47,562 nucleotides of DNA from assembly GCA_016203765.1 (NCBI GenBank), contig JACQMB010000148.1, positions 1 through 47,562 on the forward strand. Direction: 5' to 3'. A program made the translations under genes and the position numbers. This DNA is from Deltaproteobacteria bacterium (lineage in GTDB: Bacteria > UBA10199 > SPLOWO2-01-44-7). How positions within the stretch are numbered: the first letter of the stretch is position 1; each line of letters opens with the position of its first letter. Under the pieces are notes generated by a model. It made no database searches and was not told where the DNA came from. It worked only from the letters and a program-made list of their open reading frames with translations. Shown one piece after another: positions 1 through 47,562 of this stretch.

Positions 1-143
1 CTAAGCAGGGTTGATTTGCCGGAGGCATTCGGCCCCAACACCGCCACCCCCTCACCCGCGGCGGCCGAAAAGCTCAGATCGCGCAAAGCCCAGGCCAGTC
101 CGAAGCGGTGGGAGAGATTTTTAATTTCGATGGCCTTTTCCAT
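1..143 (-). CDS. ABC transporter ATP-binding protein, N-terminal fragment (gene runs off window start)
   Basis: Own translation from ATG 143-141: MEKAIEIKNLSHRFGLAWALRDLSFSAAAGEGVAVLGPNASGKSTLL. Walker A is GPNASGKST. Absent from the ORF track because the window edge truncates it. Confidence 0.75.
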   Translation of the reverse strand, partial: MEKAIEIKNLSHRFGLAWALRDLSFSAAAGEGVAVLGPNASGKSTLL

Positions 144-186
144 TTTACCCTTGGAATTTTAAGGAAGGTAGCCTAAACTAACCATC

Positions 187-558
187 ATGAATCAGCAAGG
201 AGTTTCCCCAAATCCGGCTCCCAATCAAGAGCGCACCTTCGGCATGCTCTGCCATCTGCTAGCCCTTTCCGGATTGATCGGGATTCCGTTTGGGCACATC
301 TTGGGCCCGCTGATTGTCTGGCTGATTAAAAAGGAGGAGTATCCGCTGGTCAACCGAGAGGGGAAAAAGGCCCTCAACTTTCAAATCTCGATGACCCTCT
401 ACGGCCTCATTGCCGGCATTTTGTGTTTCATCCTGATCGGCTTTGTTCTGATCGCCGCCTTGGTTGTGGCCGAAATCATTTTGATCATCATCGCCTCGGT
501 CAAGACGCACAACGGGGAAGATTTCCAATACCCCCTCACCATTCAATTTCTCAAATAG
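187..558 (+). CDS. DUF4870-like small integral membrane protein
   Basis: ERTFGMLCHLLALSGLIGIPFGHILGPLIVWLIKKEEYPLVNREGKKALNFQISMTLY matches the DUF4870 pattern as I remember it. Two to three TM segments. Confidence 0.7.
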   Translation: MNQQGVSPNPAPNQERTFGMLCHLLALSGLIGIPFGHILGPLIVWLIKKEEYPLVNREGKKALNFQISMTLYGLIAGILCFILIGFVLIAALVVAEIILIIIASVKTHNGEDFQYPLTIQFLK

Positions 559-588
559 TCGTATAATTCGACAAAAAATTTTTCTCCC
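557..588 (+). promoter_or_regulatory. Copy 1 of a repeated intergenic motif containing TATAAT (candidate -10 plus conserved leader)
   Basis: AGTCGTATAATTCGACAAAAAATTTTTCTCCC. A near-identical string recurs at 2569-2597. Both copies lie upstream of genes in the 688-3984 cluster. Confidence 0.4.
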
Positions 589-687
589 ATTTTCCGGATT
601 AAGAGTACAACGACAGATTGAATATCCCCATTCCCGCGCCCATCAGTAATTGACACCCTGCTAACAAAGAGGTATTTTGCGATCCCC

Positions 688-2109
688 ATGTCAAAAAAGA
701 GGAAGGGTTTTTTAATTTGTTTGGCGGTTTCATTGTTGTTTCTACCGGCCGTTGGCGGCCAGGCCTCTCCCAAATCTCAAGCGCTTATCCAGCAAGGGCA
801 TCAGCATTTAACAAAACAGCATTTTGAGCGGGCCTTAAAAAGTTTTGAGGCCGCGGCCAAACTCGACCCGCAAGACGGGCAGGCCCTTTTCTTTCAGGGC
901 GTTGCCCTGAACCGCCTTGGACGGTTTCACGAGGCGGGCAAAAAACTCGATCAGTCCGAAAAATTAGGGACACACCCCGACTGGGCCTTTGAGAGGGGCT
1001 GGGCCCATCTGGGGCAGGCTGAATTTAGCGAGGCGGTCGGCCGGTTGAAAGCCTATGAAAAGAAAAACGCCGGCCGCGGCCAGACCTCGGAGTTTATCGG
1101 CCGGGCCTATTTTGGCCTGGGCGATGCAAAAAAGGCCCGGCGCTACTTCGACAAGGCCTTGAAGCAGAATCCCGGTTTAAAACAGACGGTTAATTTGTAC
1201 CTCGCCGCCATGGAACGGTCTCCCCAGGCGAAAACCGACCAAAAGGCATCAAAACCGTGGGGCATTTTTTCCAATCTGGCCGGCACCTATAATACTAACG
1301 CCATCAATTTGGGCAATGGGGCCACCCTTCCCACCGATGTCGCCCGTCAGGATTCAACCTTCGCTTCGACATCAATCGGCGGCAACTATCGGCTTCGCCT
1401 TGGGGATAAAAACCAACTGGCCTTTGGACATCAGTTTTTGGGGAATGCCTATGAGGTTAGCACCAGGCTCAACATGATGGACAATTTCACCTCGATCCAG
1501 TTCCGCCGCTCCCTGAACCAGAAGCAGGTGTTGGGGATTACGGTTTCGAACGATTTTACGATTGTCCAGACCGCTAAATTTCGCAATCAAATCGGTTTCC
1601 GCCCTGTTTTCGGCTGGCAACTGGCGGATTGGCTGACCTCCGAGGGTTCCTACGCCTTCGGTTTTGGAGAATATTTCTTTCCATCCAACGCCAACCAAGA
1701 CCGGGATGGCCATTCCCATGTTGTAGGCTTGAGCAACTATTTGGGTGTTCCGAACACGAAATTAAGGTTTTTGTTGGGCTATAATCACCTCTGGAACCGG
1801 GCTGACGGCGCCGATTTTGATTTTCAGGGCAACAATTTAAATTTTGCCGTCAGCCATCCCCTCTTTTGGGAAGTGACCGCGGAGCTTTTTTTCAGTCAGG
1901 GCTGGAATCGTTTTGATAATGTCAACAGTCTCACGGCCAACACCATGCGCAGTGACGACGTCTCCAATGTCTTTACACAGATCAATTTCCCCATACATGG
2001 GGGGGTGCGGGGGTTTTTACGGACCGGCTATATGCGAAACAAATCGAACATTAACACGTTTAATTCCCGGGCTCATCAGGGGAATGTGGGGATCTTAGTG
2101 GGGATTTAA
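688..2109 (+). CDS. Outer-membrane protein: signal peptide + TPR repeats + C-terminal beta-barrel (Slam/DUF560-like architecture, unverified)
   Basis: Signal peptide MSKKRKGFLICLAVSLLFLPAVGGQA. TPR-like helices (FERALKSFEAAAKLDPQDGQALFFQGVALNRLGRFHEA; AKKARRYFDKALKQNP). The last ~290 aa are alternating-hydrophobic strand-like segments. The function call rests on architecture only. Confidence 0.6.
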   Translation: MSKKRKGFLICLAVSLLFLPAVGGQASPKSQALIQQGHQHLTKQHFERALKSFEAAAKLDPQDGQALFFQGVALNRLGRFHEAGKKLDQSEKLGTHPDWAFERGWAHLGQAEFSEAVGRLKAYEKKNAGRGQTSEFIGRAYFGLGDAKKARRYFDKALKQNPGLKQTVNLYLAAMERSPQAKTDQKASKPWGIFSNLAGTYNTNAINLGNGATLPTDVARQDSTFASTSIGGNYRLRLGDKNQLAFGHQFLGNAYEVSTRLNMMDNFTSIQFRRSLNQKQVLGITVSNDFTIVQTAKFRNQIGFRPVFGWQLADWLTSEGSYAFGFGEYFFPSNANQDRDGHSHVVGLSNYLGVPNTKLRFLLGYNHLWNRADGADFDFQGNNLNFAVSHPLFWEVTAELFFSQGWNRFDNVNSLTANTMRSDDVSNVFTQINFPIHGGVRGFLRTGYMRNKSNINTFNSRAHQGNVGILVGI

Positions 2110-2110
2110 T

Positions 2111-2557
2111 ATGGAGAAAAAATTTTTAATAAGTCTTTTGGGATTGGCCCTGGGCGTGTTTGCAAAAAATCTTTGGGCTTGCCCCGCCGGTCAGGTTTGT
2201 TCCGACGGAAGCGACACCTGCGAATCCAGCCTTTGCGTGGCTGACACGAGCGGCGGCGGTTCCTCCACCGCCCCGACCACGACCGAGGGGCAGTTGGGAT
2301 TAACCCTCGAACCCGTTTTGCAATTGGAGGGGAAGCTGGTTCGGGCTTTCCATTTTGACGCCAGCCAAAAGGACTCTTCCAACGGAGGCTGGACTTTTTA
2401 TGATCCCCGGCCAGAGTTTGCAGATGTCAACACCTTGACTCAAATCGCGCCAGGCGGGGTCTATTGGATTCAGGTCAATCAGGCAACAACCATTCAGTGG
2501 GATAGTCAGTCGGCCCCGATTCCCCTCTTTGAGGGGTGGAATATAGTCCCTCGGTAG
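2111..2557 (+). CDS. Secreted or lipoprotein candidate, unknown family (4-Cys N-terminal module + T/S/G linker + ~90 aa domain)
   Basis: ATG lies 1 nt after the stop of 688-2109. The signal peptide ends KNLWA/C, followed by CPAGQVCSDGSDTCESSLC and the linker GGGSSTAPTTTEGQLG. Confidence 0.65.
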   Translation: MEKKFLISLLGLALGVFAKNLWACPAGQVCSDGSDTCESSLCVADTSGGGSSTAPTTTEGQLGLTLEPVLQLEGKLVRAFHFDASQKDSSNGGWTFYDPRPEFADVNTLTQIAPGGVYWIQVNQATTIQWDSQSAPIPLFEGWNIVPR

Positions 2558-2568
2558 GTTAAAACCAC

Positions 2569-2597
2569 AGTCGTATAATCCACAGAAAAATTCTCCC
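2569..2597 (+). promoter_or_regulatory. Copy 2 of the TATAAT-containing repeated motif
   Basis: AGTCGTATAATCCACAGAAAAATTCTCCC, 33 nt upstream of ATG 2630. Compare with 557-588. Confidence 0.4.
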
Positions 2598-2629
2598 TCC
2601 TTTTTTTTGGATGGTGTAAAATCAGAAAC

Positions 2630-3448
2630 ATGGCTGTGAAAATCATTTCAATTGTAGTTGCCGCGATCTTGGGATTCTTCTTAAACCTGTCGTTTGCCCT
2701 GGCTTGTCCTTCCGGCATGGTTTGTCCCGAAGGCAAAGAATGCAGTCAGCCCAGTGACTGTACTACGGGTCCTCCCACCGCACCGGGCGGCGGCGTTTCA
2801 ACCACCCCGTCCACCGCCACCGGTGAAACCAGCTCGACGCCCACTACGACTCAGGAACAAATCGGTCAGACCGCCGATCCAAAGTCCGACCCCAATCTTG
2901 TTGGTGTGGAGATAAAACCTCTCACGGACCGGGACATAATGGATTTGACCTTCGGGCACGGGATGGTCCGGGCCTATTTGGATTTTGTGAATGCGATGGC
3001 AAACTTTGAACTGCGGGGGCCCCGCGGGGAAATGTCGGAGAGGAGGATGGAAAAGATAAGAGAACGAGCCAGGGAGCGGGCGGATAGGGAGGCGGGGGTT
3101 GACCAGGCCCTGGATGCGTGCAGAAAAACCAATGACAACTATGTCCGGGCCCATCAGGAGTGGAAACATCAGGTGAAGGTTCAAGACATGATCGGTATAG
3201 ACGTGGGGAGATTGCGGACAGAGTTGGAAAAACTGGGGGACGGTCCTAACCAGTATGGCATCCCAAGAAGTCAAATTTACGGAAATGCCCATCGGGAGTG
3301 GATTCAATCCCTTCTCAAAAGCGCCGACATGGAAAATGCGGTAACGAATGCCCGCACGTTGAAGGAGGAGGCCTGGGGCAAATATCTGTCCGCGCAAGAG
3401 AAGGCTGGTGATCTTCAACAACAGTATATGGGGGAATGGGGCAAATGA
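2630..3448 (+). CDS. Secreted or lipoprotein candidate, unknown family. N-terminus is paralogous to 2111-2557; C-terminal part is helical and charged.
   Basis: The signal peptide ends LSFALA/C, followed by CPSGMVCPEGKECSQPSDC. A T/S/P/G linker ends TTTQEQIGQT. The remaining ~180 aa are helical and rich in charged residues. Confidence 0.65.
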   Translation: MAVKIISIVVAAILGFFLNLSFALACPSGMVCPEGKECSQPSDCTTGPPTAPGGGVSTTPSTATGETSSTPTTTQEQIGQTADPKSDPNLVGVEIKPLTDRDIMDLTFGHGMVRAYLDFVNAMANFELRGPRGEMSERRMEKIRERARERADREAGVDQALDACRKTNDNYVRAHQEWKHQVKVQDMIGIDVGRLRTELEKLGDGPNQYGIPRSQIYGNAHREWIQSLLKSADMENAVTNARTLKEEAWGKYLSAQEKAGDLQQQYMGEWGK

Positions 3449-3984
3449 GGAACGGTGTTAAAACAGCGCTGATCCTTTTTATGATCGTTGGTTCGATCAG
3501 CGTGTGGGGCAAAGATCATGAGACGGCGGCAGATCGGATCCTGAAAAGACAAACCGAAAGCCCCAATTTGCAAAACAGGATGAAGCGGTGGGAGAAAGAG
3601 GTGAATGTTTTGGAAGCGGTCAGGGATTACGAACGTAAAAAGACGGAATATCAAGAGACGCTGGAAAATCTTGTAAAAATCCGCGGTGAGAATGAGTCGT
3701 TGCTTGCAGAATTAAGGGCGGCCTTTGAGGCATGGAGCAAAAACACTTCCTCAACAAAGACGTGGCGGTATTTACAGGCGCTCGAAAGGAAAGTTGCACA
3801 AGGGAGCGAGCAACAAAACCGCCTGCACGATTTGGCCGAACAGCTTTGGAAGGAAAAACAAAAGAGTTTTTTTGCCGCCCTTCAGACCAAGAAAAACGCC
3901 TACGCCTTGGAGATGAAGCATCAAATGACGGAAGTGGCCAGACGCGCTACCAAAGATGTTCCGATCCCCAAACCCCAAGATTGA
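3445..3984 (+). CDS. Secreted coiled-coil protein, unknown family
   Basis: ATG 3445 overlaps the TGA of the upstream gene (ATGA); an alternative ATG is at 3436. Signal peptide MRNGVKTALILFMIVGSISVWG. The rest is E/K/Q/L-rich and looks heptad-like. Confidence 0.6.
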   Translation: MRNGVKTALILFMIVGSISVWGKDHETAADRILKRQTESPNLQNRMKRWEKEVNVLEAVRDYERKKTEYQETLENLVKIRGENESLLAELRAAFEAWSKNTSSTKTWRYLQALERKVAQGSEQQNRLHDLAEQLWKEKQKSFFAALQTKKNAYALEMKHQMTEVARRATKDVPIPKPQD

Positions 3985-4021
3985 CAGTTAGGGCCAGGCA
4001 CCATATGTGATTCTCTCCTGT

Positions 4022-6292
4022 ATGTTCTCCGTTGAAACCACCCCTGAAATGGTTGCTCAAACCTTCAAAAGGCTGGGGAAAAATTTGCCCGTGATTCGCA
4101 AACGTTCGGGAAAGCCTCTGCTTTTGGCCGAGAAAATTTTGTACGGGCATCTGGTCGATCCTTCCAAACAGGAGCTGACGCGGGGCAAAAGCATTCTTCA
4201 GCTCAATCCAGACCGGGTGGTGATGCAGGATGCCACGGCGCAGATGGCCCTGTTGCAATTCATGGTGGCGGGACGAAAAACGACGGCGGTCCCCACCACC
4301 GTCCACTGCGACCACCTGATCCGCGCCCAGATGGGGGCAAAAGAAGACACGCTGGCGGCCATCAAGGAAAACAACGAGGTCTACGCCTTTTTGGAAAGCT
4401 GTTCGAAAAAATACGGGATCGGTTTTTGGCGGCCCGGCTCCGGGATCATCCATCAGGTTTTTTTGGAACAGTACGCCTTTCCCGGCGGGATGGTGATCGG
4501 AACCGATTCGCACACCCCCAACGCTGGGGGTTTATGCATGGTTGCTGTTGGGGTTGGAGGCGCCGACGCCGTGGATGTGATGGCCGGGATGCCGTGGGAG
4601 GTTTTGGCGCCTAAATTTGTTGGCGTTCGATTGACAGGCAAACTCAACGGCTGGAGCGCCCCCAAAGACGTGATTTTAAAAGTTTGCGAAAAACTGACGG
4701 TCAAGGGCGGGACCAACAAAATCATTGAATATTTCGGCCCCGGCTGTGCCTCGATTTCCGCCACCGGCAAGGGGACGATTACCAACATGGGGGCCGAGCT
4801 GGGGGCGACCACATCGATCTTTCCCTATGACAATCGAGTCGGCGATTATCTCAACGCGACCGAGCGGAGAGAGATCGCGAATTGGGCCGAACAACATCGG
4901 GAGTTTTTGGAAGACGATCCGGAGATCGCCAAAAACCCCGAAAAATATTTTGATGAGGTCATCGAAATTAATCTCGACAAGCTGGAACCGCACGTGGTCG
5001 GGCCCCATTCCCCCGATGTCTCCCGTCCTATTTCCAAACTGGGCGAGGATGCGAAAAAAAACAACTACCCCGTTGAAATTCGGTACGCCTTGATCGGCTC
5101 CTGCACCAATTCCTCGTACGAAGATATCGAACGGGCCGCCGATGTGGCCAGGCAGGCGGCCCGGCACGGCGCCAAAACCAAAATTCCGCTGATGATAACC
5201 CCCGGCTCCGAACAGGTTTTTGAAACCACTCGCCGGGACGGCCAGCTCCAAGCCTTGGAATCGGTCGGCGGAAAAATTTTGGCGAATGCCTGCGGGCCTT
5301 GCATCGGACAGTGGCAAAGGAGTGATATTAAAAAAGGGGAGAGCAACACGATTTTGACTTCGTATAACCGAAATTTCCCCCGCCGCAACGACGGCAATCC
5401 GCAAACGCTGGCTTTTATCGGCTCTCCCGAACTGGTCGTCGCCGTCTCCTTTGGGGGCCGGCTCGATTTTGACCCGACGCGCGACGCGGTGGAGACCGGC
5501 GGAAAGAAATGGAAGTTTCAGCCCCCTGGCATCGCTGATGACATTCCCAAAAAAGGATTCATCCTTTCCAAAAAAGGATATGAACCGCCGGCCGAGGACC
5601 CGGGGCGGATCGAAGTCAAAGTCAATTCCAAAAGCGACCGCCTGCAGGTTTTAACGCCGTTTGAACCGTGGGACGGAAATGATTTTGAAAAACTTCCGTT
5701 GCTGATTAAAGCAAAAGGGAAATGCACAACGGATCACATCTCACCGGCCGGCCCCTGGCTTCAGTACCGCGGCCATCTGGACAATATCAGCAACAATCTT
5801 TTTGTCGGAGCGACCAACGCCTTTCAAAAAGAGGCGGGGAAGACCAAAAATATTTTGACGGGAGGGGTGGACGAAGTTCCCAAAGTCGCACGGGCTTATA
5901 AAAAAGAAGGGTTGCGCTGGGTGGCGGTGGGGGATGAAAATTATGGCGAGGGATCTTCGCGCGAGCACGCCGCCATGGAGCCGAGGCATTTGGGCTGTGC
6001 CGCGGTGATCGTCAAAAGTTTCGCCCGCATTCATGAAACCAATTTAAAAAAGCAGGGGGTCCTGCCGCTGACTTTTGCCAACGCCGCCGATTACGACAAG
6101 ATTCAGGAAGAGGACCGGATCAGCGTAACTGGCCTGAATGTTCTAAAACCGGGGCGGCCGGTCGCCGTCCTTTTGTGTCACAAGAATGGTTCCCAGGAAA
6201 AAATTTTCTGCAATCACTCCCTGACGGTCGAGCAGGTCAAATGGTTCCAGGCCGGCGGGGCCCTAAATTTGATCCGCCGACGGCAAAACTAA
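4022..6292 (+). CDS. Aconitate hydratase, mitochondrial (Aco2) type
   Basis: KILYGHLVDP, DRVVMQDATAQMALLQF, GTDSHTPNAGGL, IGSCTNSSYED, NACGPCIGQW, SYNRNFPRRNDG, GEGSSREHAA. About 755 aa. GTG 4007 is an alternative start. Confidence 0.92.
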   Translation: MFSVETTPEMVAQTFKRLGKNLPVIRKRSGKPLLLAEKILYGHLVDPSKQELTRGKSILQLNPDRVVMQDATAQMALLQFMVAGRKTTAVPTTVHCDHLIRAQMGAKEDTLAAIKENNEVYAFLESCSKKYGIGFWRPGSGIIHQVFLEQYAFPGGMVIGTDSHTPNAGGLCMVAVGVGGADAVDVMAGMPWEVLAPKFVGVRLTGKLNGWSAPKDVILKVCEKLTVKGGTNKIIEYFGPGCASISATGKGTITNMGAELGATTSIFPYDNRVGDYLNATERREIANWAEQHREFLEDDPEIAKNPEKYFDEVIEINLDKLEPHVVGPHSPDVSRPISKLGEDAKKNNYPVEIRYALIGSCTNSSYEDIERAADVARQAARHGAKTKIPLMITPGSEQVFETTRRDGQLQALESVGGKILANACGPCIGQWQRSDIKKGESNTILTSYNRNFPRRNDGNPQTLAFIGSPELVVAVSFGGRLDFDPTRDAVETGGKKWKFQPPGIADDIPKKGFILSKKGYEPPAEDPGRIEVKVNSKSDRLQVLTPFEPWDGNDFEKLPLLIKAKGKCTTDHISPAGPWLQYRGHLDNISNNLFVGATNAFQKEAGKTKNILTGGVDEVPKVARAYKKEGLRWVAVGDENYGEGSSREHAAMEPRHLGCAAVIVKSFARIHETNLKKQGVLPLTFANAADYDKIQEEDRISVTGLNVLKPGRPVAVLLCHKNGSQEKIFCNHSLTVEQVKWFQAGGALNLIRRRQN

Positions 6293-7677
6293 ACGGTCCT
6301 TGAAAATTTCCCTTCCCCCGGTTTTAGGTAGGCATCAAAAACCATTCCGATATTCCGCAGAAAAAGCCTTCCCAACGGCGTAACGCGCAGGCCGTTTGTT
6401 TCCAACTCGACCAGACCATCTTGGGCCAGTGTTTCAAGCGAGGGCCGCTCTTTTTCAAAAAGGGCGAAAAAGTTTTCTAACTGGACCTGCTGGTGGCAGA
6501 AGAGTTCTCGGATCACCATTTGCCGGAGCAAATCATCCGTCGAGAGTTTAAGCCCCGCGCGCGTCGCCAGTGTTTTTTCAAAATCGGTCTCCTCGTAGTC
6601 TTTTAACTTTTTCGCGTTCTGGGCAAAAGAGCCGTCCACCGAACTGATGGCGGTAACCCCCATCCCGATCAAATCGCAATCCGCCTGGGTGGTGTAACCT
6701 TGAAAGTTGCGATACATCGTTTTATCCCGTTGCGCGCGGGTCAATTCATCCCCGGCCTTGGCAAAGTGGTCGAGGCCGATAAACGTAAAGCCGGCATCTT
6801 GAAAGACCTCGATCGCGCCGCAGAACATTTCCAGTTTTGTCTCGCCGGAGGGGAGGTCCCGTTCGGAAATTTTGCGCTGATGGGCGTGCATCCAGGGGAC
6901 AAAAGCAAAGTTAAAGAGGGCGATCCGGTCGGGGTTTAGTTCTAAAACCTGTTCCAGCGTTTTTTCAAAACTCTTTGGGGTTTGCCGAGGCAGGCCATAG
7001 ACAAGATCGATGTTGACGCTTTGGAATTTTAATTCGCGGCAACCGTCTACCGCCTTTTTCGTTTCTTCAAACGACTGAATCCGTCCCGCCTCCCTTTGGA
7101 CGTCGGGGTTAAAATCCTGCACGCCGAGGCTGGTGCGGTTGAATCCGAGGCCGCGCAATGTTTTTAGTTGTTCTGCGGAGGTCACGCGCGGATCGATCTC
7201 AATCGAGATTTCGGCATTGTCGGCAAAGGAAAAATGCCTGGCAATCGCCCCCCACAGTTTTTCGATCTGTTCACAGCTTAGATAAGTCGGCGTACCACCT
7301 CCCCAATGGAACTGGGAGACCCTTCGGGAAGAATCGACGAGGGAGGCCGCGCGGCCGATCTCCCCGGAGAGGGCTGTTAAATAAGGTTCGGCCACTTCGT
7401 GCCGGCGGGTGGCCACCACCGAACAGGCGCAAAAGGTGCATCGCTCGTCGCAAAAAGGGATGTGGAAATATAAAGAAAGCGGCCGGCCGGCCGCGTTGCT
7501 CTTTGCCAATTGCGCGGCGAAATCTTCCGGTCCGAAATTTTTGGACCAATTGGGCGCGGTGGGATAACTAGTATACCTCGGCCCCGGACGGGAATATTTT
7601 TCGATCAGTTGGGGACTGACGGTAACGGCTTGGCCGTCAATCGTGGCTTTGATCATAAAAATTTCCTTTTCAGTCAA
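6289..7677 (-). CDS. hemN: Oxygen-independent coproporphyrinogen III oxidase (radical SAM)
   Basis: PGPRYTSYPTAPNW, HIPFCDERCTFCAC (CxxxCxxC), HWGGGTPTYL. 462 aa. Its stop overlaps the aconitase stop (convergent CTAA). Confidence 0.9.
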   Translation of the reverse strand: MTEKEIFMIKATIDGQAVTVSPQLIEKYSRPGPRYTSYPTAPNWSKNFGPEDFAAQLAKSNAAGRPLSLYFHIPFCDERCTFCACSVVATRRHEVAEPYLTALSGEIGRAASLVDSSRRVSQFHWGGGTPTYLSCEQIEKLWGAIARHFSFADNAEISIEIDPRVTSAEQLKTLRGLGFNRTSLGVQDFNPDVQREAGRIQSFEETKKAVDGCRELKFQSVNIDLVYGLPRQTPKSFEKTLEQVLELNPDRIALFNFAFVPWMHAHQRKISERDLPSGETKLEMFCGAIEVFQDAGFTFIGLDHFAKAGDELTRAQRDKTMYRNFQGYTTQADCDLIGMGVTAISSVDGSFAQNAKKLKDYEETDFEKTLATRAGLKLSTDDLLRQMVIRELFCHQQVQLENFFALFEKERPSLETLAQDGLVELETNGLRVTPLGRLFLRNIGMVFDAYLKPGEGKFSRTV

Positions 7678-8539
7678 CGGGCTCGCATGCCAGGCCCGCC
7701 GTTTTTTTCACCTTGTCCCCACTGGTTTGCCAGGCCAGATAAACGGTGGCCGGGTATTCAAAAGAGAGGAGTTGACCTATTTTTTCCAGAAGGAGCCAGC
7801 GGGTCGCCGGGTCCAGATCCATCTCGGCGATGTTTTTCTCGAATCCGAGGGCCAATTTTGTCTGTCGGGTCATATCTATCTCCCTGTCAAGCATTTCGTC
7901 CTCGCATTGGAAGGGACCTAAATTGCAAAAAAACCAGGTGGAGACCCGGCGAAGAAAGCCGGGCCTTTCTTTCAAACTGTCCTGATCGGGATAGCCGGCG
8001 ATGGTGAGCCGGGCCAGGGGTTCCAGATCCTCTCTCGGTTGAACAAGAGTCAGGGCCGAAAGTTCAAAGTGGGTGTGAATGCCGGACGTAAGCAAAGGAA
8101 GGACAAAGGTTCTCTGTTGTTCCATGTTTTCATCAAGCTCAAAGGTAAAAAAGACGGGGTAGCCGAACTGCCCTTCCGCATGGTCGTCGGGGGGAACGGC
8201 GACCGGATCGAAAAAGGAAAGAGGGGCGCATCCGTCCTCCACACCCACCGCGAATCGGGGAAAGGCGGAGACGGAAACATAAAAATAGTGATACCCCTTC
8301 TTTTCAAAGGGAAGGCCTTCGATGGAAAAAGCCGCCGTTCCCCGGAGCTCCGGCCCGCCGAAAGCGATGTAGCGGTCGGCGACGGGGGGGCGCACGCAAT
8401 CTTCCGGCCCGAATTCATGGAGGATAATTTTGTCCTCGTAACCGTCCCGGTTGACGTCTTCCTTATAAACAATGGAGAGGGGATCGCAGATTTTGCGAAA
8501 ACCCGTTCTGCCGATGGGAATTTCGCCGCCGGGATTCAT
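7670..8539 (-). CDS. Hypothetical protein (no recognisable domain, no signal peptide)
   Basis: 289-aa ORF whose end overlaps the hemN start by 8 nt, so it sits in the same minus-strand operon-like array. It has one DVNRDGYED Ca-loop-like string. Confidence 0.55.
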   Translation of the reverse strand: MNPGGEIPIGRTGFRKICDPLSIVYKEDVNRDGYEDKIILHEFGPEDCVRPPVADRYIAFGGPELRGTAAFSIEGLPFEKKGYHYFYVSVSAFPRFAVGVEDGCAPLSFFDPVAVPPDDHAEGQFGYPVFFTFELDENMEQQRTFVLPLLTSGIHTHFELSALTLVQPREDLEPLARLTIAGYPDQDSLKERPGFLRRVSTWFFCNLGPFQCEDEMLDREIDMTRQTKLALGFEKNIAEMDLDPATRWLLLEKIGQLLSFEYPATVYLAWQTSGDKVKKTAGLACEPVD

Positions 8540-8567
8540 AAAAAATAACTACCGCCCGGAAGGCTAA

Positions 8568-9269
8568 TCACACCACTCCTTTCCAGTCAAACGATTCCTT
8601 TAGGCCGTAGGCGGTGCGGCCGGCTTGAGCACCCTTTACAATCTCGCGATGGAGGACCCAGCCTTTTAACGGAACTCTGGTTTGGACCAGGGTTTCGGTT
8701 GCTTTCGGTTCAAAAAGGCCTCCCCATTGCAGGCGGTCTTTCAAAAAGCGCAGGCCGAAGAAGGTTTGTTTGGGATCGGCCTTCCAGTCAATCCGTCCGC
8801 CTTGGCCGTCAGCCGCCAGCAGTAACGAATAACAAAACGGGACCTGGAGTTTTTTGAAAGTGGAAGTAATCAGTCTCCCTTGTTCGGAAACACCATGGCC
8901 AGTTTTTAAAACCTCCGAGCCGATCCGGCCGGAGACCAGCCGGAGGGTGTGATACTGAAATTTCACCATCCCCAGGGCAAGCGTTCGTTTGGCCAGAGGG
9001 TTTGGAACAAACTCCAGAGAAAAATCGACAGGCGTTTTTCCGGAAAGCCTCCAATGCGCCTTGGTTTCAAAAATCAAGTCCTTCATCTCTTCGGCGGCAA
9101 AGTGGTGGAGTTTTTGTTTCTTCACGTTATAAAAAGTGGCGTTTTCAAAACGGGTGCCGTAAAAAGGGAAGTGAATTTTGCGTTTGCCCAGCAGGACGAT
9201 CCATTCTTCTCCCGAAAGCGTTTTGAGAATCAAAAACAGATGATGGTTGCCTGTTTTTACAATAAACAT
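8568..9269 (-). CDS. Hypothetical protein
   Basis: 233-aa ORF whose start lies 2 nt after the stop of the ALDH gene. Composition is non-repetitive and protein-like. I recognise no motif. Confidence 0.55.
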   Translation of the reverse strand: MFIVKTGNHHLFLILKTLSGEEWIVLLGKRKIHFPFYGTRFENATFYNVKKQKLHHFAAEEMKDLIFETKAHWRLSGKTPVDFSLEFVPNPLAKRTLALGMVKFQYHTLRLVSGRIGSEVLKTGHGVSEQGRLITSTFKKLQVPFCYSLLLAADGQGGRIDWKADPKQTFFGLRFLKDRLQWGGLFEPKATETLVQTRVPLKGWVLHREIVKGAQAGRTAYGLKESFDWKGVV

Positions 9270-9270
9270 A

Positions 9271-10632
9271 TCAGCCGAAGAAAAACCGGATCAGGCGCCG
9301 GGTTAATTTTTGAGCCCACGCGGTGTAGGGAAACCACCAAAACTCGCGGTGGCGGACAATGGGCAGACTGAACCGATGCCAAAAAATTGTTTGCGGACGG
9401 GTAAATTGCAACAGCCCTTCGCGGGAGTGACGCACGCCAAGGCCGGAGAGCTTCCAGCCCCCAAACGGGGCGTCCATGATCATAAAGTGGTCCATCACGT
9501 CGTTGACGGAGACGTTTCCGGATTCAACTTGTTTGGCGATCCGAAGGGCGCGGCGCCGGTCGCGCGAAAAAATCACCGCGCTCAAACCGCTGGTCGAATC
9601 GTTGGCCAGTTTTAACGCCTCCGCTTCGTTGCCAAAAGCCATGATGGGGAGGAGAGGCCCGAACGATTCTTCTTTCATCACCCGCATCGTGTGATTAACG
9701 TTGGTCAGAATGCCGGGCTCCATTATTTTTGCCCCCTTGGTTAGGGCCTCTTCCTTGAGTTCCTTGATATGTTGCGCGGTTTTTGGCGCCGTGAGGGGGC
9801 TTAAATTTTGCGGATTTAATTCCTGGGCGAGGCGGACCACCTCGTCTAAAAACGCCGGCGCAATCCTTTGATCCACATAGACACGCTCCACCGCGATGCA
9901 ATGCTGGCCGGAGTGGGCGAAGCGACCCCAGACGCAGGCCCGCGCCGCGCGCGCGAGGTCGGCATCCTCCAAAACAATCATTGGGGCCTTCCCGCCTAAT
10001 TCGAGGATACAGGGTTTTAAAAGCTCGCCGGCCTTGGCCGCGACTTTTCTGCCTACGGCTGTTGAACCCGTAAAAAAGATACAATCGACCTGTTCAATCA
10101 GTTGACCGCCAACTTCGCCGCCGCCTTGGATGATTTGCAAAAGCCCGGCCGGTAGTCCCGCTTCCGCCGCCAGTTTGGCGCCGACCTCGGCCGACTTCGG
10201 CGTATGCTCCGAAGGTTTGACAACCACCGCGTTGCCGGCCATCAGGGCGGGGATGGCGTCGCCGATGGTCAGAGAAAACGGGAGATTGGAAGGGCCGAGG
10301 ATTCCCACCACGCCGTGGGGAACGTGCAAAACACGCACCCCCTTATTTTTAAACATCCAATGGGTCTGCGCCCGCCGCGGTTTTAAAAACTTTTTGGCCT
10401 TTTTGCGGTAATAATCGGCGGTCATCAACACCGTGGCGATTTCAATCCCCAAGGCTTCAATGGCCGGTTTCTTCGTGTCCTCCCTGATCGCGGCGATAAT
10501 TTCGTCCTGTTTCTTTACAATGAGTTTTTGAAATTTTTTGAGCCAGCGGGCGCGTTCCGTTATGGAAACAGCCGCCCATTCTTTTTGCGCGGCGCGGGCA
10601 TGATCGATTATCGGTTGGTTAAGAGTCCCCAC
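9271..10632 (-). CDS. NAD(P)-dependent aldehyde dehydrogenase (class-3-like length)
   Basis: ELGGKAP, catalytic Cys in HSGQHCIAVERVYV, FTGSTAVGRKV. GTG start at 10632. Confidence 0.88.
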   Translation of the reverse strand: MGTLNQPIIDHARAAQKEWAAVSITERARWLKKFQKLIVKKQDEIIAAIREDTKKPAIEALGIEIATVLMTADYYRKKAKKFLKPRRAQTHWMFKNKGVRVLHVPHGVVGILGPSNLPFSLTIGDAIPALMAGNAVVVKPSEHTPKSAEVGAKLAAEAGLPAGLLQIIQGGGEVGGQLIEQVDCIFFTGSTAVGRKVAAKAGELLKPCILELGGKAPMIVLEDADLARAARACVWGRFAHSGQHCIAVERVYVDQRIAPAFLDEVVRLAQELNPQNLSPLTAPKTAQHIKELKEEALTKGAKIMEPGILTNVNHTMRVMKEESFGPLLPIMAFGNEAEALKLANDSTSGLSAVIFSRDRRRALRIAKQVESGNVSVNDVMDHFMIMDAPFGGWKLSGLGVRHSREGLLQFTRPQTIFWHRFSLPIVRHREFWWFPYTAWAQKLTRRLIRFFFG

Positions 10633-11009
10633 AAGCCGGTTTGCCCCTTAATATGGCCGAACAAAATCCCTTTCAGCCATTTTCCGACCATAAGCAAAAT
10701 AAAGGGATATGTTAAGAAAAGAAAAAGGCCAAAAAGATTCCAGAAGCCGTAGGGATTTTGGTAGGTGGGCGTGGGAATCAGTCCCGGTTTGACAATCCCC
10801 ATGGTATCGAGCCAGGAGTACCACATGAAATGATTGCCGCCCGGCCCCCAGACATCCCAGTAGAGCCCGCCGGAGACGAGCCAGAACATCGCCAGAGTAA
10901 AAATGCCCCATCTCCAATAATGCCATTTTCTTTTGGCGGAGAGCCAGGCCAGCAAAACCCCAAGCGCGGGGAGAAAAATCGGGATGTCGAAAATAAAACT
11001 TAACAGCAT
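10608..11009 (-). CDS. Small Trp-rich integral membrane protein, unknown family
   Basis: 133 aa with 3-4 hydrophobic segments. It overlaps both neighbours (25 nt and 10 nt) in the co-directional array. Confidence 0.55.
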   Translation of the reverse strand: MLLSFIFDIPIFLPALGVLLAWLSAKRKWHYWRWGIFTLAMFWLVSGGLYWDVWGPGGNHFMWYSWLDTMGIVKPGLIPTPTYQNPYGFWNLFGLFLFLTYPFILLMVGKWLKGILFGHIKGQTGLWGLLTNR

Positions 11010-12079
11010 AACAGGTTCTTTTTATACCATTCGAGGTTATACTCCAAGGCCCCATCCTTGATGATGCCGCGGTATTTGATGACGGCCTGCCCCGATTTTT
11101 CAATCAGGCGGTCGAGTTTTTCGTTCGACATTAAAAAGTGATAGCCGGGCCTAAAAAAGTTCAAAAACGGCCGCTCCACTGTCGGCTCCCGTTTTTGAAA
11201 TTTCGCCAAGGTTTCGCACCAGAGACCGAGCAGGTAAATGATGGGAAGATAAAAATGAAGCCGGGGGGTAAAGTTGAGGGGGAGGTTGCGGGCGCGCATC
11301 CAGTGGGCGATGTGAATCATCAATTCCTCGAGCGTATGGTTCGAACGGTCGGCCACGTTGTAGATTTGGCCCGCCGCCTCCGGCTGACCAGCCAAAAAGT
11401 AGGCAACGCGGGCCAAATCTTCGACATGGATAAAACTGAACCGGTTCTTGCCCCGGCCCGGCACGGCGTGGAGCTGATTTTTGAACATCATCTGAATGAC
11501 CTTGAGGGCGCCGTAGGTGCCGGCCGGGCCGCCATACTCGATCCCGCTTCCGTAGATGGCGGCCGGACGGATGACGGTGACCGGCAGGCGGTCTTGGTAG
11601 GTTAAGGCAAGTTCTTCGGCCAGCAGTTTTGATTTTTCGTAAAAACTTCTGGGATCGGCGAGGGCGGTTTCGTCCAGGTGCTCCGAGCCCTTGAAGGTGT
11701 GCCCCAAAACGGAGCCGGAACTCCAGACCACCACACTTTTTAGATTGGGAATTTTAAGGGCCCCCTCCAGGACATTGCGGGTCCCTTCCACATTGATCGA
11801 ATAATAGGTCTGCCAGGGGCCGTGGTAGCGAAAGTAGGCGGCGACGTGAAAAAGAATATCGGGTTGAACTTCCGCGACATAATCGGTGATCGCTTTGGGG
11901 TCTCGAATATCCAGGTCCAGTTTGAGAGACGCCTTGGGATCGAGAAATTTTTGGTAGCGGTCGGAAAAGTCGGTGGCAAAGACCTCGTGGCCCAGGCGCA
12001 CGCCGAGGTTGACCACCGAGGGGCCGACAAAACCGCAGGCGCCGGTAACAAGGATGCGTGCCATTCGCTTTAATCCCAC
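11000..12079 (-). CDS. NAD-dependent epimerase/dehydratase (extended SDR, 3-beta-HSD-like)
   Basis: ILVTGACGFVGPSVV Rossmann motif, YEKSK (YxxxK), 359 aa. Confidence 0.85.
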   Translation of the reverse strand: MGLKRMARILVTGACGFVGPSVVNLGVRLGHEVFATDFSDRYQKFLDPKASLKLDLDIRDPKAITDYVAEVQPDILFHVAAYFRYHGPWQTYYSINVEGTRNVLEGALKIPNLKSVVVWSSGSVLGHTFKGSEHLDETALADPRSFYEKSKLLAEELALTYQDRLPVTVIRPAAIYGSGIEYGGPAGTYGALKVIQMMFKNQLHAVPGRGKNRFSFIHVEDLARVAYFLAGQPEAAGQIYNVADRSNHTLEELMIHIAHWMRARNLPLNFTPRLHFYLPIIYLLGLWCETLAKFQKREPTVERPFLNFFRPGYHFLMSNEKLDRLIEKSGQAVIKYRGIIKDGALEYNLEWYKKNLLCC

Positions 12080-13011
12080 AGCCGGGTGCTAAAATACCGC
12101 TCTCCAATGTCGTTGAGCAAGGTGACAATACAGCCCTTTTTTATTTTTTTGGCAACCTGATAGGCAACATGCAGGTAGGCGCCGGAGGACTGGCCGACGA
12201 ACAGTCCTTTGAGGGCGAGTTTCCTGCAGATTTCGGCGGCCGGTTCAATGCCGACGGCGATTTTTTGGTCGACAAGGGTTTGGTCGAAAATTTCCGGGAT
12301 GATGTTTCCTGGGCCAAGGGATTTGAGGCCTTCAATGCCGGGAAACTCCTCCGCATCGGCCAGCACAATTTGCACGTCTTTGCCGGCCTCTTTCAGGCGC
12401 CGGCCACAGCCGGTAATCGTGCCACCGGTTCCCACACCGCTGACAAAGTGGGTGATGGTCTCCGGCACCTGTTTCAAAATTTCTGCGGCAGTGGTTTCAA
12501 AATGGGCGTGCCAGTTGTTGGCATTTTTGTATTGGTCGGGGAGAAAATATTTTTTGGGATCGGCTTGATGGCGCTGATGGCAAACCCGGATAGCTTCATC
12601 GTAGCCCTTGACCGGATCGGTCTCGATGATCTTGGCGCCGTGGGCTTGGATGCGCTTTTTCCTCTCTACGCTGGCGTTTCCGGGGAGGACGATTTCCACC
12701 GGAAATCCCAGCATCGCCCCGATGGCCGCATAGGCAATCCCGGCATTGCCGGAGGAGGAATCGAGAATAGTTTTGCCTTTTGCAAGCTCTCCCGATTCGA
12801 GAGCCGCCAAAAGCATATGTCTCACCGGCCGGTCTTTCAAAGACCCGCCGGGGTTGGCAAATTCGCATTTGGCGAAAATCGAAACCCCCGGGCACTCTTT
12901 TTCAAACAGGTTTATCCGAATCAGCGGCGTATTCCCGATGGCGGCCAGGGCCGGATATTTTTCCAGCCATTTTTTGAGGTTGGGCATCAATCTAGAAAAC
13001 CTTTCCATCAA
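12070..13011 (-). CDS. cysM: Cysteine synthase, PLP-dependent (CysM-type by context)
   Basis: NTPLIRIN, ANPGGSLKDRP (PLP lysine), SSSGNAGIA, SGVGTGGTITG. It is linked to sulfur-carrier genes upstream. Confidence 0.85.
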   Translation of the reverse strand: MMERFSRLMPNLKKWLEKYPALAAIGNTPLIRINLFEKECPGVSIFAKCEFANPGGSLKDRPVRHMLLAALESGELAKGKTILDSSSGNAGIAYAAIGAMLGFPVEIVLPGNASVERKKRIQAHGAKIIETDPVKGYDEAIRVCHQRHQADPKKYFLPDQYKNANNWHAHFETTAAEILKQVPETITHFVSGVGTGGTITGCGRRLKEAGKDVQIVLADAEEFPGIEGLKSLGPGNIIPEIFDQTLVDQKIAVGIEPAAEICRKLALKGLFVGQSSGAYLHVAYQVAKKIKKGCIVTLLNDIGERYFSTRLWD

Positions 13012-14179
13012 AAAGTTCCCTTAGAAAATCCTCGACGGGATAAACTTCCACATCGTCAAAGTAATAGCGTTCTTTGCCGCAATAAACGCCAATCATTTTT
13101 TCAACTTTTATTTTGCCCGTCTCCGCAAGGGAGCGCATCGCCCCCTCCCATTTCCTCTGCCAGTGTTTGGCGTATTTGGCCTCAATGCAGATCACTCCGG
13201 CTTTGGAAGCGGAGGCCCTTTTTTTTGTCTCAATGACAAAATCGATTTCCGCGCCGCCCGCCGTTCGGTAGTAAAACAGAGGCCGATGTTTAGAAGATAT
13301 CTGGTTGAAAACCCTAAGTTCGTGAAAAAGCAGGGTTTCCAAAGACCACCCCAGCCAGTCTGCCGCCGCGGGATTAAAAAGGAGCCCCGCCGCGCCCCTC
13401 GCCACACCGGCATCAAACCAGTAGAATTTGGGATGGGCCTGCTCTCTGACTTTTGCCTGCGGCCGGAAAGGGGGGAGGAAATGGCCAAGCAGTGTATCCT
13501 CCAGAATGGAAAAATAGACGTCCACCGTTGACCGGGGGACTTTTGCATCCCGGGAAATATTTTCTTTATTCAAAATCTGGCCGTTGACAATTCCGGCCAC
13601 CTCCAAAAAACGGATGAAAGGCTCGGTATTGCGCACCAGTCCCTCTTCCTTGATTTCTTCCCGAATATAGGTGTGGACATAGGCTTGAAGGATTGCCGAC
13701 GCCTCTTTGGGATGCAACACGACAAGCGGCAGGCTTCCCCATTGGAGCCGCTCTTCCAGATGAAATCGGTCGCGGATTTCGGGATAGGCGAATCCCTCCA
13801 TGTGAAGGGTAACAGCCCGTCCGGCCAGAAGGTCGGCGCTGCCTCGCTTGAGTTTGCGGGCGGAGGAACCGCTCAAGGCGAAGCGGTAATCCCCTTTCCC
13901 CATCAGACGGTGGACTTCGTTCAAAAGGGTGGGGATTTTCTGGATCTCATCAATGCAAATCCATGCTTTTTTCAAATGGCCCTTTATTTTAGCCTCCAAC
14001 AGGGAAGGGTCACGGCTTAATTCCAAAAATGTCCCTGTCTCCAGAAGATCGAAGCGGATTGCGCCCTCGAGATTTTGCTCCAGCCAGACGCTTTTCCCCA
14101 CGGAACGGGGTCCGAAGAGGAAGAAGGAGAGTTTTGGCAGCGGAAGCAACCTTGGGAGGGTCCCCGGCATAGAGTGCAA
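12992..14179 (-). CDS. AAA+ ATPase of the AAA_14/DUF4143 type with a PD-(D/E)xK-like C-terminus
   Basis: Walker A is FGPRSVGKS and Walker B is WICIDEIQK. The C-terminal AEIDFVIE...VICIEAKYAK looks like a D...ExK nuclease motif. Confidence 0.8.
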   Translation of the reverse strand: MHSMPGTLPRLLPLPKLSFFLFGPRSVGKSVWLEQNLEGAIRFDLLETGTFLELSRDPSLLEAKIKGHLKKAWICIDEIQKIPTLLNEVHRLMGKGDYRFALSGSSARKLKRGSADLLAGRAVTLHMEGFAYPEIRDRFHLEERLQWGSLPLVVLHPKEASAILQAYVHTYIREEIKEEGLVRNTEPFIRFLEVAGIVNGQILNKENISRDAKVPRSTVDVYFSILEDTLLGHFLPPFRPQAKVREQAHPKFYWFDAGVARGAAGLLFNPAAADWLGWSLETLLFHELRVFNQISSKHRPLFYYRTAGGAEIDFVIETKKRASASKAGVICIEAKYAKHWQRKWEGAMRSLAETGKIKVEKMIGVYCGKERYYFDDVEVYPVEDFLRELFDGKVF

Positions 14180-14192
14180 TTATATGTATATC

Positions 14193-14236
14193 TTGTAAAA
14201 ATACAATACGAATTTACAGTTTATTGTAGAAATACA
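14193..14236. promoter_or_regulatory. Cluster of TGTA-N(4-6)-TACA palindromes (operator-like) in an AT-rich divergent intergenic region
   Basis: TTGTAAAAATACAA (14193-14206), TACAGTTTATTGTA (14215-14228), TGTAGAAATACA (14225-14236). Confidence 0.35.
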
Positions 14237-14397
14237 GCAAGCGCCCCCTGGCGGCACTACAAAAAATATGGCTGAAGCCATTGAAATTATTAGACTTCTT
14301 TTTCTCTCTCAATTTTTTTTGATTTTTTACGCAACTTTTTGTTAGAAGTGACGATAACTATAGTGCATGGTGAAGAGAATTCTACAAGGAGGTAGCT

Positions 14398-14673
14398 ATG
14401 GCTGATTTGCCTACAATGTTTGCTGGCCTTACAAGGAGGGAGAACTCGGCCCTCGACCGAGGGTATACTGTTATGGATAGGGTGATTTTGAAAGCAGAAA
14501 AAAAAGGCACTCCTTTAACAGACGAATATCTTGAGAAAACCCTGGATAAACTGGCCGCGAAATGCTGGAACCCTAAATCTCGAGAGCCCATCCGACCCAG
14601 AACGGTCGCCGTTTACAACTGTGGGGCAGCTTGGGCCCTTCAACATGAAATTACAAGAAGGGAAAAGAAGTAA
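14398..14673 (+). CDS. Small hypothetical protein (91 aa), orphan on the opposite strand to its neighbours
   Basis: Strong RBS AAGGAGGT 6 nt upstream of the ATG. It sits at the end of an AT-rich segment. No motif recognised. Confidence 0.55.
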   Translation: MADLPTMFAGLTRRENSALDRGYTVMDRVILKAEKKGTPLTDEYLEKTLDKLAAKCWNPKSREPIRPRTVAVYNCGAAWALQHEITRREKK

Positions 14674-14678
14674 AGTTT

Positions 14679-15836
14679 TTACACCCGGCAAAATTGTTCG
14701 TAGTCAATAAACCCCGGAAATTTTTTCCCTTCGGCGCAGTAGGGGCATTGGGGATCGCGCTGGAGTTTTAGTTCGCGGAATTGGGCTTTCAAAGCATCAT
14801 AACAAATCAGCCGGCCGACCAATGTCTCTCCTTTTCCCAAAATAATTTTGATCGTCTCGACCGCCTCCAGCATTCCGATCACGCCGGGCAAAACACCCAA
14901 CACACCGGCGTCGGCGCAGGAGGGGGCCAATTCAGGAGGCGGCGGTTCGGGATACAAACAACGGTAGCAGGGCCCGCGCCCCGGCCAAAAAACGGTGGCC
15001 TGGCCTTCAAAACGATAAACACTCCCGTGGACATTCGGTTTTCTCAGTAAGACGCAAGCATCGTTGACCAAATAACGAGTTGGAAAATTGTCGCTCCCGT
15101 CGACAATCACATCATAGGGTTTAAAAATGGCCTCCACGTTTTGGCTTGAAAGCCGGACCGGATCCGTTTCAATTTGAATATGCGGGTTGAGGGCCAATAA
15201 GGTCTGTTTGGCCGATTCGACTTTCATTTTTCCAACGCGATCGTGGGTGTGCAAAATTTGCCGGTGCAAATTGGAGGCATCCACTTTGTCAAAATCGACG
15301 ATGCCGATCGTCCCCACACCGGCCGCGGCCAGATAAAAAGCGGCCGGGCAACCCAAACCCCCCGCCCCTACCATCAACACTTTCGCCTTTTTCAGTTTCA
15401 TCTGTCCCGCCTCACCCACTTCCGGGATGGTGACGTGACGGGCGTAATAAGTTTTTTCTTCACTCGACAAAGTTTCGGGAATTTCAAAGGGAAGCCCCGC
15501 CTCCTTCCAGGCCTTGAAGCCGCCGCTCATGGAGCAGACGTTGGTGTAACCGAGGTCGCGGAGCGTTTTGGCGGAGAGGAGTGAGCGCATTCCCCCCGCG
15601 CAATGGCAGACAACCGGCGTCGATTTGTCGGGAACGAGGGTTTCGATTTTGAATTCCAGAAAGCCGCGCGGGATGTGGATGGCGCCGGGGATGCGGGCCT
15701 CTTTCCATTCGTCCGGTTCGCGGACGTCAATGATCACCGTGGCGGAATTTTTCTCCTTTTTTGCCTTGGCTTCAACCGGGGATACCTCCGGCACCTTGCC
15801 TTTGAGCGAGTTTAAAATGTCTTGGCAGGTTGGCAT
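14679..15836 (-). CDS. Sulfur-carrier-protein adenylyltransferase/sulfurtransferase (ThiF/MoeB E1-like) with an N-terminal rhodanese domain
   Basis: Residues 1-120 form a rhodanese domain with active loop CHCAGGMRS. The ThiF domain follows: VGAGGLGCPAAFYLAAAGVG, DASNLHRQ, and Zn cysteines CYRC...CPYC. Confidence 0.88.
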   Translation of the reverse strand: MPTCQDILNSLKGKVPEVSPVEAKAKKEKNSATVIIDVREPDEWKEARIPGAIHIPRGFLEFKIETLVPDKSTPVVCHCAGGMRSLLSAKTLRDLGYTNVCSMSGGFKAWKEAGLPFEIPETLSSEEKTYYARHVTIPEVGEAGQMKLKKAKVLMVGAGGLGCPAAFYLAAAGVGTIGIVDFDKVDASNLHRQILHTHDRVGKMKVESAKQTLLALNPHIQIETDPVRLSSQNVEAIFKPYDVIVDGSDNFPTRYLVNDACVLLRKPNVHGSVYRFEGQATVFWPGRGPCYRCLYPEPPPPELAPSCADAGVLGVLPGVIGMLEAVETIKIILGKGETLVGRLICYDALKAQFRELKLQRDPQCPYCAEGKKFPGFIDYEQFCRV

Positions 15837-15844
15837 CGGTTATT

Positions 15845-16168
15845 TTACTCCGCAAATCCTTCGGATTTGCTTCGCGGCCCGATTTGTCGGGCCTTGATGC
15901 CTCCCGCGATCGCGGGAAAAATCGAAATCACGTCGTTTTCCTTTACCTTTGTTTTAACGCCGTCGCCGTGACGGATGTCGGTCGCGCCGACAAAAACATT
16001 GATAAAGCGCCGGACGTTGCCCGTCTCATCCAGAATTTTGCCGCCGATCCCCTTGTATTCGGCGTCCAGATTTTTCAAAACCTCGGCGACCGTTGTGCCG
16101 GCGCAGGCCACCTCGTCTTTGCCCTTGGTGAAGGTTCGCAACGGTGTGGGGATTCGAACTTTAGCCAT
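15845..16168 (-). CDS. ThiS/MoaD/CysO-like sulfur carrier with an internal Gly-Gly and a 17-aa C-terminal extension
   Basis: The ubiquitin-like core ends ...ISIFPAIAGG and is followed by IKARQIGPRSKSEGFAE before the stop. It overlaps the JAMM gene by 8 nt. Confidence 0.8.
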   Translation of the reverse strand: MAKVRIPTPLRTFTKGKDEVACAGTTVAEVLKNLDAEYKGIGGKILDETGNVRRFINVFVGATDIRHGDGVKTKVKENDVISIFPAIAGGIKARQIGPRSKSEGFAE

Positions 16169-16568
16169 TTGTGACCTCCAATTTTTCCTCGGTCATTCTA
16201 TCTCCATTTAATCGCCAGCACTTAATTTTTTCAACCTTTCCCTTATAGACGGAAACGATCAGATAGCAATACCCCTCCCAGGCCCGCTCCGTATCGGTTT
16301 GGGAGGCATCGGGTGGATGGTCGGGGTGGGAGTGATAAAAGCCAATGATTTCAAGACATTGGCGGCGGGCTGACTCATCGGCGGCCTTAAAGTCGGCCGG
16401 GTCGAGTTCATAACGATCGCTGGCCCGCTCCTGATTCAAATTTCTGGCCGGAAAGATTTGCTCAACCTTTTTGGTCTTTCCCAAAAGAAGACCGCAGACT
16501 TCGCTGGGATAGCCTCGTTTGCAGAAGGCAATAACTTCTTCAAATTTTTGGGCAGGGAGGGATAGCAC
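16161..16568 (-). CDS. JAMM/MPN+ metalloprotease (Mec+/QbsD-like)
   Basis: EVCG glutamate plus HSHPDHPPDASQTD, an exact HxHx7Sx2D JAMM motif. 135 aa. Confidence 0.88.
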   Translation of the reverse strand: MLSLPAQKFEEVIAFCKRGYPSEVCGLLLGKTKKVEQIFPARNLNQERASDRYELDPADFKAADESARRQCLEIIGFYHSHPDHPPDASQTDTERAWEGYCYLIVSVYKGKVEKIKCWRLNGDRMTEEKLEVTNG

Positions 16569-16570
16569 TA

Positions 16571-17512
16571 TTAAAATTCGTCTCTAGGGGTAAAGTTGGC
16601 GTCCAAAATTTCCCCCTCCCTCGATTCCTGGCGAAACAAGATTTTGCCGGGGTAGATATCCGCAATGCGCTGTTGGACCTCCTTGATTTGCGCCTTCGGG
16701 GTGGAGGTGCCCGCGCCCAATCCTAAATTATGAACTCCATCCAGCCATTCCAGCTTGATCATGTCGGCCGAATCGACATGGTAGGTTGTGTTGGGGAGAA
16801 ATTTTTTGGCCAGTCTGGCCAGATTGGTTGTGTTGGAGGAGTTGAAGCCGCCGATAATAATCATCGCATCGACCCACTTGGCGAGCATCTCCACCGCTTC
16901 CTGCTGGTTTTTAACCGGCTTGCATCGGGTATCGACCGCCTTGAGATGGGGGTATTTGGTTTTGCGCATATAATTGACGAGGTGTTCGAATTTGTCGCGG
17001 GTGATCGTAGTCTGGCAGATCGCCACTACCTTTTCCAAATTAGCTGGAAGCTGATCAATCTCTTCTTCCGAATAAACCACATGGGTTTTTTGGCCATAGG
17101 TGCGGCTGGCGATAATTTCGGCGTGATCGGGATTGCCGACAATAACAACATGATACCCCTGGCCCTCAAAATATTCGATCTTGCTGTAAACCCACTTCAA
17201 CAGAACCGGACAGGTGGCGTCATGAAACTTGATGCCACTTTCCTTTAATTTTTCCTTGAGTTCCTTGGGATAGCCGTGCGCGGTGATGATGACCTCTTTG
17301 AGCCCCTCCCCTTTTAACTTCTCCAGGCCGGTGTATCTTTCCAGGATGGGAATCCCCTGCGCCGCCAAATCGCTCACTGTTTTGTTGTTGTGAACCAGGG
17401 GGCCAAGAATCGGCTTGCGATTTTGCTCGGCGATATCAATCGCCCCCTGCACCCCAAAGCAGGTGCCGGCCGAATGGGCCAGGATGACTTCCAATGTTTG
17501 GGCTTCGCTCAT
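16571..17512 (-). CDS. ispH: 4-hydroxy-3-methylbut-2-enyl diphosphate reductase
   Basis: GTCFGV, HDATCPVLLKW, AICQTT, GGFNSSNTTNL. 313 aa. Confidence 0.9.
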   Translation of the reverse strand: MSEAQTLEVILAHSAGTCFGVQGAIDIAEQNRKPILGPLVHNNKTVSDLAAQGIPILERYTGLEKLKGEGLKEVIITAHGYPKELKEKLKESGIKFHDATCPVLLKWVYSKIEYFEGQGYHVVIVGNPDHAEIIASRTYGQKTHVVYSEEEIDQLPANLEKVVAICQTTITRDKFEHLVNYMRKTKYPHLKAVDTRCKPVKNQQEAVEMLAKWVDAMIIIGGFNSSNTTNLARLAKKFLPNTTYHVDSADMIKLEWLDGVHNLGLGAGTSTPKAQIKEVQQRIADIYPGKILFRQESREGEILDANFTPRDEF

Positions 17513-17907
17513 GATTGCAAAAGGCAGTCGGCGAAATCCTTCAGCGAGACAATACCGATCACCTTGCGTCCCTCCACCACCGGCAGATGGCGGAATTTTT
17601 CCCTCTGCATGATTTGGAGGAGTTCCCAGGCGTTGTCGGTGGACTGCGCGACCATCACGTTGGGGGTCATCACTTCGCGGATTTTGGTTTGCGCAGGGCT
17701 TTTCTTTTTGGCGACCACGCGGCGGAGCAGGTCCCGTTCGGTGAAAATTCCGAGCAGATCCTTGATGGGGCTTAAAACAACGACCGCGCCGATATTATTT
17801 TTGTCCATCAGATCCGTCGCTTCCTGAACGGTGATCCCCGGTTCCACCGAGAGCAGTTCCTCGGTCATAATCTCCTTGGCGGCGATTTTTTTCAGGTCAT
17901 GCGGCAT
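17509..17907 (-). CDS. CBS-pair domain protein
   Basis: Two CBS repeats (GIFTERDLLRRVV...; FRHLPVVEGRKVIGIVSLKD). Confidence 0.8.
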   Translation of the reverse strand: MPHDLKKIAAKEIMTEELLSVEPGITVQEATDLMDKNNIGAVVVLSPIKDLLGIFTERDLLRRVVAKKKSPAQTKIREVMTPNVMVAQSTDNAWELLQIMQREKFRHLPVVEGRKVIGIVSLKDFADCLLQS

Positions 17908-18313
17908 ACGATTTTTGTTTTTCCAAAAAGAATTTGAAAAACTGCTTGAGGCTGACCATCCCCACCAGTTTTTTGTCCTGAAAAATGGGGATATGGCGAA
18001 AATGGTGTTCGCACATCAGTTCCAGCAGTTTGATCGCCTCGTCCTTGTCTTGCGCCTGGACAACCTTGGTCGTGATGACCTCGGCCAGCGGCGTCTTTTT
18101 GGGGTCTTTTCCCTTGGCGACCACCCGGCGAACCAGGTCCCGCTCGGTGAAGATGCCGGCCAGCCCGCCCGATTTGTCCAACACCACCACACTGCCGCGG
18201 TTGAGTTTGTCCATTTGTACGACCGCATCCGCAACGGTTTGATTTTCGCGCAATGCAATCATCTCCTGGCGCATTAAATCCCTGGCCTTGACGTCAGAAA
18301 TGGCGGGAAACAT
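17897..18313 (-). CDS. CBS-pair domain protein (tandem paralog of 17509-17907)
   Basis: GIFTERDLVRRVVAKGKDPKKT and FRHIPIFQDKKLVGMVSLKQ. Layout is nearly the same as its neighbour. Confidence 0.8.
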   Translation of the reverse strand: MFPAISDVKARDLMRQEMIALRENQTVADAVVQMDKLNRGSVVVLDKSGGLAGIFTERDLVRRVVAKGKDPKKTPLAEVITTKVVQAQDKDEAIKLLELMCEHHFRHIPIFQDKKLVGMVSLKQFFKFFLEKQKSYAA

Positions 18314-18330
18314 ACATGCCTCCTTGTTTT

Positions 18331-18364
18331 TGGTCCGTGGTCCCTAGTCCCTGGTCCGTGGTCC
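18331..18364. repeat. 13-nt direct repeat TGGTCCGTGGTCC x2 straddling the fumC stop codon
   Basis: Copies at 18331-18343 and 18352-18364, separated by CTAGTCCC. One copy encodes the fumC C-terminus and the other is intergenic. Confidence 0.6.
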
Positions 18365-19741
18365 AAGCATATTTCGCGGATTCAGCAATTTGTCCAGCTT
18401 TTTTTCGTCCAATAATTTCTTGGACTTAACGACCTCCCGAATGGTCTGGCCCGTTCGATGCGCCTCTTTGGCCGCGCGGGCGGCCTGGTCATAACCGATG
18501 ACGGGGGCCAGCGCGGTGACCATCGCCAGGCTTTGTTCCACAATCTCTTCACAATGGCCTTTGTTGGCCTTGATTCCCTGGATGCATTTTTGGACAAAAA
18601 CTTTCGCGCCATTGGCCAATAGTTCGATGGACTCCAGAAGATTGGAGGCGATCAAAGGCATCATCACATTTAACTCAAAGTTTCCTGATTGTACGCCGAT
18701 CGTGACGGCGGCGTCATTGCCGATGACTTGCGCGGCAATTTGGGTAATCGCTTCGGGGATAACCGGGTTGATTTTGCCCGGCATGATCGAAGAGCCCGGT
18801 TGCAGGCTCGGAAGCTCAATTTCACCAAAACCGCAACGGGGACCGGAGCCCATCCAGCGCAGGTCATTGGCGATTTTCATCAAGCTGACGGCGATGGTCT
18901 TTAATGACCCGCTGGCAAACAGACAGGCATCCTTGGCGCTCTGGGCTTCGAAATGATTTTTGGCCTCGCGAAATTCGATTTTGGTTTCACGGGAGAGGTA
19001 GGCGCAGACTTTTTTGGCAAAGGCCGGATGGGTGTTGAGGCCCGTTCCCACCGCCGTTCCGCCGATGGCCAGTTCAGCCAGGCCCACGAGAGCTTGATGA
19101 CAACGAAGCTGTGCTTTCGAAATTTGCTCGGCGTAGCCGCCAAATTCCTGCCCAAGCGTAATCGGTGTGGCATCCATCAGATGAGTCCTGCCGATCTTGA
19201 TAATGTTTTTAAACTCGCCCGCTTTTTTATTTAAAGCCTGCTCAAGAATTTTTAAACCTGGTATCAAACGATTTTGAATTTCCAGCGCCGCCGCCACGTG
19301 GATGGCCGTGGGAATGACATCGTTGCTTGATTGGCCCCTGTTGACATGATCGTTGGGATGGACCGGTTTTTTGCTCCCAATTTTTCCGCCCAGTTTCAAA
19401 TTGGCCAGGTTGGCGATCACCTCGTTGGCGTTCATGTTAGTGGAGGTGCCGGAACCGGTTTGAAAAATGTCGATGGGGAAATGTTGATCGTGTTTGCCCC
19501 TGGCAACTTCGGCGGCGCAATCAGCAATGGCCTTCGCCAATTTGGGATCCAATGTTCCCAGTTCTTGATTGGTTAGAGCCGCCGCCCATTTGATCAGCCC
19601 CAACGCCTGAATAAAGGGCCGGGTAAAACGCCGCCCACTAAACGGAAAATTCACCACCGCCCGTTGTGTGGAGGCGCCATAGAGCATTTCGGCGGGGATT
19701 TTGACTTCGCCCATCGAATCCGATTCGGTGCGGGATTTCAT
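18344..19741 (-). CDS. fumC: Class II fumarate hydratase
   Basis: GSSIMPGKINPV signature, GQSSNDVIPTA. 465 aa. Confidence 0.93.
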   Translation of the reverse strand: MKSRTESDSMGEVKIPAEMLYGASTQRAVVNFPFSGRRFTRPFIQALGLIKWAAALTNQELGTLDPKLAKAIADCAAEVARGKHDQHFPIDIFQTGSGTSTNMNANEVIANLANLKLGGKIGSKKPVHPNDHVNRGQSSNDVIPTAIHVAAALEIQNRLIPGLKILEQALNKKAGEFKNIIKIGRTHLMDATPITLGQEFGGYAEQISKAQLRCHQALVGLAELAIGGTAVGTGLNTHPAFAKKVCAYLSRETKIEFREAKNHFEAQSAKDACLFASGSLKTIAVSLMKIANDLRWMGSGPRCGFGEIELPSLQPGSSIMPGKINPVIPEAITQIAAQVIGNDAAVTIGVQSGNFELNVMMPLIASNLLESIELLANGAKVFVQKCIQGIKANKGHCEEIVEQSLAMVTALAPVIGYDQAARAAKEAHRTGQTIREVVKSKKLLDEKKLDKLLNPRNMLGPRTRD

Positions 19742-19791
19742 AAGGAAGCCCTTTTTAACGCGACATTAGAGGTGGTGCAATGGTAAAACTT

Positions 19792-21765
<1,974 letters not shown>

Positions 21766-21865
21766 GGCCGGGCTCCTTTCAACAAGTATCCGGTACCTTA
21801 TGAAGGGGAGACTGTCAATGCGTCGTATAACTTCCCAGCTTTTCATAGGCAACTGGAAATGGGAA

Positions 21866-21894
21866 TTGACGAAGTTTCAAAACTCCTTTATCAT
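21866..21894 (+). promoter_or_regulatory. Sigma70-like promoter TTGACG-17 nt-TATCAT, 8 nt upstream of ATG 21903 (near-leaderless)
   Basis: -35 element at 21866-21871, 17-nt spacer, -10 element at 21889-21894. There is no SD before the ATG. Confidence 0.45.
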
Positions 21895-21902
21895 AGCGGG
21901 GC

Positions 21903-22244
21903 ATGAAGAAATTGGGGCTATCTCTATTGGGGTTGTTTTTAGTCGTTGCGGCGGTTCGAGTGGTTCCTTGTTCAAAGGGGGCTTCACTTCACGCCTGTTG
22001 CGAAAAAGGCGTTCAAGCCAACATCGCCAATCCATTCACGACCTGCTGTGAGCAGGAGAGAAGTTCGACCGTCATCGCGGCGCTCAACAAAAATTTTTCA
22101 ACGGATTTTCAAGCGGCAACGGCCTTGCTTGCGGCGAATGCCGTAACGCTCGACCTTCACCGAGTCTTTCAACCGGTCCGTTTTCATTGGCCGAATCATT
22201 CAAAAAATCCTCTTTATCTTCAGCACGCGGCTCTGCTTCTGTAA
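21903..22244 (+). CDS. Small Cys-rich membrane-anchored or secreted protein preceding the cus operon
   Basis: N-terminal hydrophobic segment MKKLGLSLLGLFLVVAAV. Two CC pairs (HACCEKG, TTCCEQE). No family recognised. Confidence 0.45.
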   Translation: MKKLGLSLLGLFLVVAAVRVVPCSKGASLHACCEKGVQANIANPFTTCCEQERSSTVIAALNKNFSTDFQAATALLAANAVTLDLHRVFQPVRFHWPNHSKNPLYLQHAALLL

Positions 22245-22290
22245 TCCCTCCTAACCAAAAATAACAGTCGTCTGTCGTTTAGGAGGATTT

Positions 22291-23541
22291 ATGTCCGGTT
22301 TTTGTAAAAAAATTTTTTCACTGGCCCTTGTTCTGGCCCTTTTGGCGCCGTTCCCGCCGGCAAACGCGAGGGGGCCGCTGACTATCGAAGCGGCGGTCCA
22401 AGAGGCCCTTCAGGCCAACCCCGCTTTAATGGCGGCCGGCAAGGAGGTGGAGGCGGCCAAGGCCAGGATTCATTCGGCCCGCTCCCTCAATGATCCGATG
22501 GTGGGCGTGGAATTTGAAGAGGTCCCCGTCACCACCTCCGATATCACGCAAGGGATGATGACCAATTATGTCCTGACCCAGGACCTCCCTTTTCCAACCA
22601 AGCTGGCCGCCAAATCCAAGGCCGCCAAGAAGAACTATCTGGCGGAACAAAACAGCTACGAGGCGGAAAAAATTGATCTGATGATGGCGGTGGAGCATTC
22701 CTATCATCATCTCTATTTGTTTGAGCACTCGCTTGGGATCAATCGGGAACTGCAAGGCGTTTTCCAAAGGCTCGCCGCCGCCGAGCAGGCTAAATATCAG
22801 ACCGGCGGCAATACGTCACAGAATTTTTTAAAGGCGCGGGTGGAGGCCGAAAAACTTAAAAATGAGGAGGCCTTATTGGAGGCGGAAAGGGTCATGGCCT
22901 TGGCCCAGCTCAACCGCTTAAGAAATAAAAATCCCGGGGAGGAGGTTTCCCTGGCGGGGCTTCCCTCTTTGCACCCGGTCTCTTCCCACGACGCGCTGGA
23001 GGAGAAATTTTTTAAAAAGAATCCGGAAGTGAAGAGTGCAAAACTTCGCGCCGAGGCTTTTAAGGCCGACGCCTCCCTGGCAAAACAGGAGGCTTGGATT
23101 CCCGATCTGCAGGCCCGCTTCGCCTATAACCAGCGCTACAACCAGCAGGACGCCTGGACCGGCGGGGCGATGATCAACCTCCCCTTTGTGTGGGGAAAGA
23201 AGCGAAAAGAGGCCAGGGAGGCCAAGGCCATGGCCCAAGCCGCCCGGCACGCCTTGAGAGATGTCGAGAACGAACGGCTGGCCCGGCTGGAAGAATCCTA
23301 CGCGAGGCTGGAAAGCGCCCGGCAGTCCCACGCCATTTTTAAGGAGAAAATTTTGCCCCAGGCCCAACTGGCCCTAAAATCGAGTGAGGCTGCCTATCAG
23401 ACCGGCCAGGACGATTTTTTGAGCCTGATCGATGCCGCCAGGGAATTTAAGGAGGTAAAACTTTCTGCCTTGGAGGCCTTTGTCAACTATCACCGGGCCG
23501 TCACCGATTTAAAAGGGGCGGTCGGAGAGGAGATTTTATGA
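22291..23541 (+). CDS. cusC: TolC-family outer-membrane efflux protein (CusC/CzcC-like)
   Basis: Signal peptide, then a long helical two-repeat OEP-like sequence. Its stop overlaps the adaptor gene start. The symbol is assigned from context. Confidence 0.75.
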   Translation: MSGFCKKIFSLALVLALLAPFPPANARGPLTIEAAVQEALQANPALMAAGKEVEAAKARIHSARSLNDPMVGVEFEEVPVTTSDITQGMMTNYVLTQDLPFPTKLAAKSKAAKKNYLAEQNSYEAEKIDLMMAVEHSYHHLYLFEHSLGINRELQGVFQRLAAAEQAKYQTGGNTSQNFLKARVEAEKLKNEEALLEAERVMALAQLNRLRNKNPGEEVSLAGLPSLHPVSSHDALEEKFFKKNPEVKSAKLRAEAFKADASLAKQEAWIPDLQARFAYNQRYNQQDAWTGGAMINLPFVWGKKRKEAREAKAMAQAARHALRDVENERLARLEESYARLESARQSHAIFKEKILPQAQLALKSSEAAYQTGQDDFLSLIDAAREFKEVKLSALEAFVNYHRAVTDLKGAVGEEIL

Positions 23542-24563
23542 AAAAAATATTTTGGGTTGTTATTATTCTGGTCGGCTTGGGCGGCATTGCCTTCTGGCAA
23601 CATGAGAAGATCCCTTTTTTGCGTGGGTTTTTTCATGGCTCGATGGAAGCGATCCAATATACTTGTCCAATGCATCCCCAGGTGGTGCAGGACAAGCCGG
23701 GAAACTGTCCGATCTGCGGGATGAAACTTGTCCCGGTCGAGGTGAAGCCGGAACAACATAAACACCCGGAAAGTTCTTTTCTTTTGGCGCCGGAGCGGAG
23801 GCAGGCGATTGGGGTGCGCGCGGCTCCCGTGGAACTGAAAGAACTTAAAAGAGAGGTTCGGCTTCCGGGGCGCGCGGCCTACGATCAGGAACTCTACATC
23901 ACAGAGCAGGAATATGTGAGCGGCCTGGCCCTCGGCGTGGAATCGGATGTTTTAAAAACGATTGAAACCAAGATGATTCGTTTGGGAATTTCCGATGAGG
24001 AGCTGGCCTTGCTCAAAAAAAATAAAAAGGCGGATGATTCTTTGTTCCTCCCGGAGGCGGGGGCCCCTGTTTGGGTTTACGCGAATGTTTATGAGGCCGA
24101 TTTGTCGTGGATAGGTAAAGGGATGAGGGCCGTCATTTCCCTTCCCAAGGAGGCCGGCACCGTTTTGGAAGGAAAGGTCATGCAGGTCTCGCCGGTGATC
24201 GATCCGATGACCCGGACAGCCTCGGCGCGCATTTTGGTTCCCCAGCCGAAAATCTCTTTGAAGCCCGAGATGTACGTCAACGTCATTTTGCAAAAGGATT
24301 TGGGAAAAGTCTTGGCCGTCCCCTCCGACGCGGTAATCGAGACGGGGACAAGGCAGATCGTCTTGGTTGATTTGGGGGAGGGATACGTTGAGCCGCGGGA
24401 GGTGAATCTGGGCGTCAGGGCCGCAACGCATTTTCCCGTGCTGGAAGGATTGAAGGAGGGGGAAGTGGTCATCACCTCTGCCCATTTCCTTTTGGATTCG
24501 GAGGCCGAACTGCAGAGGGCGTTGCAACGGTTTGGAGGGATGCCGTCTGGGCATCAGCATTAA
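23538..24563 (+). CDS. cusB: RND periplasmic adaptor with an N-terminal heavy-metal-binding Cys module (CusB-like)
   Basis: YTCPMHPQVVQDKPGNCPICGMKLVP, followed by an HlyD/MFP-type barrel-sandwich sequence. Confidence 0.82.
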   Translation: MKKIFWVVIILVGLGGIAFWQHEKIPFLRGFFHGSMEAIQYTCPMHPQVVQDKPGNCPICGMKLVPVEVKPEQHKHPESSFLLAPERRQAIGVRAAPVELKELKREVRLPGRAAYDQELYITEQEYVSGLALGVESDVLKTIETKMIRLGISDEELALLKKNKKADDSLFLPEAGAPVWVYANVYEADLSWIGKGMRAVISLPKEAGTVLEGKVMQVSPVIDPMTRTASARILVPQPKISLKPEMYVNVILQKDLGKVLAVPSDAVIETGTRQIVLVDLGEGYVEPREVNLGVRAATHFPVLEGLKEGEVVITSAHFLLDSEAELQRALQRFGGMPSGHQH

Positions 24564-24564
24564 A

Positions 24565-27500
24565 ATGATCGAGCGAATTATCAAATATTGCGCGGAACAC
24601 AAAGGCCTCGTGCTGTTTTTTGCGGGCCTTGGCCTCGTTTGGAGCTTTATCTCCATTAAAACACTAAACCTCGATGCCATCCCCGATCTCTCCGACACCC
24701 AAGTGATTATCTTTACGGAGTGGACCGGAAGATCGCCGGACCTGGTCGAGGATCAGATCACCTACCCCATCATCACCAAACTGATCGCGGCGCCCAAGGT
24801 CAAGGTGGCGAGGGGCGTTTCGATGTTTGGGGAATCCTTTGTCTATGTCCTTTTTGAAGAAAGGACCGACATTTATTGGGCGCGCTCCCGCGTGTTGGAG
24901 TATTTAAGCGGGCTCTCCGGAAATTTGCCGGCAGGCGTTTCACCGACCCTCGGTCCTGATGCCACCGGTGTCGGCTGGATTTTTGAATACGCGTTGGTGG
25001 ATACCACCGGCAAACACGATCTGGCCGCCCTCCGTTCCTTTCAGGATTGGTATTTGAGGTTTTGGCTGGCCGAGGTGCCCGGCGTTGCGGAAGTCGCCGC
25101 GGTGGGCGGCTACGTCAAACAATATCAGGTGCAGATTGACCCCAACGCCCTGGCTTCTTACGGCGTCCCGCTAAAAGACGTCGTGACGGCGATTCAAAAT
25201 TCCAACAACGACGTGGGCGGGCGTCTTTTGGAGATGGCCGGCCGGGAGTATGTGATTCGAGGGCGCGGTTATATCCGGTCGCTGGAGGATATTGAAAACG
25301 TGGTCGTCAAGACGGATGCCAAGGGGACGCCGGTGCTCATCAAGAACTTGGGCGCCGTGCAATGGGGAGGAGAGTTGAGACGGGGCGCGGCGGAGTTGGA
25401 CGGTTTGGGGGTTGTGTTGGGGGGTATTGTGGTGATGCGGCACGGGGAATATCCGCTCAAGGTCATTCGCAACGTGAAGAAAAAACTGGCTGAGGTGCAG
25501 GCCTCCTTTCCGGAGGGGGTTGAATATCAAATCACCTACGATCGTTCCCAGCTCATTGTCCGTTCCATCCTAACGCTGGTCAAAAAGCTCCTTGAAGAAC
25601 TGTTCATCGTCAGTCTCGTTATCATTGTTTTTCTCTGGCATTGGCGAAGCGCCCTGGTCCCGATTGTGGCCCTGCCGGTGGCGGTCTTCTTTGCGTTCAT
25701 CCCGATGTGGCATTTTGGGGTCACCTCCAACATCATGTCGCTGGGCGGGATCGCGATTGCCATCGGGGCGATGGTCGACGCGGCGATCATCATGGTGGAG
25801 AACGCCCACAAAAAGATGGAGCAGGGGCTCGATATTATTGAGGGGGCGAGCGAGGTCGGACGGCCCATCTTTTTTTCCCTCCTCGTTATCGCCGTTTCCT
25901 TCATGCCCGTTTTTGTTTTGGAGGCGCAGGAGGGAAAGCTTTTCAAGCCGCTCGCCTTCACCAAAAACTTCGCGATGTTTTTCGCCGCGATTCTGGCGAT
26001 CACCCTGGTCCCCTTGTTGATGCGGCTGTTTCTGAAGGGGGGAAAGGTCGTCAGCGAGGAGCATCACCCCTTTACGCCCTTTTTGAGAAAACACTACGAA
26101 CGGGGCCTCGACCATGTTTTGAAACGTCCCAAAAGGACATTACAAGCCGCGCTGGCCGCCCTGGTCATCACCGTTCCCGTTTTTTGGAATTTGGGCGACG
26201 AGTTCATGCCGCCGCTCAACGAAGGTGATTTTCTTTTCATGCCGACGACTCCCCTGCCCGGCATGGCCATTGAAGAAGCCAAGCAGTGGCTACAAACCCA
26301 GGACAAGATCATCAAGCAGTTTGGCGAGGTGAAAAGCGTGTTTGGCAAGGTGGGGAGAGCCAATACCTCCACCGATCCGGCGCCGATCAACATGGTCGAG
26401 ACGCTCGTTCAGCTGAAACCGATGAAGGAGTGGAAAACCGGGCGGAGTTACGAGGAGCTCGAAAGGGATTTGTATCAGGCCCTCTCCGTTCTTCCGGGGA
26501 GCACGCATCCTTTGCTCCCCCCCATCCGGGTTCGGATTGACATGTTGACGACCGGGATTCGAACGCCGGTTGGAATCAAAATCGCCGGGACCGACACGGA
26601 AGAGATCGACCGGGTTGGGGCTGAAATCGAAACCGTTTTGCAAAATATCAAGGGGACCCGGAGCATTGTGTATGAAAGGATCAACCAGGGTTACTATATC
26701 GACTTCGACATCAAGCGGGATCAAATCGCCAGGTATGGCCTGACGATCGAGGATGTCGAGCAGGTCATTCAATTCGCCATCGGCGGCGACAAAATCACCA
26801 CGACCGTCGAGGGGAGAGAGCGTTATCCCGTCAATGTCCGCTATTTTTCGGAACTCCGCTCCGATATCGATTCTCTCAAACATGTTTTGGTTACCGCCCC
26901 TTCGGCCGCCACCCTCACCATGGAACAGATCGCCGAGATAAAAATTCTCCGCGGCCCTTCGATGGTGAGGGATGAAAACGGGATGTTGAGCGGCTGGGTT
27001 TTGGTTGATCTCAAGCCCGGTGCCGACATGACCGGTTATGTCAAGAAGGCAAGGGCGGCGATAGGGAAAGAGATGAAACTGCCGCCGGGGTACACGCTTA
27101 CCTACACCGGCCAATACGAATATCTCGAGAGGGCCAAGGGAAAACTGAAATGGGCGGTGCCATTGGCGCTCCTCATCATTATTTTGCTTTTGTATTGGAA
27201 CTCCCGCTCGTGGATTAAAACCGGGATCGTTTTGCTCGCGGTCCCATTTTCTTTGGTCGGGGCGTTCTGGATTATTTGGTTATTGGGTTACCAACTCAGC
27301 GTGGCGGTCTGGATCGGAATCATTGCGCTGGCCGGCGTGGACGCCGAGACGGGAGTGGTGATGCTGTTGTACCTTGACCTGGCCTATGAAGGGATGAAGC
27401 GGCAAGGGAGGATGAGTGACATGAAAGATTTGTTAGAGGCGATCCATCATGGCGCGGTCAAGAGGCTTCGTCCCAAACTGATGACCGCCGCCTGTTTGAT

Positions 27501-27666
27501 TTTTGGCCTCCTGCCCATTATGTGGGCGGGCGCTCATGAATCCGGCGCCGATGTGATGAAACGAATTGCCGCGCCGATGGTGGGGGGAATTTTAACGTCT
27601 TTTGCGATGGAGTTGTTTTTGTATCCGGTTATTTTTATGTTATGGAAAGGAAAGGGGGTGAAATAA
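24565..27666 (+). CDS. cusA: Heavy-metal RND transporter, CusA type (Cu/Ag)
   Basis: About 1033 aa, 12-TM RND. The three Met contexts of the E. coli CusA triad are conserved (FLFMPTTPLPG, APINMVETLVQLKP, RVRIDMLTTGIRTP). ATG 24565 lies 1 nt after the cusB stop. Confidence 0.9.
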   Translation: MIERIIKYCAEHKGLVLFFAGLGLVWSFISIKTLNLDAIPDLSDTQVIIFTEWTGRSPDLVEDQITYPIITKLIAAPKVKVARGVSMFGESFVYVLFEERTDIYWARSRVLEYLSGLSGNLPAGVSPTLGPDATGVGWIFEYALVDTTGKHDLAALRSFQDWYLRFWLAEVPGVAEVAAVGGYVKQYQVQIDPNALASYGVPLKDVVTAIQNSNNDVGGRLLEMAGREYVIRGRGYIRSLEDIENVVVKTDAKGTPVLIKNLGAVQWGGELRRGAAELDGLGVVLGGIVVMRHGEYPLKVIRNVKKKLAEVQASFPEGVEYQITYDRSQLIVRSILTLVKKLLEELFIVSLVIIVFLWHWRSALVPIVALPVAVFFAFIPMWHFGVTSNIMSLGGIAIAIGAMVDAAIIMVENAHKKMEQGLDIIEGASEVGRPIFFSLLVIAVSFMPVFVLEAQEGKLFKPLAFTKNFAMFFAAILAITLVPLLMRLFLKGGKVVSEEHHPFTPFLRKHYERGLDHVLKRPKRTLQAALAALVITVPVFWNLGDEFMPPLNEGDFLFMPTTPLPGMAIEEAKQWLQTQDKIIKQFGEVKSVFGKVGRANTSTDPAPINMVETLVQLKPMKEWKTGRSYEELERDLYQALSVLPGSTHPLLPPIRVRIDMLTTGIRTPVGIKIAGTDTEEIDRVGAEIETVLQNIKGTRSIVYERINQGYYIDFDIKRDQIARYGLTIEDVEQVIQFAIGGDKITTTVEGRERYPVNVRYFSELRSDIDSLKHVLVTAPSAATLTMEQIAEIKILRGPSMVRDENGMLSGWVLVDLKPGADMTGYVKKARAAIGKEMKLPPGYTLTYTGQYEYLERAKGKLKWAVPLALLIIILLLYWNSRSWIKTGIVLLAVPFSLVGAFWIIWLLGYQLSVAVWIGIIALAGVDAETGVVMLLYLDLAYEGMKRQGRMSDMKDLLEAIHHGAVKRLRPKLMTAACLIFGLLPIMWAGAHESGADVMKRIAAPMVGGILTSFAMELFLYPVIFMLWKGKGVK

Positions 27667-28166
27667 TGGACTGGTCGCTTTTGGGATTTAAAGGATTGTT
27701 TGAGGTCGTCAATGTGCATCCGGTCTTTGTCCACTTTCCCATCGCCCTTTTTCCTGCGACGTTGTTGTTTTATTTTATTGGGATTGTTTGGCGAAAGGAA
27801 AATCTTCTTTTTGCCGGCCGCCTCTGTTTATTTTTGACCCTGATTGCGTCGGCCATCACCGTTTGGACGGGGGAACTGGCCGAAGATAGTTTTTCGCACA
27901 GCCACGAGCTTCATCAGATCATGCTGACGCACGAAAAGATCGGGATCGGCGTGTTAATCCTGGCGGGGGTTTTATTCTTTTGGAGTTTTTTTACGTGTGA
28001 AGGACGCCCCAAAAGGCCTTGGCTATTTTTGCTTGGATTAGTCCTGGCTACACTTATGGTGTTGCAAAACGGCGATCTGGGCGGCCGGATGGTCTTTGTA
28101 AAGGGGGCGGGGGTGAAGGCGGCAGTGCCGGCAGAAGCCCTCCCCCATGAACATCATCATCACTAA
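27666..28166 (+). CDS. DUF2231-like membrane protein with a C-terminal HEHHHH tail
   Basis: Its start overlaps the cusA stop (TAATG). VHPVFVHFPIALF motif, 4 TM segments, and a His-rich end ALPHEHHHH. Confidence 0.7.
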   Translation: MDWSLLGFKGLFEVVNVHPVFVHFPIALFPATLLFYFIGIVWRKENLLFAGRLCLFLTLIASAITVWTGELAEDSFSHSHELHQIMLTHEKIGIGVLILAGVLFFWSFFTCEGRPKRPWLFLLGLVLATLMVLQNGDLGGRMVFVKGAGVKAAVPAEALPHEHHHH

Positions 28167-28222
28167 CCGTCTTTTCTTCGGATGGGATTGACGCTCTCTC
28201 CTTTTTCCCGTAGGAACGGGAT

Positions 28223-29611
28223 ATGCCATTTTCAAAAGGTGTGGATAACCGTTTTGAACTGCACGAGGCCTATCTCAACGCCCAGCTAGTCCGCCTGCTC
28301 AAAACCATCGGTTTTGACCGGCATTACGTGCGGGCCGAAGGGCCCTATCTTTTTGATGAGGCCGGCGACAAATATCTCGACTGTTTGAGCGGCTATGGGG
28401 TCTTCACCATGGGGAGAAATCATCCCAAAATAAAGAAGGCCCTGGTCGAGGCGCTGGCGGCCGATCTCCCCAGCATGGTCCAGATGGATTGTTCTTTGTT
28501 GGCCGGACAGCTGGCTGAAAAGCTGGTTTCTTATCTGCCCTCCGATTTAAACAAGGTCTTTTTTTGCAATTCGGGAACCGAGGCGGTGGAGGCGGTGATC
28601 AAATTCGCCCGGGCCGCCACCGGGCGCCCCAAAATTATTTATTGCGACCATGCCTTTCACGGCCTGACCTGCGGGGCCCTTTCCCTGAACGGCGATGAAA
28701 TTTTTCGGGATGGTTTTGGGCCTTTTTTGGGAGGATGTGAGGCGGTGTCATTTAATAATCTGGAGGCACTCGAAAGGGCGTTGCAGGGAAAAGACGCCGC
28801 CTGTTTTGTGGTGGAACCCATTCAGGGGAAGGGAGTGAATCTTCCGGATGAAAATTATTTTTCCGAAGTTCGCCGGCTTTGTGATCGCTATGGAACTCTC
28901 TTGTGCATGGATGAGGTCCAAACCGGGTTGGGCCGAACCGGAAAATTTTTGGCTGGTGATCATTGGGGGGTTGAGCCCGACCTGGTCACCCTGGCCAAGG
29001 CCTTGTCGGGCGGCTTTATCCCGGTGGGGGCGGTGGTCGCCAAAAAGTGGATTTTTGCCAAGGTCTTTGACCGGATGGATAAGGCCGTGGTCCACGGCTC
29101 GACTTTCGGCAAAAACAGCCTGGCGATGACTGCAGGGCTGGCGGCGCTTGAAGTGATGAAGGAGGAAAATTTGATTGCGCAGTCCGCCGAAAACGGACAA
29201 AAAATAAAAGAGGGTTTGGAACGGCGGATCGGCAAATACGAATGTGTCCGGGAAGTGCGGGGACTGGGCATGATGCTGGGGATTGAATTCGGTCCGCCGA
29301 AATCCTTCACGTTGAAAGCGGGCTGGAAACTTCTGGAAAAGGCCAACAAGGGGCTTTTCTGCCAGATGATTACCATTCCGTTGTTTAAAAAACACCGGAT
29401 TCTCTGTCAGGTGGCCGGACATAATTCCTACGTGATCAAACTCCTGCCAGCCTTAAACCTTTCCCAAAACGACATCGCCTGGATTCTGGACTCCTTTGAG
29501 GAAACGGTCGCCGCCGCCCACCATTTTCCCGGTGCCATTTGGGAGTTGGGAACCTCCCTGGCCAGTCATGCGGTCTCGGCCAGAAAAGAATTAAGGGCCC
29601 ATGACGGCTAG
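28223..29611 (+). CDS. Class III (omega) aminotransferase
   Basis: NSGTEAVE, MDEVQTGLGRTGKF, TLAKALSGG (PLP lysine). Confidence 0.85.
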   Translation: MPFSKGVDNRFELHEAYLNAQLVRLLKTIGFDRHYVRAEGPYLFDEAGDKYLDCLSGYGVFTMGRNHPKIKKALVEALAADLPSMVQMDCSLLAGQLAEKLVSYLPSDLNKVFFCNSGTEAVEAVIKFARAATGRPKIIYCDHAFHGLTCGALSLNGDEIFRDGFGPFLGGCEAVSFNNLEALERALQGKDAACFVVEPIQGKGVNLPDENYFSEVRRLCDRYGTLLCMDEVQTGLGRTGKFLAGDHWGVEPDLVTLAKALSGGFIPVGAVVAKKWIFAKVFDRMDKAVVHGSTFGKNSLAMTAGLAALEVMKEENLIAQSAENGQKIKEGLERRIGKYECVREVRGLGMMLGIEFGPPKSFTLKAGWKLLEKANKGLFCQMITIPLFKKHRILCQVAGHNSYVIKLLPALNLSQNDIAWILDSFEETVAAAHHFPGAIWELGTSLASHAVSARKELRAHDG

Positions 29612-30731
29612 TACAAATCTGCCACAACTGGTTATCGGCGGGGGTGTGGTGGGGCTGCACGCGGCGATTGCCTTGGCTTCACAACCGGGCCACCCTGAAA
29701 TTTTTCTCCTCGAAAAGGAAAAATTTCTGGGCGATCACACCAGCTCTCGTAACTCCGAGGTGATCCACGCCGGCTTTGCCTATCCGAAAGACTCCAACAA
29801 GGCGAAGTGGTGCGTGGAGGGAAATCGTCTCACTTATCAATGGCTGGATAGGCTGAAGGTCCCCTACAAAAGATGCGGGAAGTGGCTGGTCGCTTTTAAC
29901 GAGCAAGAGGTGCCAGCGCTGACGGCCACGTTGGAGAATGGCGAAAAGTGCGGGGTGGGGGGGATGCGGCCGGCCTCGCTGGCCGAGCTAAGAAAAAAAG
30001 AGCCGGGTTGCGCTGATTTTGGCGGCGTGATTTTTTCGGAGACCTCCGGGATGATGGATGCCGCTTCTTATCTTCGGGCCTTGGAGAGATGTTTCGCGGC
30101 GCAGGAAAATTGCATGCTCATTTATCCTTGTGCCGTCACGGCCATCCATCCGGAGAAAAACACGATCGAAACCACGCGCGGCCCGATGGAATACTCACTG
30201 CTGGTCAATTGCGGGGGACTCTTCGCGGATGAAATTTATAAAATGGCCGGCGGGAAAAAGGATTATCGCATCAAGCCCTTCAAGGGGGAGTATATGATTT
30301 GGCGGAAGGGGCCGATCCAGGAGGTTATCTATCCGGTGCCGAGAAGGTTTTTGCCCGGCGGCGACAAAGACAAGCGTCTGGTCTCCAGCATGGGGGTCCA
30401 TTTGCATCGGGGGGTTGGGGGCGATTTGTATGTGGGTCCAACCCAGGTCGAACTCGATTGGAGCCAAAAAACCGATTACAACATTGTAACCCCGCCGCAG
30501 GAATTTGCGCTGCAGGCCAGTCAATATACAAAGAAGGAAATTCCGGTCGGCGAACTGGAGCCGGCCTATGCCGGCAACCGGCCCAAACTTTATATCGATG
30601 GGAATCCTTATGGTGATTTTTTGATCCTCAGGGAAAAAAAACAGATCCACATCCTGGGAACCGATTCGCCGGGCCTGACGGCTGCCCCCGCTATCGCTCA
30701 AGAAGTTCTACGCCAGGTGTCGGCCCCCTAG
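29601..30731 (+). CDS. FAD-dependent oxidoreductase, L-2-hydroxyglutarate oxidase (LhgO)-like
   Basis: VIGGGVVGLHAA dinucleotide fold. SSRNSEVIHAGFAYPKDSNKAKWCVEGN resembles E. coli LhgO. It overlaps the aminotransferase gene by 11 nt. Confidence 0.72.
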   Translation: MTASTNLPQLVIGGGVVGLHAAIALASQPGHPEIFLLEKEKFLGDHTSSRNSEVIHAGFAYPKDSNKAKWCVEGNRLTYQWLDRLKVPYKRCGKWLVAFNEQEVPALTATLENGEKCGVGGMRPASLAELRKKEPGCADFGGVIFSETSGMMDAASYLRALERCFAAQENCMLIYPCAVTAIHPEKNTIETTRGPMEYSLLVNCGGLFADEIYKMAGGKKDYRIKPFKGEYMIWRKGPIQEVIYPVPRRFLPGGDKDKRLVSSMGVHLHRGVGGDLYVGPTQVELDWSQKTDYNIVTPPQEFALQASQYTKKEIPVGELEPAYAGNRPKLYIDGNPYGDFLILREKKQIHILGTDSPGLTAAPAIAQEVLRQVSAP

Positions 30732-30871
30732 CAAAAATCGGTCTCTTCGGGATCGCCGTAGGTGATATCGGAGGGTTTTTGGTCTTGGGCCTGAAGGGTG
30801 GTTAATGGGCCCAAACAGAGGTAACCTATTGAAATTGCTAACAAAAGTAATTTTAAAGCCTGTCCTGCCAT
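30728..30871 (-). CDS. Candidate 47-aa secreted peptide (below the ORF-track size cut-off)
   Basis: Own translation: MAGQALKLLLLAISIGYLCLGPLTTLQAQDQKPSDITYGDPEETDFC. RBS GAGGTGA ~7 nt upstream. N-terminus looks like a signal peptide. Confidence 0.4.
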   Translation of the reverse strand: MAGQALKLLLLAISIGYLCLGPLTTLQAQDQKPSDITYGDPEETDFC

Positions 30872-30923
30872 CTTTCTCACCTCTCACTATAGTTATCGGC
30901 AGGAAGGACCCAAAAGTTGCGTG

Positions 30924-32192
30924 TTAGCGGGGAGAGGTCTTTTCGGTTAAAGAAATCCCCAGTTCTTTCAATTCGGCCAAAACCGGCTCATAGATTTCCC
31001 GGCAAACGGGGATTTGAACGCCCTTGAGCGAGATTTTTTCCTCCAAGATGAGGCGGGCGGCGGCGGCCGCCGGCAGGCCCACCGTGCGCGACATGGAGGT
31101 GTCGCCGTTGGGAATGCCAAAGTCGACCAGGGTGGAAGTGATCCGCTCTTTTTTATCCGGAAATTGAGCGATAAACTCATGATGCATCACCAGCATGTCC
31201 CTTTCGCCGGCGGCATACTTTAATTTTCTCTCCAAGGCGTCACTCAAGAGGTCAAGGGCCGTCCCCTTTTGCAACGGGATTTGGGCATCACTGTACAAGC
31301 CCAGCCACTCAAACCACTGCCGGGCGGAGGGACTGGCGGGGGCCGGCCGCCTCTTCATCCACCCACCGTATGTTTCCTTCGAAAAATCGGAAATTTCCGC
31401 ATCGTCATACAGATTCAAATCGGCAATGCACTTCCACGTTTCACACCAGCCTTTGTTGCGCAAGGTGCCGCGGTACATCGTTTGAATTCCATCCAGGCCG
31501 TAGATATCGATGTAGCTTAGCGAGTCGCGGTTGGGATAGGCGTCAAACATTCCCGCGCCGTCGACGGCGACCTCCCAGGTGTGGGTAAAAAGGTCACGCG
31601 GAGCGATTTCAACAACCCGTCCCTCTTTCAAATACTTTGCCCCGTTGCGGGCCGCCAGCACCACGCCCCGCGGCGACCAGCTGAATTTATAGCCCCAAGG
31701 ATTGTTGTTGGCCTCGGGCGCGGGAAGGCCGCCGCAATAGGAATAAAACGAAACCGTTTTGCCGCCCTGGTCGCGCACATGATCGATGATTTGCATCGCC
31801 GACATATGATCGATGCCGGGGTCCACCCCGATTTCGTTCAGCAGAATAACGCCGGCGGTCCTGGCCGTCGCATCCAGCTTGCGCATCGCTTCACTCACGT
31901 ACGAAGTGGTGACCATCGGTTTCTTGTGTTCAACGCAAAGCTCGGCGACCTTGGGATGGTGGAGGTAAGGGAGAAGGCTGATTGTTAAATCGGTTTGCCG
32001 AACCAGGCGGGAGAGCGCGTCGCTGTCATCACTATTCCATTGCCGGGCCCTTCCGCCGGGATGATTGCCGATCAATTTTTTCGCCTTGGCAAGGGTCCGC
32101 GACGCCACCGTTACCGCAAACCCGTGCTCGAGGAGATACCGGACCAGCCCTCCGGCCACCAACCCGGCTCCCAGCACAAGGACTTTTTTCAT
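30924..32192 (-). CDS. Saccharopine dehydrogenase (LYS9/SDH-type, glutamate-forming)
   Basis: KKVLVLGAGLVAGGLVRYLLEHGFAVTVASRTLAKAKKL Rossmann N-terminus. 422 aa. ATGA overlap with the upstream LKR-like gene. Confidence 0.82.
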   Translation of the reverse strand: MKKVLVLGAGLVAGGLVRYLLEHGFAVTVASRTLAKAKKLIGNHPGGRARQWNSDDSDALSRLVRQTDLTISLLPYLHHPKVAELCVEHKKPMVTTSYVSEAMRKLDATARTAGVILLNEIGVDPGIDHMSAMQIIDHVRDQGGKTVSFYSYCGGLPAPEANNNPWGYKFSWSPRGVVLAARNGAKYLKEGRVVEIAPRDLFTHTWEVAVDGAGMFDAYPNRDSLSYIDIYGLDGIQTMYRGTLRNKGWCETWKCIADLNLYDDAEISDFSKETYGGWMKRRPAPASPSARQWFEWLGLYSDAQIPLQKGTALDLLSDALERKLKYAAGERDMLVMHHEFIAQFPDKKERITSTLVDFGIPNGDTSMSRTVGLPAAAAARLILEEKISLKGVQIPVCREIYEPVLAELKELGISLTEKTSPR

Positions 32193-33391
32193 AGCGCCTC
32201 TTTAAGATATTCAAAGTCCGGTGTCAACCGCCCTCCGTGGCAAATGACGGCATTCTTTAGCTCTGCGGGGAGGTCCAGTTTTTCAAAGGGGAGCGCGTAA
32301 TCGGCCCTGGCGATGGCCGGGACCAGGGGTTTTAAGGCGGCGCTAAAATCGATCGAGGCCTCCCGGGCCACCTCACAGGGGAGATTATCCACGGCCAGAA
32401 TGACCGGCCCGCTTCCCTTGAAACCGTCGACGGCCCTGTTTTTCTCCAGATCGTAAACATAAACCGGATTGCCGGGGTCGGTCGCCTTCACCGTCACTTC
32501 GATGGAGCCTTCCACATCGCAGGAGATGTCGCCGATGACTTTCAGGCGGGGTGCCTTCTTCAAACCGGCCTTGGTGACCAGGCGCGGATAATTTTTCTCC
32601 CACTAGAAGGCGTTGATAAGCAGATCGAGGCCGGGCAGATATTTTTCAAAAACCGAACGATAGTTTTGAGGGTTTTGATAATAATCCCGAAGATCAAACG
32701 GGGCGCCGTCGGCGCGCTCGAACAGGTCCGATTCTTTAAAAACGATTTTTTTGGCCTGGGACGCCGGCAAAAGGTCAAAAATTTCCTGCGCCCCTTGTGA
32801 AACCCTGCCGTAACCGGCAAAACCGCAGACCAGCGTCGTGCGCATTCGCCTCCCGGCTTGCAGGACGGCTTCGCGGATGGCTTCCAGCGAAGGGTAGGTG
32901 TGCGCCGGTTTTAACTGGCGAAAAGGATTGTTCACCCCTTTGCCGTCAAGCCGCCGGCCGTAGGCCCACAGACTGTCCATCATCCCCGCGATTCCCGCGT
33001 GGCGGCCAAAGGCAATCAGCCGCCGGCCATCCCCGTCCGCTATTTTTTCATAGTCGATCAAGGTACATGAAAGATCGAGAAGTTTTTTAAGCATCGGCAT
33101 ACCGGCCTTTTGCCCCTTGATCGTGTGGGAAAAAAAGATGTAGACGCCGTTCGATCGGAAAAAGGAAACCGGCATTTCCTTGACGGCGAAGACAATGGGG
33201 CATGCGGCCGCACTCTTCACGACTTTGGCCCCGGCGGCCGCATAGTCCGCATCGGAAAAAACGCGCCGGGCGGATGACTCAACCTGAAATTCGATTTTTT
33301 CCTTTCGGATCAGTCCTTGAATGTCGGAGGGGGTAAGGGGAACTCTCTTCTCCCAGATGTTTTTGTCTTCCTTGCGGATTCCAATCAACAT
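32189..33391 (-). pseudogene. Lysine-ketoglutarate reductase-like (AlaDH/PNT-fold saccharopine dehydrogenase, lysine-forming) gene interrupted by one in-frame TAG
   Basis: ORFs 32603-33391 and 32189-32563 are in the same frame. The read-through sequence ...LLINAF*WEKNYPRLVTKAGLKKAPRLKVIGDISCD aligns with human AASS ...LINGIYWEQNTPRLL...VAICDISAD. The TAG (32603-32605) sits at the conserved Tyr. Confidence 0.7.
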
Positions 33392-33452
33392 GCCTTATAG
33401 CGCCCCTCCCCACTTCAGGCGGGGGAGGGGGAGCTACAAGTGCATTTCACTT

Positions 33453-33611
33453 CTAATGCTTTCTCGCAAGTCTTTTCCGCTTCACATAGTTCCACAGCTT
33501 TTTGGTCATTAGGCTGGGACCCAGGCGTTTGGATCCGAAGACTTTTTGAATGGGATCCTTACAGCCCTTGAAGCAGATGGCGTAGCCGCCAAAGGCTTTT
33601 CTTTTTGACAT
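33453..33611 (-). CDS. Candidate 52-aa basic protein with a SWIB/MDM2-like half motif (below the ORF-track cut-off)
   Basis: Own translation: MSKRKAFGGYAICFKGCKDPIQKVFGSKRLGPSLMTKKLWNYVKRKRLARKH. Strong RBS AGGAGGTGA 8 nt upstream. The V-G-K-L...KKLW-YVK pattern resembles bacterial SWIB domains. Confidence 0.45.
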   Translation of the reverse strand: MSKRKAFGGYAICFKGCKDPIQKVFGSKRLGPSLMTKKLWNYVKRKRLARKH

Positions 33612-33768
33612 CGTTGCTCACCTCCTGTTCCTTGGGTGCTAATGAGTATTTTTTCACATTTTCCGAGAGAGCGCCAGATTTTTTCTTTCTCGGAGGTCAT
33701 ATAACGGCGGAAACAAAAACATTTGCAAAAGAGGTAAAGATACGGTTAAACAGCATTTAAAGGTAAAA

Positions 33769-34764
33769 ATGCAGGCATTGGTAACAGGGGGAAGCGGTTT
33801 TATCGGGGCCAATCTGGTCCGGGCCCTCCTAAAAAAGGGGGTTGGGGTGCGGGTTTTGGTCCGCAAAACGAGCTCGCGAAAGGCCCTGACTGGACTCGAC
33901 ATCGAATTTTACGAGGGAGATCTGCGCGATTGCGCCTCGCTGGGGAGGGCCTTCCAAGGTTGTGATCTTTTATTTCACACGGCGGCCCACTATGACTTCT
34001 GGGCCCCCGACCGGAGGATTTTTTATGACGTCAACGTCGGGGGAACCGAAAATATTCTGAAGGCCGCCCGCCGCGCAGGCATCCCAAAAATTGTTTATAC
34101 CAGCACGGTCGGAACCCTTCGTTGTCCGGAAAATCAGGGGAAACCATCGGATGAAACTTGTTGTGCGACCGAGGCCGAGATGGAAAATGATTACAAGCGC
34201 TCCAAGTTCTTGGCCGAGCAGTTGGTGTTGCGGTATGCAAGGGAAGGCCTGCCTGTTGTGATTGTAAACCCCTCGGCACCGATCGGCGCCTTCGATGTGC
34301 GGCCGACCCCCACCGGCAAAATCATCCTCGATTTTTTGCAGGGAAAGATCCCGGCTTATGTCGATACGGGATTGAATATCATTGATGTGGAGGATGTGGC
34401 CGAGGGCCACTGGTTGGCCGCCCAAAAAGGAAAAACGGGCGAGCGCTATATTTTGGGAAACAAAAACATTTCGCTTCGGGCTATCTACGAGGCCGTTGCA
34501 AAATTGAATTGCCGGGCGGCACCCCGCCTTTGCATTCCCTACGGCCTGGCTTGGGTTATGGCTCTGGGGAGCGAGGTGGCCTCCCGTTTTCAAAAGAAAC
34601 GCCCTAAAATTTCGCTGGGGGCGGTCAAGATGGCCCGGCGGCACATGTATTTTGACGCCTCCAAGGCGGTTCGGGAGCTGGACCTTCCCCAAAGTCCCGT
34701 GGAAAAAGCCTTTGCCAAGGCTGTCGGCTGGTTCCAGTCGAATGGGTATTTACAACCAACCTAG
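33769..34764 (+). CDS. NAD-dependent epimerase/reductase, HpnA (hopanoid-associated sugar epimerase)-like
   Basis: ALVTGGSGFIGANLVRALL...VRVLVR...EGDLRD...LFHTAAHY..., YKRSK. 331 aa. Confidence 0.75.
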   Translation: MQALVTGGSGFIGANLVRALLKKGVGVRVLVRKTSSRKALTGLDIEFYEGDLRDCASLGRAFQGCDLLFHTAAHYDFWAPDRRIFYDVNVGGTENILKAARRAGIPKIVYTSTVGTLRCPENQGKPSDETCCATEAEMENDYKRSKFLAEQLVLRYAREGLPVVIVNPSAPIGAFDVRPTPTGKIILDFLQGKIPAYVDTGLNIIDVEDVAEGHWLAAQKGKTGERYILGNKNISLRAIYEAVAKLNCRAAPRLCIPYGLAWVMALGSEVASRFQKKRPKISLGAVKMARRHMYFDASKAVRELDLPQSPVEKAFAKAVGWFQSNGYLQPT

Positions 34765-34785
34765 TTCTTGCTAGGGTGCCGCCCC

Positions 34786-35388
34786 ATGGCCGGTAACCGG
34801 GATTATTATCAAATCCTGCAAATTTCCCCCAAGGCCGATCCGGCGATCGTAAAGGCGGCCTACTACGCCCATCTGAAGACCTTGAAAAAGCATCCGGACC
34901 TGGGGGGCGATCATGAAGAGGCGAGCCTTATCAACGAGGCCTATGAGATTTTGGGTGATTCCGAACGCCGGCGTCAATACGATCAACAATTTTTGAAAGG
35001 TTTTGCCTCCGAAGCCTCCGCGCCTGAGCCAAATCCCTTTTCTCCTCAAGAGGAACTGCGCAAGCACCGGCGTTTTATCTTTCAAAATTCGTTTTCGTAC
35101 CGTTCCCGCGCTTGGCGAAACGGAAAGTGGGTGGCCGCCCATTTCCGGGACATCTCTTTGTCGGGGGCCTGTTTTCGTTCCCGGGAAGTTTTTAAAAAAG
35201 GGGAAACGCTGGAGCTCGACGTCTCGGATCATCCGAATATCAAGATTCCAGCCGAGGTAAGATGGGTTCGCCCCATTCCCCACCGGTTCGGCCCCCCCGT
35301 TTACGAGGGGGGCGTGGAATTTAAACAAGCGGATGAAAAGGCCTTCCGCCGCTGGCTAAAGGATGAGGGTCTCTTCGAAGTGGCTTAA
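34786..35388 (+). CDS. J-domain (DnaJ-like) protein fused to a C-terminal PilZ domain
   Basis: J domain DYYQILQISPKADPAIVKAAYYAHLKTLKKHPDLGG with HPD. PilZ motifs RKHRR (RxxxR) and DISLSG (DxSxxG) ~28 aa apart. I prefer ATG 34786 over TTG 34768. Confidence 0.75.
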   Translation: MAGNRDYYQILQISPKADPAIVKAAYYAHLKTLKKHPDLGGDHEEASLINEAYEILGDSERRRQYDQQFLKGFASEASAPEPNPFSPQEELRKHRRFIFQNSFSYRSRAWRNGKWVAAHFRDISLSGACFRSREVFKKGETLELDVSDHPNIKIPAEVRWVRPIPHRFGPPVYEGGVEFKQADEKAFRRWLKDEGLFEVA

Positions 35389-36279
35389 TTTTTTGAAGGC
35401 CTGGAAGCGCTCCTGAATTTCTTTTTTGGTCAGTGTGCGCATCCTCTCCAATCCAAAATCCTCCACCTGAAAGCTGGCCATCGTCGAGCCGCAGACCACG
35501 GCGTGTTTCAGGTTCTCTTCGGTGAGGGGGGCGTTTTTTTTGGCCAAAAAACCGATAAAGCCGCCGGCAAAACTGTCCCCGGCGCCGGTCGGATCCTTTA
35601 AATCCTCCAGGGGATAACCGGGGGCTGAAAAAACAAAATCGTCGGCAAACAGCATCGCCCCGTATTCCCCCTGCTTCACCACCAAAATTTTTGGACCCCA
35701 GGAGCGGATTTTCTTGAAGGCCTTGGTCAGGTTGTATTCCCCGGTCAGCTGTCTGGCTTCCGATTCATTGACGAGGAGGCAATCGGCGTGCCGCAGCGTG
35801 TTTAACAGTTCTTTTCGTTTCCCCTGAATCCAAAAATTCATCGTGTCCATCGCCACCAATTTGGGTTTTTGAACCTGCTTCAAAACCTTGACCTGAAGCT
35901 CCGGGTCGATGTTGGCCAAAAAAATATGAGAGGCGGACCTGAAATTTTCGGGAAGGGCGGGGTTAAATTCGGCAAAGACATTCAGCTGGGTATCGAGTGT
36001 TTGAGCCTCATTCAAGTCGTAACCGTATTTTCCCTTCCAGAAAAAGGTCTTCCCCTCTTTTTGAATTTGCAGGCCCGCAAGATCGACCCCCCGCCTCTTC
36101 AAGAAATCGAGTTCTTTTTCGTCAAAATCGCCCCCCACCACGCCGACCAGCTGGACCGGGGCAAAAAAAGAAGCGGAGGCGCTAAAATGAGTGGCCGCCC
36201 CGCCGAGGATCCGCTCTTTTTTTCCAAAGGGGGTTTCCAGACCGTCATAGGCAACCGAACCGACCACCAGGATTGTCAT
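35356..36279 (-). CDS. PfkB-family carbohydrate/nucleoside kinase
   Basis: LGGAATHFS, DPTGAGDSFAGGF. 307 aa. Confidence 0.85.
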   Translation of the reverse strand: MTILVVGSVAYDGLETPFGKKERILGGAATHFSASASFFAPVQLVGVVGGDFDEKELDFLKRRGVDLAGLQIQKEGKTFFWKGKYGYDLNEAQTLDTQLNVFAEFNPALPENFRSASHIFLANIDPELQVKVLKQVQKPKLVAMDTMNFWIQGKRKELLNTLRHADCLLVNESEARQLTGEYNLTKAFKKIRSWGPKILVVKQGEYGAMLFADDFVFSAPGYPLEDLKDPTGAGDSFAGGFIGFLAKKNAPLTEENLKHAVVCGSTMASFQVEDFGLERMRTLTKKEIQERFQAFKKLSHFEETLIL

Positions 36280-36360
36280 GGCGGTTAGTGCGTAGGTCAG
36301 TTTTCACCCCCTGTCAATTTCAATTCCTCGTCGGATAAAGTTCAAAAACAATAATTCTAT

Positions 36361-36389
36361 TTGCTCGGTTAAAATAGAAGATGTAAAAT
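36361..36389 (+). promoter_or_regulatory. Candidate sigma70 promoter TTGCTC-17 nt-TAAAAT
   Basis: -35 element at 36361-36366 and -10 element at 36384-36389, 25 nt upstream of ATG 36415. Confidence 0.35.
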
Positions 36390-36414
36390 GGCCCTAAGAA
36401 AGGGGGGTGAAAAA

Positions 36415-36732
36415 ATGAAGCTTTTAATCCGGTTGGTTGTGTGTCTCGTCCTGGCTTTAAGCTTAGGATTCATCGCGGCGGAGGCCAAAGAGAAGAAAGC
36501 GATAGAGAAGGATTATGCCTTGCCCGTTCTCTGTTCAGCGGAAAACGCCGAAGCGCCGATTCTTCTTGCCCAGACCTGTCCGGGCCAGCATACCTGCATC
36601 ACGACCGGCTGTGGCGTGATGTCTGGCCAGGTTTATTGCTGTCCGCAGGGGTATCGCTATTTGAACCATTGTGATTGCCAGTGCTATAACAGCACCGATT
36701 TTGACTGCAATTCCTACACACGTTGTGATTAG
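36415..36732 (+). CDS. Small secreted Cys-rich protein (11 Cys in ~80 mature residues), unknown family
   Basis: RBS GGGGGTGA. Signal peptide MKLLIRLVVCLVLALSLGFIAAEA. Mature part contains TCPGQHTCITTGCGVMSGQVYCCPQGYRYLNHCDCQCYNSTDFDCNSYTRCD. Confidence 0.6.
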   Translation: MKLLIRLVVCLVLALSLGFIAAEAKEKKAIEKDYALPVLCSAENAEAPILLAQTCPGQHTCITTGCGVMSGQVYCCPQGYRYLNHCDCQCYNSTDFDCNSYTRCD

Positions 36733-36747
36733 GTCGGTTCTGAAGGG

Positions 36748-37167
36748 ATGGACATATCGATGGAAGACCCGGTTGAACAAGCCAGGCTGATGGGTTCGGT
36801 TGTGCAAGCCGTGGTGTTGGTGGTTGTTATCTTGGGCGTCTATGTTTTTTTCGCCTGGCTCCTGGCCAAAATAGCCGAAAGAATCGGGATGCCTTTTAAA
36901 TCCAGCTTGATCCTGGCCCTGATCCCCATCGCCAATCTCGTTCTGCTGGTGCAAATGGCCGCAAAACCGATGTGGTGGATTCTCCTGCTGGTTATTCCCT
37001 ACATCAACCTTGTCTTTGTCGCTTTGGTTTGGGGGGCCATTGCCAAGCGGAGGGGTAAATCGGCCTGGTGGGGTTTGGGAATGCTGGTTCCTTTTGTGAA
37101 TCTGGTTTTAATGCTGATTTTGGCCTTTGAAAAATCCGATCAAGGTTTACGCCCGACCAGTTCGTAA
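36748..37167 (+). CDS. DUF5684-like small membrane protein
   Basis: MAAKPMWWILLLVIPYINLVFVALVWGAIAKRRGKSAWWGLGMLVPFVNLVLMLILAF fits my memory of the DUF5684 pattern. Confidence 0.6.
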   Translation: MDISMEDPVEQARLMGSVVQAVVLVVVILGVYVFFAWLLAKIAERIGMPFKSSLILALIPIANLVLLVQMAAKPMWWILLLVIPYINLVFVALVWGAIAKRRGKSAWWGLGMLVPFVNLVLMLILAFEKSDQGLRPTSS

Positions 37168-39047
37168 ATCATCGTGGCTTCCTCTTTTCCCTTCACCCGG
37201 ACTTCGGCCAGCTTCTTGGCCGACAGTTTTTCTTGGACCAGCCGGTAGTGGGTTTCACTGACGATAATGGGGACCTTGTATTCCTTGGTGAGGGTCTCCA
37301 GGCGGCTGGCCAGGTTGACCGCGTCGCCGATCACCGTGTAATTAAAGCGTTTGAGCGAGCCCATGTTCCCCACCGCCATCTCGCCGGTGTGAATCCCGAT
37401 GCCGATTTTGAAATCATCCAGTCCGTATTTGGCGCACCAGGCCGCCTTGTTTTCGTTCAACTTTTGAATCATCTCCAGCGCGGTCAGCCCGGCCCGCAAG
37501 GCATGATCGTTTTGGGGCAGGGGTGCTCCGTAGATGGCCATGATGGCGTCTCCCATGAATTTGTCGAGGGTCCCCTCGTATTTGAAGACGATCTCCGTCA
37601 TGGCCGTGAAGTAATCGTTCAACAGCCGGACCAGTTTTTCCGGGGGGAGTTTTTCCGACTTGGGGGTAAAATCACGGATGTCGGAGAAGAGCACCGTCAA
37701 TACTTTCCGCTCGCCTCCCAATTTCAGCCGTTCGGGATGTTCCAGGGCTTCTTTGATAACCGCCGGACTCAAATAGTGTTGAAAGGTTTTGCGAATTTTG
37801 CGCCGCTCTTTTTCCTCGGTAAAAAAGCGATAGATCTTGACGGTGCCAAAAACCAGGAAACCGTTCAGAGTCGGCTTGACCACCGGCAGGACCCAGCCGC
37901 CCTTTAGAAAAAGCAAATAACCGGCCAGCCACAAAATCAGAAGCGAGGCGGCAAAGAACAACGCGCTCGGCAGGGCGCGCAGGCGGGGAAGGAGGAGGCC
38001 TAACAGAAGACCGATTAGAAGGACAAGTCCCAGAGAGGCCAGATGGGAGTCGGCGTCGAAGCGGACAAAATCGCCGCTCAAGATGTTTTCCAAAACAGTG
38101 GCTTGAATCTCCACGCCGGGCGCGGCGGCCGAAAAAGGAGTGACCCGCATGTCATAAATGCCGATGGCGGTGGCCCCCGCCAGGACGATTTTATTTTTCA
38201 GCCGGTTCGGTTCGATTTTATTTTGTAAAATATCGACGGCGCTGATGTGTTCAAATGTCCTGGGGGCCCCCGAGTAGTTGATCCAAAGCTCGCCGTTTTC
38301 CTGCAGGGGAATGCGTTGCTTGCCAAGGCTTAAACCCTTTAGCCTTCCCTCTTCATCGTAGATGGGGATGGGAGAAAAACCGGTGACCAGGCCGGCCATT
38401 TGCAAAGCCAAAGAAGGATAGGCCTCTCCCCGGTAGTATAAAACAAGCGGGGCGCTCCGAATCACCCCGTCCTCATCGGGAAAGACGTTAAAAAACCCCT
38501 GATGGGCCCGTCCGACGGCCTGGGCAATCAACGGCACGTTGGCCTGCACGCCAAAAACTTTTCTTCCGGAGGTCTCCATCTGTTTGGAGGAAAAACTCAA
38601 GGCCGAGGGATGGATGCTTTGCTCGTTTTCTTGAGCCTCTTTGGGATTTAAAACGGCTTCCGCCACCTCCTCCGGGGAGGGATAAAAGAAAAAACCGAGG
38701 ACGGTCTTGCCGGCCGCTTTTTGCAAGGCTTGCGCAAACAGGGGATCCTCGGCACTGACCTCCGAAAAAGTAATGTCAAAACCGGCGGCCTTGGCTTCTA
38801 AATCGTTTAACTTTTCCACCAGGCGGCCCATCTGCGAGCGGGGCCAGGGCCAGCGCCCCATTTGGTTGAGGCTTTTTTCATCGATGACGGCCAAGGCGAT
38901 CGGATGCCGGGGGGACTTGGGCCCGCGCAGGTGAAAGTATTGGTCAACCCATTTGGCCTCCAAGCCGGCAAAAAATTTTGGGAAGAGAAAAACAGCGCCA
39001 AGAAAGAGGAGGGTTAAAACAGACGCAATGGCAAAGAGTCTTTTCAC
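37140..39047 (-). CDS. CHASE2-sensor class III adenylate/guanylate cyclase
   Basis: N-terminal periplasmic CHASE2 domain (GRWPWPRSQM), TM block, then the cyclase domain VLFSDIRDFT...KFMGDAIMAIYGAP...GIGIHTGEMAVGNMGS. Confidence 0.88.
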   Translation of the reverse strand: MKRLFAIASVLTLLFLGAVFLFPKFFAGLEAKWVDQYFHLRGPKSPRHPIALAVIDEKSLNQMGRWPWPRSQMGRLVEKLNDLEAKAAGFDITFSEVSAEDPLFAQALQKAAGKTVLGFFFYPSPEEVAEAVLNPKEAQENEQSIHPSALSFSSKQMETSGRKVFGVQANVPLIAQAVGRAHQGFFNVFPDEDGVIRSAPLVLYYRGEAYPSLALQMAGLVTGFSPIPIYDEEGRLKGLSLGKQRIPLQENGELWINYSGAPRTFEHISAVDILQNKIEPNRLKNKIVLAGATAIGIYDMRVTPFSAAAPGVEIQATVLENILSGDFVRFDADSHLASLGLVLLIGLLLGLLLPRLRALPSALFFAASLLILWLAGYLLFLKGGWVLPVVKPTLNGFLVFGTVKIYRFFTEEKERRKIRKTFQHYLSPAVIKEALEHPERLKLGGERKVLTVLFSDIRDFTPKSEKLPPEKLVRLLNDYFTAMTEIVFKYEGTLDKFMGDAIMAIYGAPLPQNDHALRAGLTALEMIQKLNENKAAWCAKYGLDDFKIGIGIHTGEMAVGNMGSLKRFNYTVIGDAVNLASRLETLTKEYKVPIIVSETHYRLVQEKLSAKKLAEVRVKGKEEATMIYELVGRKP

Positions 39048-39050
39048 GCG

Positions 39051-39884
39051 TTATTGGGGCAGAGTGATGGTTACCGTGGAACCGGTCGTTGCTTCATCCC
39101 CCCCGCCGGGAATGATCTCCGCATCCTTCATAACAGGGGAGGCATCCTCTTTGGCTCGGCCGGCCGTTTTGGAAAGTTCGGCCTCGTCGGCCGATTCTTT
39201 CGCGGCGCTTTCACCGGCCTGTTTGACCGACTCGGCGGCGGCACCCTTCCGAATATCAAAGAGGGTGTCGATCCGGTTTAAAATATCCGCGGGGATTGGT
39301 ACGATATGGCTTGGGTCAGCCGCCCGGCCGGCGCTGATTTCGATCGCTTCCTTGGTAGAGAGGGTGACGGTCTGGCCCGGAAATTCCCGGTTGAAGGCCT
39401 GGACCTCCTGTTTTTCACAGTGAAAGCAATAGAGGATCGTTTTTTTTGCCTCGACCATCAATCCCAGATTGGTTCCCCGGATGCCCGCCACCGCGGTGGG
39501 CGTTTTGATCTCCACCAACTGGTCCTTCCCCACGAACCGGGTGACGATCGTGCGCAGTCTGCCAAAGATCGCCTCCAGAGCGATGCTTCGCTGTTTAGCC
39601 TTCGGATTAAAAAGAAATTGGGTGATGAGAACTTTGGAATTTTCCTTGACCGTCAGGAGGGTGTCGTCCACGAACAGGATTTTGACCCCGCCGCTCGCCC
39701 TGGTTTCGATTTGATCTTCCAAAAAGACGGCATATTGGAGGACGGCCCGCGCCGGTTGTCCCCCCTTGCGGGTGATCCAGGCATCCCCTTCCAGATCGAT
39801 CACCTGGCCCACCGGTGCGGCGGCCCATAGGGGGGCCGCCAGGCAAAACCAGAGTAAAAACGCCGCTTTTTTCATTGACTTCAT
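39051..39884 (-). CDS. FecR-domain periplasmic protein
   Basis: Signal peptide, then GQVIDLEGDAWITRKGG...LEDQIETRASGGVKILFVDDTLLTVKENSKV, which is FecR-like. Lies 4 nt upstream of the cyclase gene. Confidence 0.75.
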   Translation of the reverse strand: MKSMKKAAFLLWFCLAAPLWAAAPVGQVIDLEGDAWITRKGGQPARAVLQYAVFLEDQIETRASGGVKILFVDDTLLTVKENSKVLITQFLFNPKAKQRSIALEAIFGRLRTIVTRFVGKDQLVEIKTPTAVAGIRGTNLGLMVEAKKTILYCFHCEKQEVQAFNREFPGQTVTLSTKEAIEISAGRAADPSHIVPIPADILNRIDTLFDIRKGAAAESVKQAGESAAKESADEAELSKTAGRAKEDASPVMKDAEIIPGGGDEATTGSTVTITLPQ

Positions 39885-39888
39885 TGTC

Positions 39889-41118
39889 TTACAGTTGGGT
39901 GGAGAAAGTCAACCCTGCCACATGGCGGCGGTAGGTATAGCGGGCCAGGGTGGAGTCGCGGATAAAGAAGGAATAGGAAGCGGCGATCCGGAGGAAACGC
40001 AGAAGATCTTTGCTGAAGACCACGGTATGATAAAGGGATTTGTCCCGCCGGAGGACATTGAAGACCGAATCGGTGCGGTCAAAATTGCGCCGCACCACCA
40101 CATCCCCGGCCATCAAAAATTTGATCCGCCACCAAATCGGAAAATGGATCGCATAGAGGGCATGGTGGGCGCTGAAGTCCCAGTCATTCCCGCCGGCAAG
40201 ATTTTTTTCAAAACCGTAGCCGGCTTTGAAATAGACCTCCCGGTTGTGAGGGGCGAAAAAGTATTCTTCCAGCCGGGCGTAGGGCTGGGTGGCATCCCGG
40301 TTTTGGGCGGTATTGTTTAGCGATTGATAAAACCAGTCCCGTCGGACGCCGGCGGTCACGCTAAGCATCCAGTGATCCATATGCATCATGTCCAGGATAC
40401 TCTCCATGGCACCGCTTTGCAGATATTTGGCCTTTCCCAAAGTGACGAAGTTGTAGTCGCCCGGGACCGTCCACCGGATATGGTCGTTGAGTTTGCGGGT
40501 CAGCCCCAGGCCGACCCGGTGACTGCCGTAGTTGAAACGGTTGGCGTCGATGTTGAGCGCGTTCCAATGAGCGCTTTGATAGCCGCTATAGCCGGCATAA
40601 AATTGAGTTTTTTCTTGGTTGACGAGAAAATAATTGAGATCGAGGGTCCCCACGGCCATGAAATCATCCCGGTCGGAAAAACCGTCCAGGTTTTGGTTAT
40701 CCGGATCAAGGGTGACGTTGGAGTCATAGTAGGAAGAGGCCGAGCCCTTGAGGTTCCAGCGCTTTTTTTTGCGGGGCTCTTTGGTCTGGGCCACCGCCTG
40801 TTCGATTTCCGCCATCCATTTTTCGGCGAGGAGAGACAATTCGGAGCCGGAGTGTTCTTCAAACAGTTTTTTAAAAAACCGGGAGGCCTTCCGATAATTT
40901 TTCAGTTTGAGGTGGGTCGTTCCCAGATGGTAGAGATTTTGTTCGTTTTTGGAATCGATCCCGTGGATTTTTTTAAAAAATTTAAGGGCCTGCGGGTATT
41001 CCCCCCGGGCAAAATGAAACATCCCTTTGGCCTCCCAAAGAGAAACTTTTTCAGCCGAAAAGCCGGCGGCCGGTCCTAAGAGAAAGGCGGTCAGCAAAAC
41101 GGGAACAAGGCGATTCAC
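39889..41118 (-). CDS. Outer-membrane protein: signal peptide + TPR + beta-barrel (second copy of this architecture)
   Basis: GTG start. MNRLVPVLLTAFLLGPAAGFSA, then TPR helices (GEYPQALKFFKKIHGIDSKNEQNLYHLGTTHLKLKNYRKASRFFKKL), then a ~290 aa strand-rich region. Confidence 0.6.
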   Translation of the reverse strand: MNRLVPVLLTAFLLGPAAGFSAEKVSLWEAKGMFHFARGEYPQALKFFKKIHGIDSKNEQNLYHLGTTHLKLKNYRKASRFFKKLFEEHSGSELSLLAEKWMAEIEQAVAQTKEPRKKKRWNLKGSASSYYDSNVTLDPDNQNLDGFSDRDDFMAVGTLDLNYFLVNQEKTQFYAGYSGYQSAHWNALNIDANRFNYGSHRVGLGLTRKLNDHIRWTVPGDYNFVTLGKAKYLQSGAMESILDMMHMDHWMLSVTAGVRRDWFYQSLNNTAQNRDATQPYARLEEYFFAPHNREVYFKAGYGFEKNLAGGNDWDFSAHHALYAIHFPIWWRIKFLMAGDVVVRRNFDRTDSVFNVLRRDKSLYHTVVFSKDLLRFLRIAASYSFFIRDSTLARYTYRRHVAGLTFSTQL

Positions 41119-41143
41119 AAGCCGGTGATTTTTAGCAGATCAT

Positions 41144-41458
41144 CTAGAAGATTCCAAGCATATCCTTGGCCTCATCCGAGGCCATGGTGCGGGGATCCCA
41201 AGGGGGAGACAAAGTAATTTCGACCGCGGAGGTCTGTACCCCTTCCATTTTGGCAACGGTTTCCTCCACCTGTCTTTGGAGTTCGGGGGCGTAAGGGCAG
41301 GCAGGACTGGTCAAACCCAGTTGAACATGGACATGATTTTTTTTCTCGTCCCTGTTCACGCCGTAGATCAGGCCCAGATTAACCACGTCGATGTGGAGTT
41401 CGGGGTCGAGAACATTTTTCAGATTATCAATGATTTGTGTTTCAGTCGGCAGTGCCAT
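41144..41458 (-). CDS. DUF59/MIP18-family Fe-S assembly protein
   Basis: DPELHIDVVNLGLIYGV...LTSPACPYAPEL. 104 aa. Confidence 0.82.
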   Translation of the reverse strand: MALPTETQIIDNLKNVLDPELHIDVVNLGLIYGVNRDEKKNHVHVQLGLTSPACPYAPELQRQVEETVAKMEGVQTSAVEITLSPPWDPRTMASDEAKDMLGIF

Positions 41459-42536
41459 TTGGAACCTCCCAGGGTTTGCGCTGAATGGGTGTCAACCCCG
41501 TTTCCCGGACCCAGCTTAACACCCGTTCAACATTTTCCTCTATGTGTGTCCCCGCCTGTTGCGTGACTTGATCTTCAAGGGCGATGTCAAAATCATCGGC
41601 CCCGTATTTGAGGCTTAAAGCACCGGGCTCCCCCTGCGTCAAGAGGGAAGCGCGGAGGTGGAAAATGTTATCGAGATAAAGCCTGGAAATGGCCACGGTG
41701 CGGAGATAATCGTCGTTGGAGGTGACCGCTCCGCCGAGCGCCGTGTTTTGACTTTGATAAGTCCAAAGCAAAAAACTGGCAAAGCCCCCCGTTTTATCCT
41801 GCAGGCTCCGAATGGTTTTGAGATGCTCGACCCTCGCCTCATAAGGCTCGCCAAAGCCGATCACCATCGTGGCGGTGGTGCCGAAACCCATTTGCTGCGC
41901 CGTCTCCATGGTCTCCAGATATTGCCCGACCGAATATTTTTTGGGGGATAGTTTTTTTCGCCATTCGGGGGTCAGGATTTCGGCCCCGCCGCCGGGGATC
42001 CAGCGCAGGCCGGCCGCTTTTAACCGTCGCAGTGTCTCCGGAACCGGCACCTTGGAGTTGCGGGCGATAAACAGGACTTCCACGGCGGTGGGACCGTAAA
42101 TTTCGATCTTGTCTTCGTAGCGGCCTCGCACCGCCTGAAAGAGTTTTTCGTAATGATCGAGTTTGAGGGCCGGATTAAATCCCCCCTCCATGGCGACGAG
42201 CGAACCTCCTTTTTCCAAAAGCCGGTCGATTTTTTCAAAAATTTGTTCGTGGGTCAGAGTGTAACCCTCCGAATGGCCGGGTCTTCGATAAAAGGCGCAA
42301 TACTTGCAGTCGGCCACACAAAGGTTGGTATAGCTGACAATCCGCATGACCAGATAGGTGGCCTGTTTGTCCGGCAGAATTTGGCAACGCCGGGCGTGGG
42401 CCTTTTTTTGAAGCGCCTTGAGGGGCGCGCGATGAAAGAGGTTAACGGCCTCCGGCTCGGTGAGACGCTCCGGCGCCTTGGGGCACTCCTCCGAAGTTCT
42501 GGGTGACAAAGACTTGGCCATTGTTGGGGTCAACAT
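41442..42536 (-). CDS. Radical SAM enzyme of the MqnC/MqnE/CofH family (futalosine menaquinone pathway)
   Basis: YTNLCVADCKYCAFYR (CxxxCxxC), GGSLVAMEGGFNP, ~360 aa. The start is uncertain (ATG 42536, ATG 42521 or TTG 42509). Confidence 0.78.
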   Translation of the reverse strand: MLTPTMAKSLSPRTSEECPKAPERLTEPEAVNLFHRAPLKALQKKAHARRCQILPDKQATYLVMRIVSYTNLCVADCKYCAFYRRPGHSEGYTLTHEQIFEKIDRLLEKGGSLVAMEGGFNPALKLDHYEKLFQAVRGRYEDKIEIYGPTAVEVLFIARNSKVPVPETLRRLKAAGLRWIPGGGAEILTPEWRKKLSPKKYSVGQYLETMETAQQMGFGTTATMVIGFGEPYEARVEHLKTIRSLQDKTGGFASFLLWTYQSQNTALGGAVTSNDDYLRTVAISRLYLDNIFHLRASLLTQGEPGALSLKYGADDFDIALEDQVTQQAGTHIEENVERVLSWVRETGLTPIQRKPWEVPNGTAD

Positions 42537-43293
42537 AGATGCCGATCCCCGCGTGCGTCAAGTCAGGAGCCAAAATGTTGTTGCGATGACCCTCGCTATT
42601 CATCAAATCAACCTGGCAGGCGTCGCTGTTGAAAAGGGTGTACATCATTCCGCTTCGCCAAGTGTTCTCGGCGGTTTTGTAAAAGCGCCCGGCAGTGGCC
42701 GCCGTGATCCGCTCATGCGGAGTCCTTCCGTCGGAACCGATGTGGGGTTTGTAGGTGTCATTATTTATCCAATCGGGTTTGTGTCTTCCCAAGTCCTCGG
42801 AATGGCTCTTGGCCGCCTTCACCAAATCGCAGTCCGGTTTGAGCGGCTTTTGCCCAAAGCGGCCGCGGTCCTGATTCAACCGCTCAAAAATTTTCCGTTC
42901 ATAATGGCTCATGCACCGAGCCTCGGGCGGGACGGCCTCCTCTCTTGCAAAAATCCGGGCCTCTTTGTCGACGAAAGTTGCCAGAGAGCGATGGGTGGTT
43001 CCATCGCCGGCCTCCAGAGGGCTGGATTCCAAAATGTCGTCGGCCACGTATTTTAGTTTGGCCGGCAAGCGTTTCTTAAGTTGGTCGATGTTGAGCCAAT
43101 AACTGGAGACCAGCCGATCCGTGCAAGAGGCAACGGGGGTTTGCCTTTCAGCCGCCCGGTATCGGCAGGCCCGGGCGGCCTGCTCCCTGATTTTTCCGGC
43201 AACGGCCTCCACACACTCCGGCGGACGGCCGGAGCCCGCCTCCTTGCAGGCCTCGTTGATTTTTCTTTGAACGGCGGCGGCAATCTTCGGCAT
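42442..43293 (-). CDS. CAP/SCP (YkwD-like) domain protein
   Basis: LNQDRGRFGQKPLKPDCDLVKAAKSHSEDLGRH...HIGSDGRTPHERI...ENTWRSG...MNSEGHRNNILAPDLTHAGIGIY. No obvious signal peptide. Confidence 0.72.
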   Translation of the reverse strand: MPKIAAAVQRKINEACKEAGSGRPPECVEAVAGKIREQAARACRYRAAERQTPVASCTDRLVSSYWLNIDQLKKRLPAKLKYVADDILESSPLEAGDGTTHRSLATFVDKEARIFAREEAVPPEARCMSHYERKIFERLNQDRGRFGQKPLKPDCDLVKAAKSHSEDLGRHKPDWINNDTYKPHIGSDGRTPHERITAATAGRFYKTAENTWRSGMMYTLFNSDACQVDLMNSEGHRNNILAPDLTHAGIGIYVDPNNGQVFVTQNFGGVPQGAGASHRAGGR

Positions 43294-43384
43294 GGCGCTG
43301 TTTGTTAGCGGAAGCCGCCGGCAAAAGCAAGCCTTTCCATTTCAAACGGGTTATGATAATTTTTGCGGGTCAAGGAGGGAAAAC

Positions 43385-43867
43385 ATGAAAACGAAACTAT
43401 GGTTAGCCGCCTGGCTGGCGGGGATTTCCGTATCTATCGCGGCGGCGGCCGGTTCCGGAAAAAAAGACTCTCCCGTGGGGTATTGGAAGACTATCAGCGA
43501 CAAGACCGACAAACCGCGCAGTGTGGTTCAGGTCTACGAGTCGGGCGGGGTTGTTTACGGAAAGATCGTCAAGAGCCTGGTGCCGGGGGAGGGGCCGGGG
43601 GATCTCTGCGAGAAGTGTGAGGGTGAATTTCACAACCAGCCGGTCATTGGAATGCGGTTCATGTGGGGGCTTCAGGAAGACGAGGACGGCGTCTGGAAGG
43701 AGGGGAGGATTCTCGATCCCGACAGCGGCAAAACCTACAAATGCAAGATTACCCTCCTGCCGGAGGGCGATCAACTGAAGGTTCGCGGGTATATCGGCTT
43801 TTCCCTGTTAGGCAGGAATCAGGTCTGGCACCGCGTCCGCAGTCCAGCCGCGGCCGGTTCGAATTAA
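43385..43867 (+). CDS. DUF2147-domain periplasmic protein
   Basis: RBS AGGAGGG. Signal peptide MKTKLWLAAWLAGISVSIAAA. GYWKTISDKTDKPRSVVQVY...GKIV...LCEKCEG...NQPVIGM...ILDPDSGKTYKCKI...LKVRGYIGFSLLGRNQVWHRV. Confidence 0.8.
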   Translation: MKTKLWLAAWLAGISVSIAAAAGSGKKDSPVGYWKTISDKTDKPRSVVQVYESGGVVYGKIVKSLVPGEGPGDLCEKCEGEFHNQPVIGMRFMWGLQEDEDGVWKEGRILDPDSGKTYKCKITLLPEGDQLKVRGYIGFSLLGRNQVWHRVRSPAAAGSN

Positions 43868-43905
43868 ACCAGAAGTAGTGGCTGTATTCTGGTTGCTACT
43901 TTTCG
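43867..43905 (+). terminator. Weak candidate terminator hairpin between convergent genes
   Basis: AACCAGAA (43867-43874) pairs with TTCTGGTT (43887-43894) and is followed by GCTACTTTT. The U-tract is not contiguous with the stem. Confidence 0.25.
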
Positions 43906-43971
43906 GCTTATCTACCGGCATCCAATAACGGCGGAAGAAATCACCGGGGAGCACTCCGACGATTTTTGAAA

Positions 43972-44731
43972 TTAAAAAGCAGTGATCAGTGTTGCAAACC
44001 CCACAAAATCCCATTGTTGGTAGCCGGCCACCGGTTCCTTGTTGAAAAAGGCGGTGAAGCCGAAGGCGAGTTTCAGGAGATCATTCAGCAAGATGACAAA
44101 AGCGCTATCTGTTTCAAAAGAGTAGCCCCTGAGACGTTCTAGATTGGTTTCATAGACAACCGTTTGATCAGAAGATAATGTTTGAGTGAACGGTTCACTC
44201 CATGTGAGGCTTGAAAAAAAACCGTTGGAGTTTGAAGCGCCGCCGGGCGTTTCTTCCGCGTGGCTTCGGGAATAACCGGCCTCCATTCTTGCCGACCGCT
44301 TTTGTTTTTCAAAAAGATGAAGCGCCATCCCTCCTTGCGCGCTGGCTGAAAGATTTTGTCCAAAAAGAGGCTGGTTGGAAATGCCGCCGCCGACAAAACT
44401 CGAAAAAAACGGCAACCAAAAATAACGGAGACGGTAAGCGCCGCCGATTTGGCGGGCATATTTTCCATTGGGGGTGGTATCGGTCGTGAGAAGGGAGGAA
44501 AAGGAAAGAGTCTGGCGAAATTTTTTGAGTGGATGTCTTAAAGAAGCGTCAAACCCGAAGGCGGCCCCATCGGCATTTCCCGAAATAACGCCCATTCCCG
44601 TTCCGAGCGTCGCAGTGATTTTAGGAATTGCCTTGATCTCCGGTTCTTTGATCGGTTTTGTCGGCGCTCTGCCGATTGCCGACTCCGCTATGAGAAAAGA
44701 AAAGGAAGAGGGTTACGCCGATTTTCCTCAT
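43972..44731 (-). pseudogene. DUF481-like outer-membrane beta-barrel gene with an apparent frameshift between signal peptide and body
   Basis: The body ORF (ATG 44595) lacks a signal peptide and ends ...ATLITAF. A signal-peptide ORF MRKIGVTLFLFFSHS... starts at 44731, 1 nt after the upstream stop, and runs to TAA 44621-44623 in another frame. The body frame is open up to 44712. Confidence 0.55.
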
Positions 44732-44732
44732 A

Positions 44733-45614
44733 CTAAGGAAGCGGGGCTATGCAAGTGTCGGAGGTGAGTCCGTCGACCGGATCGCAGGCTTCGTCTTCGC
44801 TTTCGCTGACATCGGAAACCTCGGCCTCAATGCCGACATCCCCCTCGCCTCCGGTCGTTTCTCCGGTTGTATCGATATCGGCGCTGACATCGGCAGGGGG
44901 TGGAACAGCCGTTGCGACCGGTTCGGTTGTTATATCGGCGTTTTCAACCAGTTCTTCCCCCGTGATGTCGGTGGCGCTTCCCACCTCTGCTTCAACCGTT
45001 GTCTCTTCGACCGCGACATCGGCATCTAGAATTTCTCTCTCTTCCAGTTCGCCGCTGGTATCGACAGTCACGTCGGTTTCAACTGTTCCTGATTTCAGAT
45101 TCACATCGGCCTCGGCATCGAGAATGGGGCTCTCTGGCTCCTCGACTACGGTTTCTTCAAGCGGGGTTTCTCCCCCGGTGCTTTCCTCCGGCACGGTTTC
45201 TTCGGCCACTGTTTCCTCTTTTTCAGCTGTCATCGGCTCTTTTTCTTCCCTTATTTCTTCCCTCACTTCTTCCCGGACAACCTCCGGAGTTCTTTTTACA
45301 TCCTCTTCAATCGATGTGACCCCTTCCCCCTCCAGATCCAATTTGAAAATTGTTTTATTTTCAGCCTCGCCGATGGTGTCCGGCGTGACCCGATTTTCTT
45401 CGTCTTTCCGGGGCAGCGGCGGGGAGACGGTTTTTTTGTGCGCCTCGCTTTGGCTGCCCGGTTTTGAAACGAGGCTCCCTTTTTTAATCTCGGCGCCTCT
45501 GATTTCGCGGTCTACCTCGATATCTCTCTTCTCCCCGGCGAAAACCGCAGCAGGGGAGTGGAGTAAAACCAGAAAAATCGCGCCTGCAATCCATTTTTTT
45601 ATTTGTTCTTGCAT
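44733..45614 (-). CDS. Secreted hyper-acidic low-complexity protein (E/D/T/V-rich), unknown family
   Basis: ATG 45614 with RBS AAGGAGAAGGAAAGGA. Signal peptide MQEQIKKWIAGAIFLVLLHSPAAVFAG. About 200 aa of E/D/T/V-rich sequence. C-terminal CDPVDGLTSDTCIAPLP. Confidence 0.6.
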   Translation of the reverse strand: MQEQIKKWIAGAIFLVLLHSPAAVFAGEKRDIEVDREIRGAEIKKGSLVSKPGSQSEAHKKTVSPPLPRKDEENRVTPDTIGEAENKTIFKLDLEGEGVTSIEEDVKRTPEVVREEVREEIREEKEPMTAEKEETVAEETVPEESTGGETPLEETVVEEPESPILDAEADVNLKSGTVETDVTVDTSGELEEREILDADVAVEETTVEAEVGSATDITGEELVENADITTEPVATAVPPPADVSADIDTTGETTGGEGDVGIEAEVSDVSESEDEACDPVDGLTSDTCIAPLP

Positions 45615-45636
45615 TCCTTTCCTTCTCCTTCGCCTC

Positions 45637-46986
45637 CTAAAGCGAAAAAATAACCTTCCCTCCCGCGATGTGGCGGGTGCGATCAAAAAAATCGTTGTCG
45701 TTTTCTGAACCGATAAACCGGTAAAAAAGGCGGGAGGCAAAATTCGGCTTCCAATGCCGCGTCACTCCCGCGTAAAGATCCCAGACATGATCTTCCCTTG
45801 TTCGGGTATCCAATGCGGAGAGGGATTGAAAATTGGGATAGCTCCCCCAGCTGAATCCGCCCGACAGATCCAGATCGGTCTTTTTGACGAAGACGAGCGG
45901 CATATGCGCTCCGGCGCGCGTCAGCGCTCCCCATCGGTCGAAATTGTCTCCACGCGTTCTGTCGAAATTGCCTTCCCCTTTGATGAAGAAAAAGGTCTTG
46001 AAGTTCGATTTGTAAAAATATTGGGTGAGTCCCATGCCGCCGCGGATGCCGTCGCGGGAGGAGATGGCGGGATTGGCGCCGTCCGACGCATATTCCAAAA
46101 TGCCGAAGCGCCCGTAGAAATGCGTTTGCGTTTTGGGGAAAAAGGAGGTGTCGGCGCTGGCGTAAAACCGGTTGACGATCGAGAAAAGATTCGTTTTCAG
46201 CAAATTGGCGCGAAAATCGTATCGTCCCCCCAAAAGAACCGAGCGCTTGCCGGCGAAAACGCGCCGTTTGGAATCAAAGGCGATTCCTTGAGAGGTGAAA
46301 TCGGCGTCTCTGGCCCCTTCGGTGTGAAGGTAGGCTTCGCCGATATATAAAATATCGGCGCGAAAATTTCTCTTTAACCATAAAGGATATCCGGCATTGA
46401 GTTCCACCATGAAACGAGCGGCATCGGCCTTGTTTCTTGACGATAAATTGCCGTTGTTGGGGACCAGCAAAGGATTGCTGTCATAGGCAACCCCTCCTTT
46501 TCCGATAACATACGCTTTCTTTTTTACGGGCTTACCGGCCGTGCGGATATTTTCGCGCAAGCGGTTTAATTGGGCCTCCGCCCAATGACGGTATTCTGCG
46601 GAAGAGGCCTTCCGGGAAACGAAGCGAAGTTCTCTCCGGGCCTTTTCATATTCCTCCAGCTTGATGTAGGCCAGGCCCAGAAAGAGCCGCGCGGGGATAT
46701 CGCCCGGATAGGCCGCGAGGATTTGCCGGTAAAGTTGAATCGCTCTTGTCACTTGGTGCAATTTTTCCAAAGTCAGGGCGCGGTAGCGCAAGAGAAGCGG
46801 ATCGTTCGGGTATTTTTTCAAAAGGGCGTCGCATTCCTTCAGTGCCTTCTCATATTTTTTGTTTCGAAATGTTTTGACAAAGGAACTGACAAGAAATTCT
46901 TTGGTGGAAATCTCCCTTGCAAAAGAGGCGGCGCCGATGAAAAAAACCGTCGCAAAAAGCAAAACCACCCAAAATGATTTTCGCAA
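45637..46986 (-). CDS. Outer-membrane protein: signal peptide + TPR + beta-barrel (third copy of this architecture)
   Basis: TTG start with AAGGAG 8 nt upstream. MRKSFWVVLLFATVFFIGAASFA, then TPR helices (YEKALKECDALLKKYPNDPLLLRYRALTLEKL...ARLFLGLAYIKLEEYEKARRELRFV), then a strand-rich ~300 aa region. Confidence 0.62.
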   Translation of the reverse strand: MRKSFWVVLLFATVFFIGAASFAREISTKEFLVSSFVKTFRNKKYEKALKECDALLKKYPNDPLLLRYRALTLEKLHQVTRAIQLYRQILAAYPGDIPARLFLGLAYIKLEEYEKARRELRFVSRKASSAEYRHWAEAQLNRLRENIRTAGKPVKKKAYVIGKGGVAYDSNPLLVPNNGNLSSRNKADAARFMVELNAGYPLWLKRNFRADILYIGEAYLHTEGARDADFTSQGIAFDSKRRVFAGKRSVLLGGRYDFRANLLKTNLFSIVNRFYASADTSFFPKTQTHFYGRFGILEYASDGANPAISSRDGIRGGMGLTQYFYKSNFKTFFFIKGEGNFDRTRGDNFDRWGALTRAGAHMPLVFVKKTDLDLSGGFSWGSYPNFQSLSALDTRTREDHVWDLYAGVTRHWKPNFASRLFYRFIGSENDNDFFDRTRHIAGGKVIFSL

Positions 46987-47096
46987 ATTTCGACTCCTTT
47001 TGGAGGCGGGAAATAAAAGAAAACGGAAAGGGTGTCAAATCCATTTATAATTTTATGCGACACGCTTCCCGCCTCAGGGCCGAAAAATCTTTCGAA

Positions 47097-47297
47097 TCAT
47101 GGCTGCCCGGGCAGAAAGCCTGATTCATCGAGAAACAGGAGGCGGGCACCAAGTCTTCGGGCTTTTTTTGAACCGAGGCCACTCGGCCCTTTTCCAGCGC
47201 TCGATCGCCTCCCCATCCCGCTCCCGGACCCGCGTCGCCAGAGGTGATTGGGATGATAGGAAACACTGAACCGCTTCCGGATCACCTCGTGGTCTTA
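47097..47297 (-). mobile_element. IS630-family transposase remnant (frameshifted and truncated)
   Basis: Two frames give FSVSYHPNHLW / ERDGEAIERWKRAEWPRFKKK / KKARRLGARLLFLDESGFL. This resembles the IS630 region up to the first catalytic D. The frame switches at an A7 run, and no continuation follows DESGF. Confidence 0.6.
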
Positions 47298-47350
47298 TGG
47301 AACCCGCATATCACAAAACACCCAACATTGTTCGCCTCTTTTTTGTTGTT

Positions 47351-47377
47351 TGGCGGAGAGGGAGGGATTTTCCCTCG
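47351..47377 (-). repeat. Second copy of the tRNA-Ser 3' end (T-arm 3' half + acceptor 3' strand + CCA)
   Basis: Minus strand reads CGAGGGAAAATCCCTCCCTCTCCGCCA. A 17-nt core (AAATCCCTCCCTCTCCG) is identical to 47501-47517 in the tRNA. Confidence 0.7.
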
Positions 47378-47500
47378 GGCTTTTGCCCTCGGGACTTCCT
47401 CGCGCACCCACCTCGCTCGTACTCGGTGGGTTCCCGCGCTCGGTCGGAACAAGGAACCCAATCCAAAACTTCCTCTCCGGCTGACCCCTGCGGGGCCATC

Positions 47501-47562
47501 CGGAGAGGGAGGGATTTGAACCCTCGATACACCTTTTGGGCGTATACTGGTTTAGCAAACCA
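47501..47562 (-). tRNA. tRNA-Ser(GCU), 3' two-thirds (5' part lies beyond the window end)
   Basis: Minus strand shows anticodon loop TTGCTAA (GCT), a long variable arm TATAC-GCCCAAAAG-GTGTA, T-arm GAGGG-TTCAAAT-CCCTC, acceptor CCTCTCC and discriminator G. No CCA is encoded at this copy. Confidence 0.8.

What the first reader, a model, noticed from the sequence alone, without database searches (positions are those of the whole stretch)
557..3984. Candidate undescribed surface-protein export locus: TPR + beta-barrel OM protein with three downstream signal-peptide proteins of unknown family
Gene 688-2109 encodes a signal peptide, ~170 aa of TPR helices and ~290 aa of strand-like sequence, i.e. 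a periplasmic TPR domain plus an OM barrel. Its stop is 1 nt before ATG 2111. Genes 2111-2557, 2630-3448 and 3445-3984 (ATGA overlap) are co-directional, all carry signal peptides, and match no family I recognise. TPR + barrel with cargo genes directly downstream is how Slam/type XI secretion systems (DUF560) are organised. The first two downstream proteins have a Cys straight after the hydrophobic core (LWA/C, ALA/C). They could therefore be lipoproteins, which is the classic Slam cargo class. Their sequences look nothing like TbpB/fHbp/hemophilin-type cargo, so if this is a T11SS it would carry a new cargo family.
Basis: partly seen in the sequence, partly recalled or inferred. Interest (0 to 1): 0.78.

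Follow-up and report, generated by a model that had tools for sequence, protein, structure and literature searches.

The report
Slam-like barrel with new cargo family
An outer-membrane protein distantly related to the Slam/type 11 secretion translocon is always followed by one to four fast-evolving secreted proteins with the same two short docking-type motifs and none of the known cargo features, so this is probably a new variant of that export system, still unproven by experiment.

Summary
The four genes exist as described. P1 (688-2109) has a signal peptide, about 5 TPR hairpins and a predicted 14-strand barrel. P1 gets no Pfam DUF560/SlipAM hit itself. It is 35% identical (E 7e-82, full length) to P0046, which passes the SlipAM threshold. 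SlipAM is also the commonest barrel match among its 20 nearest relatives (13/20), with DUF2860 and BBP2_2 close behind. So P1 is a divergent Slam-superfamily protein.

In every related locus with readable downstream sequence (15), the barrel gene is followed within 1-44 nt by co-directional signal-peptide proteins. In the 11 loci of the close clade, 35 of 36 distinct proteins share one layout: signal peptide, N-terminal Cys or 4-Cys knot, S/T/G/P linker, motif "EPTTTKDQLGLTxxP", a hypervariable middle, and usually a C-terminal "D.QNAP.P" motif. They match no known family and show no sign of the 8-strand barrel that defines known T11SS cargo.

The lipoprotein idea is not supported for the P3 class and is ambiguous for P2.

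Best reading: a T11SS-like translocon with a new, motif-defined cargo family. This is a new variant of a known kind. Export itself is untested.

The parts
650..678 (+). Sigma-70-like promoter match (TTGACA-17-TATTTT) just upstream of P1. Weak evidence only.
   Evidence: 10 of 12 matches, but 4 sites were found against 2.6 expected in shuffles, so this is not above chance.
688..2109 (+). P1: TPR plus 14-strand outer-membrane barrel, a divergent Slam/DUF560-superfamily protein (473 aa)
688..765 (+). P1 signal peptide (about residues 1-26, MSKKRKGFLICLAVSLLFLPAVGGQA/SP). No lipobox.
   Evidence: Sequence and alignment. The cleavage site is inferred.
769..1218 (+). P1 periplasmic TPR domain (residues 28-177, about 5 helical hairpins)
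   Evidence: Pfam TPR_16, TPR_2 and TPR_1 hits; helices in the AF2 model
1258..2103 (+). P1 barrel domain (residues 191-472, 14 predicted strands)
   Evidence: AF2/DSSP. Best PDB fold matches are the 14-strand CymA and OmpG. The profile finds 950 representative clusters.
2111..2557 (+). P2: candidate cargo of the small beta-rich class (148 aa)
2180..2236 (+). P2 four-Cys module CPAGQVCSDGSDTCESSLC (residues 24-42), immediately after the signal peptide
   Evidence: C24, P25, G27, C30 and C42 are invariant in 20 family members
2273..2314 (+). P2 N-terminal conserved motif PTTTEGQLGLTLEP (residues 55-68)
2501..2524 (+). P2 C-terminal conserved motif DSQSAPIP (residues 131-138)
   Evidence: P138 is invariant and the D.QNAP.P consensus holds across 20 members
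2630..3448 (+). P3: candidate cargo of the charged helical class (272 aa). It has the N-terminal module but no C-terminal motif.
2705..2761 (+). P3 four-Cys module CPSGMVCPEGKECSQPSDC (residues 26-44)
   Evidence: Sequence; BLASTP similarity to the P2 class
2837..2881 (+). P3 N-terminal conserved motif TPTTTQEQIGQTADP (residues 70-84)
3445..3984 (+). P4: secreted, charged helical protein (179 aa from ATG 3445; an alternative ATG lies at 3436). It lacks the N-motif but has the C-terminal tail.
3955..3981 (+). P4 C-terminal tail DVPIPKPQD, which matches NVPPPKPHD of its positional counterpart in L005

Best explanation
P1 is a divergent member of the Slam/DUF560 (type 11 secretion) outer-membrane protein superfamily. 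It has a periplasmic TPR domain fused to a 14-strand barrel. P2, P3 and P4 are its dedicated substrates or partners. They are Sec-exported, most likely cleaved by signal peptidase I, and probably oxidised in the periplasm (a 4-Cys knot or a single N-terminal Cys). P1 then recognises them through short linear motifs: an N-proximal 'EPTTTKDQLGLTxxP' placed 17-43 residues after the Cys, and/or a C-terminal 'D.QNAP.P'. It threads them, unfolded, through the barrel so that the fast-evolving middle region is exposed or released outside the cell. Shown here: the homology of the barrel, the architecture, the strict gene linkage, the signal-peptide-like N-termini, the bipartite motifs and the hypervariability. 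Inferred: that P1 translocates these proteins, which motif binds where, and the final location of the proteins.
For: Barrel. P1 has TPR hits plus 14 predicted strands. A barrel-only profile finds 950 representative clusters, mostly about 500 aa with the barrel at the C-terminus. 25 of 85 relatives match SlipAM. P0046 passes the SlipAM threshold (35.4 vs 22 bits, model positions 51-277 of 288) and aligns to P1 over its full length at E 7e-82. SlipAM matches 13 of the 20 nearest relatives when only the barrel is scanned.
Linkage. In the window, L001, L003, L004, L005, L006, L007, L009, L011, L013 and L017 the barrel gene is followed by 1-4 co-directional signal-peptide genes, with gaps of 1-44 nt in the 12 loci measured. 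The reverse search from a cargo profile lands next to a barrel gene again.
Motifs. 35 of 36 distinct downstream proteins carry the N-motif at residues 37-76. In the window it occurs only in P2 and P3, against 0.28 expected by chance. The motif variant tracks the barrel clade: QQALT in L003/L004, DFLGLN in the distant L015.
Rates. Against the closest genome (L005), aconitase is 80% identical, the barrel about 60% and P2 about 30%.
Model. Both motifs are disordered in the P2 model, as expected for docking peptides.
Precedent. Slam translocates unfolded cargo after recognising a C-terminal specificity motif (PMC9090332). Cluster-1 T11SS OMPs have about 2.4 adjacent cargo genes each, and cargo of the other clusters is unknown (PMC12282271).
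Against: P1 itself gets no SlipAM hit at E<=1. DUF2860, BBP2_2/EpsL and TIGR03016 barrels are nearly as close, so the functional analogy to Slam rests on architecture and context. The downstream proteins show no sign of the C-terminal 8-strand barrel that unifies all known T11SS cargo (PMC12282271). P4 lacks the N-motif and P3 lacks the C-motif. There is no experimental or structural evidence for translocation or surface location. The P2 model is low-confidence (pLDDT 61).
Confidence: 0.55

Rival explanations
1. Envelope complex rather than secretion. P2-P4 stay in the periplasm as structural or regulatory partners of P1. For example, coiled-coil tethers or spacers could be docked by their motifs to the TPR domain or the periplasmic face of the barrel, and the barrel would serve only as a membrane anchor.
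For: TPR domains typically bind short extended peptides (established knowledge). The P3/P4 class is 32-35% charged and helical-looking, like periplasmic coiled-coil proteins. No known secretion signal or cargo barrel is present. Response-regulator genes follow the cargo genes in L001 and L009.
Against: A hypervariable middle and roughly 30% identity between genomes whose aconitase is 80% identical are unusual for structural periplasmic partners and typical of exposed proteins. The barrel is a 14-strand Slam-superfamily channel, not a small anchor.
Confidence: 0.22
2. Classical Slam with surface-lipoprotein cargo. P2 and P3 would be lipidated at the Cys after LWA/ALA, carried by Lol, and flipped to the surface by P1.
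For: In the P2 class the [LIV][FWL]AC context is invariant, and the Cys is followed by a long S/T/G linker, as in the anchor peptide of TbpB-type lipoproteins (own knowledge). W_P3 has ALAC.
Against: The Cys is the first of four invariant cysteines (C-x5-C-x5-C-x6-C), so lipidation would leave an odd number for disulfides. Position -2 is F or W, and polar or charged residues (N, D, E, K, P) sit at -4 to -6, which fits an SPase I c-region better than a lipobox. In the P3 class of relatives the Cys lies 1-5 residues after the A-x-A-type site (ADC, ANC, ADHC, AGEGEPC) or is absent, and yet the rest of the module is conserved. P4 has no Cys.
Confidence: 0.1
3. P1 is a polysaccharide or other non-protein export porin of the PgaA/BcsC or PEP-CTERM-associated EpsL/TIGR03016 type, and the downstream genes are accessory or unrelated.
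For: Foldseek also hits BcsC, PelB and PgaA. 7 of 85 relatives hit TIGR03016 (best E 1e-13) and 7 hit EpsL. 8 of the 20 nearest relatives hit BBP2_2.
Against: The barrel has 14 strands, not 16. No glycosyltransferase, exosortase or polysaccharide genes lie next to the barrel in the window or in the 14 related loci, where flanks differ and the only constant partners are the motif-bearing proteins. SlipAM is the most frequent match among the nearest relatives.
Confidence: 0.06

Closest known systems
Slam / type 11 secretion system OMPs (Pfam PF04575 SlipAM/DUF560; e.g. Neisseria Slam1/2, Xenorhabdus NilB/HrpB)
   Same: Both have a signal peptide, an N-terminal periplasmic TPR domain and a C-terminal 14-strand barrel. 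Homology is detectable through intermediates. Both have one or more substrate genes directly adjacent (PMC5449769, PMC12282271). Cargo carries long disordered linkers and a proposed C-terminal specificity motif (PMC9090332).
   Different: P1 falls below the Pfam model (no hit at E<=1). The candidate cargo shows no detectable C-terminal 8-strand barrel (TbpBBD/lipoprotein C type) and is probably not lipidated. It is instead defined by two short linear motifs flanking a hypervariable region. The hosts are uncultured environmental 'Deltaproteobacteria bacterium' MAGs, not host-associated Proteobacteria.
DUF2860 (PF11059) and BBP2_2/EpsL (PF10082), TIGR03016 PEP-CTERM-associated OMPs
   Same: These are related barrels of similar size, matched by a comparable share of the relatives.
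   Different: To my knowledge those families are barrel-only proteins, without the fused TPR domain. DUF2860 has no known function. EpsL and TIGR03016 sit in exopolysaccharide/exosortase loci, which are absent here.
PgaA / BcsC / PelB exopolysaccharide secretins
   Same: They have TPR domains plus a C-terminal outer-membrane barrel. There are weak Foldseek and NCBIfam similarities.
   Different: They have 16-strand barrels and much longer TPR arrays, they are always found with synthase genes, and their substrate is polysaccharide.
Type 5 secretion (autotransporters, two-partner secretion)
   Same: Functional analogy only. An unfolded passenger is threaded through a small barrel, with a linker occupying the lumen and a variable exposed domain.
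   Different: There is no sequence or fold relation. In T5SS the barrel is 12 or 16 strands, and the passenger is fused to it or carries a TPS domain.

Membership tests
T11SS / Slam OMP (PF04575 SlipAM) | N-terminal periplasmic TPR-containing domain | tested here: met
   TPR_16, TPR_2 and TPR_1 hits over residues 30-190; helices 28-177 in the AF2 model
T11SS / Slam OMP (PF04575 SlipAM) | C-terminal 14-stranded outer-membrane barrel | tested here: met
   14 strands over residues 191-472, with most barrel blocks at pLDDT 70-92. The top PDB folds are the 14-strand CymA and OmpG.
T11SS / Slam OMP (PF04575 SlipAM) | The protein itself matches the Pfam SlipAM model at the gathering score | tested here: not met
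   P1 gets no SlipAM hit even at E<=1
T11SS / Slam OMP (PF04575 SlipAM) | Homology to bona fide SlipAM proteins (transitive) | tested here: met
   P0046 scores 35.4 bits on SlipAM against a cut-off of 22. P1 vs P0046 gives E 7e-82 and 35% identity over the full length. 25 of 85 relatives and 13 of the 20 nearest relatives hit SlipAM. Caveat: DUF2860 (10/20) and BBP2_2 (8/20) are nearly as frequent.
T11SS / Slam system | Substrate gene(s) encoded next to the OMP gene | tested here: met
   1-4 co-directional signal-peptide genes follow the barrel gene, 1-44 nt after it in the 12 loci measured, in every related locus with readable downstream sequence
T11SS cargo (cluster 1) | C-terminal 8-stranded beta-barrel domain (TbpBBD / lipoprotein C type) | tested here: not met
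   P2-P4 and ten relatives have no Pfam or NCBIfam hit. The P2 model has four short strands after residue 70 and no barrel, at low confidence (pLDDT 61). P3 and P4 are charged and helical by composition.
Slam-dependent surface lipoproteins | Lipobox with Cys at +1 of the mature protein | tested here: inconclusive
   The P2 class has an invariant [LIV][FWL]AC, but this Cys is the first of four invariant cysteines and polar residues sit at -4 to -6. The P3-class relatives have the Cys 1-5 residues after the cleavage site or none, and P4 has none. SignalP and LipoP were not available.
T11SS / Slam system | OMP-dependent surface exposure or secretion of the cargo | not testable with these tools
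   This needs co-expression with protease shaving or surface labelling
PgaA/BcsC-type EPS secretin | 16-strand barrel and adjacent polysaccharide synthase genes | tested here: not met
   The barrel has 14 strands. The neighbours are DUF4870, aconitase and a HemN-like gene, and no synthase is present in the related loci.
PEP-CTERM-associated OMP (TIGR03016 / EpsL) | Match to the model, and an exosortase/PEP-CTERM locus context | tested here: not met
   P1 has no hit, and only 7 of 85 relatives hit these models. No exosortase or PEP-CTERM genes were called in the flanks examined. The cargo tail is not followed by a transmembrane helix.

The most novel reading that the evidence does not exclude
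This could be a lipid-free, two-component surface-display system. The cargo would be threaded C-terminus-first through the Slam-like barrel. The N-terminal disulfide knot (or a disulfide-linked dimer) is too bulky to pass and would act as a periplasmic stopper. The 17-43-residue S/T-rich linker plus the conserved DQLGLT strand would occupy the lumen. The hypervariable domain would then be held on the cell surface without a lipid anchor, working like a 'split autotransporter'. P3 (N-module only) and P4 (C-tail only) might supply the two halves in trans as a heterodimeric coiled coil.
Probability: 0.15. Interest if true: 0.85.

Novelty: new variant of a known kind. Interest (0 to 1): 0.6.

Why it matters
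Type 11 secretion is the most recently defined Gram-negative secretion route. Only cluster-1 systems from animal-associated bacteria have verified cargo, and all of that cargo carries a C-terminal 8-strand barrel. What the other sequence clusters export is an open question (PMC12282271). This locus gives a clean, strictly linked OMP-cargo pairing in which the cargo shows no such domain and instead shares two short linear motifs around a hypervariable core. If P1 does export these proteins, three things follow. The substrate rules of the Slam superfamily become broader. There would be a minimal, portable targeting signal to test. And a family of fast-evolving surface proteins in uncultured groundwater and sediment bacteria would come into view. 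It also shows that the Pfam DUF560 model misses a large divergent branch: about 950 representative clusters, most of them unrecognised.

Tried and rejected
- Direct Pfam and NCBIfam scans of P1-P4 gave TPR hits only and nothing for the barrel or the cargo.
- A PDB sequence search returned TPR proteins only.
- Foldseek against the PDB returned generic 14- and 16-strand barrels. No Slam structure was among the hits, so fold search cannot assign the family.
- The word-indexed homologue search found only 15 barrel relatives. The exhaustive profile search was needed to reach the DUF560 bridge.
- The GTDB scan gave only 3 loci and the JGI metagenome scan only 1, so neighbourhood sampling relied on Logan, ENA and NCBI contigs. 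The broad alignment A6 was too diverse for the locus scan.
The rerun with database members gave a low-confidence model, so no fold search was run on it.
- The polysaccharide-secretin reading was rejected on strand count and context.
- A PEP-CTERM-like reading of the C-terminal 'APxP' tail was rejected because no transmembrane helix or basic cluster follows it.
- A P3/P4 split-gene artefact was considered unlikely, because P4 has its own strongly hydrophobic signal-like segment and a Shine-Dalgarno sequence before ATG 3445.
- No Rfam families are present in the window. The promoter and terminator scans were at chance level.
- Literature searches found nothing on DUF2860 function and no report of barrel-less T11SS cargo.

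Full report
**1. Observation**

The ORF list confirms four co-directional genes: P1 688-2109 (473 aa), P2 2111-2557 (148 aa), P3 2630-3448 (272 aa) and P4 3436/3445-3984. TAA at 2107-2109 is followed by one base and then ATG 2111, with GGGGA upstream. An ATGA overlap lies at 3445-3448, with GGGGG ten bases upstream, which favours ATG 3445 (179 aa) over ATG 3436.

P1 matches only TPR families (residues about 30-190) in Pfam and NCBIfam, with nothing over its last ~285 residues. P2-P4 match no family. All three downstream proteins have basic, hydrophobic N-termini. The surrounding window is ordinary chromosomal housekeeping: DUF4870, aconitase, a HemN-like radical SAM enzyme, aldehyde dehydrogenase, fumarase, acetyl-CoA synthetase and an RND pump. 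There are no Rfam hits.

**2. The barrel protein**

AlphaFold2 on a 15-sequence alignment (mean pLDDT 75) gives helices over residues 28-177 (about 5 TPR-like hairpins) and exactly 14 strands over 191-472. Foldseek against the PDB ranks the 14-strand barrels CymA and OmpG first. Generic porins follow, and then BcsC, PelB and PgaA at poorer TM-scores. No Slam structure was among the hits, so fold search cannot assign a family.

The word-indexed search found only 15 homologues in 5.8 billion proteins, all with the same TPR + barrel layout. The named ones are 'Deltaproteobacteria bacterium' MAG proteins annotated only as 'tetratricopeptide repeat protein'.

An exhaustive HMM search with a barrel-only profile found 950 representative clusters at E<=1e-3, and 106 at E<=1e-30. 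Most are about 500 aa with the barrel at the C-terminus. Of 85 of these relatives, 25 match Pfam SlipAM/DUF560 (best 5e-10) and 25 match DUF2860.

P0046 is the clearest bridge:
- It matches the window's barrel profile at 5.6e-51.
- It scores 35.4 bits on SlipAM against a cut-off of 22, over model positions 51-277 of 288.
- It aligns with P1 over TPR and barrel at E 7e-82 and 35% identity.

For the 20 nearest relatives trimmed to the barrel, the matches are SlipAM 13, DUF2860 10, BBP2_2 8 and DUF2490 7. NCBIfam adds TIGR03016 and EpsL for 7 relatives each.

Conclusion: P1 is a divergent member of a cluster of related barrels in which SlipAM is the nearest named family. The fused TPR + 14-strand architecture is the one that defines Slam (PMC5449769, PMC8406197). 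P1 itself fails the Pfam model, so I file it as superfamily-level homology and not as curated-family membership.

**3. Linkage**

Neighbourhoods were recovered for the window and 14 related loci. In the close clade the barrel gene is followed by co-directional signal-peptide genes as follows:

| Locus | Genes after the barrel gene |
|---|---|
| L001 | 144 and 242 aa |
| L003 | 133 aa |
| L004 | 96, 84, 217 and 267 aa |
| L005 | 136, 221 and 244 aa, then aconitase, as in the window |
| L006 | 141 and 226 aa, plus a third cut by the contig end |
| L007 | 142 aa |
| L009 | 131 and about 280 aa |
| L011 | 294 and 248 aa |
| L013 | 132 aa |
| L017/L018 | 132, 226 and 281 aa |

Gaps between the barrel gene and the first downstream gene are 1-44 nt in the 12 loci measured. 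Flanking genes otherwise differ between loci.

The reverse test also holds. A profile of P2-class proteins retrieved 20 unnamed proteins. The one on the longest contig (P0173) lies directly downstream of a barrel gene.

More distant barrels (L012 with the bona fide SlipAM protein, L015 and L016) are also followed by a signal-peptide protein with an N-terminal Cys and/or charged helical regions. L010, at 23% identity, has no such co-directional neighbour.

**4. The downstream proteins are one modular family**

Alignment of 20 members and a table of 36 distinct proteins show a common layout:
- A signal peptide ending in [LIV][FWLY]A.
- A 4-Cys module, C-P-x-G-x-x-C-P-x-G-x-x-C-x6-C, in the P2 class and in W_P3 and L011_294. 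Most other P3-class proteins have a single Cys 1-5 residues into the mature chain, and a few have none.
- An S/T/G/P-rich linker.
- The motif 'EP[TS]TTK[DE]Q[LM]GLT[FLY]x[PS]', which always starts at residues 37-76 and 17-43 residues after the last N-terminal Cys.
- A middle region that cannot be aligned between members. It runs from about 20 to more than 200 aa and is either a small beta-rich segment or a 32-35% charged, helical-looking segment.
- In most members, a C-terminal '[FL]D.Q[NS]A[PS].P' or 'xVPxPKPxD' motif 3-15 residues from the end.

All but W_P4 have the N-motif. P0175 was missed by my regex but has DQLGLT. In the window's six-frame translation the N-motif occurs only in P2 and P3, against 0.28 hits expected.

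W_P3 lacks the C-motif. W_P4 lacks the N-module but ends in DVPIPKPQD, close to NVPPPKPHD of its positional counterpart in L005.

The motif variant follows the barrel clade: DQQALT in the L003/L004 clade, and DFLGLN after the distant P0019. That is consistent with co-evolution.

No member hits any Pfam family. The AF2 model of P2 is poor (pLDDT 61) and shows no 8-strand barrel. It leaves both motifs disordered (residues 48-72 and 134-148 below pLDDT 50), as expected for peptides that fold on a partner.

Against the closest genome (L005), aconitase is 80% identical, the barrel about 60% and P2 about 30%. The partners therefore evolve far faster than the translocon.

**5. Lipoprotein question**

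In the P2 class the Cys directly follows [LIV][FWL]A, so a lipobox cannot be excluded. Several points argue for signal peptidase I cleavage followed by disulfide formation:
- This Cys is the first of four invariant cysteines.
- Position -2 is F or W.
- Positions -4 to -6 are often N, D, E, K or P.
- P3-class relatives keep the rest of the module, yet their Cys sits after ADC, ANC, ADHC or AGEGEPC, or is missing.

SignalP and LipoP were not available. I rate the lipoprotein reading unsupported for P3 and P4 and ambiguous for P2.

**6. Mechanism**

Established knowledge of the family:
- Slam is an autonomous outer-membrane translocon that moves unfolded cargo, kept unfolded by Skp.
- It is proposed to recognise a C-terminal specificity motif (PMC9090332).
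- Cargo genes sit next to the OMP gene, at about 2.4 per OMP in cluster 1 (PMC5449769, PMC12282271).

By homology, architecture and linkage, the most likely function of P1 is to recognise P2-P4 through their linear motifs and pass them through the barrel. That would expose or release the hypervariable region. The TPR groove and the barrel seam or lumen are the candidate docking sites.

One further inference rests on topology parity (periplasmic TPR, strand 1 running outward). The superfamily-wide near-invariant polar residues R339-D340, G374/D376, R421/D423 and S453-N454 all fall at the extracellular ends of strands. This hints at a conserved gate or exit site.

A more speculative version is that the disulfide knot acts as a periplasmic stopper with the linker left in the lumen, which would anchor the cargo without lipid.

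The rivals are a periplasmic complex, classical lipoprotein cargo, and a polysaccharide or PEP-CTERM-type porin. They are weighed in the structured fields.

**7. Comparison and novelty**

The OMP is a new, divergent member of a known superfamily. The candidate cargo differs from all ten described T11SS cargo architectures, which share the C-terminal barrel (PMC12282271). Cargo of non-cluster-1 systems is an acknowledged gap in the field. I found no paper describing motif-defined, barrel-less T11SS cargo, and none on DUF2860 function.

I rate this a new variant of a known kind. The homology and linkage are solid. The transport function is inferred.

Noticed in passing
window 2630-3448 and 3445-3984: P3 carries the N-terminal module (Cys knot, linker, TTTQEQIGQT) but no C-terminal APxP motif. 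P4 carries the C-terminal tail (DVPIPKPQD) but no N-module. The two genes overlap by ATGA. They may act as a complementary pair, for example a heterodimeric coiled coil, and not as two independent cargos.
   Followed up: partly
window 4007-6292; L005:4936-7206: The aconitase gene starts 22 nt after P4 on the same strand. The same barrel, three cargo genes, then aconitase order occurs in L005 (aconitase 80% identical). This is probably lineage synteny and not a functional link, but co-transcription was not tested.
   Followed up: partly
L001:5570-5866; L009 (frame 1, after the P3-like gene): In two related loci a stand-alone response-regulator receiver gene directly follows the cargo genes. The window has none at that position.
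   Followed up: no
L001:6334-7467: A 377-aa signal-peptide protein with a very long Pro/Ala/Val-rich region and a C-terminal transmembrane anchor followed by KKKK lies downstream of the locus in the nzgw604 MAG. It has no Pfam hit.
   Followed up: no
L017:4405-5129: A nucleotidyltransferase/HEPN pair (a MNT-HEPN toxin-antitoxin-like module) sits immediately after the three cargo genes in one related contig.
   Followed up: no
window 187-558: A DUF4870 small membrane protein (E 4e-38) lies directly upstream on the same strand. It is not conserved next to the barrel in the other loci.
   Followed up: yes
window 7670-8539 (-) and 8568-9269 (-): Two sizeable ORFs (289 and 233 aa) downstream of the HemN-like gene have no Pfam family at E<=1e-5.
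   Followed up: no
window 12992-14179 (-); L003:1-248; L005:7187-8149: An AAA_14 + DUF4143 ATPase gene recurs within a few kb of the locus in the window and in two related contigs.
   Followed up: no
L010:4801-6438: The only other GTDB hit is a 545-aa TPR + barrel protein (23% identity) in a high-GC 'sfNOB_N1' genome. Its next gene, encoding a Gln/Ser-rich signal-peptide protein, is on the opposite strand. The tight cargo linkage may therefore be specific to part of the superfamily.
   Followed up: partly
L005:1579-3017; L017:838-2239: In two public assemblies the barrel gene is broken by a scaffold gap (a run of N/X) and was called as two ORFs. The 210-217-aa 'proteins' P0012 and P0013 are fragments and not a barrel-only variant.
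   Followed up: yes

What the first reader, a model, noticed from the sequence alone, without database searches (positions are those of the whole stretch)
43972..46986. Second TPR-barrel operon: OM TPR-barrel, then a hyper-acidic secreted protein, then a DUF481-like barrel
The minus-strand genes 45637-46986, 44733-45614 and 43972-44731 are tightly packed, with 22-nt and 1-nt gaps. The middle product has a clear signal peptide and then ~200 residues that are almost only E/D/T/V/A/G, with loose repeats such as EEVREEIREEKE, VETDVTVDTSGE and EETTVEAEVGS. It ends with a two-Cys tail CDPVDGLTSDTCIAPLP. Extreme acidity suggests cation, mineral or surface binding, or an intrinsically disordered surface coat. 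The gene order (TPR-barrel followed by a secreted protein) is the same as at 688-3984.
Basis: partly seen in the sequence, partly recalled or inferred. Interest (0 to 1): 0.62.

Follow-up and report, generated by a model that had tools for sequence, protein, structure and literature searches.

The report
Slam-like barrel with hyper-acidic disordered partner
An outer-membrane protein distantly related to the Slam/type 11 secretion channel is always followed by a secreted, extremely acidic, disordered repeat protein, which is probably its export cargo and would be a cargo type not yet described for this system.

Summary
Two are a real, conserved unit.

**Barrel gene (45637-46986).** It encodes a signal peptide, a periplasmic TPR domain of about 125 aa, and a confidently modelled 14-stranded beta-barrel. 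It misses Pfam SlipAM/DUF560. However, a barrel-only profile retrieves genuine SlipAM proteins (hhalign 95.8%). I read it as a divergent Slam/T11SS-type outer-membrane protein.

**Acidic gene (44733-45614).**
- The product has a calculated pI of about 3.7 and a net charge of -55, and is predicted to be disordered.
- It has at least 51 homologues and follows the barrel gene directly in every related locus that has enough downstream DNA, often with an ATGA overlap.
- Members share an N-terminal motif, one to five repeat units, and a C-terminal "EADV...DPxDGL" motif.
- The plus-strand S/T-rich ORF is a shadow ORF.

**Third gene.** Contigs from four sequencing runs confirm the frameshift. The gene is absent from all related loci, so it is not part of the module.

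**Best reading (about 55%).** This is a two-gene, T11SS-like export cassette whose cargo lacks the canonical 8-stranded barrel domain. I class it as a new variant of a known kind. Nothing has been tested by experiment, and no RNA data could be obtained.

The parts
45637..46986 (-). Outer-membrane protein of 449 aa. It has a signal peptide (residues 1-23), a periplasmic TPR domain (about residues 28-149, window 46540-46905) and a 14-stranded beta-barrel (residues 159-448, window 45643-46512). It ends in ...GGKVIFSL. An AAGGAG ribosome-binding site lies 6 nt before the TTG start.
   Evidence: - ORF and translation. Start region.
- TPR Pfam hits, plus a weak TPR_Slam hit (27.9 bits, cut-off 35.2).
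- AF2 model with pLDDT 85.4 and 14 strands. The best Foldseek match is the 14-stranded OmpG.
- More than 196 homologues at 49-72% identity.
- Remote homology to SlipAM/DUF560.
44733..45614 (-). Secreted hyper-acidic protein of 293 aa.
- Signal peptide: residues 1-27.
- Degenerate family N-motif: residues 30-49, window 45468-45527.
- E-rich linker with a degenerate first repeat.
- One canonical repeat unit: residues 163-235, window 44910-45128.
- Conserved C-terminal motif ending CDPVDGLTSDTCIAPLP: residues 241-293, window 44736-44894.
   Evidence: - Translation.
- Composition, pI about 3.7 and net charge -55.
- 51 homologues, none with a Pfam domain.
- Alignment A3 showing the motifs.
- Position directly after the barrel gene in all related loci.
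- AF2 mean pLDDT 49, with only one low-confidence hairpin at residues 165-184.
- Sense frame intact in 20 of 20 genes checked.
43972..44595 (-). DUF481 (YdiY-like) outer-membrane barrel domain. This is the longest ORF with a start codon (207 aa) and it has no signal peptide. It is not part of the conserved module.
   Evidence: - Pfam PF04338 at 5.4e-13, covering profile positions 9-210 of 210. Six-frame HMM hit.
- Absent from all related loci.
- Only 20-28% identical relatives in 10 of 60 related genomes, and none in G003.
44621..44731 (-). Out-of-frame 5' piece of the DUF481 gene. An ATG 1 nt after the acidic gene's stop encodes a signal-peptide-like MRKIGVTLFLFF..., then runs into a stop after 36 codons. 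A +1 shift in the T-rich run at about 44690-44700 would join it to the DUF481 frame.
   Evidence: Three-frame translation and sequence. The identical sequence is present in contigs of four runs, X1-X4.
44749..45708 (+). Antisense S/T-rich shadow ORF of 319 aa, opposite the acidic gene. It is not a gene.
   Evidence: Listed. The equivalent antisense frame carries 1-10 stops in the 19 related loci, and 2 or more in 16 of them, whereas the sense frame is always intact.
47501..47562 (-). 3' part of a tRNA/tmRNA-like gene, cut by the contig end, upstream of the module. Its last 17 nt recur at 47354-47370.
   Evidence: Rfam clan CL00001 match cut off at its 5' side. Sequence. The repeat gives 2 matches, against 0 of 100 shuffles that reach 2.

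Best explanation
Genes 45637-46986 and 44733-45614 form a self-contained, two-gene, Slam/type-11-secretion-like export cassette.

**Shown**
- The first product is an outer-membrane protein with a basic periplasmic TPR domain and a 14-stranded barrel. It belongs to the SlipAM/DUF560 superfamily at remote-homology level.
- The second product is a Sec-exported, hyper-acidic (pI about 3.7), nearly aromatic-free protein predicted to be disordered.
- In every genome that carries the barrel gene, the acidic gene follows it directly and is often translationally coupled.
- The acidic family keeps three things: an N-terminal motif right after the signal peptide (D-x-R-[DE]-x-A-[VI]-D-x-A-[IV]-G-G-M-E-E-G-S-R), one to five repeat units of about 85-130 aa, and a C-terminal motif (...DTTGxTxGGEADVG[IL]EADV...[DE]DV.. 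DPxDGL...).

**Inferred**
- After Sec export and signal-peptide cleavage, the conserved termini dock the unfolded polyanion to the TPR domain and/or the barrel.
- The chain is then threaded through the positively lined barrel to the cell surface or the medium.
- There it acts as a polyanionic coat or a cation- or mineral-binding protein.

The DUF481 gene downstream is a lineage-specific, frameshifted neighbour and not part of the system.
For: **Architecture**
- TPR Pfam hits and a weak TPR_Slam hit.
- AF2 pLDDT 85.4, with helices at 28-149 and 14 strands at 159-448. The top fold hits are the 14-stranded OmpG.
- T11SS outer-membrane proteins are described as DUF560 14-stranded barrels with an N-terminal TPR domain of about 140 aa (PMC8406197).

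**Homology**
- The barrel-only profile A2 finds 183 cluster representatives among 1.84 billion proteins.
- 16 of 100 hits scanned pass an E-value of 0.01 to PF04575 SlipAM.
- One of them, P0286, scores 48.2 bits against a cut-off of 22 over profile positions 4-285 of 288. It aligns to A2 over 270 columns with hhalign probability 95.8% and E = 7e-9.
- All 100 barrel parts form one BLAST-linked set.

**Pairing**
- In 3 loci fetched through homologous proteins and 26 fetched from genomes, every locus with enough downstream DNA has the acidic gene next. The gap ranges from -4 to +61 nt, and ATGA overlaps are frequent.
- The surrounding genes differ from genome to genome.
- In the 68%-complete genome, only this one ORF carries the N- and C-terminal motifs.

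**Cargo properties**
- Family net charge is -32 to -65, pI is 2.8-3.7, and each protein has 0-4 aromatic residues.
- Predicted disordered.
- Repeat number varies from 1 to 5.

**Charge complementarity**
- The barrel domain has net charge +14 and pI 10.2. The TPR domain has net charge +11 and pI 10.25.
- A crude strand-phase estimate gives 21 K+R against 13 D+E facing the lumen, including nine invariant basic residues.
Against: - No experiment or transcript data exist.
- The barrel itself and all 120 listed close homologues miss PF04575.
- The cargo lacks the C-terminal 8-stranded beta-barrel that unifies known T11SS cargo (PMC12282271).
- Gene adjacency fits a non-cargo partner (plug, tether or regulator) equally well.
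- Surface localisation, the direction of threading and the role of either motif are inferences.
- The charge and lumen analysis is crude and rests on a predicted model.
- The window's own N-motif is degenerate (RGAEIKKGSLV in place of GGMEEGSRI).
Confidence: 0.55

Rival explanations
1. The acidic protein is not cargo. It is a stable partner of the barrel: a periplasmic or lumen-plugging subunit, or a polyanionic tether. It would gate or regulate a cation or solute channel, or concentrate cations at its mouth.
For: - Strict adjacency and translational coupling fit a stoichiometric complex.
- Opposite charges on the barrel/TPR and the partner.
- Two conserved terminal motifs could be two binding sites.
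- 14-stranded barrels such as OmpG are solute pores.
Against: - Homology of the barrel to SlipAM translocons.
- Variable repeat number (1-5) and highly variable low-complexity linkers are typical of exposed surface proteins, not of a fixed subunit.
- Cargo size ranges from 230 to 942 aa.
Confidence: 0.17
2. The barrel is a secretion pore for a fibre or matrix protein, analogous to curli or Fap. Once outside, the acidic repeat protein polymerises, or assembles with Ca2+/Fe/Mn, into a surface layer or a mineral-nucleating matrix. This is a special case of export, but with a structural or biomineral role.
For: - The repeats and the C-terminal motif show alternating hydrophobic and acidic residues, which suits amphipathic beta-hairpins (VEADATVDT, ADVGIEADV).
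- Extreme acidity and D-rich motifs.
- The source is groundwater.
Against: - No Q/N-rich amyloid repeats.
- No CsgG/FapF-type components and no accessory nucleator genes are conserved nearby.
- AF2 gives no confident fold.
- No canonical Ca-binding motif was identified.
Confidence: 0.12
3. The TPR-barrel is an exopolysaccharide export porin of the PgaA/BcsC/PelB type, and the acidic gene is functionally unrelated.
For: - TPR plus barrel is also the architecture of EPS porins.
- BcsC and PelBC appear far down the Foldseek list (ranks 36 and 43).
- There is a faint NCBIfam PgaA hit at E = 0.069.
Against: - The model has 14 strands, whereas PgaA-type barrels are described as 16-stranded (PMC8406197).
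- No synthase or glycosyltransferase is conserved next to the gene. Only the acidic gene is.
- The profile links are to SlipAM, not to the PgaA or BcsC families.
Confidence: 0.03
4. The acidic ORF is a spurious low-complexity reading frame, and the plus-strand S/T-rich ORF is the real gene.
For: The plus-strand ORF 44749-45708 is open for 319 codons in this window.
Against: - The sense frame is intact in 20 of 20 genes checked. The antisense frame carries 1-10 stops in the related loci, and 2 or more in 16 of the 19.
- The signal peptide, N-motif and C-motif are conserved at protein level across 51 or more homologues, with in-frame indels.
- A purine-rich ribosome-binding site precedes the ATG at 45614.
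Confidence: 0.01

Closest known systems
Slam / type 11 secretion system outer-membrane proteins (Pfam PF04575 SlipAM/DUF560; Neisseria Slam1/2, Xenorhabdus NilB and HrpB, Acinetobacter HsmA)
   Same: - Signal peptide, a periplasmic TPR domain of about 125-140 aa and a 14-stranded C-terminal barrel.
- The cargo gene lies immediately adjacent.
- T11SS can export unlipidated soluble cargo (PMC12282271).
- Remote sequence homology over the whole barrel (hhalign 95.8% to a PF04575-positive protein).
   Different: - Falls below the PF04575 model, with no hit for the window protein or for 120 close homologues.
- Carried by groundwater MAGs labelled Omnitrophota, or Deltaproteobacteria-like, rather than by the Proteobacteria in which T11SS has been catalogued.
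- The partner has no TbpBBD/lipoprotein-C-type 8-stranded barrel, no handle domain and no lipobox. It is a disordered polyanion with its own N- and C-terminal motifs.
Sister cassette in the same window (688-2109 barrel plus secreted proteins at 2111-3984; earlier scan finding e1-4981222)
   Same: - The same architecture and gene order.
- The barrel proteins are distantly related over TPR and barrel (hhalign 91.6%, E = 8e-7).
- The downstream proteins have signal peptides and short conserved motifs.
   Different: - A different cargo family: a four-Cys N-terminal module and T/S/P/G linkers, which is not acidic repeats.
- The two barrels are too far apart to find each other by single-sequence search at E <= 1e-3.
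Neisseria LbpB, a Slam-dependent surface lipoprotein with long negatively charged D/E-rich regions (from my own knowledge, not tested here)
   Same: A Slam-family translocon handles a substrate that contains highly acidic, low-complexity stretches.
   Different: LbpB is a lipoprotein with folded lobes and C-terminal barrel domains, and its acidic regions are inserts. Here the whole mature protein is acidic and predicted unfolded.
TPR-containing exopolysaccharide porins (PgaA, BcsC, PelB)
   Same: A periplasmic TPR domain fused to an outer-membrane barrel that exports an unfolded anionic or neutral polymer.
   Different: They have larger barrels (16-stranded for PgaA, PMC8406197), much longer TPR arrays and a polysaccharide substrate with linked synthase genes. 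None of these is present here.
DUF481 / YdiY family (Pfam PF04338), for the third gene only
   Same: A full-length match to the DUF481 profile above the gathering threshold.
   Different: The reading frame is broken between the signal peptide and the barrel. The gene is not linked to the barrel-cargo pair in any other genome examined.

Membership tests
Slam / T11SS outer-membrane protein (SlipAM, PF04575) | The protein passes the Pfam PF04575 (DUF560/SlipAM) model | tested here: not met
   - No PF04575 hit for the full protein or for the barrel alone, even at E <= 10.
- None of the 120 listed close homologues carries PF04575.
- A six-frame search of the genome found nothing, but the controls were also silent.
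Slam / T11SS outer-membrane protein (SlipAM, PF04575) | Homology of the barrel to bona fide SlipAM domains (superfamily level) | tested here: met
   - The barrel-only profile retrieves proteins of which 16 of 100 hit PF04575.
- P0286 scores 48.2 bits against a cut-off of 22.
- hhalign of A2 against P0286 gives 95.8%, E = 7e-9, over 270 columns.
Slam / T11SS outer-membrane protein (SlipAM, PF04575) | N-terminal periplasmic TPR domain of about 140 aa | tested here: met
   Multiple TPR Pfam hits at residues 40-130, plus TPR_Slam at 27.9 bits (below its cut-off of 35.2). Helical repeats at residues 28-149 in the model.
Slam / T11SS outer-membrane protein (SlipAM, PF04575) | 14-stranded C-terminal beta-barrel | tested here: met
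   The AF2 model has 14 strands at residues 159-448, with most 10-residue blocks at pLDDT 80-97. The best structural matches are the 14-stranded OmpG. This is a prediction only.
Slam / T11SS system | Cargo gene adjacent to the outer-membrane protein gene | tested here: met
   The acidic gene follows the barrel gene in every related locus with enough downstream DNA, with gaps of -4 to +61 nt.
Slam / T11SS system | Cargo carries a C-terminal 8-stranded beta-barrel domain (TbpBBD / lipoprotein C type) | tested here: not met
   No Pfam domain in the protein or in its 51 homologues. AF2 predicts disorder, with only one hairpin. The definition is taken from PMC12282271.
Slam / T11SS system | Barrel-dependent translocation of the cargo across the outer membrane | not testable with these tools
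   This needs co-expression and fractionation or surface-labelling experiments.
DUF481 (PF04338) outer-membrane barrel | Match to the family profile above the gathering score | tested here: met
   49.9 bits against a cut-off of 21.1, covering profile positions 9-210 of 210. 50.6 bits in the six-frame search.
DUF481 (PF04338) outer-membrane barrel | Intact gene with a signal peptide, as needed for an outer-membrane protein | tested here: not met
   The signal-peptide-like start at 44731 is in another frame. The in-frame ORF starts at 44595 without a signal peptide. The frameshift is present in four runs' contigs.
EPS export porins (PgaA/BcsC/PelB) | A 16-stranded or larger barrel with a long TPR array, linked to polysaccharide synthase genes | tested here: not met
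   14 strands and about 3 TPR pairs. The neighbours differ between genomes and include no conserved synthase.

The most novel reading that the evidence does not exclude
This is a type-11-like translocon whose natural substrate is an intrinsically disordered polyanion. The conserved N-terminal (GGMEEGSR-type) and C-terminal (EADV...DPxDGL) motifs would then form a new, barrel-domain-independent export signal, read by the TPR domain and a positively lined 14-stranded barrel. The two-gene cassette also moves laterally between phyla: it is in 2 of 93 genomes of the window's own phylum but in many Omnitrophota-labelled groundwater MAGs. If true, Slam-type barrels can thread unfolded chains, and a short transferable tag for outer-membrane export might exist.
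Probability: 0.3. Interest if true: 0.72.

Novelty: new variant of a known kind. Interest (0 to 1): 0.58.

Why it matters
**Open question in T11SS biology.** How Slam/T11SS barrels move substrates across the outer membrane is unresolved. All verified cargo share a C-terminal 8-stranded barrel domain, and the family has been catalogued in Proteobacteria (PMC12282271, PMC8406197).

**What this cassette adds.**
- It would extend the superfamily to uncultivated groundwater lineages.
- It would pair the translocon with a cargo that has no folded targeting domain at all.
- A naturally unfolded, uniformly charged substrate with two short conserved end motifs is a simple model for asking what a Slam-type barrel recognises and whether it threads extended chains.

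**Ecology.** A polyanion with net charge of about -55, displayed or released by very small groundwater bacteria, could affect metal binding, mineral nucleation or cell-cell attachment.

**Annotation.**
- The acidic family (51 or more members) and the barrel family (196 or more) are currently 'hypothetical' or 'TPR protein'.
- The downstream DUF481 gene should be flagged as frameshifted.

Tried and rejected
1. **Direct family assignment.** Pfam and NCBIfam scans of the barrel gave only TPR hits. PDB sequence searches with the single protein, the full profile and the barrel-only profile found only TPR proteins or nothing. A search with a SlipAM-positive protein also found only TPR matches, so no solved SlipAM barrel was detected by sequence.
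2. **PF04575 six-frame search of the genome.** Nothing matched, but the control genomes were also silent, so the result is uninformative.
A region-restricted search of residues 236-293 against 5.8 billion proteins returned only the query. The region is too short for that database, so this says nothing about absence. An HMM of the C- and N-motifs against the six-frame genome found only this gene.
4. **Trio synteny.** phmmer with the DUF481 product found no hit in any of the 30 or so related loci. I therefore rejected the trio operon.
5. **Magnetosome idea.** There are MamA-like TPR hits, and acidic MamJ-like proteins exist. I rejected this because the hits are generic TPR (30 bits against a cut-off of 200) and no magnetosome genes are linked.
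6. **Plus-strand ORF as the real gene.** Rejected.
7. **Island bounded by att repeats.** The 17-nt tRNA-end repeat has only two copies, 147 nt apart, both upstream of the module. It does not bracket the module.
8. **Expression evidence.** The sequencing-run finder was closed when I asked for RNA runs. Only DNA contigs were laid.
9. **Rfam and ARAGORN on the window.** No complete RNA gene was found.


Full report
**Observation**

On the minus strand, the ORF listing and translation confirm two ORFs: a 449-aa ORF at 45637-46986 with a TTG start, and a 293-aa ORF at 44733-45614 with an ATG start, 22 nt apart. An AAGGAG ribosome-binding site lies 6 nt before the TTG, and a purine-rich site precedes the ATG at 45614.

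The second product starts with a Sec-type signal peptide (…AAVFA|GE) and has no lipobox. The mature part has 78 D+E against 23 K+R, a net charge of about -55 and a calculated pI of about 3.7. It contains a single aromatic residue.

The span 43972-44731 is 760 nt. The ATG at 44731, 1 nt after the acidic gene's stop, opens a signal-peptide-like frame (MRKIGVTLFLFFSHS…) that terminates after 36 codons. The DUF481-matching frame is a different one, and its first start codon is the ATG at 44595, giving 207 aa with no signal peptide. A +1 shift in the T-rich run near 44690-44700 would be needed to join the two pieces. The same sequence, without indels, stands in Logan contigs of four groundwater runs. 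The frameshift is therefore a property of the population and not an error of this one assembly.

**The barrel protein**

Pfam finds only TPR families at residues 40-130, plus a sub-threshold hit to TPR_Slam, the TPR domain of surface lipoprotein assembly modifiers (27.9 bits, cut-off 35.2). The C-terminal 300 residues hit nothing.

There are more than 196 homologues at 49-72% identity. Where named, they are 'Candidatus Omnitrophica/Omnitrophota' TPR or hypothetical proteins.

An AlphaFold2 model built on 30 homologues is confident (mean pLDDT 85.4). It shows helical repeats at residues 28-149 and 14 beta-strands at 159-448, and the protein ends with an OMP-type …VIFSL. The best Foldseek matches in the PDB are the 14-stranded OmpG (TM-score 0.61-0.66 on the target). 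A TPR domain of about 140 aa followed by a 14-stranded barrel is the architecture described for DUF560/T11SS outer-membrane proteins (PMC8406197).

**Is it a Slam/T11SS relative?**

By direct test it is not. The window protein gives no PF04575 hit even at E <= 10, and none of its 120 listed close homologues has one.

By profile it is:
- A barrel-only alignment (A2, 24 sequences from the window and fetched loci) searched against 1.84 billion cluster representatives found just 183 proteins at E <= 1e-3. Nearly all are 440-600 aa with the match at the C-terminus.
- Of 100 full-length hits scanned, 51 hit TPR_Slam and 16 hit PF04575 SlipAM at E <= 0.01.
- One of these, P0286, scores 48.2 bits (cut-off 22) over SlipAM profile positions 4-285 of 288. 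It aligns to A2 over 270 columns with hhalign probability 95.8% and E = 7e-9. The shared landmarks are G..G..YDSN at strand 1, RDG, RGD-F/W, and N.DFF..RH.AG at the end.
- All 100 barrel parts form a single BLAST-linked component.
- The other TPR-barrel of this window (688-2109) aligns to the family over both TPR and barrel (91.6%, E = 8e-7).

I conclude that this is a divergent clade of the SlipAM superfamily that the Pfam model does not reach. It fails strict family membership and passes at superfamily level.

**The acidic protein is real and is the barrel's fixed partner**

It has 51 homologues at E <= 1e-3, none with a Pfam domain and all 'hypothetical'.

I examined three loci fetched through homologous barrel proteins and 26 loci from the genome collection. 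In every locus with enough downstream sequence, the gene after the barrel encodes a signal-peptide protein of 230-942 aa with 14-22% D+E and 2-8% K+R. The gap is -4 to +61 nt, and about a dozen loci have an ATGA overlap, which implies translational coupling. The surrounding genes differ in every genome: toxin-antitoxin, Abi and restriction genes in some, housekeeping genes in others.

Alignment A3 shows the family plan:
- A motif immediately after the signal peptide, D-x-R-x-x-x-[VI]-D-x-x-[IV]-G-G-M-E-[EQ]-G-S-R-I. In the window it is degenerate: RDIEVDREIRGAEIKKGSLV.
- A variable G/T/S/P-rich linker.
- One to five copies of a repeat, NPIVD.D..VNPESGTVEAD.TVDTSGELEE[KR]QILDADL…EVGSA.DIT….ADITT.P. 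The window has one canonical copy and one degenerate copy. L034 has five copies in 942 aa.
- The most conserved segment, at the very C-terminus: …DL.AE[VI]DTTG.T.GGEADVG[IL]EADV.G.SEGEDV.[CS]DP.DGL….

The DPxDGL core is what is kept.

The sense frame is intact in all 20 genes checked. In the 19 related loci the antisense frame corresponding to the window's 319-aa plus-strand ORF carries 1-10 stops, and 2 or more in 16 of them, so that ORF is a shadow.

AlphaFold2 with the family alignment gives mean pLDDT 49 and pTM 0.16. The only secondary structure is the signal-peptide helix and one low-confidence hairpin at residues 165-184. This is consistent with intrinsic disorder, and it excludes the 8-stranded C-terminal barrel that unifies known T11SS cargo (PMC12282271).

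In the 68%-complete genome, HMMs of the N- and C-motifs find only this gene.

**Mechanistic reading**

*Shown.* A SlipAM-superfamily TPR-barrel and a Sec-exported, disordered polyanion form an invariant, often translationally coupled gene pair. The polyanion's two ends are conserved while its middle varies in length and repeat number.

*Inferred.* The ends are docking or export signals for the TPR domain and barrel, and the unfolded chain is threaded outward.

*Suggestive.*
- The partners have opposite charges. The barrel domain has net charge +14 and pI 10.2, the TPR domain +11 and pI 10.25, and the family mean barrel pI is 9.3, against -32 to -65 for the cargo family.
- A crude strand-phase estimate gives an excess of basic residues facing the lumen, nine of them invariant.
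- The repeats and the C-motif alternate hydrophobic and acidic residues, as amphipathic beta-hairpins do. This would suit recognition by beta-augmentation, but that is speculation.

What the exported protein does (cation or mineral binding, an anionic coat, or attachment) is untested.

**Rivals**

- A stable plug or regulatory subunit fits the adjacency and the charge complementarity. It fits the size and repeat variability less well.
- A fibre or matrix role is a sub-case of export.
- An EPS porin is disfavoured by the strand number, the neighbours and the profile links.

**Distribution**

Only 2 of the 93 species genomes of the window's own GTDB phylum carry the barrel: G000 itself and G003, a same-family MAG labelled 'Deltaproteobacteria bacterium' in NCBI. 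The other carriers fetched are groundwater MAGs mostly labelled Omnitrophota. Eight that I checked received new handles outside that phylum set, each with one copy. Within the family the module sits in unrelated neighbourhoods (window against L004). This pattern suggests lateral transfer of the two-gene cassette, but I did not build trees.

**The DUF481 gene**

It matches PF04338 over the full profile. No copy occurs in any related locus. G003 has none, and the relatives in 10 of 60 related genomes are only 20-28% identical. It is a lineage-specific neighbour whose reading frame is broken between the signal peptide and the barrel. It is a probable pseudogene, and I cannot exclude low-level frameshifting on the T-run.

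**Relation to earlier notes**

An earlier follow-up in this scan (e1-4981222) read the 688-3984 locus as a Slam-like barrel with a new cargo family. I reached the Slam link for this locus independently, through the profile search, Pfam scans and hhalign. I also confirmed that the two barrels are distant relatives, while their cargo families are unrelated.

**Limits**

- There is no experimental or transcript evidence.
- The structural statements rest on predictions.
- The taxonomy rests on record titles and anonymous GTDB groupings.

**Verdict**

The finding is real and partly re-interpreted. It is a conserved two-gene Slam/T11SS-like cassette with a new, disordered, hyper-acidic cargo type, followed by an unrelated frameshifted DUF481 gene.

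Noticed in passing
window 47501-47562 (-) and 47354-47370 (-): The contig ends inside the 3' part of a tRNA/tmRNA-like gene (Rfam clan CL00001 hit cut at its 5' side). By eye the anticodon loop reads Ser-GCU. Its last 17 nt, AAATCCCTCCCTCTCCG, recur 147 nt downstream (0 of 100 shuffles give two copies). This looks like an att-type scar of an integrative element, just upstream of the module.
   Followed up: partly
window 44621-44731 / 43972-44595 (-): The DUF481 gene is split by a +1 frameshift in a T-rich run. The identical sequence is present in contigs of four independent groundwater runs, so it is either a genuine pseudogene or a recoding site.
   Followed up: partly
L034:6344-9174 (+): A 942-aa member of the acidic family with five repeat units and very long G/T/S/Q-rich linkers. 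The repeat number in the family ranges from 1 to 5.
   Followed up: partly
G000 and relatives; loci L004-L036: The barrel-cargo cassette is present in only 2 of 93 genomes of the window's own GTDB phylum but in many Omnitrophota-labelled groundwater MAGs. It sits in unrelated neighbourhoods, next to toxin-antitoxin, AbiEii and DpnI genes in some. This suggests lateral transfer.
   Followed up: partly
window 42442-43293 (-) and 43292-43867 (+): Just downstream of the module lie a CAP/YkwD-domain secreted protein (E = 6e-13) and a DUF2147 protein (E = 7e-33). Both are envelope or secreted proteins of unknown role. Their 5' ends overlap by 2 nt on opposite strands.
   Followed up: no
window 44733-45614 (-), residues 30-49: The window's copy of the otherwise strongly conserved N-terminal motif GGME[EQ]GSRI is degenerate (RGAEIKKGSLV), and its first repeat is replaced by an E/R/K-rich stretch (VREEVREEIREEKE). 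This copy is the most divergent of the close family.
   Followed up: no
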